IMG/VR virus record: IMGVR_UViG_3300027743_000022 | Origin: an uncultured virus (IMG/VR IMGVR_UViG_3300027743_000022) | Lineage: Duplodnaviria; Heunggongvirae; Uroviricota; Caudoviricetes | Strand: one strand, 5' to 3' | DNA: 64,000 bases | Notes under the pieces: model-generated | Databases searched by the model: none | Seen by the model: only the letters and a program-made list of their open reading frames with translations | What the model was told of the DNA's origin: nothing | Shown here: positions 1-64,000 of the stretch, one piece after another | How the letters are laid out: each line of letters starts with the position of its first letter | How positions within the stretch are numbered: position 1 is the first letter of the stretch | Position numbers and translations under genes: made by a program

Positions 1-153
1 AATTAAATTTCCCTCCTCTACTCTCTCACCTTCAGCTGTTAACACTTGATAATAAATCAAAACTGTTGGTGCTTCAAGATCAAAGTTTGCAAACATTTTA
101 AGTTGTGTACATATTTTTGAAGGGATTCCTGATGATACTGGGACTATGTTCAT
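1..153 (-). CDS. Partial small protein downstream of the tail fibre (possible fibre-associated/chaperone protein); runs off the window
   Basis: Manual translation from ATG at 153: MNIVPVSSGIPSKICTQLKMFANFDLEAPTVLIYYQVLTAEGERVEEGNLI..., open to position 1; starts 24 nt after the fibre stop. Confidence 0.6.
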   Translation of the reverse strand, partial: MNIVPVSSGIPSKICTQLKMFANFDLEAPTVLIYYQVLTAEGERVEEGNLI

Positions 154-177
154 GATATAAAAAATTAAAATTATTAT

Positions 178-3100
178 TTAATTGACTTCAACTGCAAATG
201 TAATACTTCCTGTATAAGTAACTGCTGCTGAACTTGTAGAAAACAGAGCTAAAGATATTTGAGAACTAGTAGCATGAGTTCGTGCATTTGCGTAAACAAT
301 ACCTCCATTTTGTGCGAATGATGCAACACCACTTCCTACAGGTCTACCTCCTCCATTTGTAGTTTTTACAGTATAAGAGTTAGGTAATGTTATATTAGTA
401 CTTGCATTATAACCTGCTCCAGAAGAAGTAGCTTCAAAATTAACTACACAAGTTAATATGTTACCAATCTTTGTATATGTAGATTCTGTATAAACTATAG
501 TAGCTACACTTGCAGGTGTAAATATACCAGATGTTATATTAGGGATTGCTGCATCTAATTGAGATTTAATAACAACTTGATTACCAGTTGTTGCAGCAGA
601 AGCTGAAATTGTACCATTTACTTGTAATTTATCAAATGCGTTATCACTTGTTGTAGCAATTAAAAAATTACCAGTAGCACCAAATCTTGCTCTTTCAGCT
701 AAATTATGTCTAAATTGTAATACATCAGAAGTATCATAAACTAATAAAAAATTACCAACTCCATTATTTTGAAAATTTAATACAGCATTTCCAGTAGATA
801 AAAGAGTATTTATTTTTATTTGGGCATTTCCTGTAGTATTCCTAATATGTAATAATGAATCAGGAGAAGTTATACCAATACCAACATTACCATCAGTATG
901 AACTCGCATCTTTTCAATATTATTAATTGCGAATGTAACTGGTATTGTTGGTTGTAGCGATCTTACTTGTACTTCTGTCGCAGCACCATATATACCTCCA
1001 ATATCTAAAAGAGCACTATTTCTAAAATGTATAGAACCACCTGTAGTATTTTCTAATGTTAAATTTGAATATCCACCTACATTCCTAGGATTTGTAGTTC
1101 CTATCCCTACTAATCCACTTCCAGCATTATATACATCACTATTTGTAACAGTATTAGTTCCATTAAATCTAGGTAAATAACTAGCTAAACCTGAACCTCC
1201 AACTTTTGCATCTAATCTAGCTTTTAAATCTATTTGATCATCTATATTTCCTTGAATAGCTCCCCAAGCAACAGAGGAAGATGAAGAACCTCCTCCACTT
1301 GTTCCCGTAGGATAATACTGTGCTGCTGCACTTGCTATATCTACACAACCTACTGTTATAGCCATTCTACCTACTTCAGCATATGTTCCTTCAGGAAGAA
1401 TACTTGTATAAGTCTCTTGTAATATATTATTTTGTGCAGAAACTAAATTAGAGTGTATCTTCTCTCCATATTGCCAAACAAAAGTACCTCTTACTGTTAA
1501 AAGAAGTCTTTGTACTGTTGCTTGATTAGGACTACCTGATATTGGTGTTAGAGCTGTTCCATTCCAATATTGAGTAGGTTCCATAACAGTAAGAACAGGA
1601 GGAGGAATATTAGTTAAAGCATTTCCTGGATGTAATCTTGTAAAAGAAGTTGTAGAAGAAGCAGGTATAAATAATGCATCATTATTACTCGTTCCCCATG
1701 CTACAGATACTCCTATAAGAGAACCTGAAGAGTTACTATGACTTAGTGTACCTGGAATAGCAGCTATACTCATAGAAGCTTTCACTCCTATTGAAGTAGA
1801 TTCTAAATTACTATAAGCAGCTACATCAGGAATAGTGAGTGTGGTTCTATCAGCATCTATAAAACTTGTAACTCCTCCAGAGTATTTAACTAATACAATA
1901 CCTAATTGAGCAACAGTAGGAGATTGTATAAATGATACATCACTAAAGATAATACTATCATCCTCAGCCCTCCATCCAACATACTTAACAGCTGTCCCTG
2001 TTCCTGTTAATCCTATTGCAGATAAAGGAATATTTCTAGCTGTTAAGAATCTTACTGCATTTATAGGAGAATAAGGAGCAACAGTTTTATAAAACTGTGG
2101 AAATATAATTCCAAATTGAGAAGCACCTACAGCTAAAGTATTATCGTCAAACTTTGTTAATCTAAAACTATCAGAAGTATCAATAAAGCCAATAGCAGTA
2201 GAAGATCTTGCAATGTGATTTATAAGTAAATTAAGTGAATCAGTAGTAGAAAGTTTAATACCAGTACCATCTGCATTTGTATTATTAACTATATTAGCCG
2301 CACTTATATTACCTGTAAATATACTATTACCATCTTCATTAAAAGTAGCTACTACTCTTTCTATTTGCATATTAGTACCTGATGTTGTTTTAGCTCCTGT
2401 AATAATCTGCACTCTTGATTGACCTGTTCCTTTACCTGTACCTGCTTTAAGTTGTAGAGTTCCTCCATTTAAATTAGGAAATCCACTAGCATTTACTATT
2501 TGAAACCAAACATCTGTTTGTGTTCCAGCATATATATTACCAAGTAAGTCAACTGTAATTCCTAATAAAGTAGAACCTGTAATTGTAGCATATAATGTAA
2601 AAGCTCCTGTTCTTCCTACTCTTCTATAAATACCATTACCTTGTCCTGCGGGAACAGCTACATACATTGTTCCATCTGAATGTATCCATCCATCACAAGC
2701 ATATGCAGCATTACCTACAGCCGTACCTGTAGAGGTAAATAAATCTGAACCTAAAGGTTTCTTAAAAAGATTGCCTGTAGATTGTTCTATATAAAATACA
2801 TCTCCATTAGGATCTGCCATAAGCATATTATACTTTCCAGCAGCATTACCTGTATCTATCCAAGAACCTGTAGCTCCTACTTGTTTATAACAAGGTCCTG
2901 GACTTCCTCCTCCAGCTAACCATCCTGTCCAAAGAGTCCCTTGTGTATCACAAACAAAAGCAGATGAAATATTAAAAGGTAAAGGTGTGGTAGAATGTGC
3001 AACAAAGTTCCCTACACCATTAACCCTTTTAGTTACAGTATTCCCTGATAAAGCATATATAGTTCCTGTATTGGGGTCACAAGTAATGGCATTAGCTCCA

Positions 3101-5016
3101 CTAACACCTGATATTACAACCCATGAAGGAGAACCTAAAACTTTACAGTAAACTGTACCATTATAAGCTACTAAATAAATATCTCCATTAGTAGCAGTAC
3201 ACATATATCTAGAACCTCCACTAAATTGTATAGAATTAAAGTTTGTATTTTCTATAAAATTTATAGTCCTACCTCCCGAAAGAGATAAGGAATATCCTGC
3301 TGTTTGAAAATCAGATTGATGAATAGCTACAGTTCTATCCTTCTGCATTCCAAATTCTAAATCAGCAAGAGGATTAATAGTATCTATTCCTATATTAGAG
3401 TTTATATCAATCATTCTACTATTACCTATTCCATTAGCACTTGTATACTTAGGAATATAATTAGTAGTTCCTGTTCCAACAAATCCATAAGTACCTAATG
3501 CTCCAGTTCCTAGTACTACTTGAGAAGCAGTACCTCCTGTAGTTTTAAGAGCAGTTGCTATAAGAGAACCATTAACTTGTAATCTATCAAGACCATTATC
3601 TGTATTAGTACCTATAAGAACTCTTCCTGGATTACCTGCTATAATAGTCATTGTATCAGCAGTACTAAAACCTCCTGCTCTAAATTTAATTGTTGCAGAA
3701 CCTCCAGTAGCAACATCACCATTTGTAGTAAATAATAATGATGTTAGAGATCCTGATATTGAGACTCCACCAATATTAGGAACAGAATAACCTGATCCTG
3801 TAGCACTAACGTATATTGTTCCTCCTCCACTATTTTGTAATGTGAAGGCAGCTAAACTAGTAGCAGTTGTATTCTTAACTCCAAATATAGCAACACCTGG
3901 TGTATTATGATTATCAACAATAGTTAGTTTAGTTCCTATAGGAGTAGTTGTACCAATATTTATTGAAGATCCATTATCATATATAATTGAATCAATTAAT
4001 CCTGTTGGAGAACTCCATTTAGGTAGATAATTTAATGTTCCTGTTCCAGTGACAGTGTTAGGTACAGCAGTTGTTACACTACCATTAGCCATTAAGAATT
4101 GTGTTCCTAATCCATTGACTTTAGCAATAGTATCAGCAGTTAAAGCACCATATATTCTGGCTACTGTTGTAGATGAATTACCAATAACAGTAGAATTTGA
4201 TCCAAGACCAATAGTATTACTTCCTATAACAATTTGATTAGTTTGTCCATCAGAAAATGCTCTAGAATTATATCCTATAAATATAGAATCATCTGCTTGA
4301 GAAAGAGGTGATCCTCCAACATCAATATAAAATCCAGATAAATATCCTATTCCTATATTATTTGAACCAGTTATTAAATTTTCTAAAGAATTTGAACCTA
4401 TAGCAGTATTATAATTTCCAGTTTCATTAAGAAATAATGAAAAACTTCCAACAGCTGTATTATAGCTACCAGTAGTATTGCTAGCTAAAGTTTGATACCC
4501 AATAGCTGTATTAAGTTCTCCAGTAGTATTAACTATGAATGCACCAGCTCCCACTACATTATTATAAACATTATTTCCACCACCTCTTCCTACTCTCATA
4601 CCATTTATAGTCATATCAGTAGAAGTAAGTACAAGTGAACCTGTATCAGTAATATTACTATTACCAATACTAGTAGGACTAGTAAACTTTGGAACTCTAT
4701 TAGGAGTCCCTGTACCTGTAATTGGATTTATCAGTAAAGGTTGATAGACTGTAGAATCTACAGAACCATTAGCCTTTAAGAATTGAGTGGGTAATCCTCC
4801 TGGAATTCTAAATGAACTAGCAATAACAGGAGTAGTTATAGTAACAGTTAATCCATCATCAACTATATTAGAGGGTGTTAAACTTGTAGCTGTATTATAT
4901 TTAGGGATAGAATTAGCTACCCCCATTGAATAAACAATGGGTCCTGCTGTAGTACCATTTAATTCATCCAATCGGTTAGCAATTTTACCTAATAGAATCA
5001 ATGCTTGAGGATCCAT
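178..5016 (-). CDS. Large tail fibre/spike (receptor-binding) protein, 1612 aa
   Basis: Gly/Thr/Asn-rich; repeated GTGTxNYxPK modules, NTAIG beta-helix repeats, GNVGIG and LQVNG fibre motifs, internal propeller-like segment. Confidence 0.8.
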   Translation of the reverse strand: MDPQALILLGKIANRLDELNGTTAGPIVYSMGVANSIPKYNTATSLTPSNIVDDGLTVTITTPVIASSFRIPGGLPTQFLKANGSVDSTVYQPLLINPITGTGTPNRVPKFTSPTSIGNSNITDTGSLVLTSTDMTINGMRVGRGGGNNVYNNVVGAGAFIVNTTGELNTAIGYQTLASNTTGSYNTAVGSFSLFLNETGNYNTAIGSNSLENLITGSNNIGIGYLSGFYIDVGGSPLSQADDSIFIGYNSRAFSDGQTNQIVIGSNTIGLGSNSTVIGNSSTTVARIYGALTADTIAKVNGLGTQFLMANGSVTTAVPNTVTGTGTLNYLPKWSSPTGLIDSIIYDNGSSINIGTTTPIGTKLTIVDNHNTPGVAIFGVKNTTATSLAAFTLQNSGGGTIYVSATGSGYSVPNIGGVSISGSLTSLLFTTNGDVATGGSATIKFRAGGFSTADTMTIIAGNPGRVLIGTNTDNGLDRLQVNGSLIATALKTTGGTASQVVLGTGALGTYGFVGTGTTNYIPKYTSANGIGNSRMIDINSNIGIDTINPLADLEFGMQKDRTVAIHQSDFQTAGYSLSLSGGRTINFIENTNFNSIQFSGGSRYMCTATNGDIYLVAYNGTVYCKVLGSPSWVVISGVSGANAITCDPNTGTIYALSGNTVTKRVNGVGNFVAHSTTPLPFNISSAFVCDTQGTLWTGWLAGGGSPGPCYKQVGATGSWIDTGNAAGKYNMLMADPNGDVFYIEQSTGNLFKKPLGSDLFTSTGTAVGNAAYACDGWIHSDGTMYVAVPAGQGNGIYRRVGRTGAFTLYATITGSTLLGITVDLLGNIYAGTQTDVWFQIVNASGFPNLNGGTLQLKAGTGKGTGQSRVQIITGAKTTSGTNMQIERVVATFNEDGNSIFTGNISAANIVNNTNADGTGIKLSTTDSLNLLINHIARSSTAIGFIDTSDSFRLTKFDDNTLAVGASQFGIIFPQFYKTVAPYSPINAVRFLTARNIPLSAIGLTGTGTAVKYVGWRAEDDSIIFSDVSFIQSPTVAQLGIVLVKYSGGVTSFIDADRTTLTIPDVAAYSNLESTSIGVKASMSIAAIPGTLSHSNSSGSLIGVSVAWGTSNNDALFIPASSTTSFTRLHPGNALTNIPPPVLTVMEPTQYWNGTALTPISGSPNQATVQRLLLTVRGTFVWQYGEKIHSNLVSAQNNILQETYTSILPEGTYAEVGRMAITVGCVDIASAAAQYYPTGTSGGGSSSSSVAWGAIQGNIDDQIDLKARLDAKVGGSGLASYLPRFNGTNTVTNSDVYNAGSGLVGIGTTNPRNVGGYSNLTLENTTGGSIHFRNSALLDIGGIYGAATEVQVRSLQPTIPVTFAINNIEKMRVHTDGNVGIGITSPDSLLHIRNTTGNAQIKINTLLSTGNAVLNFQNNGVGNFLLVYDTSDVLQFRHNLAERARFGATGNFLIATTSDNAFDKLQVNGTISASAATTGNQVVIKSQLDAAIPNITSGIFTPASVATIVYTESTYTKIGNILTCVVNFEATSSGAGYNASTNITLPNSYTVKTTNGGGRPVGSGVASFAQNGGIVYANARTHATSSQISLALFSTSSAAVTYTGSITFAVEVN

Positions 5017-5038
5017 TCTTAAAATTTTTAATATCCAA

Positions 5039-5046
5039 CAAAATTA
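5039..5046 (-). promoter_or_regulatory. Bacteroidota sigma-type -7 element (TAATTTTG) upstream of the tail fibre
   Basis: Matches TAnnTTTG about 22 nt upstream of the ATG at 5016. Confidence 0.55.
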
Positions 5047-5055
5047 CAAAATAAA

Positions 5056-5193
5056 CTAATGTCGTCCCTGTCCACGATAAACCTTCACATACTTCTTACT
5101 AGACTTAATCTTACTTGATTTGGTCTTAGCATGTATGTAAGGATGCTTGTGTTTAAACCTTTCCCTTCTTGCTGTTGTGTGTTGAGTTTTCAT
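5056..5193 (-). CDS. 45-aa highly basic protein ending YRGQGRH (not in the ORF track)
   Basis: Manual translation MKTQHTTARRERFKHKHPYIHAKTKSSKIKSSKKYVKVYRGQGRH*; fills the gap exactly, ATG 6 nt after the upstream stop. Confidence 0.75.
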   Translation of the reverse strand: MKTQHTTARRERFKHKHPYIHAKTKSSKIKSSKKYVKVYRGQGRH

Positions 5194-5199
5194 GATGTG

Positions 5200-8100
5200 T
5201 TATCTACCAAAACCATATTGGCTTTGCATTTGTATTCCTAAATCTTTAGCTAAGTCAGGAGCAAACATTGGAAGTAAGCTTGCTGCTTGTGAAGCAAAGG
5301 GCATAGTTTTCATCCAGTATTTAATAGAATTATTATCATCTACCAGTTCTGTATCTCCTTGAACAAGTCCATAGACCTCTGCTAGTGTACTATATAGAGC
5401 TTTTGTATAATCTTCTATTAATCCTAAGGCAGGGAATATCTCACCTTTAGTAAGACCAGCTAAGCTTCTTGGGTCGTAGAAATAGTGTAATTCATCTTTA
5501 AGTTTATCTGTAGCTTTTTGTATAAACTTAAAGGTATTTTTTATTCTTGGGTCTTCATCATCATCTGGAGCTAAGGCTTTTAATCCCCACATACACAATA
5601 CAGACAAAGTTGCATATACCATAAGGTCATGTATCTGGTTTCTAATATTAGTTCTCATAAGATTTATAAACTCTGCTTCAGTCATATCAAGCTCCTTACC
5701 AGTTTCTTCATAGTATGTTCTCTTGTTTGTTTCAAACATTTCTCTCATATATTCTACACCCTTATCATTAGCTATTAATGAATTACGTAACCTACCTATA
5801 CTTTTAAGTACATCTTCACTAATAACCTTAGCAACCATTCTGGATCTACCCCACTCATAAGCATCAGAAGCAGCATTATATTTCATTGCACCAAACCTAA
5901 CATCTACAAGTCTAGGTATCCAGTTTTTAAATACCATAAGAGAGTTACCATATACAGTCATATTAACCATTCTCTTGTTCTCTGCTGACATAGAACCTAA
6001 AGCATCAGTACTGAATGCTTGTACTGTTCTTCTAAAGTCTATTACAGTGTTTGATTTTTGCTCTATCCCTGGAATAACAAAGTTACCTTCCTTATCTACA
6101 GTACCTAATTTAAGAAGTCCATGTGATTCATTAAGCTTAAGAACATCCTCTTCAAACTTATCAGCTCTTTTTCTTCTGTCTTCAGCACTACCAGCATAGA
6201 AATCTACATACTCAGGAGTTGTTCTAAGATACTCTCTGGTGTTTAATACCTCTCCATTCATAACAATAGCATGTCTAAGGAAAGCATAGAAGTTAGTAGC
6301 CTGTACAGCTTCCTCTCCATTTCTCATTAAGACCATTAGAAAGTCTTGTACAGCATTTTCATCTAGAACACCAGGTTTTAATGATAGTTTTTTACTAGCA
6401 TCTTTATTATACTTTTCAAGGAAAGGCATAAAATAATCAAGAGCTGCTAACATTTTCTGCTTATCACTACCACCTAGCTTATTAGCTAGAAGCCACATCT
6501 CTGTATTTACATAGTCTTGTTTAGTAAAATATTTACCTGAGTTAATCCATGAGTGTGTTTTACCACCAAAGTAGTTAGAGAAGGATGATAGTGGGTTGAG
6601 ACCAAGAGTCTTTAATTGGAACATATTATTCAATGCATCCAATGATCTGTTTATACTTATCTCTCTGTTCTTTAAATTTTCAGGCATTAGTTTAAAACCA
6701 AGAGTACTATTAACCTTAGTAGTAAAACCATCAAGCTTACCTATAAGCATATCAAATGTTGCACTCTCAATATACTTTTGTCCATATACTATAGACTTAA
6801 CCATATCCTCTATCAGTGCAGAGTTCTCTGAGTTGTTAGGAGATACCTTAAGACTACCATCAGGTTCTAATGAGGTTCTTCCAAATACGGAAGTAGCTAT
6901 TGCATTTTTATTTTTTTCCAATCTTATCAAAGATCTTGATTGATATTCAATATCAGTCATATATTTAAACTTAATAGCCATCTCATTATACAGAAACATA
7001 TTTTTGAATAGGTCTGTACTATAGTCATCCTCTAGCTCTGAGGTAAAGTATTTAGGTATTTTATCTATTAACTGTCCAGTGAGAGGATCTACTGCGCCAT
7101 AACCAACAGTTCCTTCATCTACAGAGATGTTTCTTAAAAATTGTTCCCCTAATGATACCTTACCACCAAAGACTAACTTCTCTGTAAAACTCTTTCTTAC
7201 CCAAGGTAGAAAGGTTCTTGCTTGTTGATTATTTATATATCCTATACTAGCATAGTATTCATTTCTTTCTTTTATATAGTTATAGAAATCTAGAGCTGGT
7301 GTATTTTCTGGTTTATTTAAATTCTTCCATTCATCAGAAGTCCATTTCCCTGGATCAGGATATTTATATATCTCTCCTCTTAATAACCAACCATGAGAAG
7401 TAGGAGTAGATATACTATACTTATCTCTGGCGTTAGTAATATCTCTTTGTTTACGAAACCTAGCTAATTCTTCATCACCTGAATAAGCTTTATTATCTAT
7501 ACGAGTAAGCTCTTCTTGAAGAAGTTTATTCAAATGTTCTTTATATTCAGTAACATTTATATTATCTTTTATCCAGGCATAGTCTTTATTTTGTACTCTC
7601 TTTACAACTTCTGTATAGAACTCATGTTTGAATTCATCTATAAGTTCATTACTGTTTGGTTTCTTAATAGCATTAAACATGTTTTTCTTATCTAAACCTT
7701 TATTAGCAGCCCAGGTAAGATAATTATCTTTAAGTTGAGTAAGACGTTTAAACTCTGTATTAGTATCCATAGAAGCAAAACCTAAAGCTCTACCTGCTTT
7801 CTTATATATCTCTTGTAGACCTTTAAGTTGTATAGTAGCAGAAGTACCAAACCATCTGGTAAATCCTTTAACTACTTTCTCAGCATTAATTGTACCTCCT
7901 ACAAAGTTTAAGGTAAAGTCTGTATATATATCACCAAGCTTATCTTTGTAATCACTAGCAGTCTCTGCTACTTTTCTTAAATCTTTTTTTAGTTTCTTAT
8001 CTTCTTCAGATAGCTCTCCCTGGAACATGAAACTAAGGTCTCTATTAAGCTCTTTGTAGCTTTCTAACACTTCTTCAGCACTATGTAAGTCTCTTGTAAA

Positions 8101-11100
8101 ATCATTAATCTGCCCATCAGTAAACTCAGATTTATCTTTCCCTTTGAACACATCATCATACTTCTTAATAAGGTACTCCATTTGCTTGTTTAATGTCTGT
8201 GCTTGGTCTAATAAAGGTTCAATACTTTCTTTCATCTGGAGGTGCCTAATGGCTTTAAACAGGGCATTAAGCTGTTCACTCTTACTAGCTTTTTCTGCTG
8301 GTAATACTTTTTGTTCAGATAGTTTTTTATACAAAGCTCTTAGCTTAGTAAGAAGCTTATCTAATTTAGGACTACTAGTCCTTTGTGCTTCTAATCCTAC
8401 AGGAATCAAATAGTCTTCTGTAATATTTTTGACATTAACATCTCCTATTTCTATCTCAGCTAGTTGAGGAAGAATACCTTGAGTAGCATTACCTCCTGAA
8501 TAGTGAGCTCTAATAGGAATCATCATTGTCTGATCAAAGTTCTCTGCTTTAACTCCATAAACTTTATTTATAATAGTCTTGTATTGCTCCATCTGTCTGT
8601 TCCAAGCATTGATGTTATACCAAGGTATATCTTCTCCCTGGTCTGTATAAAGACTTTTAAACTTCCAGTCAAGTATGTCTACATGTCCATTAGGTTTAAT
8701 AGCTAAGAAGTCAACTGTACCAGCCACATCCCCACCTTTTCTATTAGGGTCATATATGGTAGCCTCTGTCATAAATCTTGTGCCTTTAGGATAAGTAGCT
8801 AACCTATCTTCAAAATTCTGTTTAAGCACATCGTACATCTCTCTGTCAGCAGGATTTAGTCTAGATTGATAACCAGCATCATCTTTAGGTACATCTCTAA
8901 GATTACCATCTTCATCTATAAACAAATCAAAGATGTACTCCATATCCTTGTGACCATCTGTACCTTTATCAGCTTTAAGAGTATTCAAAGCATTTTGATA
9001 TTCAGAATTAGTAAGAGCTTTATCTGCACTAAGAACATCAAACCATGTTTTAATTACATTACTTACCCTTTTGGCTATCTCCTTACCATCTATGAAATAC
9101 TTTTCTTCCTCACCACCTTGTGGATTTTTTACAGTTTTCTTAGTTATCCTGTTATGAACATCTTTTATTTGATTGTAAATTCTAGTTTGTTCTGCAGCCT
9201 GTTGTAAGTAGACAGCTTCTTTTTGTTTTAGTTTAATATCTTCAGCATTACCAATATTATCTCCTGCTAATATATTCATAGCAAGAGTATCAAAACCACT
9301 AAATGAAAATATATTCTTAATTGATTCTATTATTTTCTCCCACCAAGACTGAGCTTTTTGAATTCTCTCAGGAGTTTCTCTTCTATTCTCATTAAGGTTA
9401 ATTATAGTCTCAGCTAACACTTTACCCATAGCTTCTTTTTTAAGCTTACGTATGTCAGGTTTACCATCTGCAGTTTGATATAGTGGATTGGTAGCATATT
9501 CTTTTATCACATCTTTATAAGTCTCATAGTTATGAATATCTTTAAGAAGTTCATTAAATAGTTTAGGATCTTTCTGCTCAATTATCTCTATGGCAAAGTG
9601 CATAGCTTCCTCTGGTAAAGCTTGAGCTTCCATACCATTGACTACCTGCACTAATTTCTGATTCATAAAAGCTGCAGCATTAGCATCTTGTTTAATACCA
9701 CCTACAACTATACTATTAACAGTTTGTACATCTACTCCTATACGAGTAAGGAAGTCTTTCATTTTTCTTACTGTATCTGAAGTGGCTGTTTGAGGATGTC
9801 TGGAAGTTCTTGGGTTTTCTAATACTACATCTTTAGTTGATGCTAAACCTATGTTTCTAAATCCTGCATAGTTAAAGTTAAAAGCATTGTCTGAAGGTAC
9901 ATAAGGTTCAAAAGCTTTCCAATCAGAAAAGTCTTTTCCTCTCCCCATTGTTATCTTAGCTATCATTATCTCTTTCCATACCTTGAAATAGTTCTGATGT
10001 TGTTCTCCACTAGGTTTTAATCTAACAAAAAAATCTATGGCATATCCAGTGTTCTTAACAAGCTCTCCTTTTTTATGTTTAACCTTTCTCTTCTGTGTTA
10101 CTTTAACAGGAGATTTATCTTCAGGACTTTTTTTAACATAGGAGTAATCTTCCATATGATAACCATCTTCAGCATATATCTCACCATCAACAACTCCTGC
10201 TACTGTCAAAGAATCATAGTTCTCATTTCCTGCTCCATAGAAAGTATTTGTAAGTTTGAATGAAGGATATTTTTCTTTAAACTTTTTAAACCAGTCTAAC
10301 TTCTCAACATGTTTAGCTGCTATAGATGCTGCTTTCTTAAGCTCCTCATTATTATATGTAGGACTCATTATAGCATTATATATTTCTGTATTAGCCTCAC
10401 TATCATTTTTTTCATAAGGAATAGTAAAGTCAATATCATGTATAGTTTCTTCTTCAGATCTATATACCTTACCAGCTTTACGTAAAGCTAAACTTCCAGT
10501 TAAAACAATACCTAGTTCTTTCTGGGCAAACTCCACTAGGTTCTTAGCAAATTGATCCTTGTTTAATGTCTCATGATACTTCTTTTGTACTTGATCCTCG
10601 GACAGACCATAGTTGAAGTATTCATAGTTTTTATTTAATACCTCATCAGCAATAGCAAGTCCTACATTATCTAACTTTTCAAGATGAGATTTATGTTTAT
10701 CAGAGAATTTAGAAAGTAAATCTTCAAACCATTGTTTGATTTTATTCCATATAGTAAAGTCTTCTTTAGTCCATCTTGTGTCCATACTTTTCTCAAAAGC
10801 TGTAGGATTAAAATAAGACTGTTCAAGTTTCTCTTGTAAGAAATCAAGAATAACCATATCTCTTATTTTCTTTCTCCACTCATCTTTGTCTCCAATAAAT
10901 CCAAATTTGTCTTTTGTAAGTTTACTGTGTAAAGCAAATCTTTCTTTATACTTAGGCCACTTGTTAACTAAGTATCTAAGTTCAGAACGAACCTTATTGT
11001 TTTCTTTACCTAGCATAGAATAGGCAAAGTAAGCTACCTCAGGTAGAATACTTTCTCCTTTCTCATAAGCTATTGATTTGTTTATTAAGTCAGAAGCTCT

Positions 11101-11376
11101 ATAGGCATCTATACCTAACTCCTTTTTCATATCTTCATACTCTGTATGACTGATACCAAAGTCTTTTAGGAAACCATCTACCAATTGAGATTCTAAGTCT
11201 TCAATAGTTTTAGTCTGTGCTACAACACCTGCTAAATCATTAGCTGTAGGAAAATTATCTAAACCATTCTTCTCTTGCCATATAGCAATCTTAGCTCCAG
11301 CAACTGGAGGACTAACCTTTAGTTGCTTAGCTATATCAATGACATCTGGGTTATTAAAGTTTACACAATGTGACAT
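5200..11376 (-). CDS. Giant virion cargo (ejection) protein with nucleotidyltransferase-like, degenerate zincin-like and PD-(D/E)XK domains
   Basis: Follows the vRNAP as in crAss-like phages. Motifs LTGSLAL..HDIDF, AKITMGRGKDFSD, LPEEAMHF, GTDGH..AGTVDFL..ILDWK..QMEQY; hydrophobic segment near the C-terminus. Start moved to MSHCV (11376) to avoid overlap. Confidence 0.8.
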   Translation of the reverse strand: MSHCVNFNNPDVIDIAKQLKVSPPVAGAKIAIWQEKNGLDNFPTANDLAGVVAQTKTIEDLESQLVDGFLKDFGISHTEYEDMKKELGIDAYRASDLINKSIAYEKGESILPEVAYFAYSMLGKENNKVRSELRYLVNKWPKYKERFALHSKLTKDKFGFIGDKDEWRKKIRDMVILDFLQEKLEQSYFNPTAFEKSMDTRWTKEDFTIWNKIKQWFEDLLSKFSDKHKSHLEKLDNVGLAIADEVLNKNYEYFNYGLSEDQVQKKYHETLNKDQFAKNLVEFAQKELGIVLTGSLALRKAGKVYRSEEETIHDIDFTIPYEKNDSEANTEIYNAIMSPTYNNEELKKAASIAAKHVEKLDWFKKFKEKYPSFKLTNTFYGAGNENYDSLTVAGVVDGEIYAEDGYHMEDYSYVKKSPEDKSPVKVTQKRKVKHKKGELVKNTGYAIDFFVRLKPSGEQHQNYFKVWKEIMIAKITMGRGKDFSDWKAFEPYVPSDNAFNFNYAGFRNIGLASTKDVVLENPRTSRHPQTATSDTVRKMKDFLTRIGVDVQTVNSIVVGGIKQDANAAAFMNQKLVQVVNGMEAQALPEEAMHFAIEIIEQKDPKLFNELLKDIHNYETYKDVIKEYATNPLYQTADGKPDIRKLKKEAMGKVLAETIINLNENRRETPERIQKAQSWWEKIIESIKNIFSFSGFDTLAMNILAGDNIGNAEDIKLKQKEAVYLQQAAEQTRIYNQIKDVHNRITKKTVKNPQGGEEEKYFIDGKEIAKRVSNVIKTWFDVLSADKALTNSEYQNALNTLKADKGTDGHKDMEYIFDLFIDEDGNLRDVPKDDAGYQSRLNPADREMYDVLKQNFEDRLATYPKGTRFMTEATIYDPNRKGGDVAGTVDFLAIKPNGHVDILDWKFKSLYTDQGEDIPWYNINAWNRQMEQYKTIINKVYGVKAENFDQTMMIPIRAHYSGGNATQGILPQLAEIEIGDVNVKNITEDYLIPVGLEAQRTSSPKLDKLLTKLRALYKKLSEQKVLPAEKASKSEQLNALFKAIRHLQMKESIEPLLDQAQTLNKQMEYLIKKYDDVFKGKDKSEFTDGQINDFTRDLHSAEEVLESYKELNRDLSFMFQGELSEEDKKLKKDLRKVAETASDYKDKLGDIYTDFTLNFVGGTINAEKVVKGFTRWFGTSATIQLKGLQEIYKKAGRALGFASMDTNTEFKRLTQLKDNYLTWAANKGLDKKNMFNAIKKPNSNELIDEFKHEFYTEVVKRVQNKDYAWIKDNINVTEYKEHLNKLLQEELTRIDNKAYSGDEELARFRKQRDITNARDKYSISTPTSHGWLLRGEIYKYPDPGKWTSDEWKNLNKPENTPALDFYNYIKERNEYYASIGYINNQQARTFLPWVRKSFTEKLVFGGKVSLGEQFLRNISVDEGTVGYGAVDPLTGQLIDKIPKYFTSELEDDYSTDLFKNMFLYNEMAIKFKYMTDIEYQSRSLIRLEKNKNAIATSVFGRTSLEPDGSLKVSPNNSENSALIEDMVKSIVYGQKYIESATFDMLIGKLDGFTTKVNSTLGFKLMPENLKNREISINRSLDALNNMFQLKTLGLNPLSSFSNYFGGKTHSWINSGKYFTKQDYVNTEMWLLANKLGGSDKQKMLAALDYFMPFLEKYNKDASKKLSLKPGVLDENAVQDFLMVLMRNGEEAVQATNFYAFLRHAIVMNGEVLNTREYLRTTPEYVDFYAGSAEDRRKRADKFEEDVLKLNESHGLLKLGTVDKEGNFVIPGIEQKSNTVIDFRRTVQAFSTDALGSMSAENKRMVNMTVYGNSLMVFKNWIPRLVDVRFGAMKYNAASDAYEWGRSRMVAKVISEDVLKSIGRLRNSLIANDKGVEYMREMFETNKRTYYEETGKELDMTEAEFINLMRTNIRNQIHDLMVYATLSVLCMWGLKALAPDDDEDPRIKNTFKFIQKATDKLKDELHYFYDPRSLAGLTKGEIFPALGLIEDYTKALYSTLAEVYGLVQGDTELVDDNNSIKYWMKTMPFASQAASLLPMFAPDLAKDLGIQMQSQYGFGR

Positions 11377-11387
11377 AATCTTATTTT

Positions 11388-14300
11388 TTAAAATGGTATA
11401 CCATAGCAATCTAATAATTTATCCTGAGTTTTCCTATCTAGTTCTTTAAACTCTTCAAAGGTAGTAGTAAAAGCAGGATTAAATGGATGATCCATAGCCA
11501 TTTTATTCCATACATTTCTAGAAGCTTCTTCAGTTCTTTGACCTGTACCTCCATCATAGAAATCACTAGATGTATATTCTGTACTAGTAGTAGGTGGTGT
11601 TACAGGAGTAACTTTAGCTAATTCACTTCTAACCTCCATTAGTAATTTAGGAAACTCTGTACCCCATTTACCTTTATCTTGAGTGTGAGTTAATTCTTCA
11701 TTACCTGTAGCTAACAATCTTTGAAGAGCTTGAGGATTTTGTTCAAAAGAAGCCTTTAATAATGTTTTCATTATATAATTAGAATCTTTATCCCATGCTT
11801 TATTATCTAATTTAAATCTTCTTCCCAACTCTCTTAAAGTTTTTCCATCAGTAGTATTTAATATTTCTTGAGCTAGCTGATTTCTGTCAATATCATCCTG
11901 TAATACTTTAGATGGAACTCTATGAGTTTGCATTTGAGAGTATTGAACTTTATGCCATTGAAAAGCTTGTTCTACAGATTGGAAATTTCTTTCTCCCATA
12001 TATCCTATAGATCTATTATTTTGTTGAACATAGAATTTAAATGGTCTAACAGCAAAGTTACTTAAATCAGAATTCTCACCTGTACCTGCATAGATGTTTG
12101 TAGATGTTGGAGTAGTAACTTCTGTTACTTCTTTTTCTAATCTATCTAATTCTTTTTGTAAGAATGCATAGGTCATTGGAGCTTTCTCCTCTAGCTTAGC
12201 TAATCCCACTCCTATAGGAGGAATAACTACCTTATTGAATCTACCAGACTTAGCAGCTTTAATAGCTCTGTTGACATCATTGGTTATTATAAACTTATTG
12301 TTATCATATTCACTATCTGTTTTGAATGCTGAGTCTTCATTAGAAGGAAGTTTTTTAGTTGAGATACCAATAGTATTAGGTTCCCCTCTCATCTCTTTAG
12401 CCTGTCCTCCTAAGCCTGTTCTAATATCATTATCACCAAATAGGAATAAAGTATTAGGATTAGCTTTAACAAAGTCTCTGGTTATAATAGAAGTAGTTTT
12501 CTCTACACCTGCTACTACAAGAGGAACACCTGCTGGTCTTGCTGCTATCTCAGCTCCTGGTTTACGTTCAGCAGCTTTAGCTCTACCCTCATCTTCATCA
12601 CTAAAGAACTCTGTAGAACCAGGATAAGAACTAGCTATGTATCTTCTTAAAGCAAGTTGATCATACTCACCATCTTCATTAGTTTTTCCATTAGGATAGA
12701 TGTAGAAGTCATATCCTCCTTCAGCATTTCTAATAGTTTTCTGTAGATTTTTGTCTATATAATAATTCTGACCATCTATCTTAAGATAACCTCTGGTTAC
12801 TTTCTGAGCTTCTACATACTCAAGCATAGCATTAGTGAACTCTTTAGCATCTTCAATCTCATCTATAGTTTCTAATGGAACTTTTTCTTTTATAGTAGCT
12901 GTAGCTTTCTTAGCATTAATGATTTCAATTACTTCATCATCAGTTAACTCAACCTCAACCTTAACACTTGGGTTATTAATTACTGAAGGTCTTATATCTG
13001 TATAGTACTCTGAAGCTCTATTACCATCACCAAGAAGATTCACAAGTTTATATATATACTGCTCACTATCATTTTTAATGTTATACTTCTTAACAGCTTC
13101 ACCTGAAGCATATCTTACTTTTTGATAACCATAGAAGTCATTAAGAGTATAATCCCCTATTTTCTTTCTTTGGATATAGTCATTATCTGTAATAGTAGCA
13201 CCAGTTTTCAAATCTATTCTATCTGTAAACACATCACCTATAACTCTTGGTATCTTAATAACCTCATACTCTACTTCAGCACTATTAGTTTTTTCAGATA
13301 GAAATAGAATCTTTCTGTCATTAGAGCTAATACCATATGAAGGGTAGTCAGGAAAGTTTTTACTTGTATACCATCCTCTCTCTTCACCATACTCATCTAT
13401 ATACTCATCTTCTAATTCAAAGTTAGGAGTTACAGTAGGAACAATTTTATTATCTCCAAAGTTGTTTCTTTGGAAATATCCTCTAGAGAAAACATCTAAT
13501 TCAGGAGTAGCTTGTAACTGTGACATAATAGGAGCTACCTCTGCAGCAAAGTCTTCAATAGGAATAATATTTCTTATGGACACAGCTGATGGAGAAGTTC
13601 CTTGTATGATAGATATATCTAAAAGATCATAATAGAAATCTCTTAAGTCCTGATCAGTATCTCTCATCTCTCTCATCATTCCAGTGAACCTGTTCTCATC
13701 ATAAGCTTCTTTAACATTTACATTTAGTTTTATAGTTTTTGCTCCACCCTCTCTTACACTAGCTTCAACTTCAAGAGATTTCAATAGCTCGTTCTCTGGA
13801 TATTTTAATTTTAAATCTGCTAGTCTAGAAGCTGCAGAGGTAACATCACTAACTACTAGCTCTTCAATCCTCATATTAAGTTTATTAGCAGTAGTTATGA
13901 TATAGTCCATGAAGCTTGATTTCAATTTATTAGCAATTTTATTGAACTCATCTTCACTAATAAATTTATTAGCAGCATATGGTTTTAATACTTTCTGTGT
14001 AATAGCTACAAGTTCTCTTTGTTCAAGTTTGAATATAGCTGACATAGATTGCATTGCTTTATCAATAGTGTCTTTTTGTTTACCTATATGTGATTTATCT
14101 AATACCTCATCAACACTGGTGATTATATTTGTATTTCTTACTCTATCTGTATCCCATTGTTTTCTGGCAAAGTGATCACCATTGGTTACCCTGGTAGTAT
14201 CATATGTCATAGACTGAGTGAATTGGAAAGACTGGTCAGCCATAACAGCATATTTTAAGAACTCATCAAATATGTTAGACTGTTCCATTATAAAGTTATC

Positions 14301-17300
14301 ATCTAATAACAGACTATCTTTCATACCATCTTTATAATAATCTTCAATATGTCTTTTTAGATTATTTTGATTAAACAAACCTTCATCCTGTTGTATATGA
14401 TCTCCACTGATTCTAAACTCAGCTCTTATCTCTGCAATATTTTTCTTAGAAAATATATTCTTAGAACCTCTTTTCTCTAGAAGTTTTAAGTATTCAACAA
14501 TTATAGGTTGGGCCATAAAGTAAGCAGATCTCTTACCTACACCAATATTCTCTAAGAACATAAACATACCTACCACAGTATCACTCTGAATAATTTTCAT
14601 AATAAAAGGGTCTTTAGCAACATCCACGAAAGCTGTAGCATAACCAGAATATCTATCAGATATAAGCTCTCCACCATCATGAGTATGTGTACCAGATAGT
14701 GAAATAAATTTGTGTCCAGCAGCATTATAAACAGCATTATGATCAAGTTGTACTACACCATCTCCTAAGAAACTTCTTTGTTGAACAGATAATCCTTCAA
14801 ATCTCTCTGGATTTATATACACCATAGCCTTTTGTTTAAGTGCTAAGGATGTAATATTAGCAGCAGCAATACCTACCCATTTCTTAGCAACTACGAAAGA
14901 GTGTCTAAGATTGGTCATATAGTTTCTGTCAAGAGTTCTATTTTTAATAGTGGACTCATCATAACCTCTAAGCTCATCTAGTTCTGCAGCAAGCACACTA
15001 AGACCAGCATCATCAACTGGTTTAATCAATCTGTCAAATACCTCAGGCAGAGTAATAAGTTTCTCTAAGGAATCATAATACTCATTCTCTAGGGATTTTT
15101 TATAGTTTGTTTTGATGAAATCATCCTTAAGCTTACCCTTAAGTGCCTGCTCAGTTAATTTTGCCTTCTCAGTTTCTATATCATCTACCTGATTCAATAA
15201 ATAATCAATAGCAGTGACTCCTTTTTCATTTGCCTGTTCTATAATATCACCAATAATATTTTTATGAAACTCTACAAACTTACGTTGTTCCTCATCATAG
15301 TCAGTAAGTGTACTAAGTAAATCAAAACTTTGTCCTTCCACATCTGACATATGTCCTAATAGTGGAAGAAGTTTTTCTCTGAACTCATCAAATTTTCCTA
15401 GGTCAGCAATCTGTTTAGCTTTAGTATCTTCATATACCTTAGCATAGAATTCTTTAGTAGCTTCTTCTGAACCTTTATATTCTACAAGTCTCATATTACC
15501 ATTAGCATCCAAGTAAATTGATTTCAAATACATATTGAGTTTATCAATATCAAAGTCAGATCCTGCTTTACTTGTAATCTCTGATGGTACAACTACTGTG
15601 TGGCCCATATATTGTGGTAAAAATCCTTTTACCCTAAACACCTCTACTGATGATAGAGCTTGAGTAGGAATACGAAAACCTATACCTGAAAGTATTTTTT
15701 TACCCTCAGGAGTATTTAAGTAATTTAGAATTCTTTTTTCATGCTCTCTATCTGATTCATTTTTCTTTTTAGGAAAGTTATTTTTAAACCAGTGTGGTAC
15801 CAGTATCTCACAGTATGGATCCTCTTTACTATAAAACTTAAGTGTGTCATCTGTTATAGCTACATTTTTCTTTTCTTCATCTGATAGTGTTTCATACTCA
15901 GCTCTTGAGATATGTTTCCAGGATGGGTTACCATTCTCATCTTTAGTTTTTAAAGCTATTCTTCTTCCTTTCTTAGCATCCTCAAACATAGTTACAGGAA
16001 CCTGTACGTGTGCACCACCACTCATCTTAGGAGATACAAGAGCTTTATCTATCATAGAGTATATGATCTTTCTCATTTGGTCATATGCTGGTGAAGCTTC
16101 AAAAGGAATTACAAACTGATTATCTTCAGTTAACTCTAAACTTTCTTTAGCATTGTCAGAAACATTACGTCTAAGCATCTCTCTCATAAGAGTTTCAGCC
16201 ACAGATCTTCCATCTGTCATAACATAATTATCTCCTAAGTCCTGAATAGATAAATTATTTAATAGTTCATTATATGCGTTCTCATGCATTAAGTCTAACA
16301 TTTCTTTGTTTCTGTTATACTCATCCATTATTTCTTTTTGTCTCTCAGGAGTGTTTCCTATAATCTGACCATTGTTGAATATATCCATTGTAGCCATTTT
16401 GGTTAATTGACTACCTCTTGTTTGAGAATGTTCTCCTTCTGATGTGGTTTCAACTTGAATACCATAAGCTGTCCAGGGAACCTGAATAGTGTTATTGAAA
16501 GCCTCATCATTAAAAGTACCATTACCATTATACAATGGATGTGTTGTTTCTATACCAACCTTAGCTCCTGATTCAAATACTCCATATCCCATTCCCTGGT
16601 CCATCATCTTAGTATAGAATTTCTCCATAGTAGTACCTTGTACCATACTATAGTAGATAGGCATTTGAGACATCTTGTGTAGTATTGTATGAAACTCATT
16701 CTTGTTATAAGTACTACCTGTAACAATAGGTTTCAATACTTCTATGTGATGTTTAGGACATTCTTTTTGTAACATTAATTCATCATGAGCTTTCAATGCA
16801 GCATCTGTATATTTATATCCAGGCATGTTCTGTCTTGTGAAAGCCATTTGCCATTGGTGAAAAGCTTCTGCAGTATCATCCCATTGTTTGTTTTTCATTT
16901 TAATCTCTCTATAGGTGTTATCCATTAGTATAGAGAAACCATCAGTTTCATTAGTCTCACCATAAAGATTGATTAGTGATGTTAATGATCCTAATATATT
17001 ATTATCTGCAAGAACAGTAGCATTAGCATATGACTTATGATCATGATAACCTGGATCTCCTTTCTTAAGTACAATATCACCAACCATATTCATCTCTCTA
17101 TTAAGGAAACTATTGAACTCTGGATGATCGAATGTTGTACGTCTAGGAGATAAGAAAGATTTAATACGTTTAGTTAAGTCAAGTTTACCTTTGCTTTCTT
17201 TAAACTGATATGGATCACCAAACAATATTTTATGATATTCAATATTATTTATAATATAGTTTGTATTAGCAAATCTAAGAACCTGGTTAACCAAGTCCTC

Positions 17301-20300
17301 ACTCATCTCATGAGTTTTAAATTTATTATCTATAGCAAACTGAGTATTAAGTCCTTTATAGTTATAGAGCTCTAGCTCTTCACCATGGTTATCCATTTGG
17401 TTAGTAGACATAAGATTCTCTTTAGTTTGAGCTACTGTATTTTCAATGTATGCATTAACAGCATCCATAATAACATTCATATTGTCATTGATGAGAGGTT
17501 CTACATCTTCAAATGTTGATACCTTATCATTAAGCTTCTCATTAATTTTATCCAATAGTTTTTGTCCTTCAGCTGTAGAAGATAAGAAGTCTTTAAAGAA
17601 TCTAAGTTGAGTAGCTCTTCCTTTTATATTTTTAAGTCTACTTCTGTTAACATCATCAAGAGCTAACTTAACATCATCTATTAAGTAACCTTTGAATATA
17701 CTAGCTTTTTTATCATTAGCTCTCTTAGCTGTACCATTGAAATCTCTAAAGGTTACTACATTACCTAAGTTGATCATCCACTCTGTAGTACCATCAGCAG
17801 GTATAAGAACAAAATAATCACCATTTAGATTTTGATTAATCTCCTGAGACATTCTCTCACCAGTACCTAAACCACTTGTACTAACACCTTTGTTATTATC
17901 AAGATCTTGTGTTCCTTGTATATACTTAACCTTCAATGGAACTTCAGTTCTAGTACCATCAGTGTTAAAGAACATTCCTCCAAGTTTAAGTATCTGACTG
18001 TTATCAGAGAATATATCTTTGAGCTGTGGCATAAGTTCTTTTAGTTCTTCTAAATCTTCTACCTCATTAAATACATTCTCAAATACAGAAGGTACATTGT
18101 TTTCTGAGTAGCTACCAACTCTTTGTCCCTCCACACCAAAGTATGTAGGATCTTGATTAGGGCTTTCAACTGTGGTGAATAGCTCAGCTATCTTATTAAT
18201 ATGTCCTTCAACATTTAATATCTTACCACTAAGAGTCATAACACTAGGATTGTCAGCAATGTATCTGTGTAATCCACTTACTGCATTAGCAAACTCATTC
18301 TTGTTTTTATCTGTTTTAAGTTTTCTGTGTGTAGACATAGTAAACTCTATCCCTAATGCTTGTAGGAATACAGTCATATCTGACTTAGTTTTAATAGGAT
18401 ATGATTTAAGAGCTTCACTACTCACTACATATGTCTGAGTTAACCTATCATAAGATATAAGCTTAGGTAGAGTAACTTCTTGATTTTGTTTTATAAGAGT
18501 AATAGTTTTTTCTTTATCCTTAGCTAAGGCTCTCATATTCTCCATCCACTTATTACGTTCAAGTCTTGAAGCATTGAATAAGTTAGCAGAACCTGTATAA
18601 GTTTCACCAAGTCTTTTATATTGAATAAGAGCATCTGGTTTTTGTCTATTACCAAATGATTGCATATAATCTATAAAGAATCTCCAATCTGAAAATTTGA
18701 ATTGAGAGAAAGGTATTGTTTTATCAGCAAGATTACCTCCTACTCTTTCAAAAGTAGAAACGAAATTACCATCATCATTAGCTAAGCTGACTAGTTTATC
18801 TACAAATTTTGATACAGAAGATGTATTAGATATTCTGTCCAGTAGAGTAGAATAAACTTTATTAAAGTTTACAAGCTTTAAGAAACCAAGTTTACCTTTT
18901 TCTTGTTTAGGTTTAGGACGTTCAAATCCAGAAGACTTACCTTGATCTATAGACTCTCTTTCAATAAGAGTAGCAGTACTAAACTTAACAGCTTTAGTAG
19001 CAGAGTTCTTACCCTCAGGAGCAAAAGTTTCTTTAGTATAATCATTCTTATTAGTTCCCTCTGTATTGATGTTAGGATTCTCAGTCTCCATGGAATAACC
19101 AAGAGTTCTTAATCTATCTCTAACTTTATCTTTTAGTTGTGACCAAGCAGTAGGAGTTAAGTAAGGAGATTTACCACCTTCCTCATACATATCCCATATC
19201 TCATCCCATACCTCTTCACTATCTATAGGTGCAGGAGAGTATAAAGCATCTTTCTGTCCATCTCTACTTAATATACCAGCAGCTCTTGCCAGCATATCTT
19301 CCACAAACATATGGGTCTCAGTTTCATTTAATCCTTCTACAGCTCTATATTGTGGTTCAAGTCTTTCTATACCAGTAGGTAGTGCTTTCTCTTTGAACTC
19401 TCCAGCTTCAATAGCGTTGAATAGCTGGTCTTTTAGACTAGGTTGGTTAACAAATGATCTAAAGAAATTTATGATGCGTTGGAAGAAGTTTCCTATCTTC
19501 TCAGCTAAGTTTCTGGCTGGTAGTTTACCAACTCTGAAATCAGCAAAGTCATCCAGTATTCTTTCCTTAGCCTGATTGTCTGTAGCCTCAGAGTATAATA
19601 TTCTTTTAAGAGTTTCTCTATCTGTGAAAGCACCTTGCTTAGCTTTGAACTCATCTAATAAATCTTGTTGTTCTTTTTCAGTAAGTAAACCATTCCAGAT
19701 AGCTTCACCTACCTCATGGTATTCAGTACCTCTTAATCCACCTTTGACAAACTTAGCAACACCATTCTCGAATACACCCCAAGCTTTTCTACCATCATTG
19801 GTTTGTATAATGTTCTCTAACACTTCATAAGGAATGAGTGGAAGTTTCTCTGCAGCCCAATCTTTAAATATCTCTAGTTCCTCCTCAGTCATTCTATGTC
19901 TATCAGCAACACCCATAAGTCTGAAAGGGACATTGTTTATAGTTGGATCAGGAGCATTTCCTATTCCTGATGTCTGATTGTTGAAAGGTGTACCAGCACC
20001 TCTTCTTCCTCCAGCACCTAAATTACCTAAACGACTACCAGCAGGAGATACTACAGTTACCTGTGCAGGAGCAGCAGTAGGTTTATATCCTACAAGTTTT
20101 CCATTAAGCTGTCTAATTACACTATTAATTTCTTTAAACTCTGCAGACTCATCATCTGTAAGAGAAGCCATTCTAGCAGACATTTCAGCAGCCTTAGCTT
20201 CAAGTTCTACTTTCTGATTATATAAAAGATCCTTATCATCTGTACTAAGTATCTCAATAGGTTTTCTTGTTACTGTAGGTGCAGGTGCTTGTTTTTTCTT

Positions 20301-23300
20301 TAATGCATCTACAAGTGCAGCTCTAACTCTAGCATTAGTAAGCTCTTTAAGATTGTCTGCATTAGAAGCATCTTCATCATATATACCTAAGGTTTCCATA
20401 ACTGCTTGCATTGGAGCAGGTATAGCAGCCTCATTCTTTTTAACAAAATCATTATATCCATCTCCACCTGTAATCTCTACTACAGGAGAACCTGTAGCAT
20501 CTAAGGATGCTGTATATTTTATATCACCTATCTTAGCATCTTTGATTGTATTTTCTGTCTTACCATCTAATGTAGTAGCTACACCATTAACATCTATAAC
20601 TACTGGAACAGTAACAGGAGGAGCTGGTGGTTGTTGTGGAGCACGTTTCTTTACACCTGATTTACCAATCTCTGTATAAATCATAGCAGCTATTCTAAAC
20701 TCTACAAATCTGGTAAGATTATCTTTCACAGTACCATCAGCATCATAACCATCCCCTAGGGTTTTTATAACATTTGCAGGTACCTCATCTTTATTCTTTT
20801 CTAAGAAGTCCTCAAGTCCTTTACCACCCATCACTGTTACATCTGGTTTTCCATTATCCAGAGAGACTGTGAATTCTACTTCCCCTATAGGTAGGTTCAA
20901 TTTATTAAGTTCCTTAACATCAAGAGCTATCTCTGTACCATCAACAGTAACCACATCTACTCCTGTTGTTGTAGGAGGAGCAGGTTGTTTACCTGGTTTA
21001 GTTTTAGGAGCAGGTACTTCATATTCTAAATCTTGTAGAATAGAATATTTCTGTGCAAATGAATAAGGTATTTCAGGAGTAGGTTTAGCTACTGCTGTTG
21101 TTAAAGGAGTTTCTACTGCACTTCTTGCAGAACCATCAGGATGTTTATTTGATAATAAGTAAGATTGATAGTTTGTCCACTCTCTTTGTTTAAGAACATC
21201 ACCATCCATATAGAACTCAGTGAAAGGTTCTGAATGATATTTCTTAATAGTAGTGTTGTTTGTACTGAACCATGCTTTCTTAAGCTGGTCTAATATCTCA
21301 TCTTTTCTAAGTGCTATCTCTGTAAGAGGAAAACTTTTACCACCTATTATAAGGTTCATATTCTCTTCATCTATCTGAATAGCACTAGGAGAATCAGTTT
21401 TCTTTTTATTCCAGTATAATACATTTTGAATAAAATCAAGTTCTGGTGACTCTATGTAGATAGGTTGGTTTCTTACTAACTGATCTTTTAGTTTGTCAGT
21501 AACTGTTTTGATTGTTTCATAAAGAGCATTAGCCTGATTGTCATTAATATTTCTATTATTAAGGAATACTATTTTAGAACCAAATTTAAATACAGGTACA
21601 CCATCAGGGTAATTAAAGTTCTCTCCACCATGTGCTACAGTACCTTTAGTAGGAATATCTATAATAGTTTGTTCTGTAGCTATTCTATCATTATCTATAA
21701 GAACATCACCAACCTGATTAAACTCTCGAGGAGTATTCTCAATAGCAAATCCTTTAGATACTTTAATCTCATACATATCAAAGTTAGTAGGATTGGATGC
21801 AAATAGTTTAGATCTAAACTTAGCATATCCTGCAGACTGTCCTTCAGCTTCATCTTTCTGATTGCTTCTATGTCTGGCCTCACCATTAGACCAGGTTAGT
21901 TCAGTAGTAGGCATAGTTTGAAATACAACTTTATCCAAGTCAGCTTGCTCACCTACCTTAGTAATCTTATTACCTTGCTCATCTACAAAGTATTTATCCT
22001 TACCCTCAAGTACCATATATACCTGAGCTAAGAATCCTTTATTAACATCTGTAGAATCTTGTATATCTGTTACTGGTGTATCTAAGTCTCTACCATATGC
22101 TAGTTGTACTATACCTTCCAATCCTAATTCTTTAGCATTGTTAGCATGTACAAGGATAGCTCTAATATTTTTTCTATTTTTAAAATCATCAATCTTATTC
22201 AAAAACAATCTTGCTCTCTTAATATGAGGACTTGCTTTAGTAGGATCACTAAGATCTTCTGATTCTGTTGTACTGGATTTATAAAGCACATCAGCATCTT
22301 TTCTAGGATTCTCTTTAGGATTGTTTACAGTAGTAGTATCAATACCAGGAGCTGTACCAGATTTTTGTTCTATAGCAGCTTGAGCTTTAACCCAATCTTC
22401 TTTTCTCTTTCTAAACAAAGCTTCTCTTTCAGCTCTAGCACGAGCTTCAGCCATAAACTTATTATACCTATCATTGAATTCTTTCTCTATAGCTTCCTGA
22501 AGTTTAGTATCCTCACTAGTTGACATAGTAAAGAGCATACTGTCTAAATCTTTATTCTTAGCTCCCTGGAACTCTTTTTTCTGTGCTGCAAATTCTGGTC
22601 TGCCAAGCACATCATTAATAGTATTCATCAACATCTCTTCAAGCTCAGGAAACTTGTTATCCATTTCAGAGATGTTATATTTTTTAAATTCTTCAGGAGT
22701 TAAAAACTTAGATTTACCATCAGGCATTTTAACTTCAATCTCTCCACCTAATGTATGTGCAAGCACAGTCATCTTAGGAGCCATAATAAGATTAGAACCT
22801 TCTCGTACAAGAGGTTCTTGTAATGAATATTCTTTACCTACTTCAAGTTTCTGTTTAACCTCTTCAGAACCTTCAGGAGTTTCTACTTCTTGTACAACTT
22901 CTACAGGCATATCAGCTTTCTCTCCTGGTCTATATTCATCCTTCTCTACATAATTTAGAGGATTATCTTTTATATCATCATACTCCTGTATATAAGATTG
23001 TCTTCTCATAGACATTTCTATGATGTCTGATAAGTTAGTTTTTAATTTGTCTTTAACATCACTTGTAACATTAAGCTTATTTATATGTGCTAAGGCTTCT
23101 TGTGTAGCAGCCATGTTAGGTTTATTGTTTTCTATAATATTCTGTAGAACATCATGTGTTGGTACACCTGCAGCAACAAGAGAGGCATTTACCTGTGGTA
23201 TACGAGTTTCATAGTCTGCTATCTTAGATGCAGAATAAACCATCTTATCTATAACTGCTGGAGAATATCTTCTTGTGAACTTTCCATCAGGTCCAGGGAT

Positions 23301-25304
23301 AGGTTTACCTGTTTCATCAGTCATCACTCTACCACTATAGGTTAAGTTAGTGGCTCTGTATAACTCATCAAGATTCTTAGCATAAGTTTCTATCTTATCT
23401 AATTTTTTATTAAAACTTTCTTTAGTATCATTAATACTACCTATACCTTGGTCTACTAGTTGTTTAAGTGCTTCATTATCTGTTACTCTAAGTTCTTTCA
23501 AATCTTCTTTAATCATATCAAATCTACCATACTTAATACGAGGCGCTAAATAGTTATGTAACATGTCAGTGTTTAGATCTCTTGCTTCTAACTCATCTCC
23601 ATTTATAACTGCATTTTGTTGTTGTTGTTGTAATACTACTTGTCTGTTAGCATGATTAAGTTTGTCTTTAAAAGCTTCTTGCATACTAGGAGCTCTATCT
23701 AGACTTTCTATAAAAGCAGCTGTATTAGATTTTCTTTCCTTACCTTCTATGAATGTAGCACGAGCTTGCATAGGTCCTCCAGTAAGTCCTCCTAATAATC
23801 CACTCTCCCATCCTTCTTTAGAAACAAAAGCTCCTTTCTTAGCTCCTCTCTCATCTACACCAAACATACCATATAAGAAACCATCAGTCCATACTGATGC
23901 ATCTTCTCCCTGATAAGCTTTTTTGTAATAGTTTTGAGCACCTATTTGTAAAGCATATTGTCCAATCTCTTGACCAGCTTCTTTAGGGTCAAAGAAATAC
24001 TTACCTACACCAACTACTCCTTTATATAATTTTCCAAACTTACTGGTAGGATCAGTAGCAGCAGCCATCCATTTTCCTTCTCTAAGAGCAACATCATCTG
24101 CAGCCCCCATTAAACTATTAGCAGCTTGTCTCTCTGCAGCATATGTTGAACCTAATAATCTATTAAGCTGTCCATACTCTGTAAGTCCTAACAAAGCTAG
24201 ATTACCATAGAAAGATTTTTCTCCTACTGACTGTGAGTACTCATCAATTTCTTTAAGAGCTTCACCTTCAGGTTCAGCTCCATTATGAGTAGATTTATAT
24301 TCTTCTATAAGATTGTTTCTATATTCTTTAGATGTTTGTAATGCTTCAAAGGAAGCTTCACCAGCAGAAGAGTAAGCAGCAATAGCTGTTCTTCTGGCTT
24401 TATCACCAAATTGTGCAAATTTATTTGTAGTCTTTGCAAGATTAGCTAAAGCAGATGAACGTGCTTCTAAGTCAGCTATAGATCCTAGTTCTTTTTGCAT
24501 TAATCCATAAACCTCAGCATTAGCTCCAGAAGAGAATGCTCTGGCTGTATTTCTTAACATAGGAGTAAATAATTTAAATGCTTGTGAAGCCTCAGTTGCA
24601 GCAGTAGCTTTTAATAAACCAGCTCCAATTCTTGCACCTGCTCCACTTAAAAAAGCATTAGCCATATTACCACTATACATAGCACCTACAGCATATCCAG
24701 CATTCTTAATAACTTTATCAAAAAGAAAATTACCTGTTGCCCAGTTATCAGTCTCATACCAATCAGCATTCTTCTCTCTATCTGTATAATAGTTAGGTAA
24801 ATACTCTTGATCCATTTTCTCATTCCAATCATCCATAGCTCTCATTATAGGATTGTCCCATATATCTGAAAGCTTATGAGATACAGTAGCAGCATAAGCA
24901 GCTCCACCAAGCATGGCATAACCACCAGCTACAGTAGTAGCAGCAAGATTAAGTCCTTTTAATACACCATTCTTTCCTTTCTCAAGAAAGCTTTGTCTAT
25001 TACCATAGAAGTCTTCCATACTTTCCATTTCAGGATTGTATGCATCATATCTTTTATTAGCTTCAAGAGTAGCATTAGTTACAAATCTCCCCTGTTCACT
25101 GAAGTCACTATTCGCAGAAGCAGCTCTCATTTTATCAAAGAAAGTTGCACCACTGTTTCCTAAATTAGGAGTAAGAGGACCTAGGTTAGATTTACCTGGA
25201 TCCAGCATAGGAGCAGGTTTAGGAGCTAATATTAAAGGAATCTCCTCATTAGGTAATCCTTGTTCCCTTATAATAGGTTGCATATTTTTATCAAAGTCTG
25301 GCAT
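11388..25304 (-). CDS. Virion-packaged RNA polymerase polyprotein (crAss-type vRNAP), 4638 aa, with zincin-like, macro-like and NADAR domains
   Basis: Catalytic segment GFRIPTQ...AGSDFDIDKL at ~15540-15680; YHEVGE zincin-like motif; C-terminal FGDN..GGQA and NADAR-like sequences; size and synteny. Confidence 0.9.
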   Translation of the reverse strand: MPDFDKNMQPIIREQGLPNEEIPLILAPKPAPMLDPGKSNLGPLTPNLGNSGATFFDKMRAASANSDFSEQGRFVTNATLEANKRYDAYNPEMESMEDFYGNRQSFLEKGKNGVLKGLNLAATTVAGGYAMLGGAAYAATVSHKLSDIWDNPIMRAMDDWNEKMDQEYLPNYYTDREKNADWYETDNWATGNFLFDKVIKNAGYAVGAMYSGNMANAFLSGAGARIGAGLLKATAATEASQAFKLFTPMLRNTARAFSSGANAEVYGLMQKELGSIADLEARSSALANLAKTTNKFAQFGDKARRTAIAAYSSAGEASFEALQTSKEYRNNLIEEYKSTHNGAEPEGEALKEIDEYSQSVGEKSFYGNLALLGLTEYGQLNRLLGSTYAAERQAANSLMGAADDVALREGKWMAAATDPTSKFGKLYKGVVGVGKYFFDPKEAGQEIGQYALQIGAQNYYKKAYQGEDASVWTDGFLYGMFGVDERGAKKGAFVSKEGWESGLLGGLTGGPMQARATFIEGKERKSNTAAFIESLDRAPSMQEAFKDKLNHANRQVVLQQQQQNAVINGDELEARDLNTDMLHNYLAPRIKYGRFDMIKEDLKELRVTDNEALKQLVDQGIGSINDTKESFNKKLDKIETYAKNLDELYRATNLTYSGRVMTDETGKPIPGPDGKFTRRYSPAVIDKMVYSASKIADYETRIPQVNASLVAAGVPTHDVLQNIIENNKPNMAATQEALAHINKLNVTSDVKDKLKTNLSDIIEMSMRRQSYIQEYDDIKDNPLNYVEKDEYRPGEKADMPVEVVQEVETPEGSEEVKQKLEVGKEYSLQEPLVREGSNLIMAPKMTVLAHTLGGEIEVKMPDGKSKFLTPEEFKKYNISEMDNKFPELEEMLMNTINDVLGRPEFAAQKKEFQGAKNKDLDSMLFTMSTSEDTKLQEAIEKEFNDRYNKFMAEARARAEREALFRKRKEDWVKAQAAIEQKSGTAPGIDTTTVNNPKENPRKDADVLYKSSTTESEDLSDPTKASPHIKRARLFLNKIDDFKNRKNIRAILVHANNAKELGLEGIVQLAYGRDLDTPVTDIQDSTDVNKGFLAQVYMVLEGKDKYFVDEQGNKITKVGEQADLDKVVFQTMPTTELTWSNGEARHRSNQKDEAEGQSAGYAKFRSKLFASNPTNFDMYEIKVSKGFAIENTPREFNQVGDVLIDNDRIATEQTIIDIPTKGTVAHGGENFNYPDGVPVFKFGSKIVFLNNRNINDNQANALYETIKTVTDKLKDQLVRNQPIYIESPELDFIQNVLYWNKKKTDSPSAIQIDEENMNLIIGGKSFPLTEIALRKDEILDQLKKAWFSTNNTTIKKYHSEPFTEFYMDGDVLKQREWTNYQSYLLSNKHPDGSARSAVETPLTTAVAKPTPEIPYSFAQKYSILQDLEYEVPAPKTKPGKQPAPPTTTGVDVVTVDGTEIALDVKELNKLNLPIGEVEFTVSLDNGKPDVTVMGGKGLEDFLEKNKDEVPANVIKTLGDGYDADGTVKDNLTRFVEFRIAAMIYTEIGKSGVKKRAPQQPPAPPVTVPVVIDVNGVATTLDGKTENTIKDAKIGDIKYTASLDATGSPVVEITGGDGYNDFVKKNEAAIPAPMQAVMETLGIYDEDASNADNLKELTNARVRAALVDALKKKQAPAPTVTRKPIEILSTDDKDLLYNQKVELEAKAAEMSARMASLTDDESAEFKEINSVIRQLNGKLVGYKPTAAPAQVTVVSPAGSRLGNLGAGGRRGAGTPFNNQTSGIGNAPDPTINNVPFRLMGVADRHRMTEEELEIFKDWAAEKLPLIPYEVLENIIQTNDGRKAWGVFENGVAKFVKGGLRGTEYHEVGEAIWNGLLTEKEQQDLLDEFKAKQGAFTDRETLKRILYSEATDNQAKERILDDFADFRVGKLPARNLAEKIGNFFQRIINFFRSFVNQPSLKDQLFNAIEAGEFKEKALPTGIERLEPQYRAVEGLNETETHMFVEDMLARAAGILSRDGQKDALYSPAPIDSEEVWDEIWDMYEEGGKSPYLTPTAWSQLKDKVRDRLRTLGYSMETENPNINTEGTNKNDYTKETFAPEGKNSATKAVKFSTATLIERESIDQGKSSGFERPKPKQEKGKLGFLKLVNFNKVYSTLLDRISNTSSVSKFVDKLVSLANDDGNFVSTFERVGGNLADKTIPFSQFKFSDWRFFIDYMQSFGNRQKPDALIQYKRLGETYTGSANLFNASRLERNKWMENMRALAKDKEKTITLIKQNQEVTLPKLISYDRLTQTYVVSSEALKSYPIKTKSDMTVFLQALGIEFTMSTHRKLKTDKNKNEFANAVSGLHRYIADNPSVMTLSGKILNVEGHINKIAELFTTVESPNQDPTYFGVEGQRVGSYSENNVPSVFENVFNEVEDLEELKELMPQLKDIFSDNSQILKLGGMFFNTDGTRTEVPLKVKYIQGTQDLDNNKGVSTSGLGTGERMSQEINQNLNGDYFVLIPADGTTEWMINLGNVVTFRDFNGTAKRANDKKASIFKGYLIDDVKLALDDVNRSRLKNIKGRATQLRFFKDFLSSTAEGQKLLDKINEKLNDKVSTFEDVEPLINDNMNVIMDAVNAYIENTVAQTKENLMSTNQMDNHGEELELYNYKGLNTQFAIDNKFKTHEMSEDLVNQVLRFANTNYIINNIEYHKILFGDPYQFKESKGKLDLTKRIKSFLSPRRTTFDHPEFNSFLNREMNMVGDIVLKKGDPGYHDHKSYANATVLADNNILGSLTSLINLYGETNETDGFSILMDNTYREIKMKNKQWDDTAEAFHQWQMAFTRQNMPGYKYTDAALKAHDELMLQKECPKHHIEVLKPIVTGSTYNKNEFHTILHKMSQMPIYYSMVQGTTMEKFYTKMMDQGMGYGVFESGAKVGIETTHPLYNGNGTFNDEAFNNTIQVPWTAYGIQVETTSEGEHSQTRGSQLTKMATMDIFNNGQIIGNTPERQKEIMDEYNRNKEMLDLMHENAYNELLNNLSIQDLGDNYVMTDGRSVAETLMREMLRRNVSDNAKESLELTEDNQFVIPFEASPAYDQMRKIIYSMIDKALVSPKMSGGAHVQVPVTMFEDAKKGRRIALKTKDENGNPSWKHISRAEYETLSDEEKKNVAITDDTLKFYSKEDPYCEILVPHWFKNNFPKKKNESDREHEKRILNYLNTPEGKKILSGIGFRIPTQALSSVEVFRVKGFLPQYMGHTVVVPSEITSKAGSDFDIDKLNMYLKSIYLDANGNMRLVEYKGSEEATKEFYAKVYEDTKAKQIADLGKFDEFREKLLPLLGHMSDVEGQSFDLLSTLTDYDEEQRKFVEFHKNIIGDIIEQANEKGVTAIDYLLNQVDDIETEKAKLTEQALKGKLKDDFIKTNYKKSLENEYYDSLEKLITLPEVFDRLIKPVDDAGLSVLAAELDELRGYDESTIKNRTLDRNYMTNLRHSFVVAKKWVGIAAANITSLALKQKAMVYINPERFEGLSVQQRSFLGDGVVQLDHNAVYNAAGHKFISLSGTHTHDGGELISDRYSGYATAFVDVAKDPFIMKIIQSDTVVGMFMFLENIGVGKRSAYFMAQPIIVEYLKLLEKRGSKNIFSKKNIAEIRAEFRISGDHIQQDEGLFNQNNLKRHIEDYYKDGMKDSLLLDDNFIMEQSNIFDEFLKYAVMADQSFQFTQSMTYDTTRVTNGDHFARKQWDTDRVRNTNIITSVDEVLDKSHIGKQKDTIDKAMQSMSAIFKLEQRELVAITQKVLKPYAANKFISEDEFNKIANKLKSSFMDYIITTANKLNMRIEELVVSDVTSAASRLADLKLKYPENELLKSLEVEASVREGGAKTIKLNVNVKEAYDENRFTGMMREMRDTDQDLRDFYYDLLDISIIQGTSPSAVSIRNIIPIEDFAAEVAPIMSQLQATPELDVFSRGYFQRNNFGDNKIVPTVTPNFELEDEYIDEYGEERGWYTSKNFPDYPSYGISSNDRKILFLSEKTNSAEVEYEVIKIPRVIGDVFTDRIDLKTGATITDNDYIQRKKIGDYTLNDFYGYQKVRYASGEAVKKYNIKNDSEQYIYKLVNLLGDGNRASEYYTDIRPSVINNPSVKVEVELTDDEVIEIINAKKATATIKEKVPLETIDEIEDAKEFTNAMLEYVEAQKVTRGYLKIDGQNYYIDKNLQKTIRNAEGGYDFYIYPNGKTNEDGEYDQLALRRYIASSYPGSTEFFSDEDEGRAKAAERKPGAEIAARPAGVPLVVAGVEKTTSIITRDFVKANPNTLFLFGDNDIRTGLGGQAKEMRGEPNTIGISTKKLPSNEDSAFKTDSEYDNNKFIITNDVNRAIKAAKSGRFNKVVIPPIGVGLAKLEEKAPMTYAFLQKELDRLEKEVTEVTTPTSTNIYAGTGENSDLSNFAVRPFKFYVQQNNRSIGYMGERNFQSVEQAFQWHKVQYSQMQTHRVPSKVLQDDIDRNQLAQEILNTTDGKTLRELGRRFKLDNKAWDKDSNYIMKTLLKASFEQNPQALQRLLATGNEELTHTQDKGKWGTEFPKLLMEVRSELAKVTPVTPPTTSTEYTSSDFYDGGTGQRTEEASRNVWNKMAMDHPFNPAFTTTFEEFKELDRKTQDKLLDCYGIPF

Positions 25305-25315
25305 TGGAATATGAT

Positions 25316-27913
25316 TTAAAGTCCTTTAATCATTTGTTTTATCTGAGGATCAATAGTAGGATCTGATAGAAACTGTTGTTTAATGTCAGCATCATTAAGG
25401 CTTTGGATAACCCTAACACCTTGCTCTCTGCTCACTGGATACTCAACGGTAGATGTAACTGGTCCTTCAGGAGTATTCAATTGTAGTGATATGTATTGTT
25501 TATTTGTATCTGACTTATTCCATTTTAAATCAGCACCAACATTAAGTCTTGTTCCTTTTATATTTGTGTTATCAAACATACAATCTGCAAACTTACCTGT
25601 TGGATTAGTATTACCATTCCCAAGATACTGAGCTTTAACTATAGACTTAGTTAAAGCATTAGGAGCTTTAGGATCATGATGTGGTATTTTAGATGCTTGA
25701 TCTGGAGTAAGAGGTACCATAACTTCTTCTCCTCCTTTAAGCATTACAAGATAAGTATTATCTCCTTGTTCAACTTTAGAATAAACAATATTATCTCTCT
25801 CTTTACTAGATATCCATTCTTTACCTTTCTTAATATTAGCTTCACTTAATTTATCATGAGCTCCAACAGCACCAGCTTCATTCAGAACATCTCCATATGA
25901 AGCTAATGCAGTACCAACTATTCCTTCCCAGTTTCTTCTTGCATAGTTTCCTTCTCCACTACCAAAGGTTATAGTAGTTTGTCTTGGAATATAGGAACCA
26001 GTTATGTCTTTAAAAACCTCATTAATTTTTATATTACGAATCTGGTTCATCTTAGCTATCTCTGGAACAATTCTTTTTCTGTAAGTTTCAAGAGTAGGAC
26101 TCTTACCATTATCTATTCTTGCTAATAGTTTTTCTTTTGCAGTAAGTGGAGGTGCTCCTCTCTTACCACTCTCATCAGTGCTACTAGTCATTCTGAAAGT
26201 TTCAGATACCAATATTCTACCAGCTTCTTTTTTCTTTAAATAGTCAACTATTTCTTTTTTACTAAAAGCTATTCTATTACCATCAGCATTTACTGTAAGA
26301 TTAGGTATGTCACTAATTGAACTCATTATTTTACTGGATACCTGTTTAAATTCTTTACTGTTTTCTATCTCATCTGTTTTTTGTTTGATAGTAGCATTAA
26401 GTCTTGTAGCTGATTTTCTATTAGAAATAACTTGATCAGCCAGTTCTCTTGCTTCAATTGGAATTATATTTTTTGAACTACCTCCTAATTTAAACCAATT
26501 AGGATCTCCTGCCTGATATTTATCAAGAGCGGCTTTAATCTGTGTTTCACTGGTACCAGGTACAGCCTTAACCATTGCCTTTATACCAGCATCAGTAGCA
26601 TCATTATACATCTTAGCTTCGTCATATATAGCTGATACAGGATCTTTTATAAGAGTACTCTTACCACCATATCCTTCAAAGGGAGCATCTGTACCATATA
26701 ATTCAAACTGTTGTTTTCTAAAAGCCAAATCATAATTCTTATCAGCTAACAGCATATCATGTCTACCTTTATACTCATTCCAGTTTTGTGCTCTAACTGA
26801 TAAAGCAAACTTACTTTTATCAAGAGAATAATTTTTCTCCCAGTGTTCTGCTTCCAATACAGGATTGGAAAGCAAATTAGCTTTATTGTGTTCCCATGAG
26901 TTAGCTGCAGCAAACTGAGCAATAGCACCATTCTTATATATCATTCCTTTAGCAGCCTCTGGATTAGCTTGTATACTTGCTACCTCATCATTATAATTTT
27001 GTTGATAGGCTGAATTTTGAGATGTCAAGCTACTAATAGCATCTTCTGCCTGTTTCTTAATAACAGAGTTGGAAGTAGACAAAGCTGCTAATCCTTTCAA
27101 ATCTCTAATCCTTGCATTGTTATCATTAATAAGTTTAGAATACTTTTCATTTGAATATCCTAACATACTCTGTGGAGTATCATATTGTCTGAATGTATAT
27201 CTACCATCAACAGTTAATTGGTTCATCTCATCAGGAGTTAAAGAAGCACTAAGAGCATTTGCTATCTTACCAGACGATACACTTTCTTTACTTAGTCTTT
27301 GCATAGCAGCTGCTGTTTTACCATAGTTAATGGAACCATCAGCATTTTTCTCATAAGGAATATCAGTCTCTCTCAAATCTGAGTGCAATCCCTTCATAAC
27401 ATCCATCCATTTCTTTTGTACATCTACATATGGAGTATACTTTACATTGAAAGATTCATTTATATCTGATGAGTTTAACCATCCACTAGAGTCTTTACCA
27501 AATACCCATTCATTAGAAACAGATGATTTGCCAGCTTTCCTAGCCTCTTCCATATTAGTTAATTCCTTTCTGTATTTAGCAGTTGAATAAACAGCATTCT
27601 GTACACCCTTATCTCTGACTATTTGTTTAGTCATTCCAGAGACAGAATTAACCATTTGAAAGTTAGAAAAGTCAGCACTAGCTACACCCTTTAATTTGTT
27701 ACCTAGTTGGTTCATCTTAGATTGCAAATAGGCTTTATCAACATCTCTGATAACATCTAGTCCAGCTATGTTGTCTATCTGGGTTTGTATCTTTTGTACC
27801 CCCTCTTCATAAGCTTTTTGTTTTTGTACCCCTACAGATACCATAGCCTCCACAGGAAGCTGTTGTATGTAGGGGTTAAAACGAGGGGGTTGGTTGTCTG
27901 TAAATGACGCCAT
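25316..27913 (-). CDS. Internal virion cargo protein, 865 aa
   Basis: Helical Q/K-rich N-terminus (FNPYIQQLPVEAM); lies immediately upstream of the vRNAP in the cargo cluster. Confidence 0.65.
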   Translation of the reverse strand: MASFTDNQPPRFNPYIQQLPVEAMVSVGVQKQKAYEEGVQKIQTQIDNIAGLDVIRDVDKAYLQSKMNQLGNKLKGVASADFSNFQMVNSVSGMTKQIVRDKGVQNAVYSTAKYRKELTNMEEARKAGKSSVSNEWVFGKDSSGWLNSSDINESFNVKYTPYVDVQKKWMDVMKGLHSDLRETDIPYEKNADGSINYGKTAAAMQRLSKESVSSGKIANALSASLTPDEMNQLTVDGRYTFRQYDTPQSMLGYSNEKYSKLINDNNARIRDLKGLAALSTSNSVIKKQAEDAISSLTSQNSAYQQNYNDEVASIQANPEAAKGMIYKNGAIAQFAAANSWEHNKANLLSNPVLEAEHWEKNYSLDKSKFALSVRAQNWNEYKGRHDMLLADKNYDLAFRKQQFELYGTDAPFEGYGGKSTLIKDPVSAIYDEAKMYNDATDAGIKAMVKAVPGTSETQIKAALDKYQAGDPNWFKLGGSSKNIIPIEARELADQVISNRKSATRLNATIKQKTDEIENSKEFKQVSSKIMSSISDIPNLTVNADGNRIAFSKKEIVDYLKKKEAGRILVSETFRMTSSTDESGKRGAPPLTAKEKLLARIDNGKSPTLETYRKRIVPEIAKMNQIRNIKINEVFKDITGSYIPRQTTITFGSGEGNYARRNWEGIVGTALASYGDVLNEAGAVGAHDKLSEANIKKGKEWISSKERDNIVYSKVEQGDNTYLVMLKGGEEVMVPLTPDQASKIPHHDPKAPNALTKSIVKAQYLGNGNTNPTGKFADCMFDNTNIKGTRLNVGADLKWNKSDTNKQYISLQLNTPEGPVTSTVEYPVSREQGVRVIQSLNDADIKQQFLSDPTIDPQIKQMIKGL

Positions 27914-27927
27914 GACTTAAGTTTTGA

Positions 27928-27935
27928 CAAAGTTA
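27928..27935 (-). promoter_or_regulatory. Bacteroidota -7 promoter element (TAACTTTG) for the cargo/vRNAP operon
   Basis: Exact TAnnTTTG in an AT-rich intergenic gap 14 nt upstream of the ATG at 27913. Confidence 0.6.
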
Positions 27936-27975
27936 ATAGAATTTATTATAATATAAAAGTAACTAACTAAGCTGA

Positions 27976-30900
27976 TTAGAGTCCTTTAAATGCTTTGATT
28001 ATACTACCTTGACGAGCTTTTTTCTCTTCAGCTTTTTTCTCTTCAGGAGTTTTTTCAGGTGCTACAGGTTGCATACCAACTATATTACCTTTATTATCAT
28101 ATACAGGAACATGACTTATATTACCTGATCTTGGACTATAAATACCTTGGTCTACATTAAATGAAGCAGGAGCACCTGTATTAAGTATATTGAAGTTCTT
28201 ATCATATGAATACTGAGGAAACATATTAGAATAAGTTTGAAGAGTTTTGTTCTCCAATCTATTCTGACCTATTTTACTTGCCACAGAATTAAGAGCTTCT
28301 TGCATAGCTCGTCTAGTATTAGTACCAGCTTGTTCTCGTCTTACATATTGTTGATCAGCTATTTGAAGATTTTTCAATTGAGCATCATTAAGAGTAGCTC
28401 TGTTACCTGAGTAAACCTGATTCTTCATAGCCTGATTAGCTCTGAATTGTTCTGCTAATACTTTACTATTAGCACTATATTTCTGAGCAGCTAATGCAGC
28501 TAAGGCCTCTGGATTATTTCCTAAAGATCTTTGCATAGCATTAAAATCAGCTTGATTCTCATTTAACTGATCTTGATATGATATGTCATAAGGAACATCT
28601 AACTGTGGTTTATAGAAGTTAGCTTGTACAGGTTCTACCTGATTATTAGAAAGAGCAAACATCTCTCCTGCTAATTGATCACCAAGTAAAGGTTCACCAG
28701 GAGTCTTTCTCATCCAAGGTAATATCTGTCCTGCAAGAGTTTCCCAACCTGATTGACGATAAGGAGTAACTTGATAGTTAGGATTAACAGTAGTAGTTTG
28801 TGCAGTAGTTGGTGCTACAGCTTTTTTAAGTTTAAGTAAGTCATCTGCAGCCCAACCATAACCAAGTTTCTTATCTACAAAAGGACTTGTTCCATATAAT
28901 TGTTTATGTCTTGCATCAATCAATGGTTTAGATTCTGGATGATTCAACAAGAAATTTTGAAACTCTTCATTACCTCTTCCAGTAAATCCTAAATTTTCAG
29001 CAATTTGATCCCATTGTTCTCCTGTAAATGAGGAAGCTGTTTTCTTTCCATATTTATTTCCAGGCATAACATTACCAGCCCAAGGTTCAAGACCATACTT
29101 ACTTGTGTAACCACTAGTAGGTGCACCTGTAGCACCCACAGCACTTGGAGTAGCACCTACTGTAGGTGTAGTACCTCTATTAGTAGCAGCTGGTTTAACT
29201 GATCCTACAGTTCCAGGAGTGCCAACTGTACGTTGAGGCTGTCCAGACTGTCTTGCTTGAGTAACTTGTACAGGAGCAACATCAGTGTTCTTAGCTACTG
29301 AGATTGTTCTTGCAGTTTCTGCAGGAGCTGTGATAGATTGACCTGCAACTGGATTAGCACTTGGTAAAGGAGCTTTAACACGAGCCATTGGATTTCCAAA
29401 ACTACCTACACCAAAACCACCTGGGTTAAGTTGTGCTAATACATCTTTCATTCTTTGTTCACCCATTCCTACAGGAATCTGAGGATAAATAGATTTCTGA
29501 GGAGTCATTCTATTATATAAAACATCTTTAGATAAGTCTATAGGTTTAGTAGGAGTTTGTTTAGAAGTTTGTATTATAGCTCGTTTAGCAGAAGCAGGTA
29601 AATTATTAAAGTTAATACCAGGATTAAACAAACCTGGATTAAGTATATTTTGTAAAGCTTGTGCTGCTTTCAACTTATCACTACCATTTTGAGCTTTTAG
29701 TAATCCACCATTCTTAGCTGTCATTGGATTGTTGAATTTAAGTTTACCTCTTGATAGGTCACCAGAATCCACTCCCCATTCTTCAGCAGTATCATTTACA
29801 GCTTCTTGATATTCAAGAAGATTATTTGTCTTATTAGCATTTGCTGCATATTGTTCTTCTATTCCTTGTTGATTTAATATATAGGAATTCTTTCTAAGTT
29901 TATCAAGTGGAGTTTTTTCCTCTAAATCAGCCATAGCTAATTTATTCTTTTTTTCAAACTTGTTAAGCCTAGCATCATCTTTAGCTATGTCTGCATTTAT
30001 ATTTTTAACTTTCTGTCCTTGATATTCAGCTAAATCAGGATATAGGTTAACACCTAATTTATTAAAAGTCTGATCACCAGCTATAACAGCAGAAGTATTA
30101 CCAACACTACCACCATCTTCTCTTTCACTAATAGGTTCACCTCTTTCAGCTTCTACTTGATTACCAGCATAATTCATAATAACACCACTATGTCTTCCAT
30201 TACTTTCATCATGAGATTGACCTCTAATCATACTAGTTATCCCTGTCCCTGGAGTATATGGATTATAAGATATAGGTTCTAGATATCCTCCTGATATAGT
30301 TTCAATATCTCCCACACTATTAGTTCTAAGATTACCTCCTGTACGAAGAGTATCCATATCATCAAAGTAGTGTTTAAGATCATTTTGAGTAAGACCATTA
30401 AACTTAGTTATTAACTGTGGATTGGTAAGATTACCACCATGTTCAAATACTCCTGAGTATTGATTTTGATAACGTCCAATAGAATTCATTCCTGCCATAT
30501 TATACACATTACCCATCATTTGATTATTCTGGTATTCAGTTCTTTCAGGATTTCTATCCAACATTCCACCTACAGTCTTAAACAATGGTTTAGATATAGC
30601 TCCTGCTATAGGACCTACACCTGGTATCATACCAAATACATCAGCAAAACCACCACCTATTACAGATCCAGCATCATTACCAGCTAAACCACCAGCTACA
30701 CTACCAGCAGCATTACCAAATCCTGACCAATCAAATGAAGAATCTGCACCAGCTCCTAACATACCACTTAAATTAAATCCACCTGCAGCTTTACCACCAT
30801 AAGCAAATGATTTAACTTGATTAATATTATCAAAAGGCTCAAAGCCAACATCTTCATATACATCTATAGGATTAAAATCATCACTTATCTTTCCACCAAA

Positions 30901-31578
30901 ATTCATTTTACCACCATGTTTAGTAAGTACATTTGTACCTACACCATATGTTGGAAACAAAGCATTAGCATCTATAGTAGGAGTTATTGACTGTCTAAAT
31001 TTTCTCTGAGTATCAGCTATATCAGTATACTTATTTACATCAGGAGTCTGTGATGCTTTAAGAGCTGCAGCACTTACCTGATTCCATTGCTGAGCACCTT
31101 TAAGAGCATCTCTCTCAGCTTTAAGAGCTTTAAATCCACCTACTACTTTATCAACTCCAGGCATCATATTACCAATAGTTTCCCAAGGACTTATTCCTTT
31201 TGCTGTTGGATAAGGACTATTCTTTGGACCAAAGGTTGTATTAACTGATGCATCAGGTCCTTCTAGTATATCTTGAATACCATTTCTATTTGTATCACCA
31301 CCAGTATTTATAGCTCCAGGATTAGGATTAGTAAAGCTAGGATAGTTCTGTGCTTGTGGTCCAGGTAATGGTCCAGGTCCTTGTATATTAGGTTGGAAGT
31401 TTTCATAAGCATCAGGAATACCATTCCCATTTTTATCCATATTACCACCATACTGCATACTTAGCAATTGATGTAACTCTTTACCATGTTTAGCCATGAA
31501 TGATTCCTGAGTTGGAAACATTTTATAGAACTCTTTCTCATTCTTAGCTCCTGATATTTTTAAAATGTGTGCTTTCAT
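27976..31578 (-). CDS. Internal virion cargo protein (crAss C1-like), 1200 aa
   Basis: Low complexity, repeated xxGG motifs, GQSHDE..G..VEAERGE segment, Gly/Ala hydrophobic stretch, Q/N coiled coil; position after the muzzle. Confidence 0.65.
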   Translation of the reverse strand: MKAHILKISGAKNEKEFYKMFPTQESFMAKHGKELHQLLSMQYGGNMDKNGNGIPDAYENFQPNIQGPGPLPGPQAQNYPSFTNPNPGAINTGGDTNRNGIQDILEGPDASVNTTFGPKNSPYPTAKGISPWETIGNMMPGVDKVVGGFKALKAERDALKGAQQWNQVSAAALKASQTPDVNKYTDIADTQRKFRQSITPTIDANALFPTYGVGTNVLTKHGGKMNFGGKISDDFNPIDVYEDVGFEPFDNINQVKSFAYGGKAAGGFNLSGMLGAGADSSFDWSGFGNAAGSVAGGLAGNDAGSVIGGGFADVFGMIPGVGPIAGAISKPLFKTVGGMLDRNPERTEYQNNQMMGNVYNMAGMNSIGRYQNQYSGVFEHGGNLTNPQLITKFNGLTQNDLKHYFDDMDTLRTGGNLRTNSVGDIETISGGYLEPISYNPYTPGTGITSMIRGQSHDESNGRHSGVIMNYAGNQVEAERGEPISEREDGGSVGNTSAVIAGDQTFNKLGVNLYPDLAEYQGQKVKNINADIAKDDARLNKFEKKNKLAMADLEEKTPLDKLRKNSYILNQQGIEEQYAANANKTNNLLEYQEAVNDTAEEWGVDSGDLSRGKLKFNNPMTAKNGGLLKAQNGSDKLKAAQALQNILNPGLFNPGINFNNLPASAKRAIIQTSKQTPTKPIDLSKDVLYNRMTPQKSIYPQIPVGMGEQRMKDVLAQLNPGGFGVGSFGNPMARVKAPLPSANPVAGQSITAPAETARTISVAKNTDVAPVQVTQARQSGQPQRTVGTPGTVGSVKPAATNRGTTPTVGATPSAVGATGAPTSGYTSKYGLEPWAGNVMPGNKYGKKTASSFTGEQWDQIAENLGFTGRGNEEFQNFLLNHPESKPLIDARHKQLYGTSPFVDKKLGYGWAADDLLKLKKAVAPTTAQTTTVNPNYQVTPYRQSGWETLAGQILPWMRKTPGEPLLGDQLAGEMFALSNNQVEPVQANFYKPQLDVPYDISYQDQLNENQADFNAMQRSLGNNPEALAALAAQKYSANSKVLAEQFRANQAMKNQVYSGNRATLNDAQLKNLQIADQQYVRREQAGTNTRRAMQEALNSVASKIGQNRLENKTLQTYSNMFPQYSYDKNFNILNTGAPASFNVDQGIYSPRSGNISHVPVYDNKGNIVGMQPVAPEKTPEEKKAEEKKARQGSIIKAFKGL

Positions 31579-32228
31579 GGCATATTATTTATATTTTTAT
31601 GAGTTATTGAAATCATTTTCTTAAACTCATCCATACTTAAATTACTTTTAGCTGTGTTTGCCCAAGAGCAAACCAACTGAATATTATCTTTAATATATCC
31701 TAAATTAGGATTTATTCTATCTACTGAAACATTAGAAAAATAATAAACACCTTTTCCTTTTACTGTAGTCATCTCAATCCCAGAGATAATACATCTATGG
31801 TTTTGTTTTTCCCATAAGAATAATAAGTAATCTAGGTCTATATCAAATCCTTTTTGAGTTCTTTTATTATCTCTTCTAATATTTCTTAGTATTCCTTTAA
31901 AAGTCTTTACAGGAGTAGAATTTACATCCTGTACATACTTCTTTTCACAAACTTTGCACTTTGACTGAAAAACTAAACCATTTCTTTTACCTATGAAAGA
32001 AGTAAAAAATTCTGCTGTTTTTGGATATTCTATTTTACACACTGTACAGATTCTCATAGAATCTCCTGCTTTATTTAAATTTTGTCTACACAAAGTTAAA
32101 GAATGTGCTTTGCATATAACAGAACTTTTAGTTCTATTCAATTTAAGTGCTAATTCTTTATTATCTAATATAGTATAATTTTCTTGTAAATATACTATAT
32201 CTTCCTCTTTCCATCTTATATTATTCAT
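31575..32228 (-). CDS. HNH-type homing endonuclease with N-terminal HTH and Zn ribbon
   Basis: RWKEED..LQENY..ELALKLNRT (HTH), CxxC pairs, WEKQNHRC..SG, SVDRINPNLGY..NIQLVC..AN. Confidence 0.8.
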   Translation of the reverse strand: MNNIRWKEEDIVYLQENYTILDNKELALKLNRTKSSVICKAHSLTLCRQNLNKAGDSMRICTVCKIEYPKTAEFFTSFIGKRNGLVFQSKCKVCEKKYVQDVNSTPVKTFKGILRNIRRDNKRTQKGFDIDLDYLLFLWEKQNHRCIISGIEMTTVKGKGVYYFSNVSVDRINPNLGYIKDNIQLVCSWANTAKSNLSMDEFKKMISITHKNINNMP

Positions 32229-33795
32229 AATTATCTAACCATTTATTTAGTGGATATTCAGTAACAGATTTTCCTTTAAACTTATAATTTTTATTAGGTT
32301 CCATATATTGTGTATCTCCTGTATTAGAGATACCAATTAATGGCTCAAAAACTCCTTCCATTGTAATATTATTAGAAGGTATTCTTGTTACCATTCCAGG
32401 ATATTTCCATTGACCCATCTCATCAGTGATTATTCCTCCACCTTTTAAGTTATCTCTAACTGTCTTATAGGTTTCTTTTAATACTGGTTTTTGAAGTTTA
32501 GGTTTTCCTGCTTGTGCAAATTTTGAATATCTCTCAGGTGTATTTTGTTCATAGTCTATAAGTTCAGAACCTATCTGAGCCCAAACATTAGGAATAAGTC
32601 CAAGAACATCTGCAGGTTTTACTGGCTTACTATTTTGTGCAGAATCTAAAAGACCAAATGCTGCTCCTATACCAATAGGTAGTCTATTTAAAGCTCCTTT
32701 TTTACCAATGTACTTTGCAGCTTCTTGTAGTGCATCTAATCCATATTGAATATTATTTACAACATTATCCCCAGGATTAGAACTACCATTCTGAGATTTA
32801 GGATATTGATCAAACCATCCACCATTTTGATAATTAAATCCTCCTGGATAATGAGGAGTTACTGTTTGAGTATTTCCTGGACCCATTTCTCTAAGATCAT
32901 TAGGATTATCAACTCTATAGTTTGATTGTCCTCCTCCATAAGCATTTATATTCTCTTGAACATCATAATAATCAGGAGCAGGTTTTGCCATTGGTCTGAG
33001 ATTCATTTCAGTAGGAGTTATACCTTGAGAGGTTTGTATTCCTCTAGGAGTTATAGTAGATATAGATTGTTCTTTTTTTCTTTTTGCAACTGGTTGAGGT
33101 ACAAATTCTACAGATCTATCTCCTGTACTACTTACAACCTCTTTTGTCATCATTCCTTTAGGAATATAACTCTGATAGTATTTTGTACCATCATGTTGTA
33201 AAGTATATCCTGAATTAGTAGAATTAGCTACTTTCTTTACTTCTGATTTCTTAGTAGGTTTACCAACAACAACTTCTTGTCTTGGTTTTACATTAGAATA
33301 ATCAGCAACACTTCTAGCATCATGTGGTCTTCCAGGAATTGGATCTTCTGAAAAGAAATAAGAAGGAGCTCTATAAGATTTCATTCCTTTAGGTTTTATA
33401 GTTTCACTAAATAACTGTCTAGGAAGCGTTCTATTTATTTGTCCTGGAATAAAATCTATAATAGATGATAAAGAGTTTACCTCTTTTCTTATCTCTGGAT
33501 CATTATTTTTAATTTTTTTATTTCTTGCTTTTGCATTAGATAATGCTGTTTCAAAACTACCACCTGGTTTACTTGTGTATTCTTGTTTATTTAGAGCTTT
33601 AGTTACATCTTGATAGTTTTTATATAAAGATAAACTATCCTGATATGCTTTATATCTAGGATCATCTTTTGAAGCTACTGTTAATTTTTTACCTGATTGT
33701 GCAGGACCACCCCAAGCTCCATTATAATTAAAACCCTCATTAGTCAATCCTTCAAATTGACCTCCATTTTCTAATTTGTCTAACCACTTTTCCAT
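32221..33795 (-). CDS. Putative internal virion protein, 524 aa
   Basis: Repeated WLD/WFD and xNGG motifs; C-terminal GQWKYPG..IPSNNITM..VTEYP segment; located in the cargo cluster. Confidence 0.55.
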   Translation of the reverse strand: MEKWLDKLENGGQFEGLTNEGFNYNGAWGGPAQSGKKLTVASKDDPRYKAYQDSLSLYKNYQDVTKALNKQEYTSKPGGSFETALSNAKARNKKIKNNDPEIRKEVNSLSSIIDFIPGQINRTLPRQLFSETIKPKGMKSYRAPSYFFSEDPIPGRPHDARSVADYSNVKPRQEVVVGKPTKKSEVKKVANSTNSGYTLQHDGTKYYQSYIPKGMMTKEVVSSTGDRSVEFVPQPVAKRKKEQSISTITPRGIQTSQGITPTEMNLRPMAKPAPDYYDVQENINAYGGGQSNYRVDNPNDLREMGPGNTQTVTPHYPGGFNYQNGGWFDQYPKSQNGSSNPGDNVVNNIQYGLDALQEAAKYIGKKGALNRLPIGIGAAFGLLDSAQNSKPVKPADVLGLIPNVWAQIGSELIDYEQNTPERYSKFAQAGKPKLQKPVLKETYKTVRDNLKGGGIITDEMGQWKYPGMVTRIPSNNITMEGVFEPLIGISNTGDTQYMEPNKNYKFKGKSVTEYPLNKWLDNYE

Positions 33796-34661
33796 TACTT
33801 ATAAGAATTTTGTGTTGGTGCAATTATGAATTGTGATACCAAATGCGTTGTTGCACTGTTATCTAATATATGTCTTATCTTCAAATCCTTAGCTCTAAGA
33901 CAACCTTTTTTAAAGCTTCTAAGGGCATAATCCATGTTGTCTTGATTTAGTACCTTATCAATAGATAATGATTCACAGGAAGCCTTGAATAGAGGCACCA
34001 GAGGGTTCTTAACTACATTCCAGAAAGTATTATACTGATAGAAACCATCACTCTTAGCATATAAGATTGTTTTACTAAACTCATTAAATTTTGGATATGC
34101 TGAGTAAGCTCTAAGATTATGCATAGGCTTAGGTATTAACTCAAGCATACCTGAGGATTGTTGGTCATTATAGAGTATAGCCTTGTTGAACCATTTATCA
34201 TCTGGTTGTACTTTCAGGGTAGTATCAAACAATCCATCTTTACTCTTGATGTATTCATAAACCTTAGTATAGTCCATAACATTTTGTAATATCTCATCCT
34301 GAAAGTTATATGAGAATGGATATTCAATTATGTATGGTTCTATTTTACCATAGAAATAATTATAATGTACTGTATCAGTAAGGTGTCTCCATAGACAAGC
34401 TTTGTATGTTTGTACATATTTAGTTAATCTGTACTCGTCCTCTGTTATAGGAGCTAAGCTCTGTGTCTTTCTAAACTTACAATCTCCTATAGACTCAATA
34501 GTAACCATAGTCACACTATCATCAACAGTGTAACTTATCCCTTTAATAAGAGTTTCAAGACTTACATTCTCGTCTATAAGGTTTTCATTACCATCATAGA
34601 TGTTGAATGGTCCAGTATTCTGACCAGCACTAATTAGCTTTATGGTTATTACTTTTGACAT
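33795..34661 (-). CDS. Muzzle/tail stabilisation protein, C-terminal fragment, with an added N-terminal ~70-aa module
   Basis: LWRH..YNYFYG..PYIIEY, FNKAILYNDQQSSG resemble the C-terminal part of crAss stabilisation proteins; start moved to MSKVITIK (34661). Confidence 0.65.
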   Translation of the reverse strand: MSKVITIKLISAGQNTGPFNIYDGNENLIDENVSLETLIKGISYTVDDSVTMVTIESIGDCKFRKTQSLAPITEDEYRLTKYVQTYKACLWRHLTDTVHYNYFYGKIEPYIIEYPFSYNFQDEILQNVMDYTKVYEYIKSKDGLFDTTLKVQPDDKWFNKAILYNDQQSSGMLELIPKPMHNLRAYSAYPKFNEFSKTILYAKSDGFYQYNTFWNVVKNPLVPLFKASCESLSIDKVLNQDNMDYALRSFKKGCLRAKDLKIRHILDNSATTHLVSQFIIAPTQNSYK

Positions 34662-34666
34662 TTTAA

Positions 34667-35728
34667 TTATAATAAACGGATTTCTATAATATCTCCTGCA
34701 GTCCATGATATATTATAAGCAAAGAATTGTCCAGTTCCAATAGGAATACCACCAGCATTACCTACAACTATATTATTTCTTATAAACATTATCTGAGGAA
34801 TCTTAGATAAACAATCATACCCTATTGTTACTGTAACCCCACCACTATTAACTATACCTGTTTTTTGTTCTCCTGCTAAAATAGGGAAAGTATTACCAGG
34901 ATTCATAGTATAGAAGTTTGGTATAACACTGGTTATTTTCATATCTGGTGTACCTGTAACTCTAATTTTAAATGTTTGTACAGCAGGAGCTATTGTAGTT
35001 GTAGATGTAGTTGTAGTAGGATTACAGTTCTCAATTGAAACTATAACACCATTAGTTATTTGAAACACATCTCCACTATAAAAACTAAACTCAGTGAAAT
35101 ACCATCCATCTGCTAAAACAGTACAATCTGTATTTCCTATACCCACATAAACTTTAGCTCCTTTTTGAATAGAAACCAACTCAACTCCAACAGTTTCCAC
35201 TGCCCAATCAGAATTATTATTGATATAAGTAATTGCATTACATGCAGCTGTTTTAGAAGCTGTACTTGAAATATAAGTATTAATAGGTCCTACTATTACA
35301 TAACCTCTTACAAAATTATCACTAGTCATTCTTAAAGGTCTTAAACAAGGTGGTGGAACAGGAGGTACAGTAATTACACCTGTACCAGCTAAATCACAAG
35401 TAGTCACATTAACTACACCAGTAAGTACACAGTCTAATGGTATAGCAGTAGTAGTTGAAGTAGTTGTTAATGGACGTAATGATGAGGTTGTAGTTGTTGT
35501 AGAAGGATTAGGTACTAACTCTCCTGCAAAAAAAGCAAACTCAATATCAGGATCACAACAAGATTTTATACCTGAATAGAAAAAGTTATTCTCTCCAACA
35601 TAGAAATTAGGTAAATAGCTATGAAAAGATATCCAGCTATTAGTTATAAAACTATAGGATAGTGTCCAAGATCTATTACAGAAATACTTTGGATCATTAA
35701 GAGATACTATTTTTCTTATTGTAGCCAT
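34667..35728 (-). CDS. Muzzle/tail stabilisation protein, middle fragment, with Thr-rich linkers and appended beta domains
   Basis: Begins with SWTLSYS..WISFHSYLP, a muzzle propeller-blade-like motif; coupled to the upstream ORF by TAATG. Confidence 0.65.
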   Translation of the reverse strand: MATIRKIVSLNDPKYFCNRSWTLSYSFITNSWISFHSYLPNFYVGENNFFYSGIKSCCDPDIEFAFFAGELVPNPSTTTTTSSLRPLTTTSTTTAIPLDCVLTGVVNVTTCDLAGTGVITVPPVPPPCLRPLRMTSDNFVRGYVIVGPINTYISSTASKTAACNAITYINNNSDWAVETVGVELVSIQKGAKVYVGIGNTDCTVLADGWYFTEFSFYSGDVFQITNGVIVSIENCNPTTTTSTTTIAPAVQTFKIRVTGTPDMKITSVIPNFYTMNPGNTFPILAGEQKTGIVNSGGVTVTIGYDCLSKIPQIMFIRNNIVVGNAGGIPIGTGQFFAYNISWTAGDIIEIRLL

Positions 35729-38700
35729 TATATTGTTGTGGTTGTAGTAGTGGTAGGTGCAATACTAGTACTAGTTGTAGTAGTAGTAGGTATTTCTTCC
35801 TCTATGTAAAATTCTTTTGTCACTGGATCATACTTAATATCTTCTCTTAAAGGAACATAATCAAGTTTAGTAATAATCATTCTGTCATATTTACTATCAT
35901 ATACTCCATGTAATCCTAAATCCTTAAAGTTGTTATCAATATTGACTCCAGGTATTACTGTCTTCTCATGAGTAATAGGGTCTATATTTTCTTTAGGTGG
36001 AAAATATCTAAGTATATCAAAAGGTAAATGGTCTGTAAAGAATCTATTTAATCCTCCTCCAGGACCAGATAAATCTTTAGCTTGATTACCACTTAATAAG
36101 AATACTTGTCCTCTCTTAGCATCAATGCTTATTTGTCCATATGGTATCTTCAATAGAAATTTATGTTGACTACCTACATAACCCAAATCTGTTTCTGCAA
36201 AGTCTAAAGGAGGTGTAGTATCAGAAAATAATCCTTGTCCTAAGTAAACCTGACCTCTAGTGTTTGTTTGAGTAGTATATAAAGCATTATACAATAAAGA
36301 CTTATTCTCAAATCTAGCTAATAACTGTCTATTCTCAATACCATCTATACTAACCAGAGTACCATGGTTTTGAGGAAAATCAAAGTAGTTAGATGCTCTA
36401 TATGTCAACCAGTTATTTACTCTATTATCAGCATTAGCTGTAGTCATGTCAGAGTATGTAGCTCTGAATGGATACTCAGTATAACATCTCTTACTTTTCC
36501 AATCAGGAGGTAGGTGTGTAAATAAGTTTTCTCTATTCTGTTTTGAATAGGTTACATTATAGTTATAAGTATTATCATTTAGAATAGAAACATTTTTCTC
36601 TTGTACCCATTCATCAGGAATACCTGTACTAACGTGTGGCCAGAACTCACCTTCTTTATCATTGAAAGCTTGTCTCAAGTCTACATTATAACTAGTTTCA
36701 ACATAGAAGTTTGGAACTCCATATGCAAACAAATAGAAGTAACCATCATAGTAGGTTCTATTAGGATTATTCTCTGCAGGTACTGGAGGATTACTATCTG
36801 GTCCAGGGAGCTGACTATTAGGACAATCAAAGTTATGAGCCTTATAAGATATGATGTTTGACAACACGCCTAGATTAGCATCGCTTGTTGTGAAGTCTTT
36901 GGTAATTGATCTGGCAGAATGCCAATACCTAGGATAAGCTATATTACCAATTTCATCATAGAATATATCACTCTCATCAGGGGCTCCTACTCTATTATCA
37001 ATAAAGAAAGGTACTTTAGTCTTAAATGCAAATCTGGTTATAAATGTATCTCCTCCAAATACAGTATGGTAAGGACCTTCATCTATAGCAAAGTTTCTTT
37101 GAAATCCTGTATCAATTGCTTCATAAGAGTATATTTGTCCCCATTGTCCTCTAAAAATATTCTTCATAGAAGCATAGTAGCTTACTACTCTTATAGGTTG
37201 TTTCTTTGCAGGTGTAGCACATAGTCCTGAATCTCCAATAGTAAACCTTGATACTTCTTCAATCCCTATGTTATTCTTCATTATAGAACTATTACTAGGG
37301 AAAGGAAGAGCTGGAACATCTAAGTCTGTTCTCAAATAAACAGATGTTTCTCTTTCATAGTTATTAATATCAACATCCTGTTCACCTACATTCTGTATAA
37401 CAGGAATAAGATACTTCTTCAAGTCAATTCTTCTTTGTTTTATTCCCTGATTGTTAGGAACAGGCTCTGTATAGTCATAGCTTGCTATAGAATTAAAGGA
37501 CATAGCAAAGTTTCTCTTAGTAATACCATTGATAAATATAGTAAGATAAGCCTGGTATATGGTAAACATAGCAGCTCCATTGTTTGGATTAGTTATGTTA
37601 CCAACTTTCTGTGCACTATTTAAAGCATCTCTTTGAGCTTCCTCAGTTAATAATCTATATTTAGCATTCTCTTTTACTTCAACAAAGTGAGCATCTCCTC
37701 TACCATATATAACTGATTCCAGTTTAAGTACATCACCTAAGAATGGTTGCCCAAAGGATGTTTCAGGAGAATTGAATATTAGTCTATGACGTAATTCATC
37801 TTTTACAGCTGGTAATGGAACATCTTTAGAACAGGCATCAGTAGCATCTTTACTAACATCTAACTCAGGTCTACGAACAATTTCTCTATGACAATAATTA
37901 CCAGGTCCACTACAAAGAGCAGAACAATATGGTTTTGTTCCTTGTACTACATGTAAAAGTGTTTTTGCACCATTACTCCAGCCAGAACCAGGTATATTTG
38001 CTGTTTTTATTCCATATATATGATCATCATATGTTACTGTCCAACCTGCACAGTCATCTAAAAAACCACCTCCTGTATATACCTCATAAACATCATAAGC
38101 AGTATAACCTATAACAGCTGTAGTTACTCCATCAACTGAAGTAGCATTAACAACTACAGGTTTTTTCATTGAACATATATTTTCTTTAAGTCCAGCACTA
38201 TCATACTTTTTATAAGCTTCTTTGTTTGTATTACAATCTATATATCTGATTTGGGTATAAGCTGCTTCTCCATTCATAGCTGGTACATTCAACTTATTTA
38301 TAGTTACTGTAAATGATTGACATTGTTTACTGTAAGCATTGTTGGTGATATTTAGAAAAGGATCTTTATTTAAATCATTATAAGGATAGTTGGGATAGTA
38401 AAAGGTTTGTTCTTCTCTTGTATAAGAGTTCACATTACGAAGGATCCCTTTGGCTATAACTGATTTGTTTGTTCCTCTGTTACCTCTTACTATTTTAAAC
38501 CCCACTATATCATCTTTCTGTGCTCGTGTAAGATTAGAAGATTCAATTAAAAATTTTATTTGCTCTAAGTTAATCTTAAATCCTATAGGAAAAATAGCTG
38601 TGTTACCACTGGTCATTGTAGTTATACCACCAAATACTCTACCTTCAAATATAGGACTTACAAGTACATCTGGAAACTTATGGTGTCTAATCTTCTGTCC

Positions 38701-40188
38701 TGCTAATTCTCCCCACAATTCTTCATCACAAGGATATTCAACATCTGATTCCCAATAAGCAAACTCTCCATATTCATATGGACCTTTATAATCTTCTTCT
38801 GCAGAGTAACCAGGAGACTTACCTATATTAGTAGCTGTATTATATATCTTCCAATATGGAACTGGACCAGCATCTTCATCCTCTATATAATCAGGATTAG
38901 ATGGATATATAAGTGGTAATGTCTTTTCAACATCTGAAATCTTCCTCCCTGGAATATGAAACCCATCACCTTGTCTTCCACTTCTAAAAACAGGTACAAA
39001 TTCAAGTGGATATATCTCATCTCTCATATACCCTCTGAGATGAGTAGCATTAAACTCATTAGCATAGTTTTCATCAGGTGGTATTCTCCATGTCTCCCAT
39101 TGTAAAGTTATTTTAGAAGCTATAGACTGATAACTTAATCTCTCTTGAGAAGTAAGTCCTTTCCAAACAAGGACACCAGCTACTGAAGTAATATCATCAG
39201 CAACATCATAGATAGGGAACTTCTCAAAAATATCATTAATAGTTAATCTTATATTGTCTACTTTCTGTCCAGAATAAGTTATTTCTTTACTAGGTCCATC
39301 AATCTGATAAGTACCAACAAGTTCTACAGAGGTAATATCATTAACTGTTTTAATTACAGCTAGGTTGAAATATCTGAATTTACCAGACATTTCAATATTT
39401 CTAATGGAAACAACTACAGATTTACCTACAGGATAATTAAAATTAACTGTTACTAAATTAGGATCTGCTACAGGAGTAGGGTTTGTAACTGAAAAATATG
39501 ATGTATATGGATTACCTAAAGCATCACTATACTGTAAAGCAAACTGTAAAGTACCTGCAGTAAGACTTCCTCCACTAATAACATCAGTAACTTTAACCTG
39601 AGGTATTGCTAAATCTGGTTGTATATTAAGTTGATTACAATCCACATCTGTAGTATATTCAGGACTACATAAGTCACTATTAGGTTTAAGCTTATAAGGA
39701 ATGTTATCTATATCTAGATATCTTCTTGCATTATTATCAGGCCAATATATCTCTGTACTACAGTTAGTAGTTCTATGTTCTATCTTAGGAATAGGTCTAT
39801 TAACATCAAAATTGAGACAAACATCATTAATAAGAGTCTTATATTGACAATCATTATTATCCATATAACCTATCTCACTTCCCCCTATAATAGGATTAGC
39901 TAACATAAAGATAAGTTTATATCTCTCCTGTATAAAGTGTCTCCCTATAACTACATAATTCTTTGGAAATACAAGACAAAATTCATTACCAGGTTCATTC
40001 TGGTAGTTTATACTATTGGCATCATAATTTTCAAGAGCTGCATTTAAGGCAAAAGTAAGAGTACCAGGTGAAACTTGATTAGGAGTTTGATCCATATTAA
40101 GTCCCTGCATAGCCTTATTAGCCTCCATATTAATATCAGATTTATCTCCTCCAAGGATTTTTCTGATTTTATCTAATTCATCTGCCAT
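35728..40188 (-). CDS. Muzzle/tail stabilisation protein (P22 gp10-like), main N-terminal part, 1486 aa
   Basis: GLNMDQ..YQNEPGN start, GYMRDEIY, IRHHKFP, GGDTFITRF, YVGSQH, IDAKRGQVF, GVYDSKYDRMIITK; follows the tail tubular gene. Confidence 0.8.
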   Translation of the reverse strand: MADELDKIRKILGGDKSDINMEANKAMQGLNMDQTPNQVSPGTLTFALNAALENYDANSINYQNEPGNEFCLVFPKNYVVIGRHFIQERYKLIFMLANPIIGGSEIGYMDNNDCQYKTLINDVCLNFDVNRPIPKIEHRTTNCSTEIYWPDNNARRYLDIDNIPYKLKPNSDLCSPEYTTDVDCNQLNIQPDLAIPQVKVTDVISGGSLTAGTLQFALQYSDALGNPYTSYFSVTNPTPVADPNLVTVNFNYPVGKSVVVSIRNIEMSGKFRYFNLAVIKTVNDITSVELVGTYQIDGPSKEITYSGQKVDNIRLTINDIFEKFPIYDVADDITSVAGVLVWKGLTSQERLSYQSIASKITLQWETWRIPPDENYANEFNATHLRGYMRDEIYPLEFVPVFRSGRQGDGFHIPGRKISDVEKTLPLIYPSNPDYIEDEDAGPVPYWKIYNTATNIGKSPGYSAEEDYKGPYEYGEFAYWESDVEYPCDEELWGELAGQKIRHHKFPDVLVSPIFEGRVFGGITTMTSGNTAIFPIGFKINLEQIKFLIESSNLTRAQKDDIVGFKIVRGNRGTNKSVIAKGILRNVNSYTREEQTFYYPNYPYNDLNKDPFLNITNNAYSKQCQSFTVTINKLNVPAMNGEAAYTQIRYIDCNTNKEAYKKYDSAGLKENICSMKKPVVVNATSVDGVTTAVIGYTAYDVYEVYTGGGFLDDCAGWTVTYDDHIYGIKTANIPGSGWSNGAKTLLHVVQGTKPYCSALCSGPGNYCHREIVRRPELDVSKDATDACSKDVPLPAVKDELRHRLIFNSPETSFGQPFLGDVLKLESVIYGRGDAHFVEVKENAKYRLLTEEAQRDALNSAQKVGNITNPNNGAAMFTIYQAYLTIFINGITKRNFAMSFNSIASYDYTEPVPNNQGIKQRRIDLKKYLIPVIQNVGEQDVDINNYERETSVYLRTDLDVPALPFPSNSSIMKNNIGIEEVSRFTIGDSGLCATPAKKQPIRVVSYYASMKNIFRGQWGQIYSYEAIDTGFQRNFAIDEGPYHTVFGGDTFITRFAFKTKVPFFIDNRVGAPDESDIFYDEIGNIAYPRYWHSARSITKDFTTSDANLGVLSNIISYKAHNFDCPNSQLPGPDSNPPVPAENNPNRTYYDGYFYLFAYGVPNFYVETSYNVDLRQAFNDKEGEFWPHVSTGIPDEWVQEKNVSILNDNTYNYNVTYSKQNRENLFTHLPPDWKSKRCYTEYPFRATYSDMTTANADNRVNNWLTYRASNYFDFPQNHGTLVSIDGIENRQLLARFENKSLLYNALYTTQTNTRGQVYLGQGLFSDTTPPLDFAETDLGYVGSQHKFLLKIPYGQISIDAKRGQVFLLSGNQAKDLSGPGGGLNRFFTDHLPFDILRYFPPKENIDPITHEKTVIPGVNIDNNFKDLGLHGVYDSKYDRMIITKLDYVPLREDIKYDPVTKEFYIEEEIPTTTTTSTSIAPTTTTTTTI

Positions 40189-40208
40189 AACTATTAACTA
40201 TTTCTAGA

Positions 40209-41135
40209 TTAACCATTAAAATTTCTACCACCACCTCTTCTATTTCTGATCTCATACATATTCAATCTATTTTTATCCTTAATAATACGTCTTTGCTTAG
40301 CATAAACATCTTGTTTCTTAATTTCTATATCTGCCATTATATAAGCTTCATCACAAAGCTGTTTATAATAAACTAGTTTTTGTTGTAGCTGAGGGAAAGT
40401 CTCATCATTAACTTGATTAGTTAGAGTCTCAAATACTTTATACTTAATAAAAGCTTCTACAAACTCTCTAATACGGTAGTTATCTGGTACCATCTGACTG
40501 CCTACTTCATCATATTCAGTAGCATACATAAGTAACATTACAACACCCTGTCTAAAGGTTACAATAAACTTATTATCCCTAATGTCAAAGCTATCTAAAG
40601 CAGAAGCATTTGCATTCATACATTCCAGAGAGCACTGTTGTGAGGCGGATATATTCCCAGGTTTAAGAAGATATTCTTTCTTTAAACTACGTGCTACAGC
40701 ATTATTTGTTTTATATACAACCTGAACTAAATTAGGCATACAATGTCCATTACAATCAACATTCTGACAATCATTACCACATCCTCCAACTTGATCAGTT
40801 GTAGTAGGTCCTACTTGTATAGTAGTAGCTGAAGCTGTTTGTGAATAGAAAGAGTTAGCATTTTGATATGGGCTTAAAGGTATATCAGTACATAACCAAG
40901 CTTCTCTGACAGCATGAAAGTTATCAGGAAGTCTAGCTTCAAAATTACAAACATCCAGAATAACAGGTACGATTGTATATGTAGTTCTTCCAAGCTTCTT
41001 AAGACATTTGTCTAAGTAGGTAGGAAATAGTAAATCATCTACTGCACCAGTATCGAAATAGCTCTTAAGCTCTTCCTTTATGATTGCAAAGATGGGTTCT
41101 GGACTAGCGAAATTATATTTATAGTAATAAGACAT
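40209..41135 (-). CDS. Tail tubular/ring protein (P22 gp4-like)
   Basis: Synteny (IHF - ring - muzzle); motifs ARLPDNF and MVPDN..EFVEAFIKYK. Confidence 0.7.
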   Translation of the reverse strand: MSYYYKYNFASPEPIFAIIKEELKSYFDTGAVDDLLFPTYLDKCLKKLGRTTYTIVPVILDVCNFEARLPDNFHAVREAWLCTDIPLSPYQNANSFYSQTASATTIQVGPTTTDQVGGCGNDCQNVDCNGHCMPNLVQVVYKTNNAVARSLKKEYLLKPGNISASQQCSLECMNANASALDSFDIRDNKFIVTFRQGVVMLLMYATEYDEVGSQMVPDNYRIREFVEAFIKYKVFETLTNQVNDETFPQLQQKLVYYKQLCDEAYIMADIEIKKQDVYAKQRRIIKDKNRLNMYEIRNRRGGGRNFNG

Positions 41136-41141
41136 GATTTA

Positions 41142-41621
41142 TTATAGTTGCCATTGTTTATAAATGTGTTGATACTTATCATCACTGTTCACATATGTTG
41201 TTATTAATCTAGAAGTAAGTCTATAAGGCTTAAAGTGCCATAGAGTAGAATGTTTGAATGTGGCTGCATCTCTAAACCATTGCCAACCAAAGTAAAATCC
41301 TTCTGTATGGTAATTAAAATTATAAATAATTTTTCCTTTCTCTTTAGTCTTCTTCCAGTCTATAGGAAGATTAATTCTCTCTTCCCCATTATGTGTTATT
41401 ATTTTCTTTCTTTTCTTTTTACCTACAGCAAATTCTCCAAATCCATATGGAAACTTAGCTTTATCCCCAGTCTCAAGTAGATGTATCTTATACATCTCAT
41501 TATAAGTGTATATGATTTTCTTCCACTCATTGTAAGTAAGTTCTATACTAGGATGTTTTTTCTTAAACAACTCATAGTTACTCTTACTTGCACTTCTCCA
41601 CTCCACTTTTACCCTTGTCAT
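41142..41621 (-). CDS. IHF/HU-like DNA-binding protein
   Basis: KFPYGFGEFAV, IDWKKTKEKGK..YNFNYHTEG..W; basic; typical crAss position; start moved to MTRVK (41621). Confidence 0.7.
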   Translation of the reverse strand: MTRVKVEWRSASKSNYELFKKKHPSIELTYNEWKKIIYTYNEMYKIHLLETGDKAKFPYGFGEFAVGKKKRKKIITHNGEERINLPIDWKKTKEKGKIIYNFNYHTEGFYFGWQWFRDAATFKHSTLWHFKPYRLTSRLITTYVNSDDKYQHIYKQWQL

Positions 41622-41622
41622 A

Positions 41623-42348
41623 TTATTTACCATTAGGTGCATTAGGTGCCTGACCATCTAAATTATCCTGAGTCAAGTCTGTCTTAATATTAAAATATGT
41701 CTGTAGCAGTCTTTGACTAGTTAAATCCATTACCTGTTTTCTTAAATAACCAGGTAAGTCATATTCCTTGTCCAGAGGATTCATACAATAGTCTTCATTA
41801 CTCACAAACACACCACAACAGCACTCTGGATACATTAAGTCATTTGGTATATCCTCCTCAAACATAGCAACCATTCTGACTGCTTTTATATCAGGATTAG
41901 TAACATATAGATAATCATTACTTATCCAGTAATATGTCTCTTTCTTAATAACAGGAAGTTTTAGGAGATTAAGGTATCTGTTTACTGAAATCTCTTTCAG
42001 TTTAGTACCATGACCACCTAAAACATTAATTGAATATACTCCTTGTATAATATATTGATAAGATCCTTCTGTTATTTTTGGAAGTTTTAATTTAGTTCTG
42101 GCAATAGTACAATCATCTACATATCCACAACACTCACTTATTGGTACTTCTATTAGTTCCATACATGGAATTGTACTAAATATAGTATCTGTAGCCCATA
42201 ACTTTCTAAGATTTGTCTCTCTTTTAACTAAAAGAACAGTATTACTCTTTATCTCAGAAGCTATTGCACGATCTGTTATTAAGCTATCAGTACTCAATAT
42301 CTTATGAGTACTTCTAACATCACTAATTAAATTTCTTAAAGTTGCCAT
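41623..42348 (-). CDS. Tail ring protein (putative)
   Basis: 241 aa; TIPCMELIEV..C, YWISNDYLY, FEED motifs; synteny upstream of IHF. Confidence 0.6.
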   Translation of the reverse strand: MATLRNLISDVRSTHKILSTDSLITDRAIASEIKSNTVLLVKRETNLRKLWATDTIFSTIPCMELIEVPISECCGYVDDCTIARTKLKLPKITEGSYQYIIQGVYSINVLGGHGTKLKEISVNRYLNLLKLPVIKKETYYWISNDYLYVTNPDIKAVRMVAMFEEDIPNDLMYPECCCGVFVSNEDYCMNPLDKEYDLPGYLRKQVMDLTSQRLLQTYFNIKTDLTQDNLDGQAPNAPNGK

Positions 42349-42364
42349 GGAACTAAAAATATCG

Positions 42365-42372
42365 TAAAGTTA
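42365..42372 (-). promoter_or_regulatory. Near-consensus -7 element (TAACTTTA)
   Basis: One mismatch to TAnnTTTG; 16 nt upstream of ATG 42348 and just downstream of a terminator-like hairpin. Confidence 0.4.
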
Positions 42373-42391
42373 TAAAATAATTTCTTTAATT

Positions 42392-42427
42392 AAAAAATAG
42401 TACCCCCCTCTATTTTTATCTAGAGGG
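42392..42427 (-). terminator. Rho-independent terminator candidate
   Basis: CCCTCTA/TAGAGGG stem (42406-42427), followed on the minus strand by GGGTACTATTTTTT. Confidence 0.5.
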
Positions 42428-42464
42428 AAATACCTATCAGTAAGAAAACCAATAAACCTACTGA

Positions 42465-43535
42465 CTATACCGAAGGAGTTGTTGTATCCTTATTATTCAA
42501 AACTGTAACAAAAGTAGTAAGGTTATATTTTAAAGTAGCTATACGTGTTCCAGAAGTTCCATCACCAGCATGTTGTAATGTAACTTCTGTACCAACAGAA
42601 TCTATAGTTCTTGTATATAAAGGATCAGCATATGTCCAACACCAAGTATTTGTATCATCATCTAAACAACCATCATGTACAGGTCCTACTACCATAGGTG
42701 ATTTATCTTTCCATAATGTAATACCTGCATTTACAGGAACATCACTTACTTCACCTGTAGTATGCCAAAATCCTCTAATATCTACAACAATTTCAGGTGC
42801 TCCAGGGAATAATTGTTTAAACCTTTTAACATTTACTAAGACAGATTCAAACCCAGTACCCCTATTATCTCCACCAAATAATATCATATAAGTTGAAGGA
42901 TCTTCAAATTTTCCTGCTTCATAAGCAGTAATAGGAGGATTTACAGAATCAAAACCACCATAATAATAATATCCTAAATATTCAGTTTGTAGATCTTGAC
43001 CAATATTAGGAGAAACTATTCTTGTTCTTGTATCTAAATCTCTACCAGCAGTAAACTCATAAGTTATTTGAATCCAATCTGCTTCAAACAAAGTAGCAGA
43101 TTGTCCAAGAGTAACTGTAGCAGATGCTGAACAGTTATTAGCATCAACAATAGTTATTGTATAAGCTATATTAGAAGAAAGACCTGTAATAGTCAAAGGA
43201 GAAACTGCTGCTCCTCCAATTATAAAAGGATCACTACCTAGAACTGCATTAGCTATACTATAAGTAAATGGTCCATTACTACCTGTAAAAACTATAGTTA
43301 TAGTACCATCTGTACCACCTAAAGTGGTAGGATCTGTAGATGTTACATCAGAAATAGCAAGATCACAAGCAGCTGTACAAGAATTCTTTGCAGTAATAAT
43401 TCCATTAACCAGAGTATAACAATCAGTCCCATTAGAATAAAAAGAGTCTGGAACAGGAATAGTAAACTCTGGATCTGAATATAACTTACATCCTACATCT
43501 AAAGGTGTACATGCGCTGAAAAAATTTAGTATCAT
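42465..43535 (-). CDS. Virion surface/fibre protein with a SprB-like repeat
   Basis: CDLAI..TDPT..GGTDGTITI..GPFTYS..ITGLS..YTITIVDANNC resembles the SprB repeat; C-terminal GRDLDTR..GGDN..GFESV domain. Confidence 0.6.
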   Translation of the reverse strand: MILNFFSACTPLDVGCKLYSDPEFTIPVPDSFYSNGTDCYTLVNGIITAKNSCTAACDLAISDVTSTDPTTLGGTDGTITIVFTGSNGPFTYSIANAVLGSDPFIIGGAAVSPLTITGLSSNIAYTITIVDANNCSASATVTLGQSATLFEADWIQITYEFTAGRDLDTRTRIVSPNIGQDLQTEYLGYYYYGGFDSVNPPITAYEAGKFEDPSTYMILFGGDNRGTGFESVLVNVKRFKQLFPGAPEIVVDIRGFWHTTGEVSDVPVNAGITLWKDKSPMVVGPVHDGCLDDDTNTWCWTYADPLYTRTIDSVGTEVTLQHAGDGTSGTRIATLKYNLTTFVTVLNNKDTTTPSV

Positions 43536-43536
43536 G

Positions 43537-43857
43537 TTATATTAGATTAAAGAATTCTGTTCTACGTATTAAATCATAACCATCACAAGCTCCTGCACAG
43601 GAAGTATCATCAATATATAAACCATATGTATTTACAATTCTTGTAAGAGGAATATATACATTATTTGTACAAACTCCTTTAGCTTGTAATTTAACTGTTG
43701 CTGTATAATCAGGAACAACACTACTTGTATACCCAGCAACTAATGAAGCTTTAGGTATATCTGTAGCAAAAGGAGTCACATATCCATCTAAGTTTGAGTA
43801 TAAATCAAACACAGTTGCATCTGTTCCAGCTGTCGTTAATGTTATTAAAACTGTCAT
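43537..43857 (-). CDS. Small virion protein, paralogue of 43870-44394
   Basis: N-terminus MTVLITLTTAGTD..FDLYSNLDGY aligns by eye with the neighbouring ORF. Confidence 0.65.
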   Translation of the reverse strand: MTVLITLTTAGTDATVFDLYSNLDGYVTPFATDIPKASLVAGYTSSVVPDYTATVKLQAKGVCTNNVYIPLTRIVNTYGLYIDDTSCAGACDGYDLIRRTEFFNLI

Positions 43858-43869
43858 TTTATTTAATTA

Positions 43870-44394
43870 TTAAGGAGGGCAACCAATATAAATTGCAAGC
43901 CATTCAGCACAACCACTATAAATAGCTGTATCTAAACCATTTTGAAAAACATTAGCAGTACCAGCTACCATTGTTGAACTTATTAATGTATATGGTTTTC
44001 CATCTGTACCTGTGAAAGTGGCTGTAGCACCAAATCCTAAAAGAGCTGGTAAATTCACCAGTCTTTCTGTATTATCACCACAACAAGTAGCATTAACTCT
44101 TAATAGATTAGCAATAGGTGCAGCAGTGGTAGTAGTTGAAGTTGTTAATATAGTTGTTGATGTAGTTGTAGTTCCTCCAGGGACAGGGATAAGTATCTGA
44201 TTACTACATATACCAACAGATTGTACTTTAATAATATTAGTACCATTAGGAGCATTACTACTAGGAAATCCAGCTAATAAACTAGCTCTACTTATATTAA
44301 CTTCAAAAGCAGATATGTACCCATCAACATCTGAGTAGATATTAAATGGACCAGTATCTGTCCCTGCTGTTGTTAATGTTATTACTACATTCAT
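43870..44394 (-). CDS. Small virion protein with poly-Thr linker
   Basis: MNVVITLTTAGTDTGPFNIYSD...; ATGA overlap with the upstream stop at 44391-44394. Confidence 0.65.
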   Translation of the reverse strand: MNVVITLTTAGTDTGPFNIYSDVDGYISAFEVNISRASLLAGFPSSNAPNGTNIIKVQSVGICSNQILIPVPGGTTTTSTTILTTSTTTTAAPIANLLRVNATCCGDNTERLVNLPALLGFGATATFTGTDGKPYTLISSTMVAGTANVFQNGLDTAIYSGCAEWLAIYIGCPP

Positions 44395-44951
44395 GATAAT
44401 ACTAAACAATTTTTAATATAAATACTAGTGTTCTCTAATATATCATCAACAAGTTCATTACTAAGAATATCTCTTGTTTCTAAATATAAGGCAGTACCAC
44501 CAGCTCCAGCTACCTGAGCAAAGAACTTAGTATAATTGAAAGGAGGACTTCCTGTCAAAATCATTGTACTAGCTTCTATAAAATTAAATGGTAGACCACT
44601 AAAAGACAAAAAGTACTTTCCTACTCCAGCATACAAAGGAAGAACTGTATATCCAGAAGGAAAGTTAGTATCTATGACCACTATCTGTGGAGCATCAATT
44701 CCTTCTTGAATTATATTAGCCTGCCAATAATAACAATTAATAGGTGTAGCTGTAGTTATAGTACTAGTTGTGCTGGTAGTTGTTATACTTGTAATATTAC
44801 ATATAGCCTGATCAATCTTCTGTAAAGCTAAACTAAGACTATCATCTTTATTAACACCAGTACATGGAAGATTGGGACCATAATAGGTCACATTATCTGA
44901 GTTGACATTGTCACACCCACAGTCACAATCTTTTAAGTACTTCCAAGGCAT
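44391..44951 (-). CDS. Cys-rich fibre-like virion protein
   Basis: VTYYGPNLPCTGV..DSLSLALQKIDQAIC, similar to the N-terminus of 44957-46093; poly-Thr linker. Confidence 0.6.
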   Translation of the reverse strand: MPWKYLKDCDCGCDNVNSDNVTYYGPNLPCTGVNKDDSLSLALQKIDQAICNITSITTTSTTSTITTATPINCYYWQANIIQEGIDAPQIVVIDTNFPSGYTVLPLYAGVGKYFLSFSGLPFNFIEASTMILTGSPPFNYTKFFAQVAGAGGTALYLETRDILSNELVDDILENTSIYIKNCLVLS

Positions 44952-44956
44952 TTTAA

Positions 44957-46093
44957 TCAGGGTATAAACATGATGTAGTTAATACCTACACCAGGTTGGT
45001 AATTATCATGAGCTTCTCCACCACCTGCAGGAATTATAGAAATAAATACATTCTGCGGAGGATCAGTTATAATTTCACCATTACCCCCTTTTAATCCTGT
45101 TACTTGAGGAGCAACACTTTTAACTTGAGTTACACCTCTCCATGTTCTTTCTTCATTATTAGCAAAAGCTGCTTTAAATTCCCATGAATAATCATTATAA
45201 CTATGAGTGTGACCAGGATCATTAATAGTTATAGTAGATTTATGACTATGTGAAGGCATTTGTAAAGGAGTAAGAACTATTCTGTTAACACCTTGTATAG
45301 ATGCACTTCCTCCAAGTTTAAATGCATTGTAAGTAGGATTACCAGGTATATTTGGATCAACTTGATCTGCATAATCTCCTGTACCCATATTAGTAGCACC
45401 TACAAGTACTAAACCTCTTAAGTCTGGTGTACCATGATCACCATTACATAAATAAACCTTAGCCCATAGTCCTAAACCAGCTCCTGTAATATCAAAAATA
45501 CCTGTAGTATCACCAAAATAAGGATAGATTACATAAGGAATCATCTTACCACTTTGGTCAGTGGTAGCAGGAATACCTGATAAATAGGTTTGAATATAAC
45601 CATCAATCTCAGATTTAAGTACATAATTAGTACTCAAATCAAGTTTTGTAGCAGCTAAGTCATTAGCTACAATACAAAGTTTAAGTATAGAAGCTTGTAA
45701 CACATCATGAGTATCAGAAGAATCAGTTACTCCAGTGAGACAATCTACATCATAATTACCATTTAGAGTATCTAACTCATTTCTCATAAAATTAATCCTA
45801 GCCTCTATATCACATATAGCCTTTACTATAGCTGTTAATAAGACATTAAGATCTATAGGATCACAACAAGGTAAATAACTCCATATTAAATCACATATAT
45901 CAGCAGGTTCTACTCGTGGAATTATACCATTACCCTTAAACATCTCTGTAATAGCAGTTGTCATCTTGTCTAAAACAAGAGATAAAGGGTCTCCTGTAGA
46001 GATATCAAGTGCTTCAATATCTATCCCTGTATACTTAACACACTTGTCAGGTGTTGGGTCTGGGCATCCATTATAACAATTTTCGCAAGCCAT
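44957..46093 (-). CDS. Tail fibre protein with tail-collar domain
   Basis: YLCNG..TPDLRG..LVG, LT..QMPSHSH, GGGEAHDNYQP..YIM are typical collar-domain motifs; Cys-rich N-terminus. Confidence 0.75.
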   Translation of the reverse strand: MACENCYNGCPDPTPDKCVKYTGIDIEALDISTGDPLSLVLDKMTTAITEMFKGNGIIPRVEPADICDLIWSYLPCCDPIDLNVLLTAIVKAICDIEARINFMRNELDTLNGNYDVDCLTGVTDSSDTHDVLQASILKLCIVANDLAATKLDLSTNYVLKSEIDGYIQTYLSGIPATTDQSGKMIPYVIYPYFGDTTGIFDITGAGLGLWAKVYLCNGDHGTPDLRGLVLVGATNMGTGDYADQVDPNIPGNPTYNAFKLGGSASIQGVNRIVLTPLQMPSHSHKSTITINDPGHTHSYNDYSWEFKAAFANNEERTWRGVTQVKSVAPQVTGLKGGNGEIITDPPQNVFISIIPAGGGEAHDNYQPGVGINYIMFIP

Positions 46094-46105
46094 GACTTAA
46101 TATTT

Positions 46106-46444
46106 TTAAAATTGAACTGTTGTTGTTGTAGTAGTGGTATAAAATACATAAACTACTTCGTTAGTTATACAGCTAGTACAACCAGCTGTTAATAACCTTA
46201 CTCTATTAGCTATCTTATCTAGAGTAAACTGACAATCATAAATAGGATTAGAATACTTACGTATTAATATCTCTTTATAAGTAAGTAAATCCAATATAAG
46301 ATTAGTATCTATATACAAATTTAATCCATAGACAATATTATTGTAAGCTACACGACTAGCTTCGTATATCTTACAATTAATAGCATTTATAAGTGACAGA
46401 ATGTCATTACACTCTCCACCAATTATTGTTCTAGGAAGTATCAT
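46106..46444 (-). CDS. Putative tail hub protein B-like
   Basis: 112 aa, helical, DLLTYKEIL motif, C-terminal poly-Thr; synteny. Confidence 0.45.
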   Translation of the reverse strand: MILPRTIIGGECNDILSLINAINCKIYEASRVAYNNIVYGLNLYIDTNLILDLLTYKEILIRKYSNPIYDCQFTLDKIANRVRLLTAGCTSCITNEVVYVFYTTTTTTTVQF

Positions 46445-46557
46445 TTTACTACAGGTTTTTGATTAGCTACACAAGCAGGGCATAGTCCATTAGAATTTAA
46501 GTTACACCCACACCCCACATTAGCTCCACATCCTGAACATGTTGCTTTAGCTTTCAT
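46441..46557 (-). CDS. 38-aa Cys-rich mini-protein (not in the ORF track)
   Basis: Manual translation MKAKATCSGCGANVGCGCNLNSNGLCPACVANQKPVVK*; starts 1 nt after the upstream stop and overlaps the next gene by ATGA. Confidence 0.75.
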   Translation of the reverse strand: MKAKATCSGCGANVGCGCNLNSNGLCPACVANQKPVVK

Positions 46558-46558
46558 C

Positions 46559-47113
46559 TTATTTATAATTTATAATATAATTACTTCCTGTACATCCACA
46601 ATCATGTTTAGCCATACGATCTAACATTTTGTTTGCCTGTCCATACAGTTCATTAGCTGTTATAATAGCACAGTTACTGGCTGCAGCTATACTACCTTGT
46701 ATAAGTAAGTACACAGTACTTAAATCTACTTTAGCTTGAGTTTTAATAGCTTGATTACACTCCATCATATCTAAATTCATAAATACTGTATAGTACTTTT
46801 CAAGAAGCTTATCTACTCTCATATGAGATATTTTACTAGAAGCTGTTCCTTCAGAATATGTAAATGTATATACACCATCAGGTAATGCTGTTCTTATACC
46901 TGGTGCAGTTATCCCCATCATATCAGAAGTAAGTATATGAAGTCCTAATACATTAAAAGGTGTATTAACAGGATTATATCCTGGTGCCTCTATAAATAAT
47001 GTAGGACTAACTGTTATAGGAGGATTATTTGGATACGTAGAAGCATCAGCAATAACAATGGTATTGATATCATGTGAATCAAGTACTACTATTTTTAAAT
47101 TTAGAGTTGCCAT
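46559..47113 (-). CDS. Putative tail hub protein A-like
   Basis: IADASTYP, LPDGVYTFTYS, IQGSIAAASNC..ANELY..A..ML; follows the auxiliary capsid gene. Confidence 0.55.
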   Translation of the reverse strand: MATLNLKIVVLDSHDINTIVIADASTYPNNPPITVSPTLFIEAPGYNPVNTPFNVLGLHILTSDMMGITAPGIRTALPDGVYTFTYSEGTASSKISHMRVDKLLEKYYTVFMNLDMMECNQAIKTQAKVDLSTVYLLIQGSIAAASNCAIITANELYGQANKMLDRMAKHDCGCTGSNYIINYK

Positions 47114-47121
47114 TTACCTTT

Positions 47122-47167
47122 AAATAAAAATACCAGAGGATAGAGAATCCTCTCGCACCTCTGGTAT
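47122..47167 (-). terminator. Rho-independent terminator after the auxiliary capsid gene
   Basis: Perfect 10-bp stem ATACCAGAGG/CCTCTGGTAT (47130-47167), followed by TTTTATTT on the minus strand. Confidence 0.7.
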
Positions 47168-47189
47168 GGTTAGACATTAACTACTTTGA

Positions 47190-48356
47190 TTATGGGAATA
47201 ATGTACTAGTAGTTGAAGTTGTTGATGGTGCTACTACAGTAGTAGTAGAACTTGTGGTTAAACAAGTATTCAACTGAGTTACTGCAACACCTCCATTAAG
47301 AGCTGTAAACAAAGCATCCATGATTCCAATAGCAGCTGCATCAGCATTAGATATTGCTACAATAACCATCTCATCAATTGGAATAAAGTCACCCCAATTG
47401 TAAGCAGTCCTATCCAAATCATTAAATTTCAAATAATAAGTGGTATAAACTTCACCAGCAGTCACATAAGACTCGTAGTTTTGGTTATACCCCATCATTC
47501 TATATAAATGTTTCATATAGCCTGCTTGGTAGCTGTAGTAGTTTTTCTCTAATTGTGCTATTTCTTCAGCAGTACCTGTTGCATAAGATGATCTTTGTAT
47601 AACAGCAGCAGTAGCTACAATATTACAAGCATCTGAAACAATAAAGTCTACTGTAGTAGCTGGTCCTTCAGTAACGAAAACTCTGAACCACATTCTGTCG
47701 TATTCATGAGGAAAAGCAGCAATATCACATGGTACACCATATTTTGTCAAAGCTTTACCACTAATACGAAGAACGCTTCCAACTCTTTCAAAAGTGTAGA
47801 AGTTATTCAATGAGAGGTTGTCTGGGTTATTACCAGGAGCTTGTTGTTGCAACTTTGCAATCAATTTATCAATCAATGCAGGGATATCCACATTAACACA
47901 AGGATCAGCTCCACAATCACAACAAGGTGCTTGTACAGATACTGAACGTGTAAATCCATTGAAAGCAATAGTATCAAGATAGCTTGAGTGAGCACGTAAA
48001 GTTAAAGTCACTATGTCACCGCACTGAACAGCCCAATTAGAAACATCAGTAATTTGAACTGCTGGAGTAGCACATCCAATTACTTTATACATTTCTGTAA
48101 TATTAGTACCAATACATGCACCTGCAACACACCCTTTAATTTTATCAGAGCGTTTACTACCTTGTAAATAAGTATTTGCTCGACCTTGAGCAAAGTAAAA
48201 GTAAGGAGCTGCTGCAGCTGTTGCTGCTGTAGCTACTGTGTAGTCATTCTTAAAAAGCCCAAAGACTCCTGCACCTAAATCCTGTGTGCTTCCTGCAGCA
48301 GCAAGCGCAACTCCTTTAGGGACTACGAAGAGCGTGGTTAATGAGAAATCAGCCAT
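47190..48356 (-). CDS. Conserved crAss structural protein (gene 73-like, auxiliary capsid protein)
   Basis: Third conserved gene after the MCP; Ala/Thr-rich; GT..EIAQLEK..Y and YTTYYLKF motifs; followed by a terminator. Confidence 0.65.
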   Translation of the reverse strand: MADFSLTTLFVVPKGVALAAAGSTQDLGAGVFGLFKNDYTVATAATAAAAPYFYFAQGRANTYLQGSKRSDKIKGCVAGACIGTNITEMYKVIGCATPAVQITDVSNWAVQCGDIVTLTLRAHSSYLDTIAFNGFTRSVSVQAPCCDCGADPCVNVDIPALIDKLIAKLQQQAPGNNPDNLSLNNFYTFERVGSVLRISGKALTKYGVPCDIAAFPHEYDRMWFRVFVTEGPATTVDFIVSDACNIVATAAVIQRSSYATGTAEEIAQLEKNYYSYQAGYMKHLYRMMGYNQNYESYVTAGEVYTTYYLKFNDLDRTAYNWGDFIPIDEMVIVAISNADAAAIGIMDALFTALNGGVAVTQLNTCLTTSSTTTVVAPSTTSTTSTLFP

Positions 48357-48382
48357 TTTTTCTAAGTATTAAAAATTAATTA

Positions 48383-49114
48383 TTATTCATTTGTTTGTAT
48401 TCTAATTTGAGAAGTTTGAATTGCAGATTGGTTCTCTATGTACATTGCTAAATTCTGTACAGCCAAGTCTAATAGTTCATCTTCTAAATATACTTCTAAT
48501 TCACAATCCTGAGACAAGGAATTCTTTCCATCGAATTTCACATAACCTTCTTTGTCTATATATACAGGATATCTCATATATGAAACATAAATACTTTTAG
48601 GTGTAAAAGTACCATCTGTAAAGATACTAATTTCATCTGATGATAAAACGTTAAAAGTCTCCTGATACTCAAATGATGGTTTATAGTGATCATTGTTCAA
48701 AATAAATTGTAAATCACCATGCTTAGCTAAATCTCTATTAATCCAAATGATTCTATCTTTACATCTACCCTTGTCAGCTAATAAATAACTATCAATATAG
48801 AACATGTATTGTGGTAGTAGTTTACCTAAGTTAGCAGAGTATTGATTTAGAACTTTGTTTGTTTTCTTAAGAGGAAGTTTACCTTCATCATAATCTACAA
48901 CTAGAGATTGTAAATCTTCATATCTTTTTTTAAATGCATCCAAACCAAGTCCACTTACAATACTAAAACCATCAGTTTTCTGTTTAATTAACTTAATCTG
49001 TGCTTCATTCAAAGCTAAGATTTTGTCTTCTAAAAAGATTTGCTGATGAGAATTAGTTGAAAGCTTATTAAGTCTCTGATCTATCTTATACAATAAACTA
49101 TCTACTGGTATCAT
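48383..49114 (-). CDS. Conserved crAss structural protein (gene 74-like ring protein)
   Basis: LNEAQIKLIK, KRYEDLQSLV, YMRYP, CEL..YL.DELLDLAV; synteny. Confidence 0.7.
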   Translation of the reverse strand: MIPVDSLLYKIDQRLNKLSTNSHQQIFLEDKILALNEAQIKLIKQKTDGFSIVSGLGLDAFKKRYEDLQSLVVDYDEGKLPLKKTNKVLNQYSANLGKLLPQYMFYIDSYLLADKGRCKDRIIWINRDLAKHGDLQFILNNDHYKPSFEYQETFNVLSSDEISIFTDGTFTPKSIYVSYMRYPVYIDKEGYVKFDGKNSLSQDCELEVYLEDELLDLAVQNLAMYIENQSAIQTSQIRIQTNE

Positions 49115-50082
49115 ACTGATGCTATTTTTTTAGCTTTTAATTTTCCTTCTAGGGTTAGTAAGTCATCTTGATGCTCATCATCAGCCAGATATTTCACTAA
49201 TTCATCTTCATCTTTAGCTACTTCAAACTCTCCTTCATAAATTCTACCACTATTTCTAGTACGATAGATAGAATGAGCTAAAGCTTGTTTTACCAAATCT
49301 TTAATATGGAGCAAGTTTTCTTTCATGTCAGCAAATGAATTAAACACTGTCACAGGATCTAAACCAGAATATCTACCTTTTTTATCCATCTCTGTCTTTT
49401 TAAGTAAATTATCAATCTGATTATATACTACTTCCTCTTTAGTATCTTCAGTTACTGGAAGTCCTAGCAATCTTGCTACTTTACGTTTCTTATCAATTGT
49501 CATACTATCAAACTTAATAATAGCTTTATTGATAAGTTGTTTTTTCTTGTAAAGAACAGCATTCTCAATTTCATCATCTGCTATATAAAATTGTGTATCT
49601 GCTGGATATTCTCCTCTTTCCCATGCCTGATATGAACTGGCAATGGTAGGATGTACTCTTAGCCATGCAAATGCTATAGCCATGAAAGGATTACTCTGAT
49701 CAAACAAATTATCACCATCTAATAGTTTAACAGGTTGAACATGTTCATTATCATTTGATGATGATGATAAACCATAGTTCCAAAACTTAGAACGAGGACC
49801 TAAATCAATATCTCCTAGTTCACTTTGTAGTCTGTCTCGCAACTTGGTAACTCTTTCAACTTCAAGTTCTCTTTCAACTGTATCTTGAATTCTTTTTATA
49901 TAAGCTGCATCAGGATCTAATCCAGTACGGTATTTACCATCCATTTCCTTGTAGGGAAACTTAAATACTCCTGTCCCTGGAACTCTGGTTAAGCCTTTTT
50001 GACTTAAACCACCATCCATCGTTTGCTGGTCTGAGCTGCTACGTTCTACCTTAATAACAGCAATTTTGCCTACTCTTTCCAT
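49111..50082 (-). CDS. Conserved crAss protein downstream of the MCP (gene 75-like)
   Basis: KYRTGLD, HPTIASS, QFYI motifs; synteny; start moved to MERVGK (50082), preceded by AACCAAATAACTAAATAT. Confidence 0.7.
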   Translation of the reverse strand: MERVGKIAVIKVERSSSDQQTMDGGLSQKGLTRVPGTGVFKFPYKEMDGKYRTGLDPDAAYIKRIQDTVERELEVERVTKLRDRLQSELGDIDLGPRSKFWNYGLSSSSNDNEHVQPVKLLDGDNLFDQSNPFMAIAFAWLRVHPTIASSYQAWERGEYPADTQFYIADDEIENAVLYKKKQLINKAIIKFDSMTIDKKRKVARLLGLPVTEDTKEEVVYNQIDNLLKKTEMDKKGRYSGLDPVTVFNSFADMKENLLHIKDLVKQALAHSIYRTRNSGRIYEGEFEVAKDEDELVKYLADDEHQDDLLTLEGKLKAKKIASV

Positions 50083-50103
50083 ATATTTAGTTATTTGGTT
50101 TTG

Positions 50104-50154
50104 TGGATAGTAGTGGAGTCGAACCACCTTTAGCTTGTAAGCCCCATGCTACCC
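50104..50154 (-). ncRNA. tRNA-like mini-element (acceptor stem plus T-arm, one short internal hairpin)
   Basis: Minus strand GGGTAGC-ATGG-GGCT TACA AGCT-AAA-GGTGG TTCGACT CCACT-ACTATCC-A. Confidence 0.55.
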
Positions 50155-50157
50155 ATG

Positions 50158-50250
50158 TTCTTTGTTAACGCACAAAGAATAAAGCGTTTATTTGAGAGCA
50201 AATTCCCTCCTGTGGGAGAGAAGGGGTTAGAGGGGATTCACTCTCTCTCA
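50158..50250 (-). terminator. Two hairpins after the MCP/HNH genes (attenuator or mRNA stabiliser)
   Basis: TTCTTTGT/ACAAAGAA 8-bp stem at 50158-50179; GC-rich imperfect stem TGAGAG..TTCCCTC / GAGGGGA..CTCTCA at ~50193-50250. Confidence 0.45.
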
Positions 50251-50255
50251 GTTCC

Positions 50256-50723
50256 TTAGAACTGAGGAATATTATTAGCTTCAATTACTTTCTTTACATG
50301 TTCTATTTCCATATTTGGATTATGAATCTCTCTATGGCAATTAGCACATAATAACATACATTTTGAAGCTTCTTCTAAAATCTCATCATCTTTCTTGTAC
50401 TTTAGATACTGTATCTTTATCTCAAACTTTTTTTCATAACCATCTTTATGATGAAAATCAAAAGCTGCTATATTTTTATCATAACCACACTTTTCACATT
50501 TACCTCCAAACAACTGAATAAGTTCTAACTTTTTCTGAATACCTTTCATGGTATATTTATTTAAACCAAACTCATTCTTAAATTGTTGATATTGCTTAGA
50601 AGCAGTTGCGTACTTATGCAAATCATGACATTTTTGAGAACAAAACACTTTATCTTTTCTCAACTTTCTATTACTATTAATAGCACTAAAAAGCATTCCA
50701 CAATGAAGACAATTCTTTTCCAT
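50256..50723 (-). CDS. HNH homing endonuclease
   Basis: CLHC..FCSQKC N-terminus; GGKCEKCGY..FDFHH..KC.LLCANCHREIH. Confidence 0.85.
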   Translation of the reverse strand: MEKNCLHCGMLFSAINSNRKLRKDKVFCSQKCHDLHKYATASKQYQQFKNEFGLNKYTMKGIQKKLELIQLFGGKCEKCGYDKNIAAFDFHHKDGYEKKFEIKIQYLKYKKDDEILEEASKCMLLCANCHREIHNPNMEIEHVKKVIEANNIPQF

Positions 50724-50726
50724 ACC

Positions 50727-52280
50727 TTAAAATTGTGGTATTTCTTCAATAAGTACTGTTCTGGACAAGTCTTCAATGAACACATCACATCTGTCTTTCA
50801 TCCAAATTTCATAACCAGGGAATTTATTAGCAGAAGACATACCTTGAGATTTTGCAAATCCTAAGTGGTGTCTAGTACCATCAATATAACCCCAAGTCAT
50901 AGAAGGAGCACCTTTCATACGTACCTCACGAATATTATTAACCATAGAACCATCAGACATTGGAGAAACATCAAACACGAAGAATACTGGTGTTGATTTT
51001 TTGTTTTGTCCAAACTCTAAGTTAGTTTGAGGTAAGTCAAGTTCTTTCAAGTGAATCAACTCAATTTTACCAGTTTCACGAGTGATCATAGAATCAAACG
51101 CAAAGTTGTAAGTAATATGTTGTCCTTCACCTTGCATAAATCTGTTTCCAGAGTCTGCTACAAGAACAAGACCTGAATTTAGAGCATCATTTTTAAGAGC
51201 TTGTTGGAATACATCAAATCCAGCTTCATTAGTGTACATTTTAACACGTCTGTCTTTCACATCCACACGTCTGTAGAATAAATCTCCAAACACACTTCTC
51301 AAAAGATTAGCACTAAACTCACCTCTGTTGTACTGAACTAAGTTACCATTATTACGCATTCTGTAGTATACACCAGCAGAAACACGTTTTACTTCTTGTC
51401 GGCTACCATTAGTTTTTACTGTACCTGGTTGAGCCCAGATCATACGTTTTACTTTTAGTTCCAACATTGACTTACGCATCCAGAATTCAATAAATGGTTC
51501 CCATTTAACATCATTACGAGTTAAAGGTAATTCACCACGTCTTTGAGGAGCATATACTAAGATGTCCAAAGCTTTACCACCAGAATCTTTCAACATTCTA
51601 TCATCTGCCCATTCTGTGATTTTGTGTTCATAACCATATGCAGAGCTTAAAGACTCAAACATAGTAATTTTTTCACCAAGTCTAGGTAAACCTAGCAAGT
51701 CTTGGTCAAATTCACCAATAGCAGCATCAACCAATTCAAGTTCGTTACCAACTTTCAAGAATTGAGAAGCAACAAAATCAACTTTAGGATTTGGAGAAAC
51801 GAGAGTAAAAGAATAAAGATAACCATTGTTCCATGGTAGTGGATCTTTAATCGCGTATAAACGAGGACCATATTGACGAGATCCTACTGAAACGATGGCA
51901 TTCTTAGAGAACTCGTTAGTGTCTAGCACTAATTGGAACTCTTGTCCATCAATACCAGGTTTAGCTAAAGCTGCAGTGGTGTCAGGGATGTCAATAATCT
52001 TAGGGAATTTGTATGGAACAGCTATGTCCCATTTCCAAGAATCACTGTTATTATCAATGTAAAACGGTGTACTCTTATTAATCATGTCCAGAAAATCATT
52101 GCTGTACAATGTACTCTGGGTGTAGAGACTAATGATTTTCTTATCATAGTCTGCAGGTTCTGTGGAGTGGAAGGATTCCAAGTGATTGGAGTCTGTTAAC
52201 TTACCTACTGCACGTTTGTCCATTGACGCCACCCTGGCGTAGGTAAACCCAACTAATCCTGGGATAGATTGTAGTGCCAT
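50727..52280 (-). CDS. Major capsid protein (crAss-type HK97 fold)
   Basis: 517 aa; crAss synteny (terL - portal - gene 77-like - MCP - 75/74/73); preceded by an A-rich leader. Confidence 0.9.
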   Translation of the reverse strand: MALQSIPGLVGFTYARVASMDKRAVGKLTDSNHLESFHSTEPADYDKKIISLYTQSTLYSNDFLDMINKSTPFYIDNNSDSWKWDIAVPYKFPKIIDIPDTTAALAKPGIDGQEFQLVLDTNEFSKNAIVSVGSRQYGPRLYAIKDPLPWNNGYLYSFTLVSPNPKVDFVASQFLKVGNELELVDAAIGEFDQDLLGLPRLGEKITMFESLSSAYGYEHKITEWADDRMLKDSGGKALDILVYAPQRRGELPLTRNDVKWEPFIEFWMRKSMLELKVKRMIWAQPGTVKTNGSRQEVKRVSAGVYYRMRNNGNLVQYNRGEFSANLLRSVFGDLFYRRVDVKDRRVKMYTNEAGFDVFQQALKNDALNSGLVLVADSGNRFMQGEGQHITYNFAFDSMITRETGKIELIHLKELDLPQTNLEFGQNKKSTPVFFVFDVSPMSDGSMVNNIREVRMKGAPSMTWGYIDGTRHHLGFAKSQGMSSANKFPGYEIWMKDRCDVFIEDLSRTVLIEEIPQF

Positions 52281-52312
52281 CTTATTCTAATTTTTGTTGT
52301 TATTACTAATTT

Positions 52313-53569
52313 TTATAAACCACCCCATTCTGGAGGGCTTAAGCTTCCTGTATTTTTAGATCCACCAGTAGTTCTGTCTTTTGTAACTTGTCTGGCAACC
52401 TCGCTAAATAAAGAATCAGTTTGTTTAGTAACACCAGCTTTTTGAATAGTGGAAAGAGTTGGATCTTTCTCTAGTACTTTTAAGAGTAGAGCTATCTTAA
52501 CTTTGGTTGCATGATTCTCTGGTCTTTTCAAATCTAGAATCATCTTATCAAAATCAGTTAGCGTATCTCCTGCAGCTGTCTTATACTTGTCGACTAAAAG
52601 GAACTCTTGTAGCTCACCTGCCAACTTAGTATTGATGGGAATACCATCAAACTGTTTCTCTTTTAGTTTTTCTTGTATAACAGATTGAACATTATTAATA
52701 AACAGATTTTTAACCTGTGCTTTCTGAGCTAATTCATATTGAGATCTTTGTTCAATCTCTTGTAATTTAGCTGCTTGCTTTTTTACTAATACTTTATGAT
52801 TTCTTGTAGCTACTGTTTCCAGATCACCATAATTCTTCAATCGTTCAATCTCTGTATCTATATCTTCTTTATCGTAACCTTGTTCTGTTAGTGCTGCTCT
52901 GACTACTGATTCTTGATTACTTTCAATAGTAAGATCCATTTCAGCATAATCTACAGCTGTATTATAAGCTGTAAAATATTCACGAGGGTCAACACCCTTA
53001 ACAAATATGGCATCAAAAGCTTGTTGATAATCTTCTCCAAACTGACCTATAAATTGGTTAACCATATCTATAGCTCCTCTTTGTTTCTCATCATTGAATC
53101 TTTCTAAGAAAGCTTCAGGAGTGGAAATATCAGGATCAGGATCATTTTCATCTTCAGTGAATACTCCTAATTTGAATAAATCCCTGGACAATGCTGTAAA
53201 TTGGTTACCCTGTGGAGCATCCTCTTCATTATCTTTAGTAATATTTGCTGCTTTTCCTGTAGTGATTACCTCTTCTTCATCATCATCTTCATGATTACCT
53301 AAGAAGTCATTAATAGTATTCTTGTTTTTTGGTTCTTCTCCTGGTTCAGGAGGTGTAAGATCTTTTCCTTTAAGAGGAAGAGTCTTAGGATCAGCTGGTG
53401 GTGCAGGTGGTTCAGCATCCTTAACAATAGGTGTGATGTCTGCAGGATCAGTTGAAGTCTCTGGAGACATAAGGTCATTCAGTAATTGGGCATTTCCTAA
53501 GCCCATTTCCATAGTATCTTTGATACTGAAATCACTGAATGCATCTTTATTAGTTTCTTCAGTTGCCAT
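52313..53569 (-). CDS. Acidic scaffold-like protein (crAss gene 77-like)
   Basis: Acidic Pro-rich N-terminus, helical C-terminus; immediately upstream of the MCP. Confidence 0.65.
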   Translation of the reverse strand: MATEETNKDAFSDFSIKDTMEMGLGNAQLLNDLMSPETSTDPADITPIVKDAEPPAPPADPKTLPLKGKDLTPPEPGEEPKNKNTINDFLGNHEDDDEEEVITTGKAANITKDNEEDAPQGNQFTALSRDLFKLGVFTEDENDPDPDISTPEAFLERFNDEKQRGAIDMVNQFIGQFGEDYQQAFDAIFVKGVDPREYFTAYNTAVDYAEMDLTIESNQESVVRAALTEQGYDKEDIDTEIERLKNYGDLETVATRNHKVLVKKQAAKLQEIEQRSQYELAQKAQVKNLFINNVQSVIQEKLKEKQFDGIPINTKLAGELQEFLLVDKYKTAAGDTLTDFDKMILDLKRPENHATKVKIALLLKVLEKDPTLSTIQKAGVTKQTDSLFSEVARQVTKDRTTGGSKNTGSLSPPEWGGL

Positions 53570-53597
53570 ATGTAGTTGTATTATTGGTTTATGAATG

Positions 53598-53605
53598 TAA
53601 AATTA
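53598..53605 (-). promoter_or_regulatory. Near-consensus -7 element (TAATTTTA) for the capsid operon
   Basis: Intergenic, ~28 nt upstream of ATG 53569; leader AACCAATAATACAACTACATATG resembles the leader of the 50082 gene. Confidence 0.4.
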
Positions 53606-53701
53606 TAAAGAGATTTACTCTTTACAAAGGATAATGGTACTCATTAGAATAATTTTTCCCATTTTATAGCATAAAGACAATCCATTTCTAACCAAAAAAG
53701 T

Positions 53702-54124
53702 TTATTTGCCAGGTTTGTTTTTGTTTCTAAGGTAATTAATAGCAGATTGAAGTCTATTTATATCTTCATTCATCAGACCTAAAGCAGTATTACAATTATT
53801 ACAAAGTAAACTTCTTACTTCTCCTGTTGAATGAGAATGATCTACTGCTAATCTTCTTTTAAACTCTGTTTGATGCCTATAACAGATTGCACAAAAGCCT
53901 TTCTGTTTTTCAAATAAAATATTATATTCTTCTAAAGAAATATTATATTTATTTTTTATATTTCTTTCCCTACTAACTATAGGATCATAATTTTCTTTAT
54001 ATTTATCTGCATTATAAATAGAGACACATACTTTACAATATGCTTTCCTTTGAAATTTACCATTTTTATCATAATTAAATTCATCTAATGGTTTTTCCAC
54101 ATGACATTTTGAACACCTCTTCAT
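53702..54124 (-). CDS. Endonuclease VII-family (His-Me finger) homing endonuclease
   Basis: CSKC..KPLDEF..CKVC; KYNISLEEY..Q.G.CAIC; LAVDHSHSTGEVRSLLCNNCNTALG. Confidence 0.85.
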   Translation of the reverse strand: MKRCSKCHVEKPLDEFNYDKNGKFQRKAYCKVCVSIYNADKYKENYDPIVSRERNIKNKYNISLEEYNILFEKQKGFCAICYRHQTEFKRRLAVDHSHSTGEVRSLLCNNCNTALGLMNEDINRLQSAINYLRNKNKPGK

Positions 54125-54127
54125 AGC

Positions 54128-56713
54128 TTATTTTTTAGGATTATTACGATTTCGAGCATTAATTTTAGCTATTTCAAGGTCATTTTTCTGATTATCTCTT
54201 TCTACATCAAGTTTTTCTCTTTCTATATCAAATTTTCTATTATCTATTTGTTGTTTAGAATTTATACCAGCCATTTTAGTTTCAAAATCTCTAGTAACTC
54301 TCATTTCTTCATTAGCCATATTGGTAATTTCTAAAGCATCAGCTACTCCTGACTGGTCAACATCCGCAGTAGCCTCTGGATTTCTTGAAAGGGCTTGAAT
54401 GACAGCAATTTCTTTTTTATTGATTCTATCCAACTCGTTTTCATGATTTTGATTAAGTATTTCTTGTTCTCTAGCTTGTCTGGCTTGTTCCATCTGAGCC
54501 TGAGCAATTTGTCCTTGTTGTTCAACTTTTTGTTGTTCAGTTTGCTGAGCTTGTTGTTGCATAGCATCTTGTTTATCACGTAAATCTTTGAAAACTTTTT
54601 TCATTGCTCTCATTGATTTATTTGAATAAAGTTCTATAATATCATATACACTACCTCCATTTTGGATAATAGCCTGACTTAACTGTCTAAGCTCATTAAA
54701 CATTTTAGTATCTTCAGGTCTATTAGTTGGGAATATTTTTAAATCTCTAAATTTAATATCATTTCCAGTAACAGTAATAAAAGCAGCTTCTCCTTCTGCA
54801 GTAATATAAGATATATTGGATTCAGGTTTACTAGATTCAATATATTGAGAAGCATCTATGATAGCTTGATATAAATGTCCTAAGACATATTCATGTGCTA
54901 CAAACAAAGGTTCTGTTTGTGTATAACTTTGTTGTACCTCTGTGTTTGTCCCTGTAGCAGTAGCAGAAGCAGCTACATTTCCCATTCTTGATTTAGACAT
55001 ACCAATTAACTCCCAACATTCATTCTTCATTTGTACAGCCAGATTATATCTGGTTTGAATCTCTTGAGTTCTAGTAAGGTCTAAAGCTGTAAATTGATTG
55101 AAGCTACTTGGAGCTTTAAGATTTTCAGGACTATCATCCACAAATACAACACCTCTACGTCTTGCTTCCATTTCCCAAACATCAAGAGCATCTTGTGCAT
55201 CCCCATCTTTAGGAATTGGTACATGACGAAGTGACATTAATTGTACCTTACCTATTTCCTTACCTAATATCTCAAATAGTTGATTCATACAAACATTATA
55301 GATAACCTGGAAAGGTTTCATCATGTCTAGTAAGGATCTAGACTCTGTATTTTTAATTTCATGTATTGTTCCTATGATAGGACAATAATTCAATAATTTG
55401 AATGGTTTTACAAAGTAAATATCAGGTCCTACTTTAATTCCCTGATACCATTCATTAATCCATCCCCATTCTAAACTCACCTGAGTAGGAAGTATTCCTG
55501 ACTTGTAATTCTCATCAACTAACATTGACTGCAGTTCATCAAACTTATCTCTATAAACTACTTTACCTATTTTTCTTTTAGATATCCAGTATGCTCTAAC
55601 TACAACATATTTATACCCAAATGCACTAACATTATTAGTTAGTCCTAAGAAGTCTCTAAGTCCATCATTATTCTCTTTAAGCTCAGACTCAATAATCATC
55701 CTTGTCTGAAGGACTAAAGGGTCATAAGCATCATACATAATAGACTCTTGTCCTGGTATTGCATTGGGATTTCCCAAGTTCGATTCTCTAACATTAATAA
55801 GCCCATAATCTTGTAAGCTACTTCTAAGGTGGTCAATTTCTTCTTTAGTTAAGTCTGGAATACTCTCTATAATCTCTGAAAGTTCCATTACTTGTACAGT
55901 TCCTGCTGCATAAGCTCCTTGAGCTCTACCACTTGGATCTGATATATATTTTCTGTCTGGTGTGGTTAAATACCATGTATTTTTAGGATTTGCTACTTCA
56001 ATATTGTATCCCACCTTAGAATTATCTTCATAAATATGGTAAAATTCTCTATTAGAAATACATAAATCTCGAAAAGCATCTTCTGATTTCTCTTTAGTAT
56101 TAAAGTCTGCTTGTTGACAGGTGAGAACGTGATTAGCCCACTTTTCCCCTATAGAAGTATAATCTGTCAACTGCTCTTGTACTTGCTCCATGGACATCTG
56201 TTCTGCTTCCTCAGGTTCAAGTTCTATCCCTTCCATTGCAGCTTTCTCAAGTATCTTTTTCTTTGCTTGGGACATTATATAGTCCTGTAACATTTGAGTT
56301 TTATATTGTAACTCTTCAGCTTTAGATTCATCATCAAAAGCTTTTATTCTATATGTATCAGGTCTTTTTGTTAACTCTCCTACTAATTCATTTATTGGTG
56401 TAGTTACTATAGAATAGTTCTTTACATACTTAGGCAAAGCCATATCTTTTTCAAGCATATCTGTAAAGCTCTTTACTTCAGGTTCCTGATAGAAATCTTC
56501 TACCCTAAGGATACCTTTAATAAGGTCATAGTTTCCCACAAAAGTTTCTCTGTTCTTAATATATTCTGAGTATGCTTTGTTGGCAAAGTAATCCATTGTA
56601 TTCTTTATCCAACTTTCGTCAGCTTTTTCCTTTTCAGTCTTAAACTGATCTGGGAATATATTAAGATAGGCATACCTAATGGTAGCATCCTTGGTATATC
56701 TGATAATTGCCAT
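54128..56713 (-). CDS. Portal protein
   Basis: 861 aa directly after terL; WGWINEWY.G.K.G, MKPFQ..YN, Q-rich C-terminal helix. Confidence 0.9.
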   Translation of the reverse strand: MAIIRYTKDATIRYAYLNIFPDQFKTEKEKADESWIKNTMDYFANKAYSEYIKNRETFVGNYDLIKGILRVEDFYQEPEVKSFTDMLEKDMALPKYVKNYSIVTTPINELVGELTKRPDTYRIKAFDDESKAEELQYKTQMLQDYIMSQAKKKILEKAAMEGIELEPEEAEQMSMEQVQEQLTDYTSIGEKWANHVLTCQQADFNTKEKSEDAFRDLCISNREFYHIYEDNSKVGYNIEVANPKNTWYLTTPDRKYISDPSGRAQGAYAAGTVQVMELSEIIESIPDLTKEEIDHLRSSLQDYGLINVRESNLGNPNAIPGQESIMYDAYDPLVLQTRMIIESELKENNDGLRDFLGLTNNVSAFGYKYVVVRAYWISKRKIGKVVYRDKFDELQSMLVDENYKSGILPTQVSLEWGWINEWYQGIKVGPDIYFVKPFKLLNYCPIIGTIHEIKNTESRSLLDMMKPFQVIYNVCMNQLFEILGKEIGKVQLMSLRHVPIPKDGDAQDALDVWEMEARRRGVVFVDDSPENLKAPSSFNQFTALDLTRTQEIQTRYNLAVQMKNECWELIGMSKSRMGNVAASATATGTNTEVQQSYTQTEPLFVAHEYVLGHLYQAIIDASQYIESSKPESNISYITAEGEAAFITVTGNDIKFRDLKIFPTNRPEDTKMFNELRQLSQAIIQNGGSVYDIIELYSNKSMRAMKKVFKDLRDKQDAMQQQAQQTEQQKVEQQGQIAQAQMEQARQAREQEILNQNHENELDRINKKEIAVIQALSRNPEATADVDQSGVADALEITNMANEEMRVTRDFETKMAGINSKQQIDNRKFDIEREKLDVERDNQKNDLEIAKINARNRNNPKK

Positions 56714-56716
56714 TGC

Positions 56717-58741
56717 TTAAAACATTTTTCTATTATTATTTGTGAACATTGGCCTAGCACTAAACAACTTCTTATTAGGCTTCTGTGCATACATAGCTTG
56801 TACTCTAACATCTTTCTCTCCACCAATTGCTCCCATTATAGGATCAAGTTTCATAGCTAAGGCTATTGCTAACTCTGCAGCTATTATTCTATCAAAGTTT
56901 CCTTCTTCATTATAAGCCATCATCTCATCGAGTAACATAGGATCAAATATCTTAGTCATACCTTTTAATTCAGTTTTTACTACTCCTGAATCATCTTTTT
57001 CTCTATGAATAATCTCTTCTGTATATTTCTTCAAACAACCATGCAAAAATAACCTAATTTTCTCAGCTGACCTATGTATTCCATAATCTCTTCTAACAGT
57101 TGTATTAGGAACAATCTCTTGTAACCATAAAGGCTGTCTTTCCAAGTATTGACTATCTCCTTTTGCAATCATATAGTCAATAAATGATATTTCATCATTT
57201 TCACATAAAGTTCTTGCATTATAAAACTTAATCAACAATCTAGCCTGCTCTTCCCAAGTAGTTTTGTTATCAGGTCTTGCACAATAGCTAGCTACAAACA
57301 TATCCTGATATTGTTCCCCACTAATAGAAGACATTCTCTTATAAATGTAAACAGATCCTAAGGAACTACTATAAGCAGCTTTACCTTGTCTGTAGGGGTC
57401 AACTCCTGCAACATATAATCCATATGGAGGATCCTTTACAGGAAATTCATATATCATAACAGGAGCATCCTTATTATCATCCTTCTTCACTGGAAAGTTG
57501 GTGATTGGCTGTTTATCTGTAAACTCATGTTTCACTCCACTTCCATCGTCATACAACACAACAGGTGTTCCTGTGTGCCCGACTTCTGACAGCCTATGTT
57601 TTTGTCTCTTGGCACCTTCAATGTCAAAAATATTTTCCCCTGCTGAAAGAAAACATTCCTCCACCGTAAGCGGAAAGTACATTATCTGTTTTAAATATAT
57701 AGTTCTATCAGGATTAAGTTTAGCTGCTATTCTTTCATTTATAATAGTATTCTCAGCTAACACCTTATCAGATACACTTATCTCTATTTTACTTAACTCT
57801 GTAGTGTTCTCAGGTGTAATTCCATACTCTTCTGCTAACCAAACATCAAGTGTTGTAGTATACTTGCAATCCTGTCTATACAATCCAGAGAGGAATAAGC
57901 CAGTTTTCTTCCCTGTAATTTTATCAACAACAGCTCTAAATTGGTTGGCTTCTGGATTATAAAAGAAATTCTCAGCATCTTGCCCTCTGTCAAATGCACC
58001 ACCTGTACCAACTAATATTGGAACAGCTCTCCATCCATATTTACCTTTGAACGCAGGTTCTGCTGCTTTAAATGTTGCTGAGAAAGGATATTTCCCAACC
58101 TCATCCATAATAAAACTTTTAGCTGTTGTTCCAGCTGCAACCTCTGTTACATTACCATCCTTAGCATTTCTAATTACAATATAACTCCAAACAGCATCTT
58201 CTCCATCAGGTCTTTTATAACCAAGTCTAATCTGATTTGATCTCCATGTTTTATCTAGTCTGGGAATAGCAATACCTTCCCATAAATTCTTCAATCCAAA
58301 GTCTACCTTATCTTTCAACAACCCAAGGTCATAATCATTACCACACACAATAACATTCTGTGTATTCTCAAACAGTGTAGCATTCATTCCAAAGTAAGAT
58401 GCTTCCATCTCAGACTTTCCTCCTTGTCTACCACCTATCTCCATATAACCCTGTTGGTCAACTCTACACCCTTCTAAGAATTCAGCTCTTATCCATTCAT
58501 TATCTCTTAATTCTGGTCTCTGGGTCACCCTAATATCATTCCCAAATTTATCCTTCTCATCAACTCTAATCCACCAATGATTCAAATGCCAATATAACCA
58601 TCCTGATATAAACACACCATTGATGTTTACACCACCTTTAATCTTCTCTTCTTCCCAGTTAATTAACTGTTCAAACTCTCTTGTACCAGGAGGAGGTAAA
58701 GATTTCATATTCCTGAAGAACTCTGAAGTTTTAATTTCCAT
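56717..58741 (-). CDS. terL: Terminase large subunit
   Basis: Walker A-like GGRQGGKS, Walker B FIMDEVGK, coupling motif GTGG, nuclease motifs VAGVDPY and NFDRI. Confidence 0.95.
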   Translation of the reverse strand: MEIKTSEFFRNMKSLPPPGTREFEQLINWEEEKIKGGVNINGVFISGWLYWHLNHWWIRVDEKDKFGNDIRVTQRPELRDNEWIRAEFLEGCRVDQQGYMEIGGRQGGKSEMEASYFGMNATLFENTQNVIVCGNDYDLGLLKDKVDFGLKNLWEGIAIPRLDKTWRSNQIRLGYKRPDGEDAVWSYIVIRNAKDGNVTEVAAGTTAKSFIMDEVGKYPFSATFKAAEPAFKGKYGWRAVPILVGTGGAFDRGQDAENFFYNPEANQFRAVVDKITGKKTGLFLSGLYRQDCKYTTTLDVWLAEEYGITPENTTELSKIEISVSDKVLAENTIINERIAAKLNPDRTIYLKQIMYFPLTVEECFLSAGENIFDIEGAKRQKHRLSEVGHTGTPVVLYDDGSGVKHEFTDKQPITNFPVKKDDNKDAPVMIYEFPVKDPPYGLYVAGVDPYRQGKAAYSSSLGSVYIYKRMSSISGEQYQDMFVASYCARPDNKTTWEEQARLLIKFYNARTLCENDEISFIDYMIAKGDSQYLERQPLWLQEIVPNTTVRRDYGIHRSAEKIRLFLHGCLKKYTEEIIHREKDDSGVVKTELKGMTKIFDPMLLDEMMAYNEEGNFDRIIAAELAIALAMKLDPIMGAIGGEKDVRVQAMYAQKPNKKLFSARPMFTNNNRKMF

Positions 58742-59060
58742 AATCTCCCTTATTTTGCATTCTATGAGGAACTGTAGCAGAACCTCTAGCTTCTTTCTTA
58801 CTATCTTCCTTCTCTCTCAACTTCTCAACCACTTCAAGAAGAGCTAAATAATTCTTCATTGTCTCCTGAATAAACTTCCCTTGAGCTTCTATGCTTGCTA
58901 TCACCATTGGTAATAAACCACCTTTAGCTGTAGGTTTCCATTCAATCCTATCCTTCAACTCATGCAAAGGATGAGCATCAATATAAGCTTTCCATGTTTG
59001 TAGTTGTTCCTCAGCCCATACGAGCTCAGTGTTGATAAACGTACCTTTTGTCGTAGCCAT
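58731..59060 (-). CDS. Hypothetical protein, candidate terminase small subunit
   Basis: ~110 aa, helical, basic C-terminus (KKEARGS), overlaps the terL start. Confidence 0.45.
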   Translation of the reverse strand: MATTKGTFINTELVWAEEQLQTWKAYIDAHPLHELKDRIEWKPTAKGGLLPMVIASIEAQGKFIQETMKNYLALLEVVEKLREKEDSKKEARGSATVPHRMQNKGDYGN

Positions 59061-59062
59061 AA

Positions 59063-59248
59063 TCATTCATCTTTTAATTCCCTAATAAGTATAACATCCA
59101 AAGAGATCAGATTCTTTAAATCCTTAATCCTCTCCCTCATATCCTCCAATCTCCTTTCATACATAAGCATAGAATACTCCAAGGATTTAATTTCTGTCAT
59201 CCTTGAAGCTATACTCTGCAAAAGCTCTTGTTTTGAAGGATTTTCCAT
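59063..59248 (-). CDS. Small coiled-coil hypothetical protein
   Basis: 61-aa ORF tightly packed in the operon. Confidence 0.55.
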   Translation of the reverse strand: MENPSKQELLQSIASRMTEIKSLEYSMLMYERRLEDMRERIKDLKNLISLDVILIRELKDE

Positions 59249-59249
59249 A

Positions 59250-59549
59250 TTACACTAATCCATTTATATCATCATCTGATAGCTTACTATCTTCATCTTC
59301 ATCTTCATAATCATCATCATCAACATCCTCTCTATTCAACTCTCTATGCTTATCCTTATACTCAGGATTCACATATTCATCCCTAGTATGTATAAGCAAC
59401 TTATCCTGACCTGGTGTACTATTATCAGAGCTCAAGTCAACATAATCAACCCCACTCTCATAAAGTTCCATAAGAAGAGTTAACAACCTATCCAACTCAA
59501 TTTTCTGTATCTTAAATACTCGTTTCATCATTAATAGTTTTTTGTTCAT
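59250..59549 (-). CDS. Hypothetical protein with acidic C-terminus (real start probably 59528 or 59531)
   Basis: LYESGVDYVD core; D/E-rich tail ending KLSDDDINGLV. Confidence 0.6.
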   Translation of the reverse strand: MNKKLLMMKRVFKIQKIELDRLLTLLMELYESGVDYVDLSSDNSTPGQDKLLIHTRDEYVNPEYKDKHRELNREDVDDDDYEDEDEDSKLSDDDINGLV

Positions 59550-59808
59550 CTGAAGTTATCTCTGGACCCCACTTATCTTCAGGACACTTACACGTTAAAC
59601 ACTTAGTCTTTGCACTTAATGTACACCCACATGCTGTACAATGCTCATCAATCCTAAGCGAATGATAATTCTTCCTATTAACAGAATTAAGAGGACACTC
59701 CCTACATATCATCATTCTCTCACTGGAAACCTTATCTATCACCTCCTTCATATACTCATCAGGAGATAAATGATTCTTCCACCCCTCAAATATCTGACTT
59801 AAACTCAT
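59512..59808 (-). CDS. Cys-rich Zn-binding protein typical of the crAss terminase region
   Basis: R..IC..CP, HC..CGC.L.AKT.C..C.CP..KW. Confidence 0.7.
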   Translation of the reverse strand: MSLSQIFEGWKNHLSPDEYMKEVIDKVSSERMMICRECPLNSVNRKNYHSLRIDEHCTACGCTLSAKTKCLTCKCPEDKWGPEITSDEQKTINDETSI

Positions 59809-60155
59809 CTCAACTTTGGTTTTAAATGTTCTATATTCTTATTCAACGTAGCAATTTTCATCTCAATATTCCTTCTCCCCTCTTCACCATCCAGGGACAG
59901 CAGCTGTTGTTCAAGGATGTTTTTAACCAGCAAATATTTATCCATAGTCTTCTGAGCCTTAACTCTAAGAAATATTAACTTCCCAAATCCAGAAAACTCT
60001 ATAGAATTAGATAAGCTAGTTTGCTTAAGAGCTTCTGTAAACTGTTCATTTACAATTATCTCTACTGTCCTTTCAGGAGTTAACAGCTTCTGGCTTACCT
60101 TCTTTATTAACCATTCCTTCAGAGGCATACTTGAGGGTTTCTCGTTTGGATCCAT
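59805..60155 (-). CDS. IHF/HU-like protein
   Basis: Helical N-terminus followed by SIEFSGFGKL, the HU/IHF signature. Confidence 0.6.
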   Translation of the reverse strand: MDPNEKPSSMPLKEWLIKKVSQKLLTPERTVEIIVNEQFTEALKQTSLSNSIEFSGFGKLIFLRVKAQKTMDKYLLVKNILEQQLLSLDGEEGRRNIEMKIATLNKNIEHLKPKLR

Positions 60156-60495
60156 TTTCTTGTATCGTTAGCGTTATCTGTAACATTAAAGGTTTCGAGA
60201 AATCTAGGGCTATTACTGGATTAACAACAATATACTTCCCTGACTTGACAAATATCTTAGATTTCTTCAACTTAGCTACAATATTATTTATCGTAGGAAA
60301 GGAAGAACCATACTTTGCACAAAACTCCTCACGCACTGACGTATATGTAATACTGCCTCTTACTGCTGTGAATGCCACAAGCTGTATCTCCCTGTCTGTC
60401 AAACACAAGTTATTTATGGCTGATAGGATACTGTAGTATCGTTCAGCAACCTGTATGTTATCTTTACACCCCTTTTCTAACTGTTGAACTATCAT
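60073..60495 (-). CDS. Winged-helix (RepL-like) DNA-binding protein
   Basis: LTDRE.QLVAF, TINNIVAKLKK, IVVNP; first gene of the late operon. Confidence 0.55.
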   Translation of the reverse strand: MIVQQLEKGCKDNIQVAERYYSILSAINNLCLTDREIQLVAFTAVRGSITYTSVREEFCAKYGSSFPTINNIVAKLKKSKIFVKSGKYIVVNPVIALDFSKPLMLQITLTIQENGSKRETLKYASEGMVNKEGKPEAVNS

Positions 60496-60517
60496 AACAT
60501 TAATGTAATTAATTAAA

Positions 60518-60525
60518 CAAAGTTA
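60518..60525 (-). promoter_or_regulatory. Bacteroidota -7 promoter element (TAACTTTG) at the head of the late operon
   Basis: Exact TAnnTTTG 22 nt upstream of ATG 60495. Confidence 0.6.
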
Positions 60526-60572
60526 TAATAATCATTCTGATTATTTTTAAATTTTTTAAAAATTTTTTTTTG

Positions 60573-60651
60573 TTTGTGGGAGTGTATGGGGAGGGTACTC
60601 CAGTGGAAACCCTCCCTACGGTCGGTGCGGGTTGTGGGTACTCCCGCCAAA
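60573..60651. repeat. GC-rich nested inverted repeat at the divergence point
   Basis: Outer TTTGTGGGAGT / ACTCCCGCCAAA; inner GGGAGGGT / ACCCTCCC (60589-60616); direct repeat GGGTACTCC twice. Confidence 0.75.
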
Positions 60652-60684
60652 CTAAATCTTAAACTAATTAAATCCTAAAACATT

Positions 60685-61101
60685 ATGAAAACAGTTATTA
60701 TTACAGGAGGACATTTCACGGAAGGTAAAGATACTAACGGACGTGATAAAGCAGGTAATTTCGTTGCTTATCTTAACGACGGAAATGAAGTATTCATTCT
60801 AAAGAATAGAATGGATAAGATTGGTATTGATAAAACTAATCTTAGTACTGTAGTGTGGCCACTCTATGGTCTACAAGGCACACGAGTAGTTGGTACTCGT
60901 AATGCACAAGGCGAGCTTACAGGCGAAACCACTACTCGTGATGAAATCAAATCTGTCTTCAAGACTGATGATGATTTGATTGCTATCACTACAGCAGGCG
61001 AAAGAATACGCGTTAAAGAAGCGGTTAAGAAGAATGAAATCAGAAAGGCTTCTGAACTTACTGATGAACAATTGAAAGTTCTAATGGAAGCATCGTGGTA
61101 A
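60685..61101 (+). CDS. Hypothetical protein, first plus-strand gene (138 aa)
   Basis: ORF with A-rich leader and its own terminator. Confidence 0.8.
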   Translation: MKTVIITGGHFTEGKDTNGRDKAGNFVAYLNDGNEVFILKNRMDKIGIDKTNLSTVVWPLYGLQGTRVVGTRNAQGELTGETTTRDEIKSVFKTDDDLIAITTAGERIRVKEAVKKNEIRKASELTDEQLKVLMEASW

Positions 61102-61106
61102 TAGAA

Positions 61107-61140
61107 ATAAACAGCATCCTCGTGGTGCTGTTTATATATA
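61107..61140 (+). terminator. Rho-independent terminator
   Basis: ATAAACAGCATC / GGTGCTGTTTAT stem directly after the stop at 61101. Confidence 0.65.
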
Positions 61141-61193
61141 AATTGTAGTGAAACTTTCTACCTATATATATACCCACAATGGTGCTAAATACA

Positions 61194-61441
61194 ATTTTTG
61201 TAGGAATTTCTAAGAATATAAAAGTTTAACCCGAGGATTTTAAACTTACGTAAGATGCTACTGCACAACGAATGTTAAAAAAGGGCTTAAATGATCTACC
61301 ATGTAGGTCATATTTTTGTAAGAATTAGATGTTTGCTATTTGTGTATGTAGGTAGGAAGAGGAAATTTAGTTAAAAATGATGATTTTTGTAGGAAAAGGA
61401 TTGAGCATAATACATGTGTATGTGCTTAATCCTTCTACAAA
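61194..61441 (+). repeat. Three direct copies of ATTTTTGTARGAA plus a long imperfect hairpin
   Basis: Copies start at 61194, 61312 and 61383; inverted repeat 61386-61441. Confidence 0.65.
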
Positions 61442-61501
61442 TTGTTTATAAACAGTTTAACATTGGGGATATTATAGCATTAATCAAATAAAAAAGAATA
61501 T

Positions 61502-61606
61502 ATGGTTAGTATAACTGATTGTTTCCTTATAAGTATATTATGTTTAGCAATAGGTATTTATTGGGGAGTTCTATACATGAAGATTAAATACAATAAAAAA
61601 GAATAG
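61502..61606 (+). CDS. 34-aa single-pass membrane peptide
   Basis: Manual translation MVSITDCFLISILCLAIGIYWGVLYMKIKYNKKE*. Confidence 0.55.
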   Translation: MVSITDCFLISILCLAIGIYWGVLYMKIKYNKKE

Positions 61607-61608
61607 TT

Positions 61609-61782
61609 ATGAGAATTATAGAAACATTCATTTGCTTCTTAGAGAGTAAAAATGAATATGTCAAAGTACATAGAGGAAGAGATAATAATGGTGATAATAT
61701 TTATTTTAAAGAGTTACCTAATGGGTCATTAGAGAAATTGAGTGATAAAGAATCAAATGTATTATTAACAAACGATAAATAG
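61609..61782 (+). CDS. 57-aa hypothetical protein
   Basis: Manual translation MRIIETFICFLESKNEYVKVHRG...NDK*; TAGTTATG junctions on both sides. Confidence 0.6.
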   Translation: MRIIETFICFLESKNEYVKVHRGRDNNGDNIYFKELPNGSLEKLSDKESNVLLTNDK

Positions 61783-61784
61783 TT

Positions 61785-61961
61785 ATGAGATTATTATTAT
61801 TAGTACTAGGTACAGCTCTTATGGGCTTTGGTATTGGTTATGTTGTAGGATTTGATGTTCATAAATCAAATGTTATTACTAGAGCTAAATCATTTGGAGA
61901 AAGAGAAACATATTCTTATAAAGATATGGAAGTAGTAATATTTGGAGAAATACAGGAGTAA
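61785..61961 (+). CDS. 58-aa protein with N-terminal membrane anchor
   Basis: Manual translation MRLLLLVLGTALMGFGIGYVVGFD...FGEIQE*. Confidence 0.6.
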   Translation: MRLLLLVLGTALMGFGIGYVVGFDVHKSNVITRAKSFGERETYSYKDMEVVIFGEIQE

Positions 61962-61963
61962 TT

Positions 61964-62161
61964 ATGAATATAAAATATTATAAAGAGGTATTTAAGAGTA
62001 GTTTTGTATTATCATCAATGAATTTTAATTTCCTTAATAAGGATATACAAGAGTTTATTAGAAAGAAAGATGTAGAGCAAGAACATTATTCTGTATTAAG
62101 TAGAAAAGATGTTTTATACATCTATTTAGATAATGGAGATCGTATTGATGTTCGATTATAG
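61964..62161 (+). CDS. 65-aa hypothetical protein
   Basis: ORF track; TAATTATG junction with the upstream gene. Confidence 0.6.
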   Translation: MNIKYYKEVFKSSFVLSSMNFNFLNKDIQEFIRKKDVEQEHYSVLSRKDVLYIYLDNGDRIDVRL

Positions 62162-62174
62162 GTTATTTTAAGGG

Positions 62175-62318
62175 CACACAACAAACAAAAAAAGAAAAGA
62201 GAACGAAAGAGATATTTATTCATATAAGTCCTATTTAAAGGGCTTATAATGGATATTTGTTTGATTGTGTTGTTTGGAAATAGTTGAGAGAGGAGTAATT
62301 AGCCTCTCTTTGCTATTT
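62175..62318 (+). other. Structured intergenic region (two hairpins)
   Basis: TATAAGTCCT/AGGGCTTATA core with outer ACACAACAAACAAA/TTTGTTTGATTGTGT; second stem AAATAG..GAGAGG/CCTCTC..CTATTT. Confidence 0.5.
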
Positions 62319-62380
62319 TATTATTGCGTATTATATAGCATAAACAGACAATTACAGTTAAATTTAAAAATTAAATTATT

Positions 62381-62671
62381 ATGGCAGAGTTAGTTATTAG
62401 TAGAGGAGAGATGGTTAAGATATTAAATAACCATTTTACAGCAATTGTAGAGAATATATCTTGTGGAGGTGAATTTTCATTTAAACCTGAAGATAGATTT
62501 CAGATATTTACAAATTTCAAGGATGGTAAGAATCTTTCTTGTAAATGGGCTACTCTTATGGAGTGTTATCATTTACATGAAACAGAGACAGAACCATCTT
62601 GGTTAGTTAAAGCTGAAAGTGATTATCCTGAGTTTTTAGTTATGGCTAATAAGAAGATATTAGGACTATGA
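62381..62671 (+). CDS. 96-aa hypothetical protein
   Basis: ORF track; AT-rich leader. Confidence 0.65.
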   Translation: MAELVISRGEMVKILNNHFTAIVENISCGGEFSFKPEDRFQIFTNFKDGKNLSCKWATLMECYHLHETETEPSWLVKAESDYPEFLVMANKKILGL

Positions 62672-62838
62672 TTATTAAGATATTTACAGCTATTGTATCC
62701 CTATTGCTTATTGTGATAGGGATATTGTGTTATCAGATTAGTATAAATGCATTTTATAATTATTTGATATTTATGGTGCCAATGGCATTATTGAGGTTTA
62801 CACGTAGTATATTATTAATTAAAACTCAGAGATTATGA
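62668..62838 (+). CDS. 56-aa membrane protein
   Basis: Manual translation MIIKIFTAIVSLLLIVIGILCYQ...KTQRL*; ATGA overlaps at both ends. Confidence 0.6.
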   Translation: MIIKIFTAIVSLLLIVIGILCYQISINAFYNYLIFMVPMALLRFTRSILLIKTQRL

Positions 62839-63041
62839 TTAAAGAAACTTTGAAAGAATCTTTGTTACAGACATGGTTATTTGTATCTATTATACTATTT
62901 CTTGTAGCATTGATTGTTGGTTCTTATTCTTCTATGGAGATAAAACATATAATGATGTATGTTTTGTTAGCTACAGAGTTGAGTTCAATTGCTGCTATGT
63001 TCTTTTTATATAAATATAATAAGAAACGTAATAGAGTATAA
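62835..63041 (+). CDS. 68-aa two-pass membrane protein
   Basis: Two hydrophobic segments and a basic C-terminus. Confidence 0.65.
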   Translation: MIKETLKESLLQTWLFVSIILFLVALIVGSYSSMEIKHIMMYVLLATELSSIAAMFFLYKYNKKRNRV

Positions 63042-63043
63042 TT

Positions 63044-63223
63044 ATGGAGAAGTTATTAAGTGTAATATTTGTAGGTGCATTAGCAATATTTGCTGTATGG
63101 TTCATTATAAATTTAATTCCAGTGGTAATAGCTATTATTGTGAATAGTATTGCTTATGTAGGTATTCTTATAGTATTAGCTTTAGTGTTAATGTTTATTG
63201 GTAGTTTAATAGAGAAAAAATAA
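63044..63223 (+). CDS. 59-aa two-pass membrane protein
   Basis: Manual translation MEKLLSVIFVGALAIFAVWFIINLIPVVIAIIVNSIAYVGILIVLALVLMFIGSLIEKK*. Confidence 0.6.
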   Translation: MEKLLSVIFVGALAIFAVWFIINLIPVVIAIIVNSIAYVGILIVLALVLMFIGSLIEKK

Positions 63224-63224
63224 T

Positions 63225-63611
63225 ATGGAAGAGTTATTTGTTCCTTATAAAGAATCCCTAGCTCTTAAAGAGTTAGGGTTTAATGAAGAATGTCTTGGCT
63301 ATTATAATGGTAATCCTCATAATCTTCAATATATGTATAATGGTAAACCTGAAAAATTTACTGATAAAAGAATGGGAGTATGTGGTAATCATATAGCAGG
63401 TTGGACTTCAGCACCATTATATCAACAAGCTTTTAAATGGTTTAGAGAGAAACATGAAATGTATTCATTTGTTGAAACTATATATATAGGATATAACTAT
63501 GTTATTGATTATGAAGGTGAGACTATTGAGGGATTAATGCTTTCTACTTATGAAGAAGCAGAATTAGATTGTTTAAGAAAGTTAATAGAAATAGTAAAGA
63601 GTAAAAATTAG
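63225..63611 (+). CDS. Conserved hypothetical protein of Bacteroidota phages (128 aa)
   Basis: FVPY..SLALKELGF.E.C, APLYQQAFKWFREKH, TYEEAEL.CL.KLIE. Confidence 0.75.
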   Translation: MEELFVPYKESLALKELGFNEECLGYYNGNPHNLQYMYNGKPEKFTDKRMGVCGNHIAGWTSAPLYQQAFKWFREKHEMYSFVETIYIGYNYVIDYEGETIEGLMLSTYEEAELDCLRKLIEIVKSKN

Positions 63612-63615
63612 AGTT

Positions 63616-63867
63616 ATGAGAAAGTTTATTTTATTATTGGTTATGATTAGTTGTACAAATTTCTATAGTTATGGACAGAAGGTCTATAACTTAGATGAAC
63701 GTAAGGTTCAGAGTAAGGATAGTGTTTATTACAAACCTACAGGGGATTTCGCCATTCATAATGGTAAACAATATATTGTGTATATGTCTCAAAGAGGTAA
63801 ATACTTTATAATTGTTACTTCAAAGAATGGTAAGACATATAAAAAATATTTTAAAACTACTGCATAA
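63616..63867 (+). CDS. Secreted or lipoprotein-like small protein (83 aa)
   Basis: Signal-like MRKFILLLVMISC; basic C-terminus S.RGKYFI..TSK.GKTYKKY. Confidence 0.65.
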   Translation: MRKFILLLVMISCTNFYSYGQKVYNLDERKVQSKDSVYYKPTGDFAIHNGKQYIVYMSQRGKYFIIVTSKNGKTYKKYFKTTA

Positions 63868-64000
63868 TGAATTGGTTCAATCAAATAGTAAATAAAGATT
63901 CTGTCCCTAAAGAGGGGCAGATCTATGTAGCAATACAAAATGGTAAGGCTATGAGGTATAATGATGCTAATCACTTTGGTCATATACATAAAGTATTATC
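63867..64000 (+). CDS. Partial hypothetical protein (runs off the window)
   Basis: TAATG coupling; MNWFNQIVNKDSVPKEGQIYVAIQNG... open to the end of the window. Confidence 0.55.
   Translation, partial: MNWFNQIVNKDSVPKEGQIYVAIQNGKAMRYNDANHFGHIHKVL

Follow-up and report, generated by a model that had tools for sequence, protein, structure and literature searches.

An HNH gene placed directly behind the major capsid protein gene of a crAss-like phage most probably encodes a free-standing homing endonuclease, whose mobile unit would consist of the last capsid codons, the stop codon and the nuclease gene, and which would cut near the end of the capsid gene and be copied by one-sided repair. In the window (the whole stretch of 64,000 nucleotides that was analysed) and its relatives we found an inserted unit at a fixed site, optional in its presence, with short overlaps at its junctions, the native capsid tail displaced downstream and a conserved nuclease active site.

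Matching gene ends and an empty allele

The capsid gene (50727..52280, minus strand, 517 aa; PF23898 Crass_capsid, E 3.5e-28; phrog_11589) showed a match of only 21-26% to the nearest annotated phages; the sequencing runs containing the stretch were labelled freshwater sediment and soil, and RNA runs contained a fraction of 0.05-0.09 of its sequence words. Its open reading frame ends ATT GAA GAA ATA CCA CAA TTT TAA GG. The HNH gene (50256..50723, minus strand, 155 aa; PHROG HNH matches, best E 4e-22) starts 3 nt after the capsid stop and ends ATT GAA GCT AAT AAT ATT CCT CAG TTC TAA GG. Both C-termini thus read IPQF, with different codons at 4/4 residues, and we found the two ends on the minus strand just as the first-pass annotation had described them. 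The additional IE further upstream in the HNH protein is not a remnant of the capsid gene; the match to the empty allele begins at ATT CCT. The GG that follows both stops may be due to chance. A chance match of the two tails was ruled out by its uniqueness: no other pair shared its last four residues among 595 ORF pairs of the window, or among 842 distinct adjacent ORF pairs from all fetched loci.

Seven PHROG families matched the HNH ORF, six of them named HNH endonuclease. Its gene has a GC content of 28%, vs 37% for the capsid gene. A terminator-like hairpin of the capsid gene (50203..50225, minus strand, found by a consensus scan) now lies behind the HNH gene, which would therefore sit within the capsid transcript. 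A similar hairpin is present behind the capsid stop in empty alleles too.

Scanning viral contigs for ATTCCTCAGTTCTAAGGAAC retrieved two stretches: one matches the window exactly, the other is L129. In the latter, ATTCCTCAGTTCTAAGGAAC ends the capsid gene and no HNH gene follows it, so that, as the first-pass annotation had anticipated for an HNH-free relative, the capsid gene ends in the codons of the HNH gene and runs into the same downstream DNA. The two sequences are 96% identical over 300 nt upstream. The window corresponds to L129 plus 471 nt, a clean insert in codon Ile514 that brings a new capsid tail, a stop and the HNH gene and is coding except for 3 nt; the earlier proposal that a cassette had entered the last capsid codons was thereby supported. 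Identity extends over 41 nt up to 50740, is interrupted by the insert and resumes over 59 nt from 50270, this second run being the capsid end of L129 and the DNA downstream of it. Because 2 nt (AT) fit both sides, the cassette, with boundaries computed from this alignment, can be placed at 50269..50739 (minus strand) or equally at 50271-50741.

The first 13 nt of the insert, A CCA CAA TTT TAA (50727..50739, minus strand), are the incoming replacement tail, identity with L129 breaking at 50739. The original tail and stop, ATT CCT CAG TTC TAA (50256..50270, minus strand), identified by their identity with L129, are now the last four codons and stop of the HNH gene. In this pair the displaced tail is identical to L129 at 15/15 nt and the inserted tail at 11/15. 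Upstream, 10 of 117 codons differ between the window and L129, vs 4/4 in the tail; the probability of this by drift was near 5e-5. The L129 alignment and the codon differences together showed, at the level of sequence comparison, that the downstream copy of IPQF is the native one and that the upstream copy arrived with the HNH gene.

Occupied alleles, codon make-up and the nuclease family

We searched for other alleles from both genes. Among the best 80 of at least 602 capsid matches (88-100% identity), one was a twin of the window, one (L002) carried a related HNH gene and 78 had no HNH gene directly behind the stop. The presence of the nuclease at its cognate site is therefore optional, L129 and L079 being empty close relatives. 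Searches with the nuclease gave 28 close matches, which reduce to 12 distinct alleles; each of them immediately follows a capsid gene. The distance from the capsid stop was -1 to about 5 nt in 12/12 distinct close-family alleles with DNA context, the stop and start codons overlapping in most of them. No capsid match was found at loci with distant HNH matches only (202 matches). A scan of metagenomes with the family alignment and generic HNH patterns yielded a single further close locus, which duplicates L083.

The comparison of L082 (occupied) with L079 (empty) revealed a 9-codon replacement: all 43 codons upstream agree, and 8 of the last 10, stop included, do not. The HNH stop of L082 is followed by the remnant AA TTC TAA and by the downstream DNA of L079. 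The remnant also lies after the HNH stop in L089 and L292. Remnants vary in length and match the empty allele of their own lineage. TTCTAA was present at the nuclease end in 5/9 Phe-ending occupied alleles, the other 4/9 having no such remnant, and a clean remnant was absent in 3 occupied alleles with Leu- or Val-ending capsids. By comparison, neither QF nor the stop context TTCTAA was found in any of 160 distinct distant HNH homologues, so that the observations which the first-pass annotation had named as fatal to its reading, among them IPQF on HNH proteins elsewhere, did not materialize. A final F was found in 9/51 family proteins vs 1/69 distant ones. A C-terminal QF occurred in 2/12 alleles with context (the window and L002, whose HNH protein ends KKQF) and in 4/51 family proteins; the earlier idea that the HNH gene adopts the capsid tail and stop is supported for the window, but adoption in frame is not required. 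At about 7070 in L002, the HNH end has two tandem copies of TTCTAA, perhaps the scars of two successive homing events.

At the capsid site, skips of 471 and 474 nt were seen in contigs of runs X2 and X6. These HNH-free joins were placed at the stop codon, not at Ile514; they confirm the existence of empty alleles and are uninformative on the tail carried. In run X2 (50218-50769) the occupied contig had a depth of 8.3 and the HNH-free join a depth of 3.7; since this run has both contig types, the two alleles may coexist in one sample. Some other features of this region were also observed. L077 has a different HNH gene (about 6760-7100), downstream of the capsid terminator and ahead of the gene that comes next, without tail replacement. 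In the window the same interval contains a short tRNA-like stretch (50104-50156, minus strand) with a T-loop-like GGTTCGACTCC and a closing stem, and no D arm by eye; its fold was not significant (z -0.96) and ARAGORN found no tRNAs in the window. A different tRNA-like sequence occupies this place in L129, and what look like full tRNAs do so in L015 and L079.

The codon make-up of the tail differed markedly between the two kinds of allele. The capsid gene ends TTC TAA in 53/58 distinct empty alleles vs 0/12 occupied ones, and Ile511 is encoded by ATA in 2/58 vs 9/12, ATA being used at 15 of 1364 Ile positions in empty capsid genes. Occupied and empty alleles differed on average by 6.2 of the last 10 codons (4.2 among empty alleles) and by 4.3 of the preceding 10 (3.9 among empty alleles). 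Across the capsid gene, TTT amounted to 120/233 in occupied lineages vs 609/1542, and these lineages were somewhat richer in ATA throughout the gene as well. These data show that the replacement tail travels with the cassette. They fit with a selection of its codons for resistance to cleavage but do not establish it, since the occupied alleles have a common cassette ancestry and the same codons are favoured by the HNH gene and, to some extent, by the occupied lineages throughout the capsid gene. Owing to this ancestry, to the excess of TTT and to the partly different search by which the occupied lineages were retrieved, the codon p-values are overstated. Of the earlier suggestion of a recoded, cleavage-resistant replacement end, the replacement stands and the resistance is putative; a safer meaning of 'recoded' is that the tail comes from the donor and moves with the cassette, deliberate recoding being supported on statistical grounds only.

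The HNH protein has an N-terminal Cys4 treble-clef-like finger and a C-terminal HNH domain. C76, C79, H91, H92, C126, N128, C129 and H130 are invariant in 51 family members, which the protein search delimited as 51 clusters (58-100% identity) with a clear gap to the next matches. PF01844 was matched weakly by 20/51 members, and Pfam gave no match for the window protein itself. The dN/dS ratio, obtained by simple counting, was 0.10-0.20 in the 4/5 pairs for which it was computable; the HNH gene is under purifying selection. In a structure model (pLDDT 89), IPQF lies past the last helix. The top ranks in Foldseek were HNH nucleases (Cap5, McrA, VcaM4I, Cas9), with non-significant E values of at least 0.14; the best VIA Z score, 3.8 to treble-clef fingers, was not significant either, and a sequence search of solved structures with the HNH protein yielded nothing under E 0.4. 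By eye, many of the distant HNH homologues (L092-L123) are followed by tRNA-like sequence, which suggests that the wider family targets tRNA clusters.

The distribution of the nuclease was compared with a quick tree built from the gene that follows, with 64 rows; 5 empty alleles and L091, whose marker gene was unmatched, were omitted. In this tree 23/60 inner branches are open and gain is not polarised against loss. The occupied alleles were scattered and not clustered: their label required 9 changes for 11 tips, a number as low in 86/500 shuffles, and at least 4 changes were forced by the starred branches. Three occupied alleles were sister to an empty allele (SH-aLRT 95-100). Between L082 and L211 the HNH is 87% identical and the tail almost the same, as against 79% identity in the neighbouring gene. 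Identities of the HNH and host genes were partly correlated (Mantel rho 0.42, p 0.03), so that some inheritance may be vertical or among close kin only. A group I intron was also considered and rejected, as the 471-nt insert leaves no non-coding room, the capsid ORF has its own stop and a comparison of 49900-54400 with Rfam, accepting E values up to 1, returned no introns. By these computations, the HNH gene appears to fit a free-standing homing endonuclease in its nuclease domain, its optional presence and its lack of an enclosing intron or intein, and it may have spread horizontally between lineages.

The portal gene and an Endo VII-type nuclease

We propose that an unrelated nuclease of the Endo VII type carried out the same tail swap at the portal gene, 3.5 kb from the HNH case; it had been missed in the first-pass annotation. 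The portal gene (54128..56713, minus strand, 861 aa; PF16510 P22_portal, E 4.9e-11) now has the C-terminus RNRNNPKK. The Endo VII/F-CphI-like gene (53702..54124, minus strand, 140 aa; PF02945, E 2.6e-25) begins 3 nt after its stop and has the C-terminus RNKNKPGK. In run X3, a 2305-nt contig has 53723 directly next to 54150, so that 426 nt are left out, and GAAA fits both sides; a contig of run X5 has a 426-nt skip at 53728/54155. Judging from the X3 join, in joint coordinates, the nuclease-free portal allele keeps the present tail of the Endo VII gene. The insert (53724..54149, minus strand, delimited with the X3 and X5 contigs) would then comprise a replacement portal tail and the Endo VII gene, and the end of the latter (53702..53727, minus strand) would be the original portal tail and stop, kept in the nuclease-free contig. 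A scan of viral contigs for the empty portal allele found the window-identical contig alone.

In L003, a nuclease with 52% identity ends KGRNKKSK, as do the portal proteins of L011 and L020, and the same downstream gene start follows in all three. More distant nuclease homologues with psbA-type tail ends were found behind psbA in L351, and in L305/L307; the gene at these loci is presumably psbA, judging by its C-terminal motif. Inspection of cyanophage-type loci (L351 at about 1500-1900, L305/L307, L302 at 2650 and L328-L332 at 2955) indicated that the psbA C-terminus is found a second time at the end of an F-CphI-like nuclease or of a later ORF. The interval between the portal gene and a scaffold-like gene was variable in L003-L080, measuring about 100-145 nt in some, while in many others an additional gene (about 600-650 nt) begins at the portal stop. 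The window has a third nuclease-like gene (31575-32228, minus strand), with Endo VII/HNH PHROG matches, which overlaps both neighbours; a tail scar was not seen there in three frames.

Proposed mechanism and known systems

According to the mechanism that we favour, the HNH enzyme would, upon co-infection, cut a capsid allele that lacks the nuclease, some five codons ahead of the stop. We infer cleavage near Ile514 because the longest remnant starts there and the replaced segment of L082 spans this codon. The upstream end would be repaired on the capsid gene of the donor, with copying of the donor tail and of the HNH gene, and the downstream end would be joined through a few shared bases, without homology repair because these phages have no related DNA downstream of the capsid gene. 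For T4, the available text of PMC2988022 describes one-sided homing whose junctions show microhomology. This pathway would leave the HNH gene followed by the tail and stop that belonged to the recipient, and this is indeed the order found. The capsid protein is unchanged, and the target would be destroyed twice, the new tail having other codons and the old one having lost its upstream half. When the join falls in frame before the stop of the nuclease gene, it removes that stop and the old tail would become the nuclease C-terminus; this capture looks incidental, a by-product of the join. The HNH target could also lie elsewhere than in the last codons, since free-standing T4 enzymes cut far from their genes, and later recombination can trim the flanks.

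The latter possibility is central to a different reading, which we consider improbable: intronless homing with a distant cut site, the tail and remnant being scars of rare illegitimate insertions and the codons reflecting donor polymorphism or A/T drift and not protection. The T4 Seg enzymes, which are free-standing, do cut hundreds to thousands of bases from their own genes (available text of PMC2988022), the ATA and TTT of the tail match the codon style of the HNH gene (TTT 79/92, ATA 47/99) and all four last codons differ in 10/1540 empty-empty pairs. Against a distant cut, there is no foreign tract upstream, whether in the window pair (41 identical nt) or in L082/L079 (0/43 codons differing), the differences between occupied and empty alleles rise more in the last 10 codons than in the preceding 10, and the repeated remnants indicate breaks at the capsid end each time.

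Far less probable still is that the HNH gene is ancestral at this site and that empty alleles are precise deletions between the two tail copies. The tree count, which cannot tell gain from loss, the Mantel correlation and the placement of the 471- and 474-nt skips at the stop would be compatible with this, but the 78 empty loci of the best 80 would require many precise losses, and the remnants differ in length, each matching the empty allele of its lineage. Under either order of events the scar records an insertion, because the IPQF-stop copy must derive from a capsid gene. We give even less credit to a selection of IPQF on the HNH protein itself, for instance for docking to the capsid or to a partner that binds the capsid C-terminus, as in a packaging-associated HNH enzyme. 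In-frame fusion at two loci (window and L002), the 9/51 proteins ending in F and the location in the head module agree with it, but 47/51 proteins do not end in QF, the remnant comes after the HNH stop in L082, L089 and L292, most relatives lack the HNH gene and the tail extends beyond the last helix of the model.

Homing with replacement of the capsid tail therefore remains our preferred reading. It would mean that the coding sequence of even the most essential virion genes is open to a homing nuclease without intron or intein, also across phages with homology on one side only, and that foreign codons can stand at the end of capsid, portal and psbA genes; odd nuclease C-termini would be a cheap genome-wide marker of past homing and of likely cut sites. 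The matched empty and occupied alleles provide a base-precise substrate, so that the target of the HNH family is testable with a 60-bp duplex. More tentatively, and with the odds somewhat against it, tail replacement might be a general, selected 'home-and-rescue' strategy of free-standing phage nucleases, on which different folds would have converged at capsid, portal and psbA genes, the tail being kept resistant and the recipient tail (e.g. AATTCTAAT) serving as a portable downstream micro-homology arm in the next jump. If so, this arm would let the cassette cross between phages with unrelated DNA after the target gene, and the scars would let cut sites be read straight off genomes.

In the openly accessible literature searched, we found no phage report of a tail-replacing nuclease. 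The available text of PMC10448857 and PMC12724721 describes no duplicated gene tails, and the word element 'duplicat' is absent from the main text of the T4 review (PMC2988022). A possible analogue in rps3 was set aside as it was not confirmed in the available text of PMC10448965. The T4 Seg, Mob and td homing systems, as presented in the available text of PMC2988022, resemble the phage case in having a nuclease beside an essential gene, a patchy distribution and one-sided microhomology repair; they differ in cutting hundreds or thousands of bases away, with long co-conversion, whereas here the probable break coincides with the insertion point in the last codons. F-CphI of cyanophage S-PM2 has an Endo VII motif, the same fold as the portal-linked nuclease, and is free-standing beside its target psbA, but it is protected by the psbA intron, in collaborative homing (available text of PMC6083498), and no intron was found at the window locus.

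The closest parallel is in fungal mitochondria, where mobile endonuclease ORFs bring along a gene C-terminus of foreign origin (Allomyces macrogynus atp6; Glomus atp6, atp9, cox2 and nad3; available text of PMC3630166). As in these ORFs, the nuclease gene comes in together with a new 3' end, the native one, moved downstream, agrees with that of the empty relative, and neither intron nor intein is involved; the inserted C-terminus is in frame with the capsid gene and the endonuclease ORF comes next. According to the same text, the fungal ORFs encode LAGLIDADG or GIY-YIG enzymes, replace 51-238 nt and have the native tail after the ORF, while the phage nucleases have HNH and Endo VII folds, 13-25 nt are replaced and the native tail often provides the nuclease C-terminus and stop. 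The phage cassette would thus work like the Allomyces/Glomus-type mobile ORFs without being a member of that group. From the sequences compared, it is well supported that this architecture, known from fungal mitochondria, is found here in a phage, with base-precise empty alleles and a second locus.
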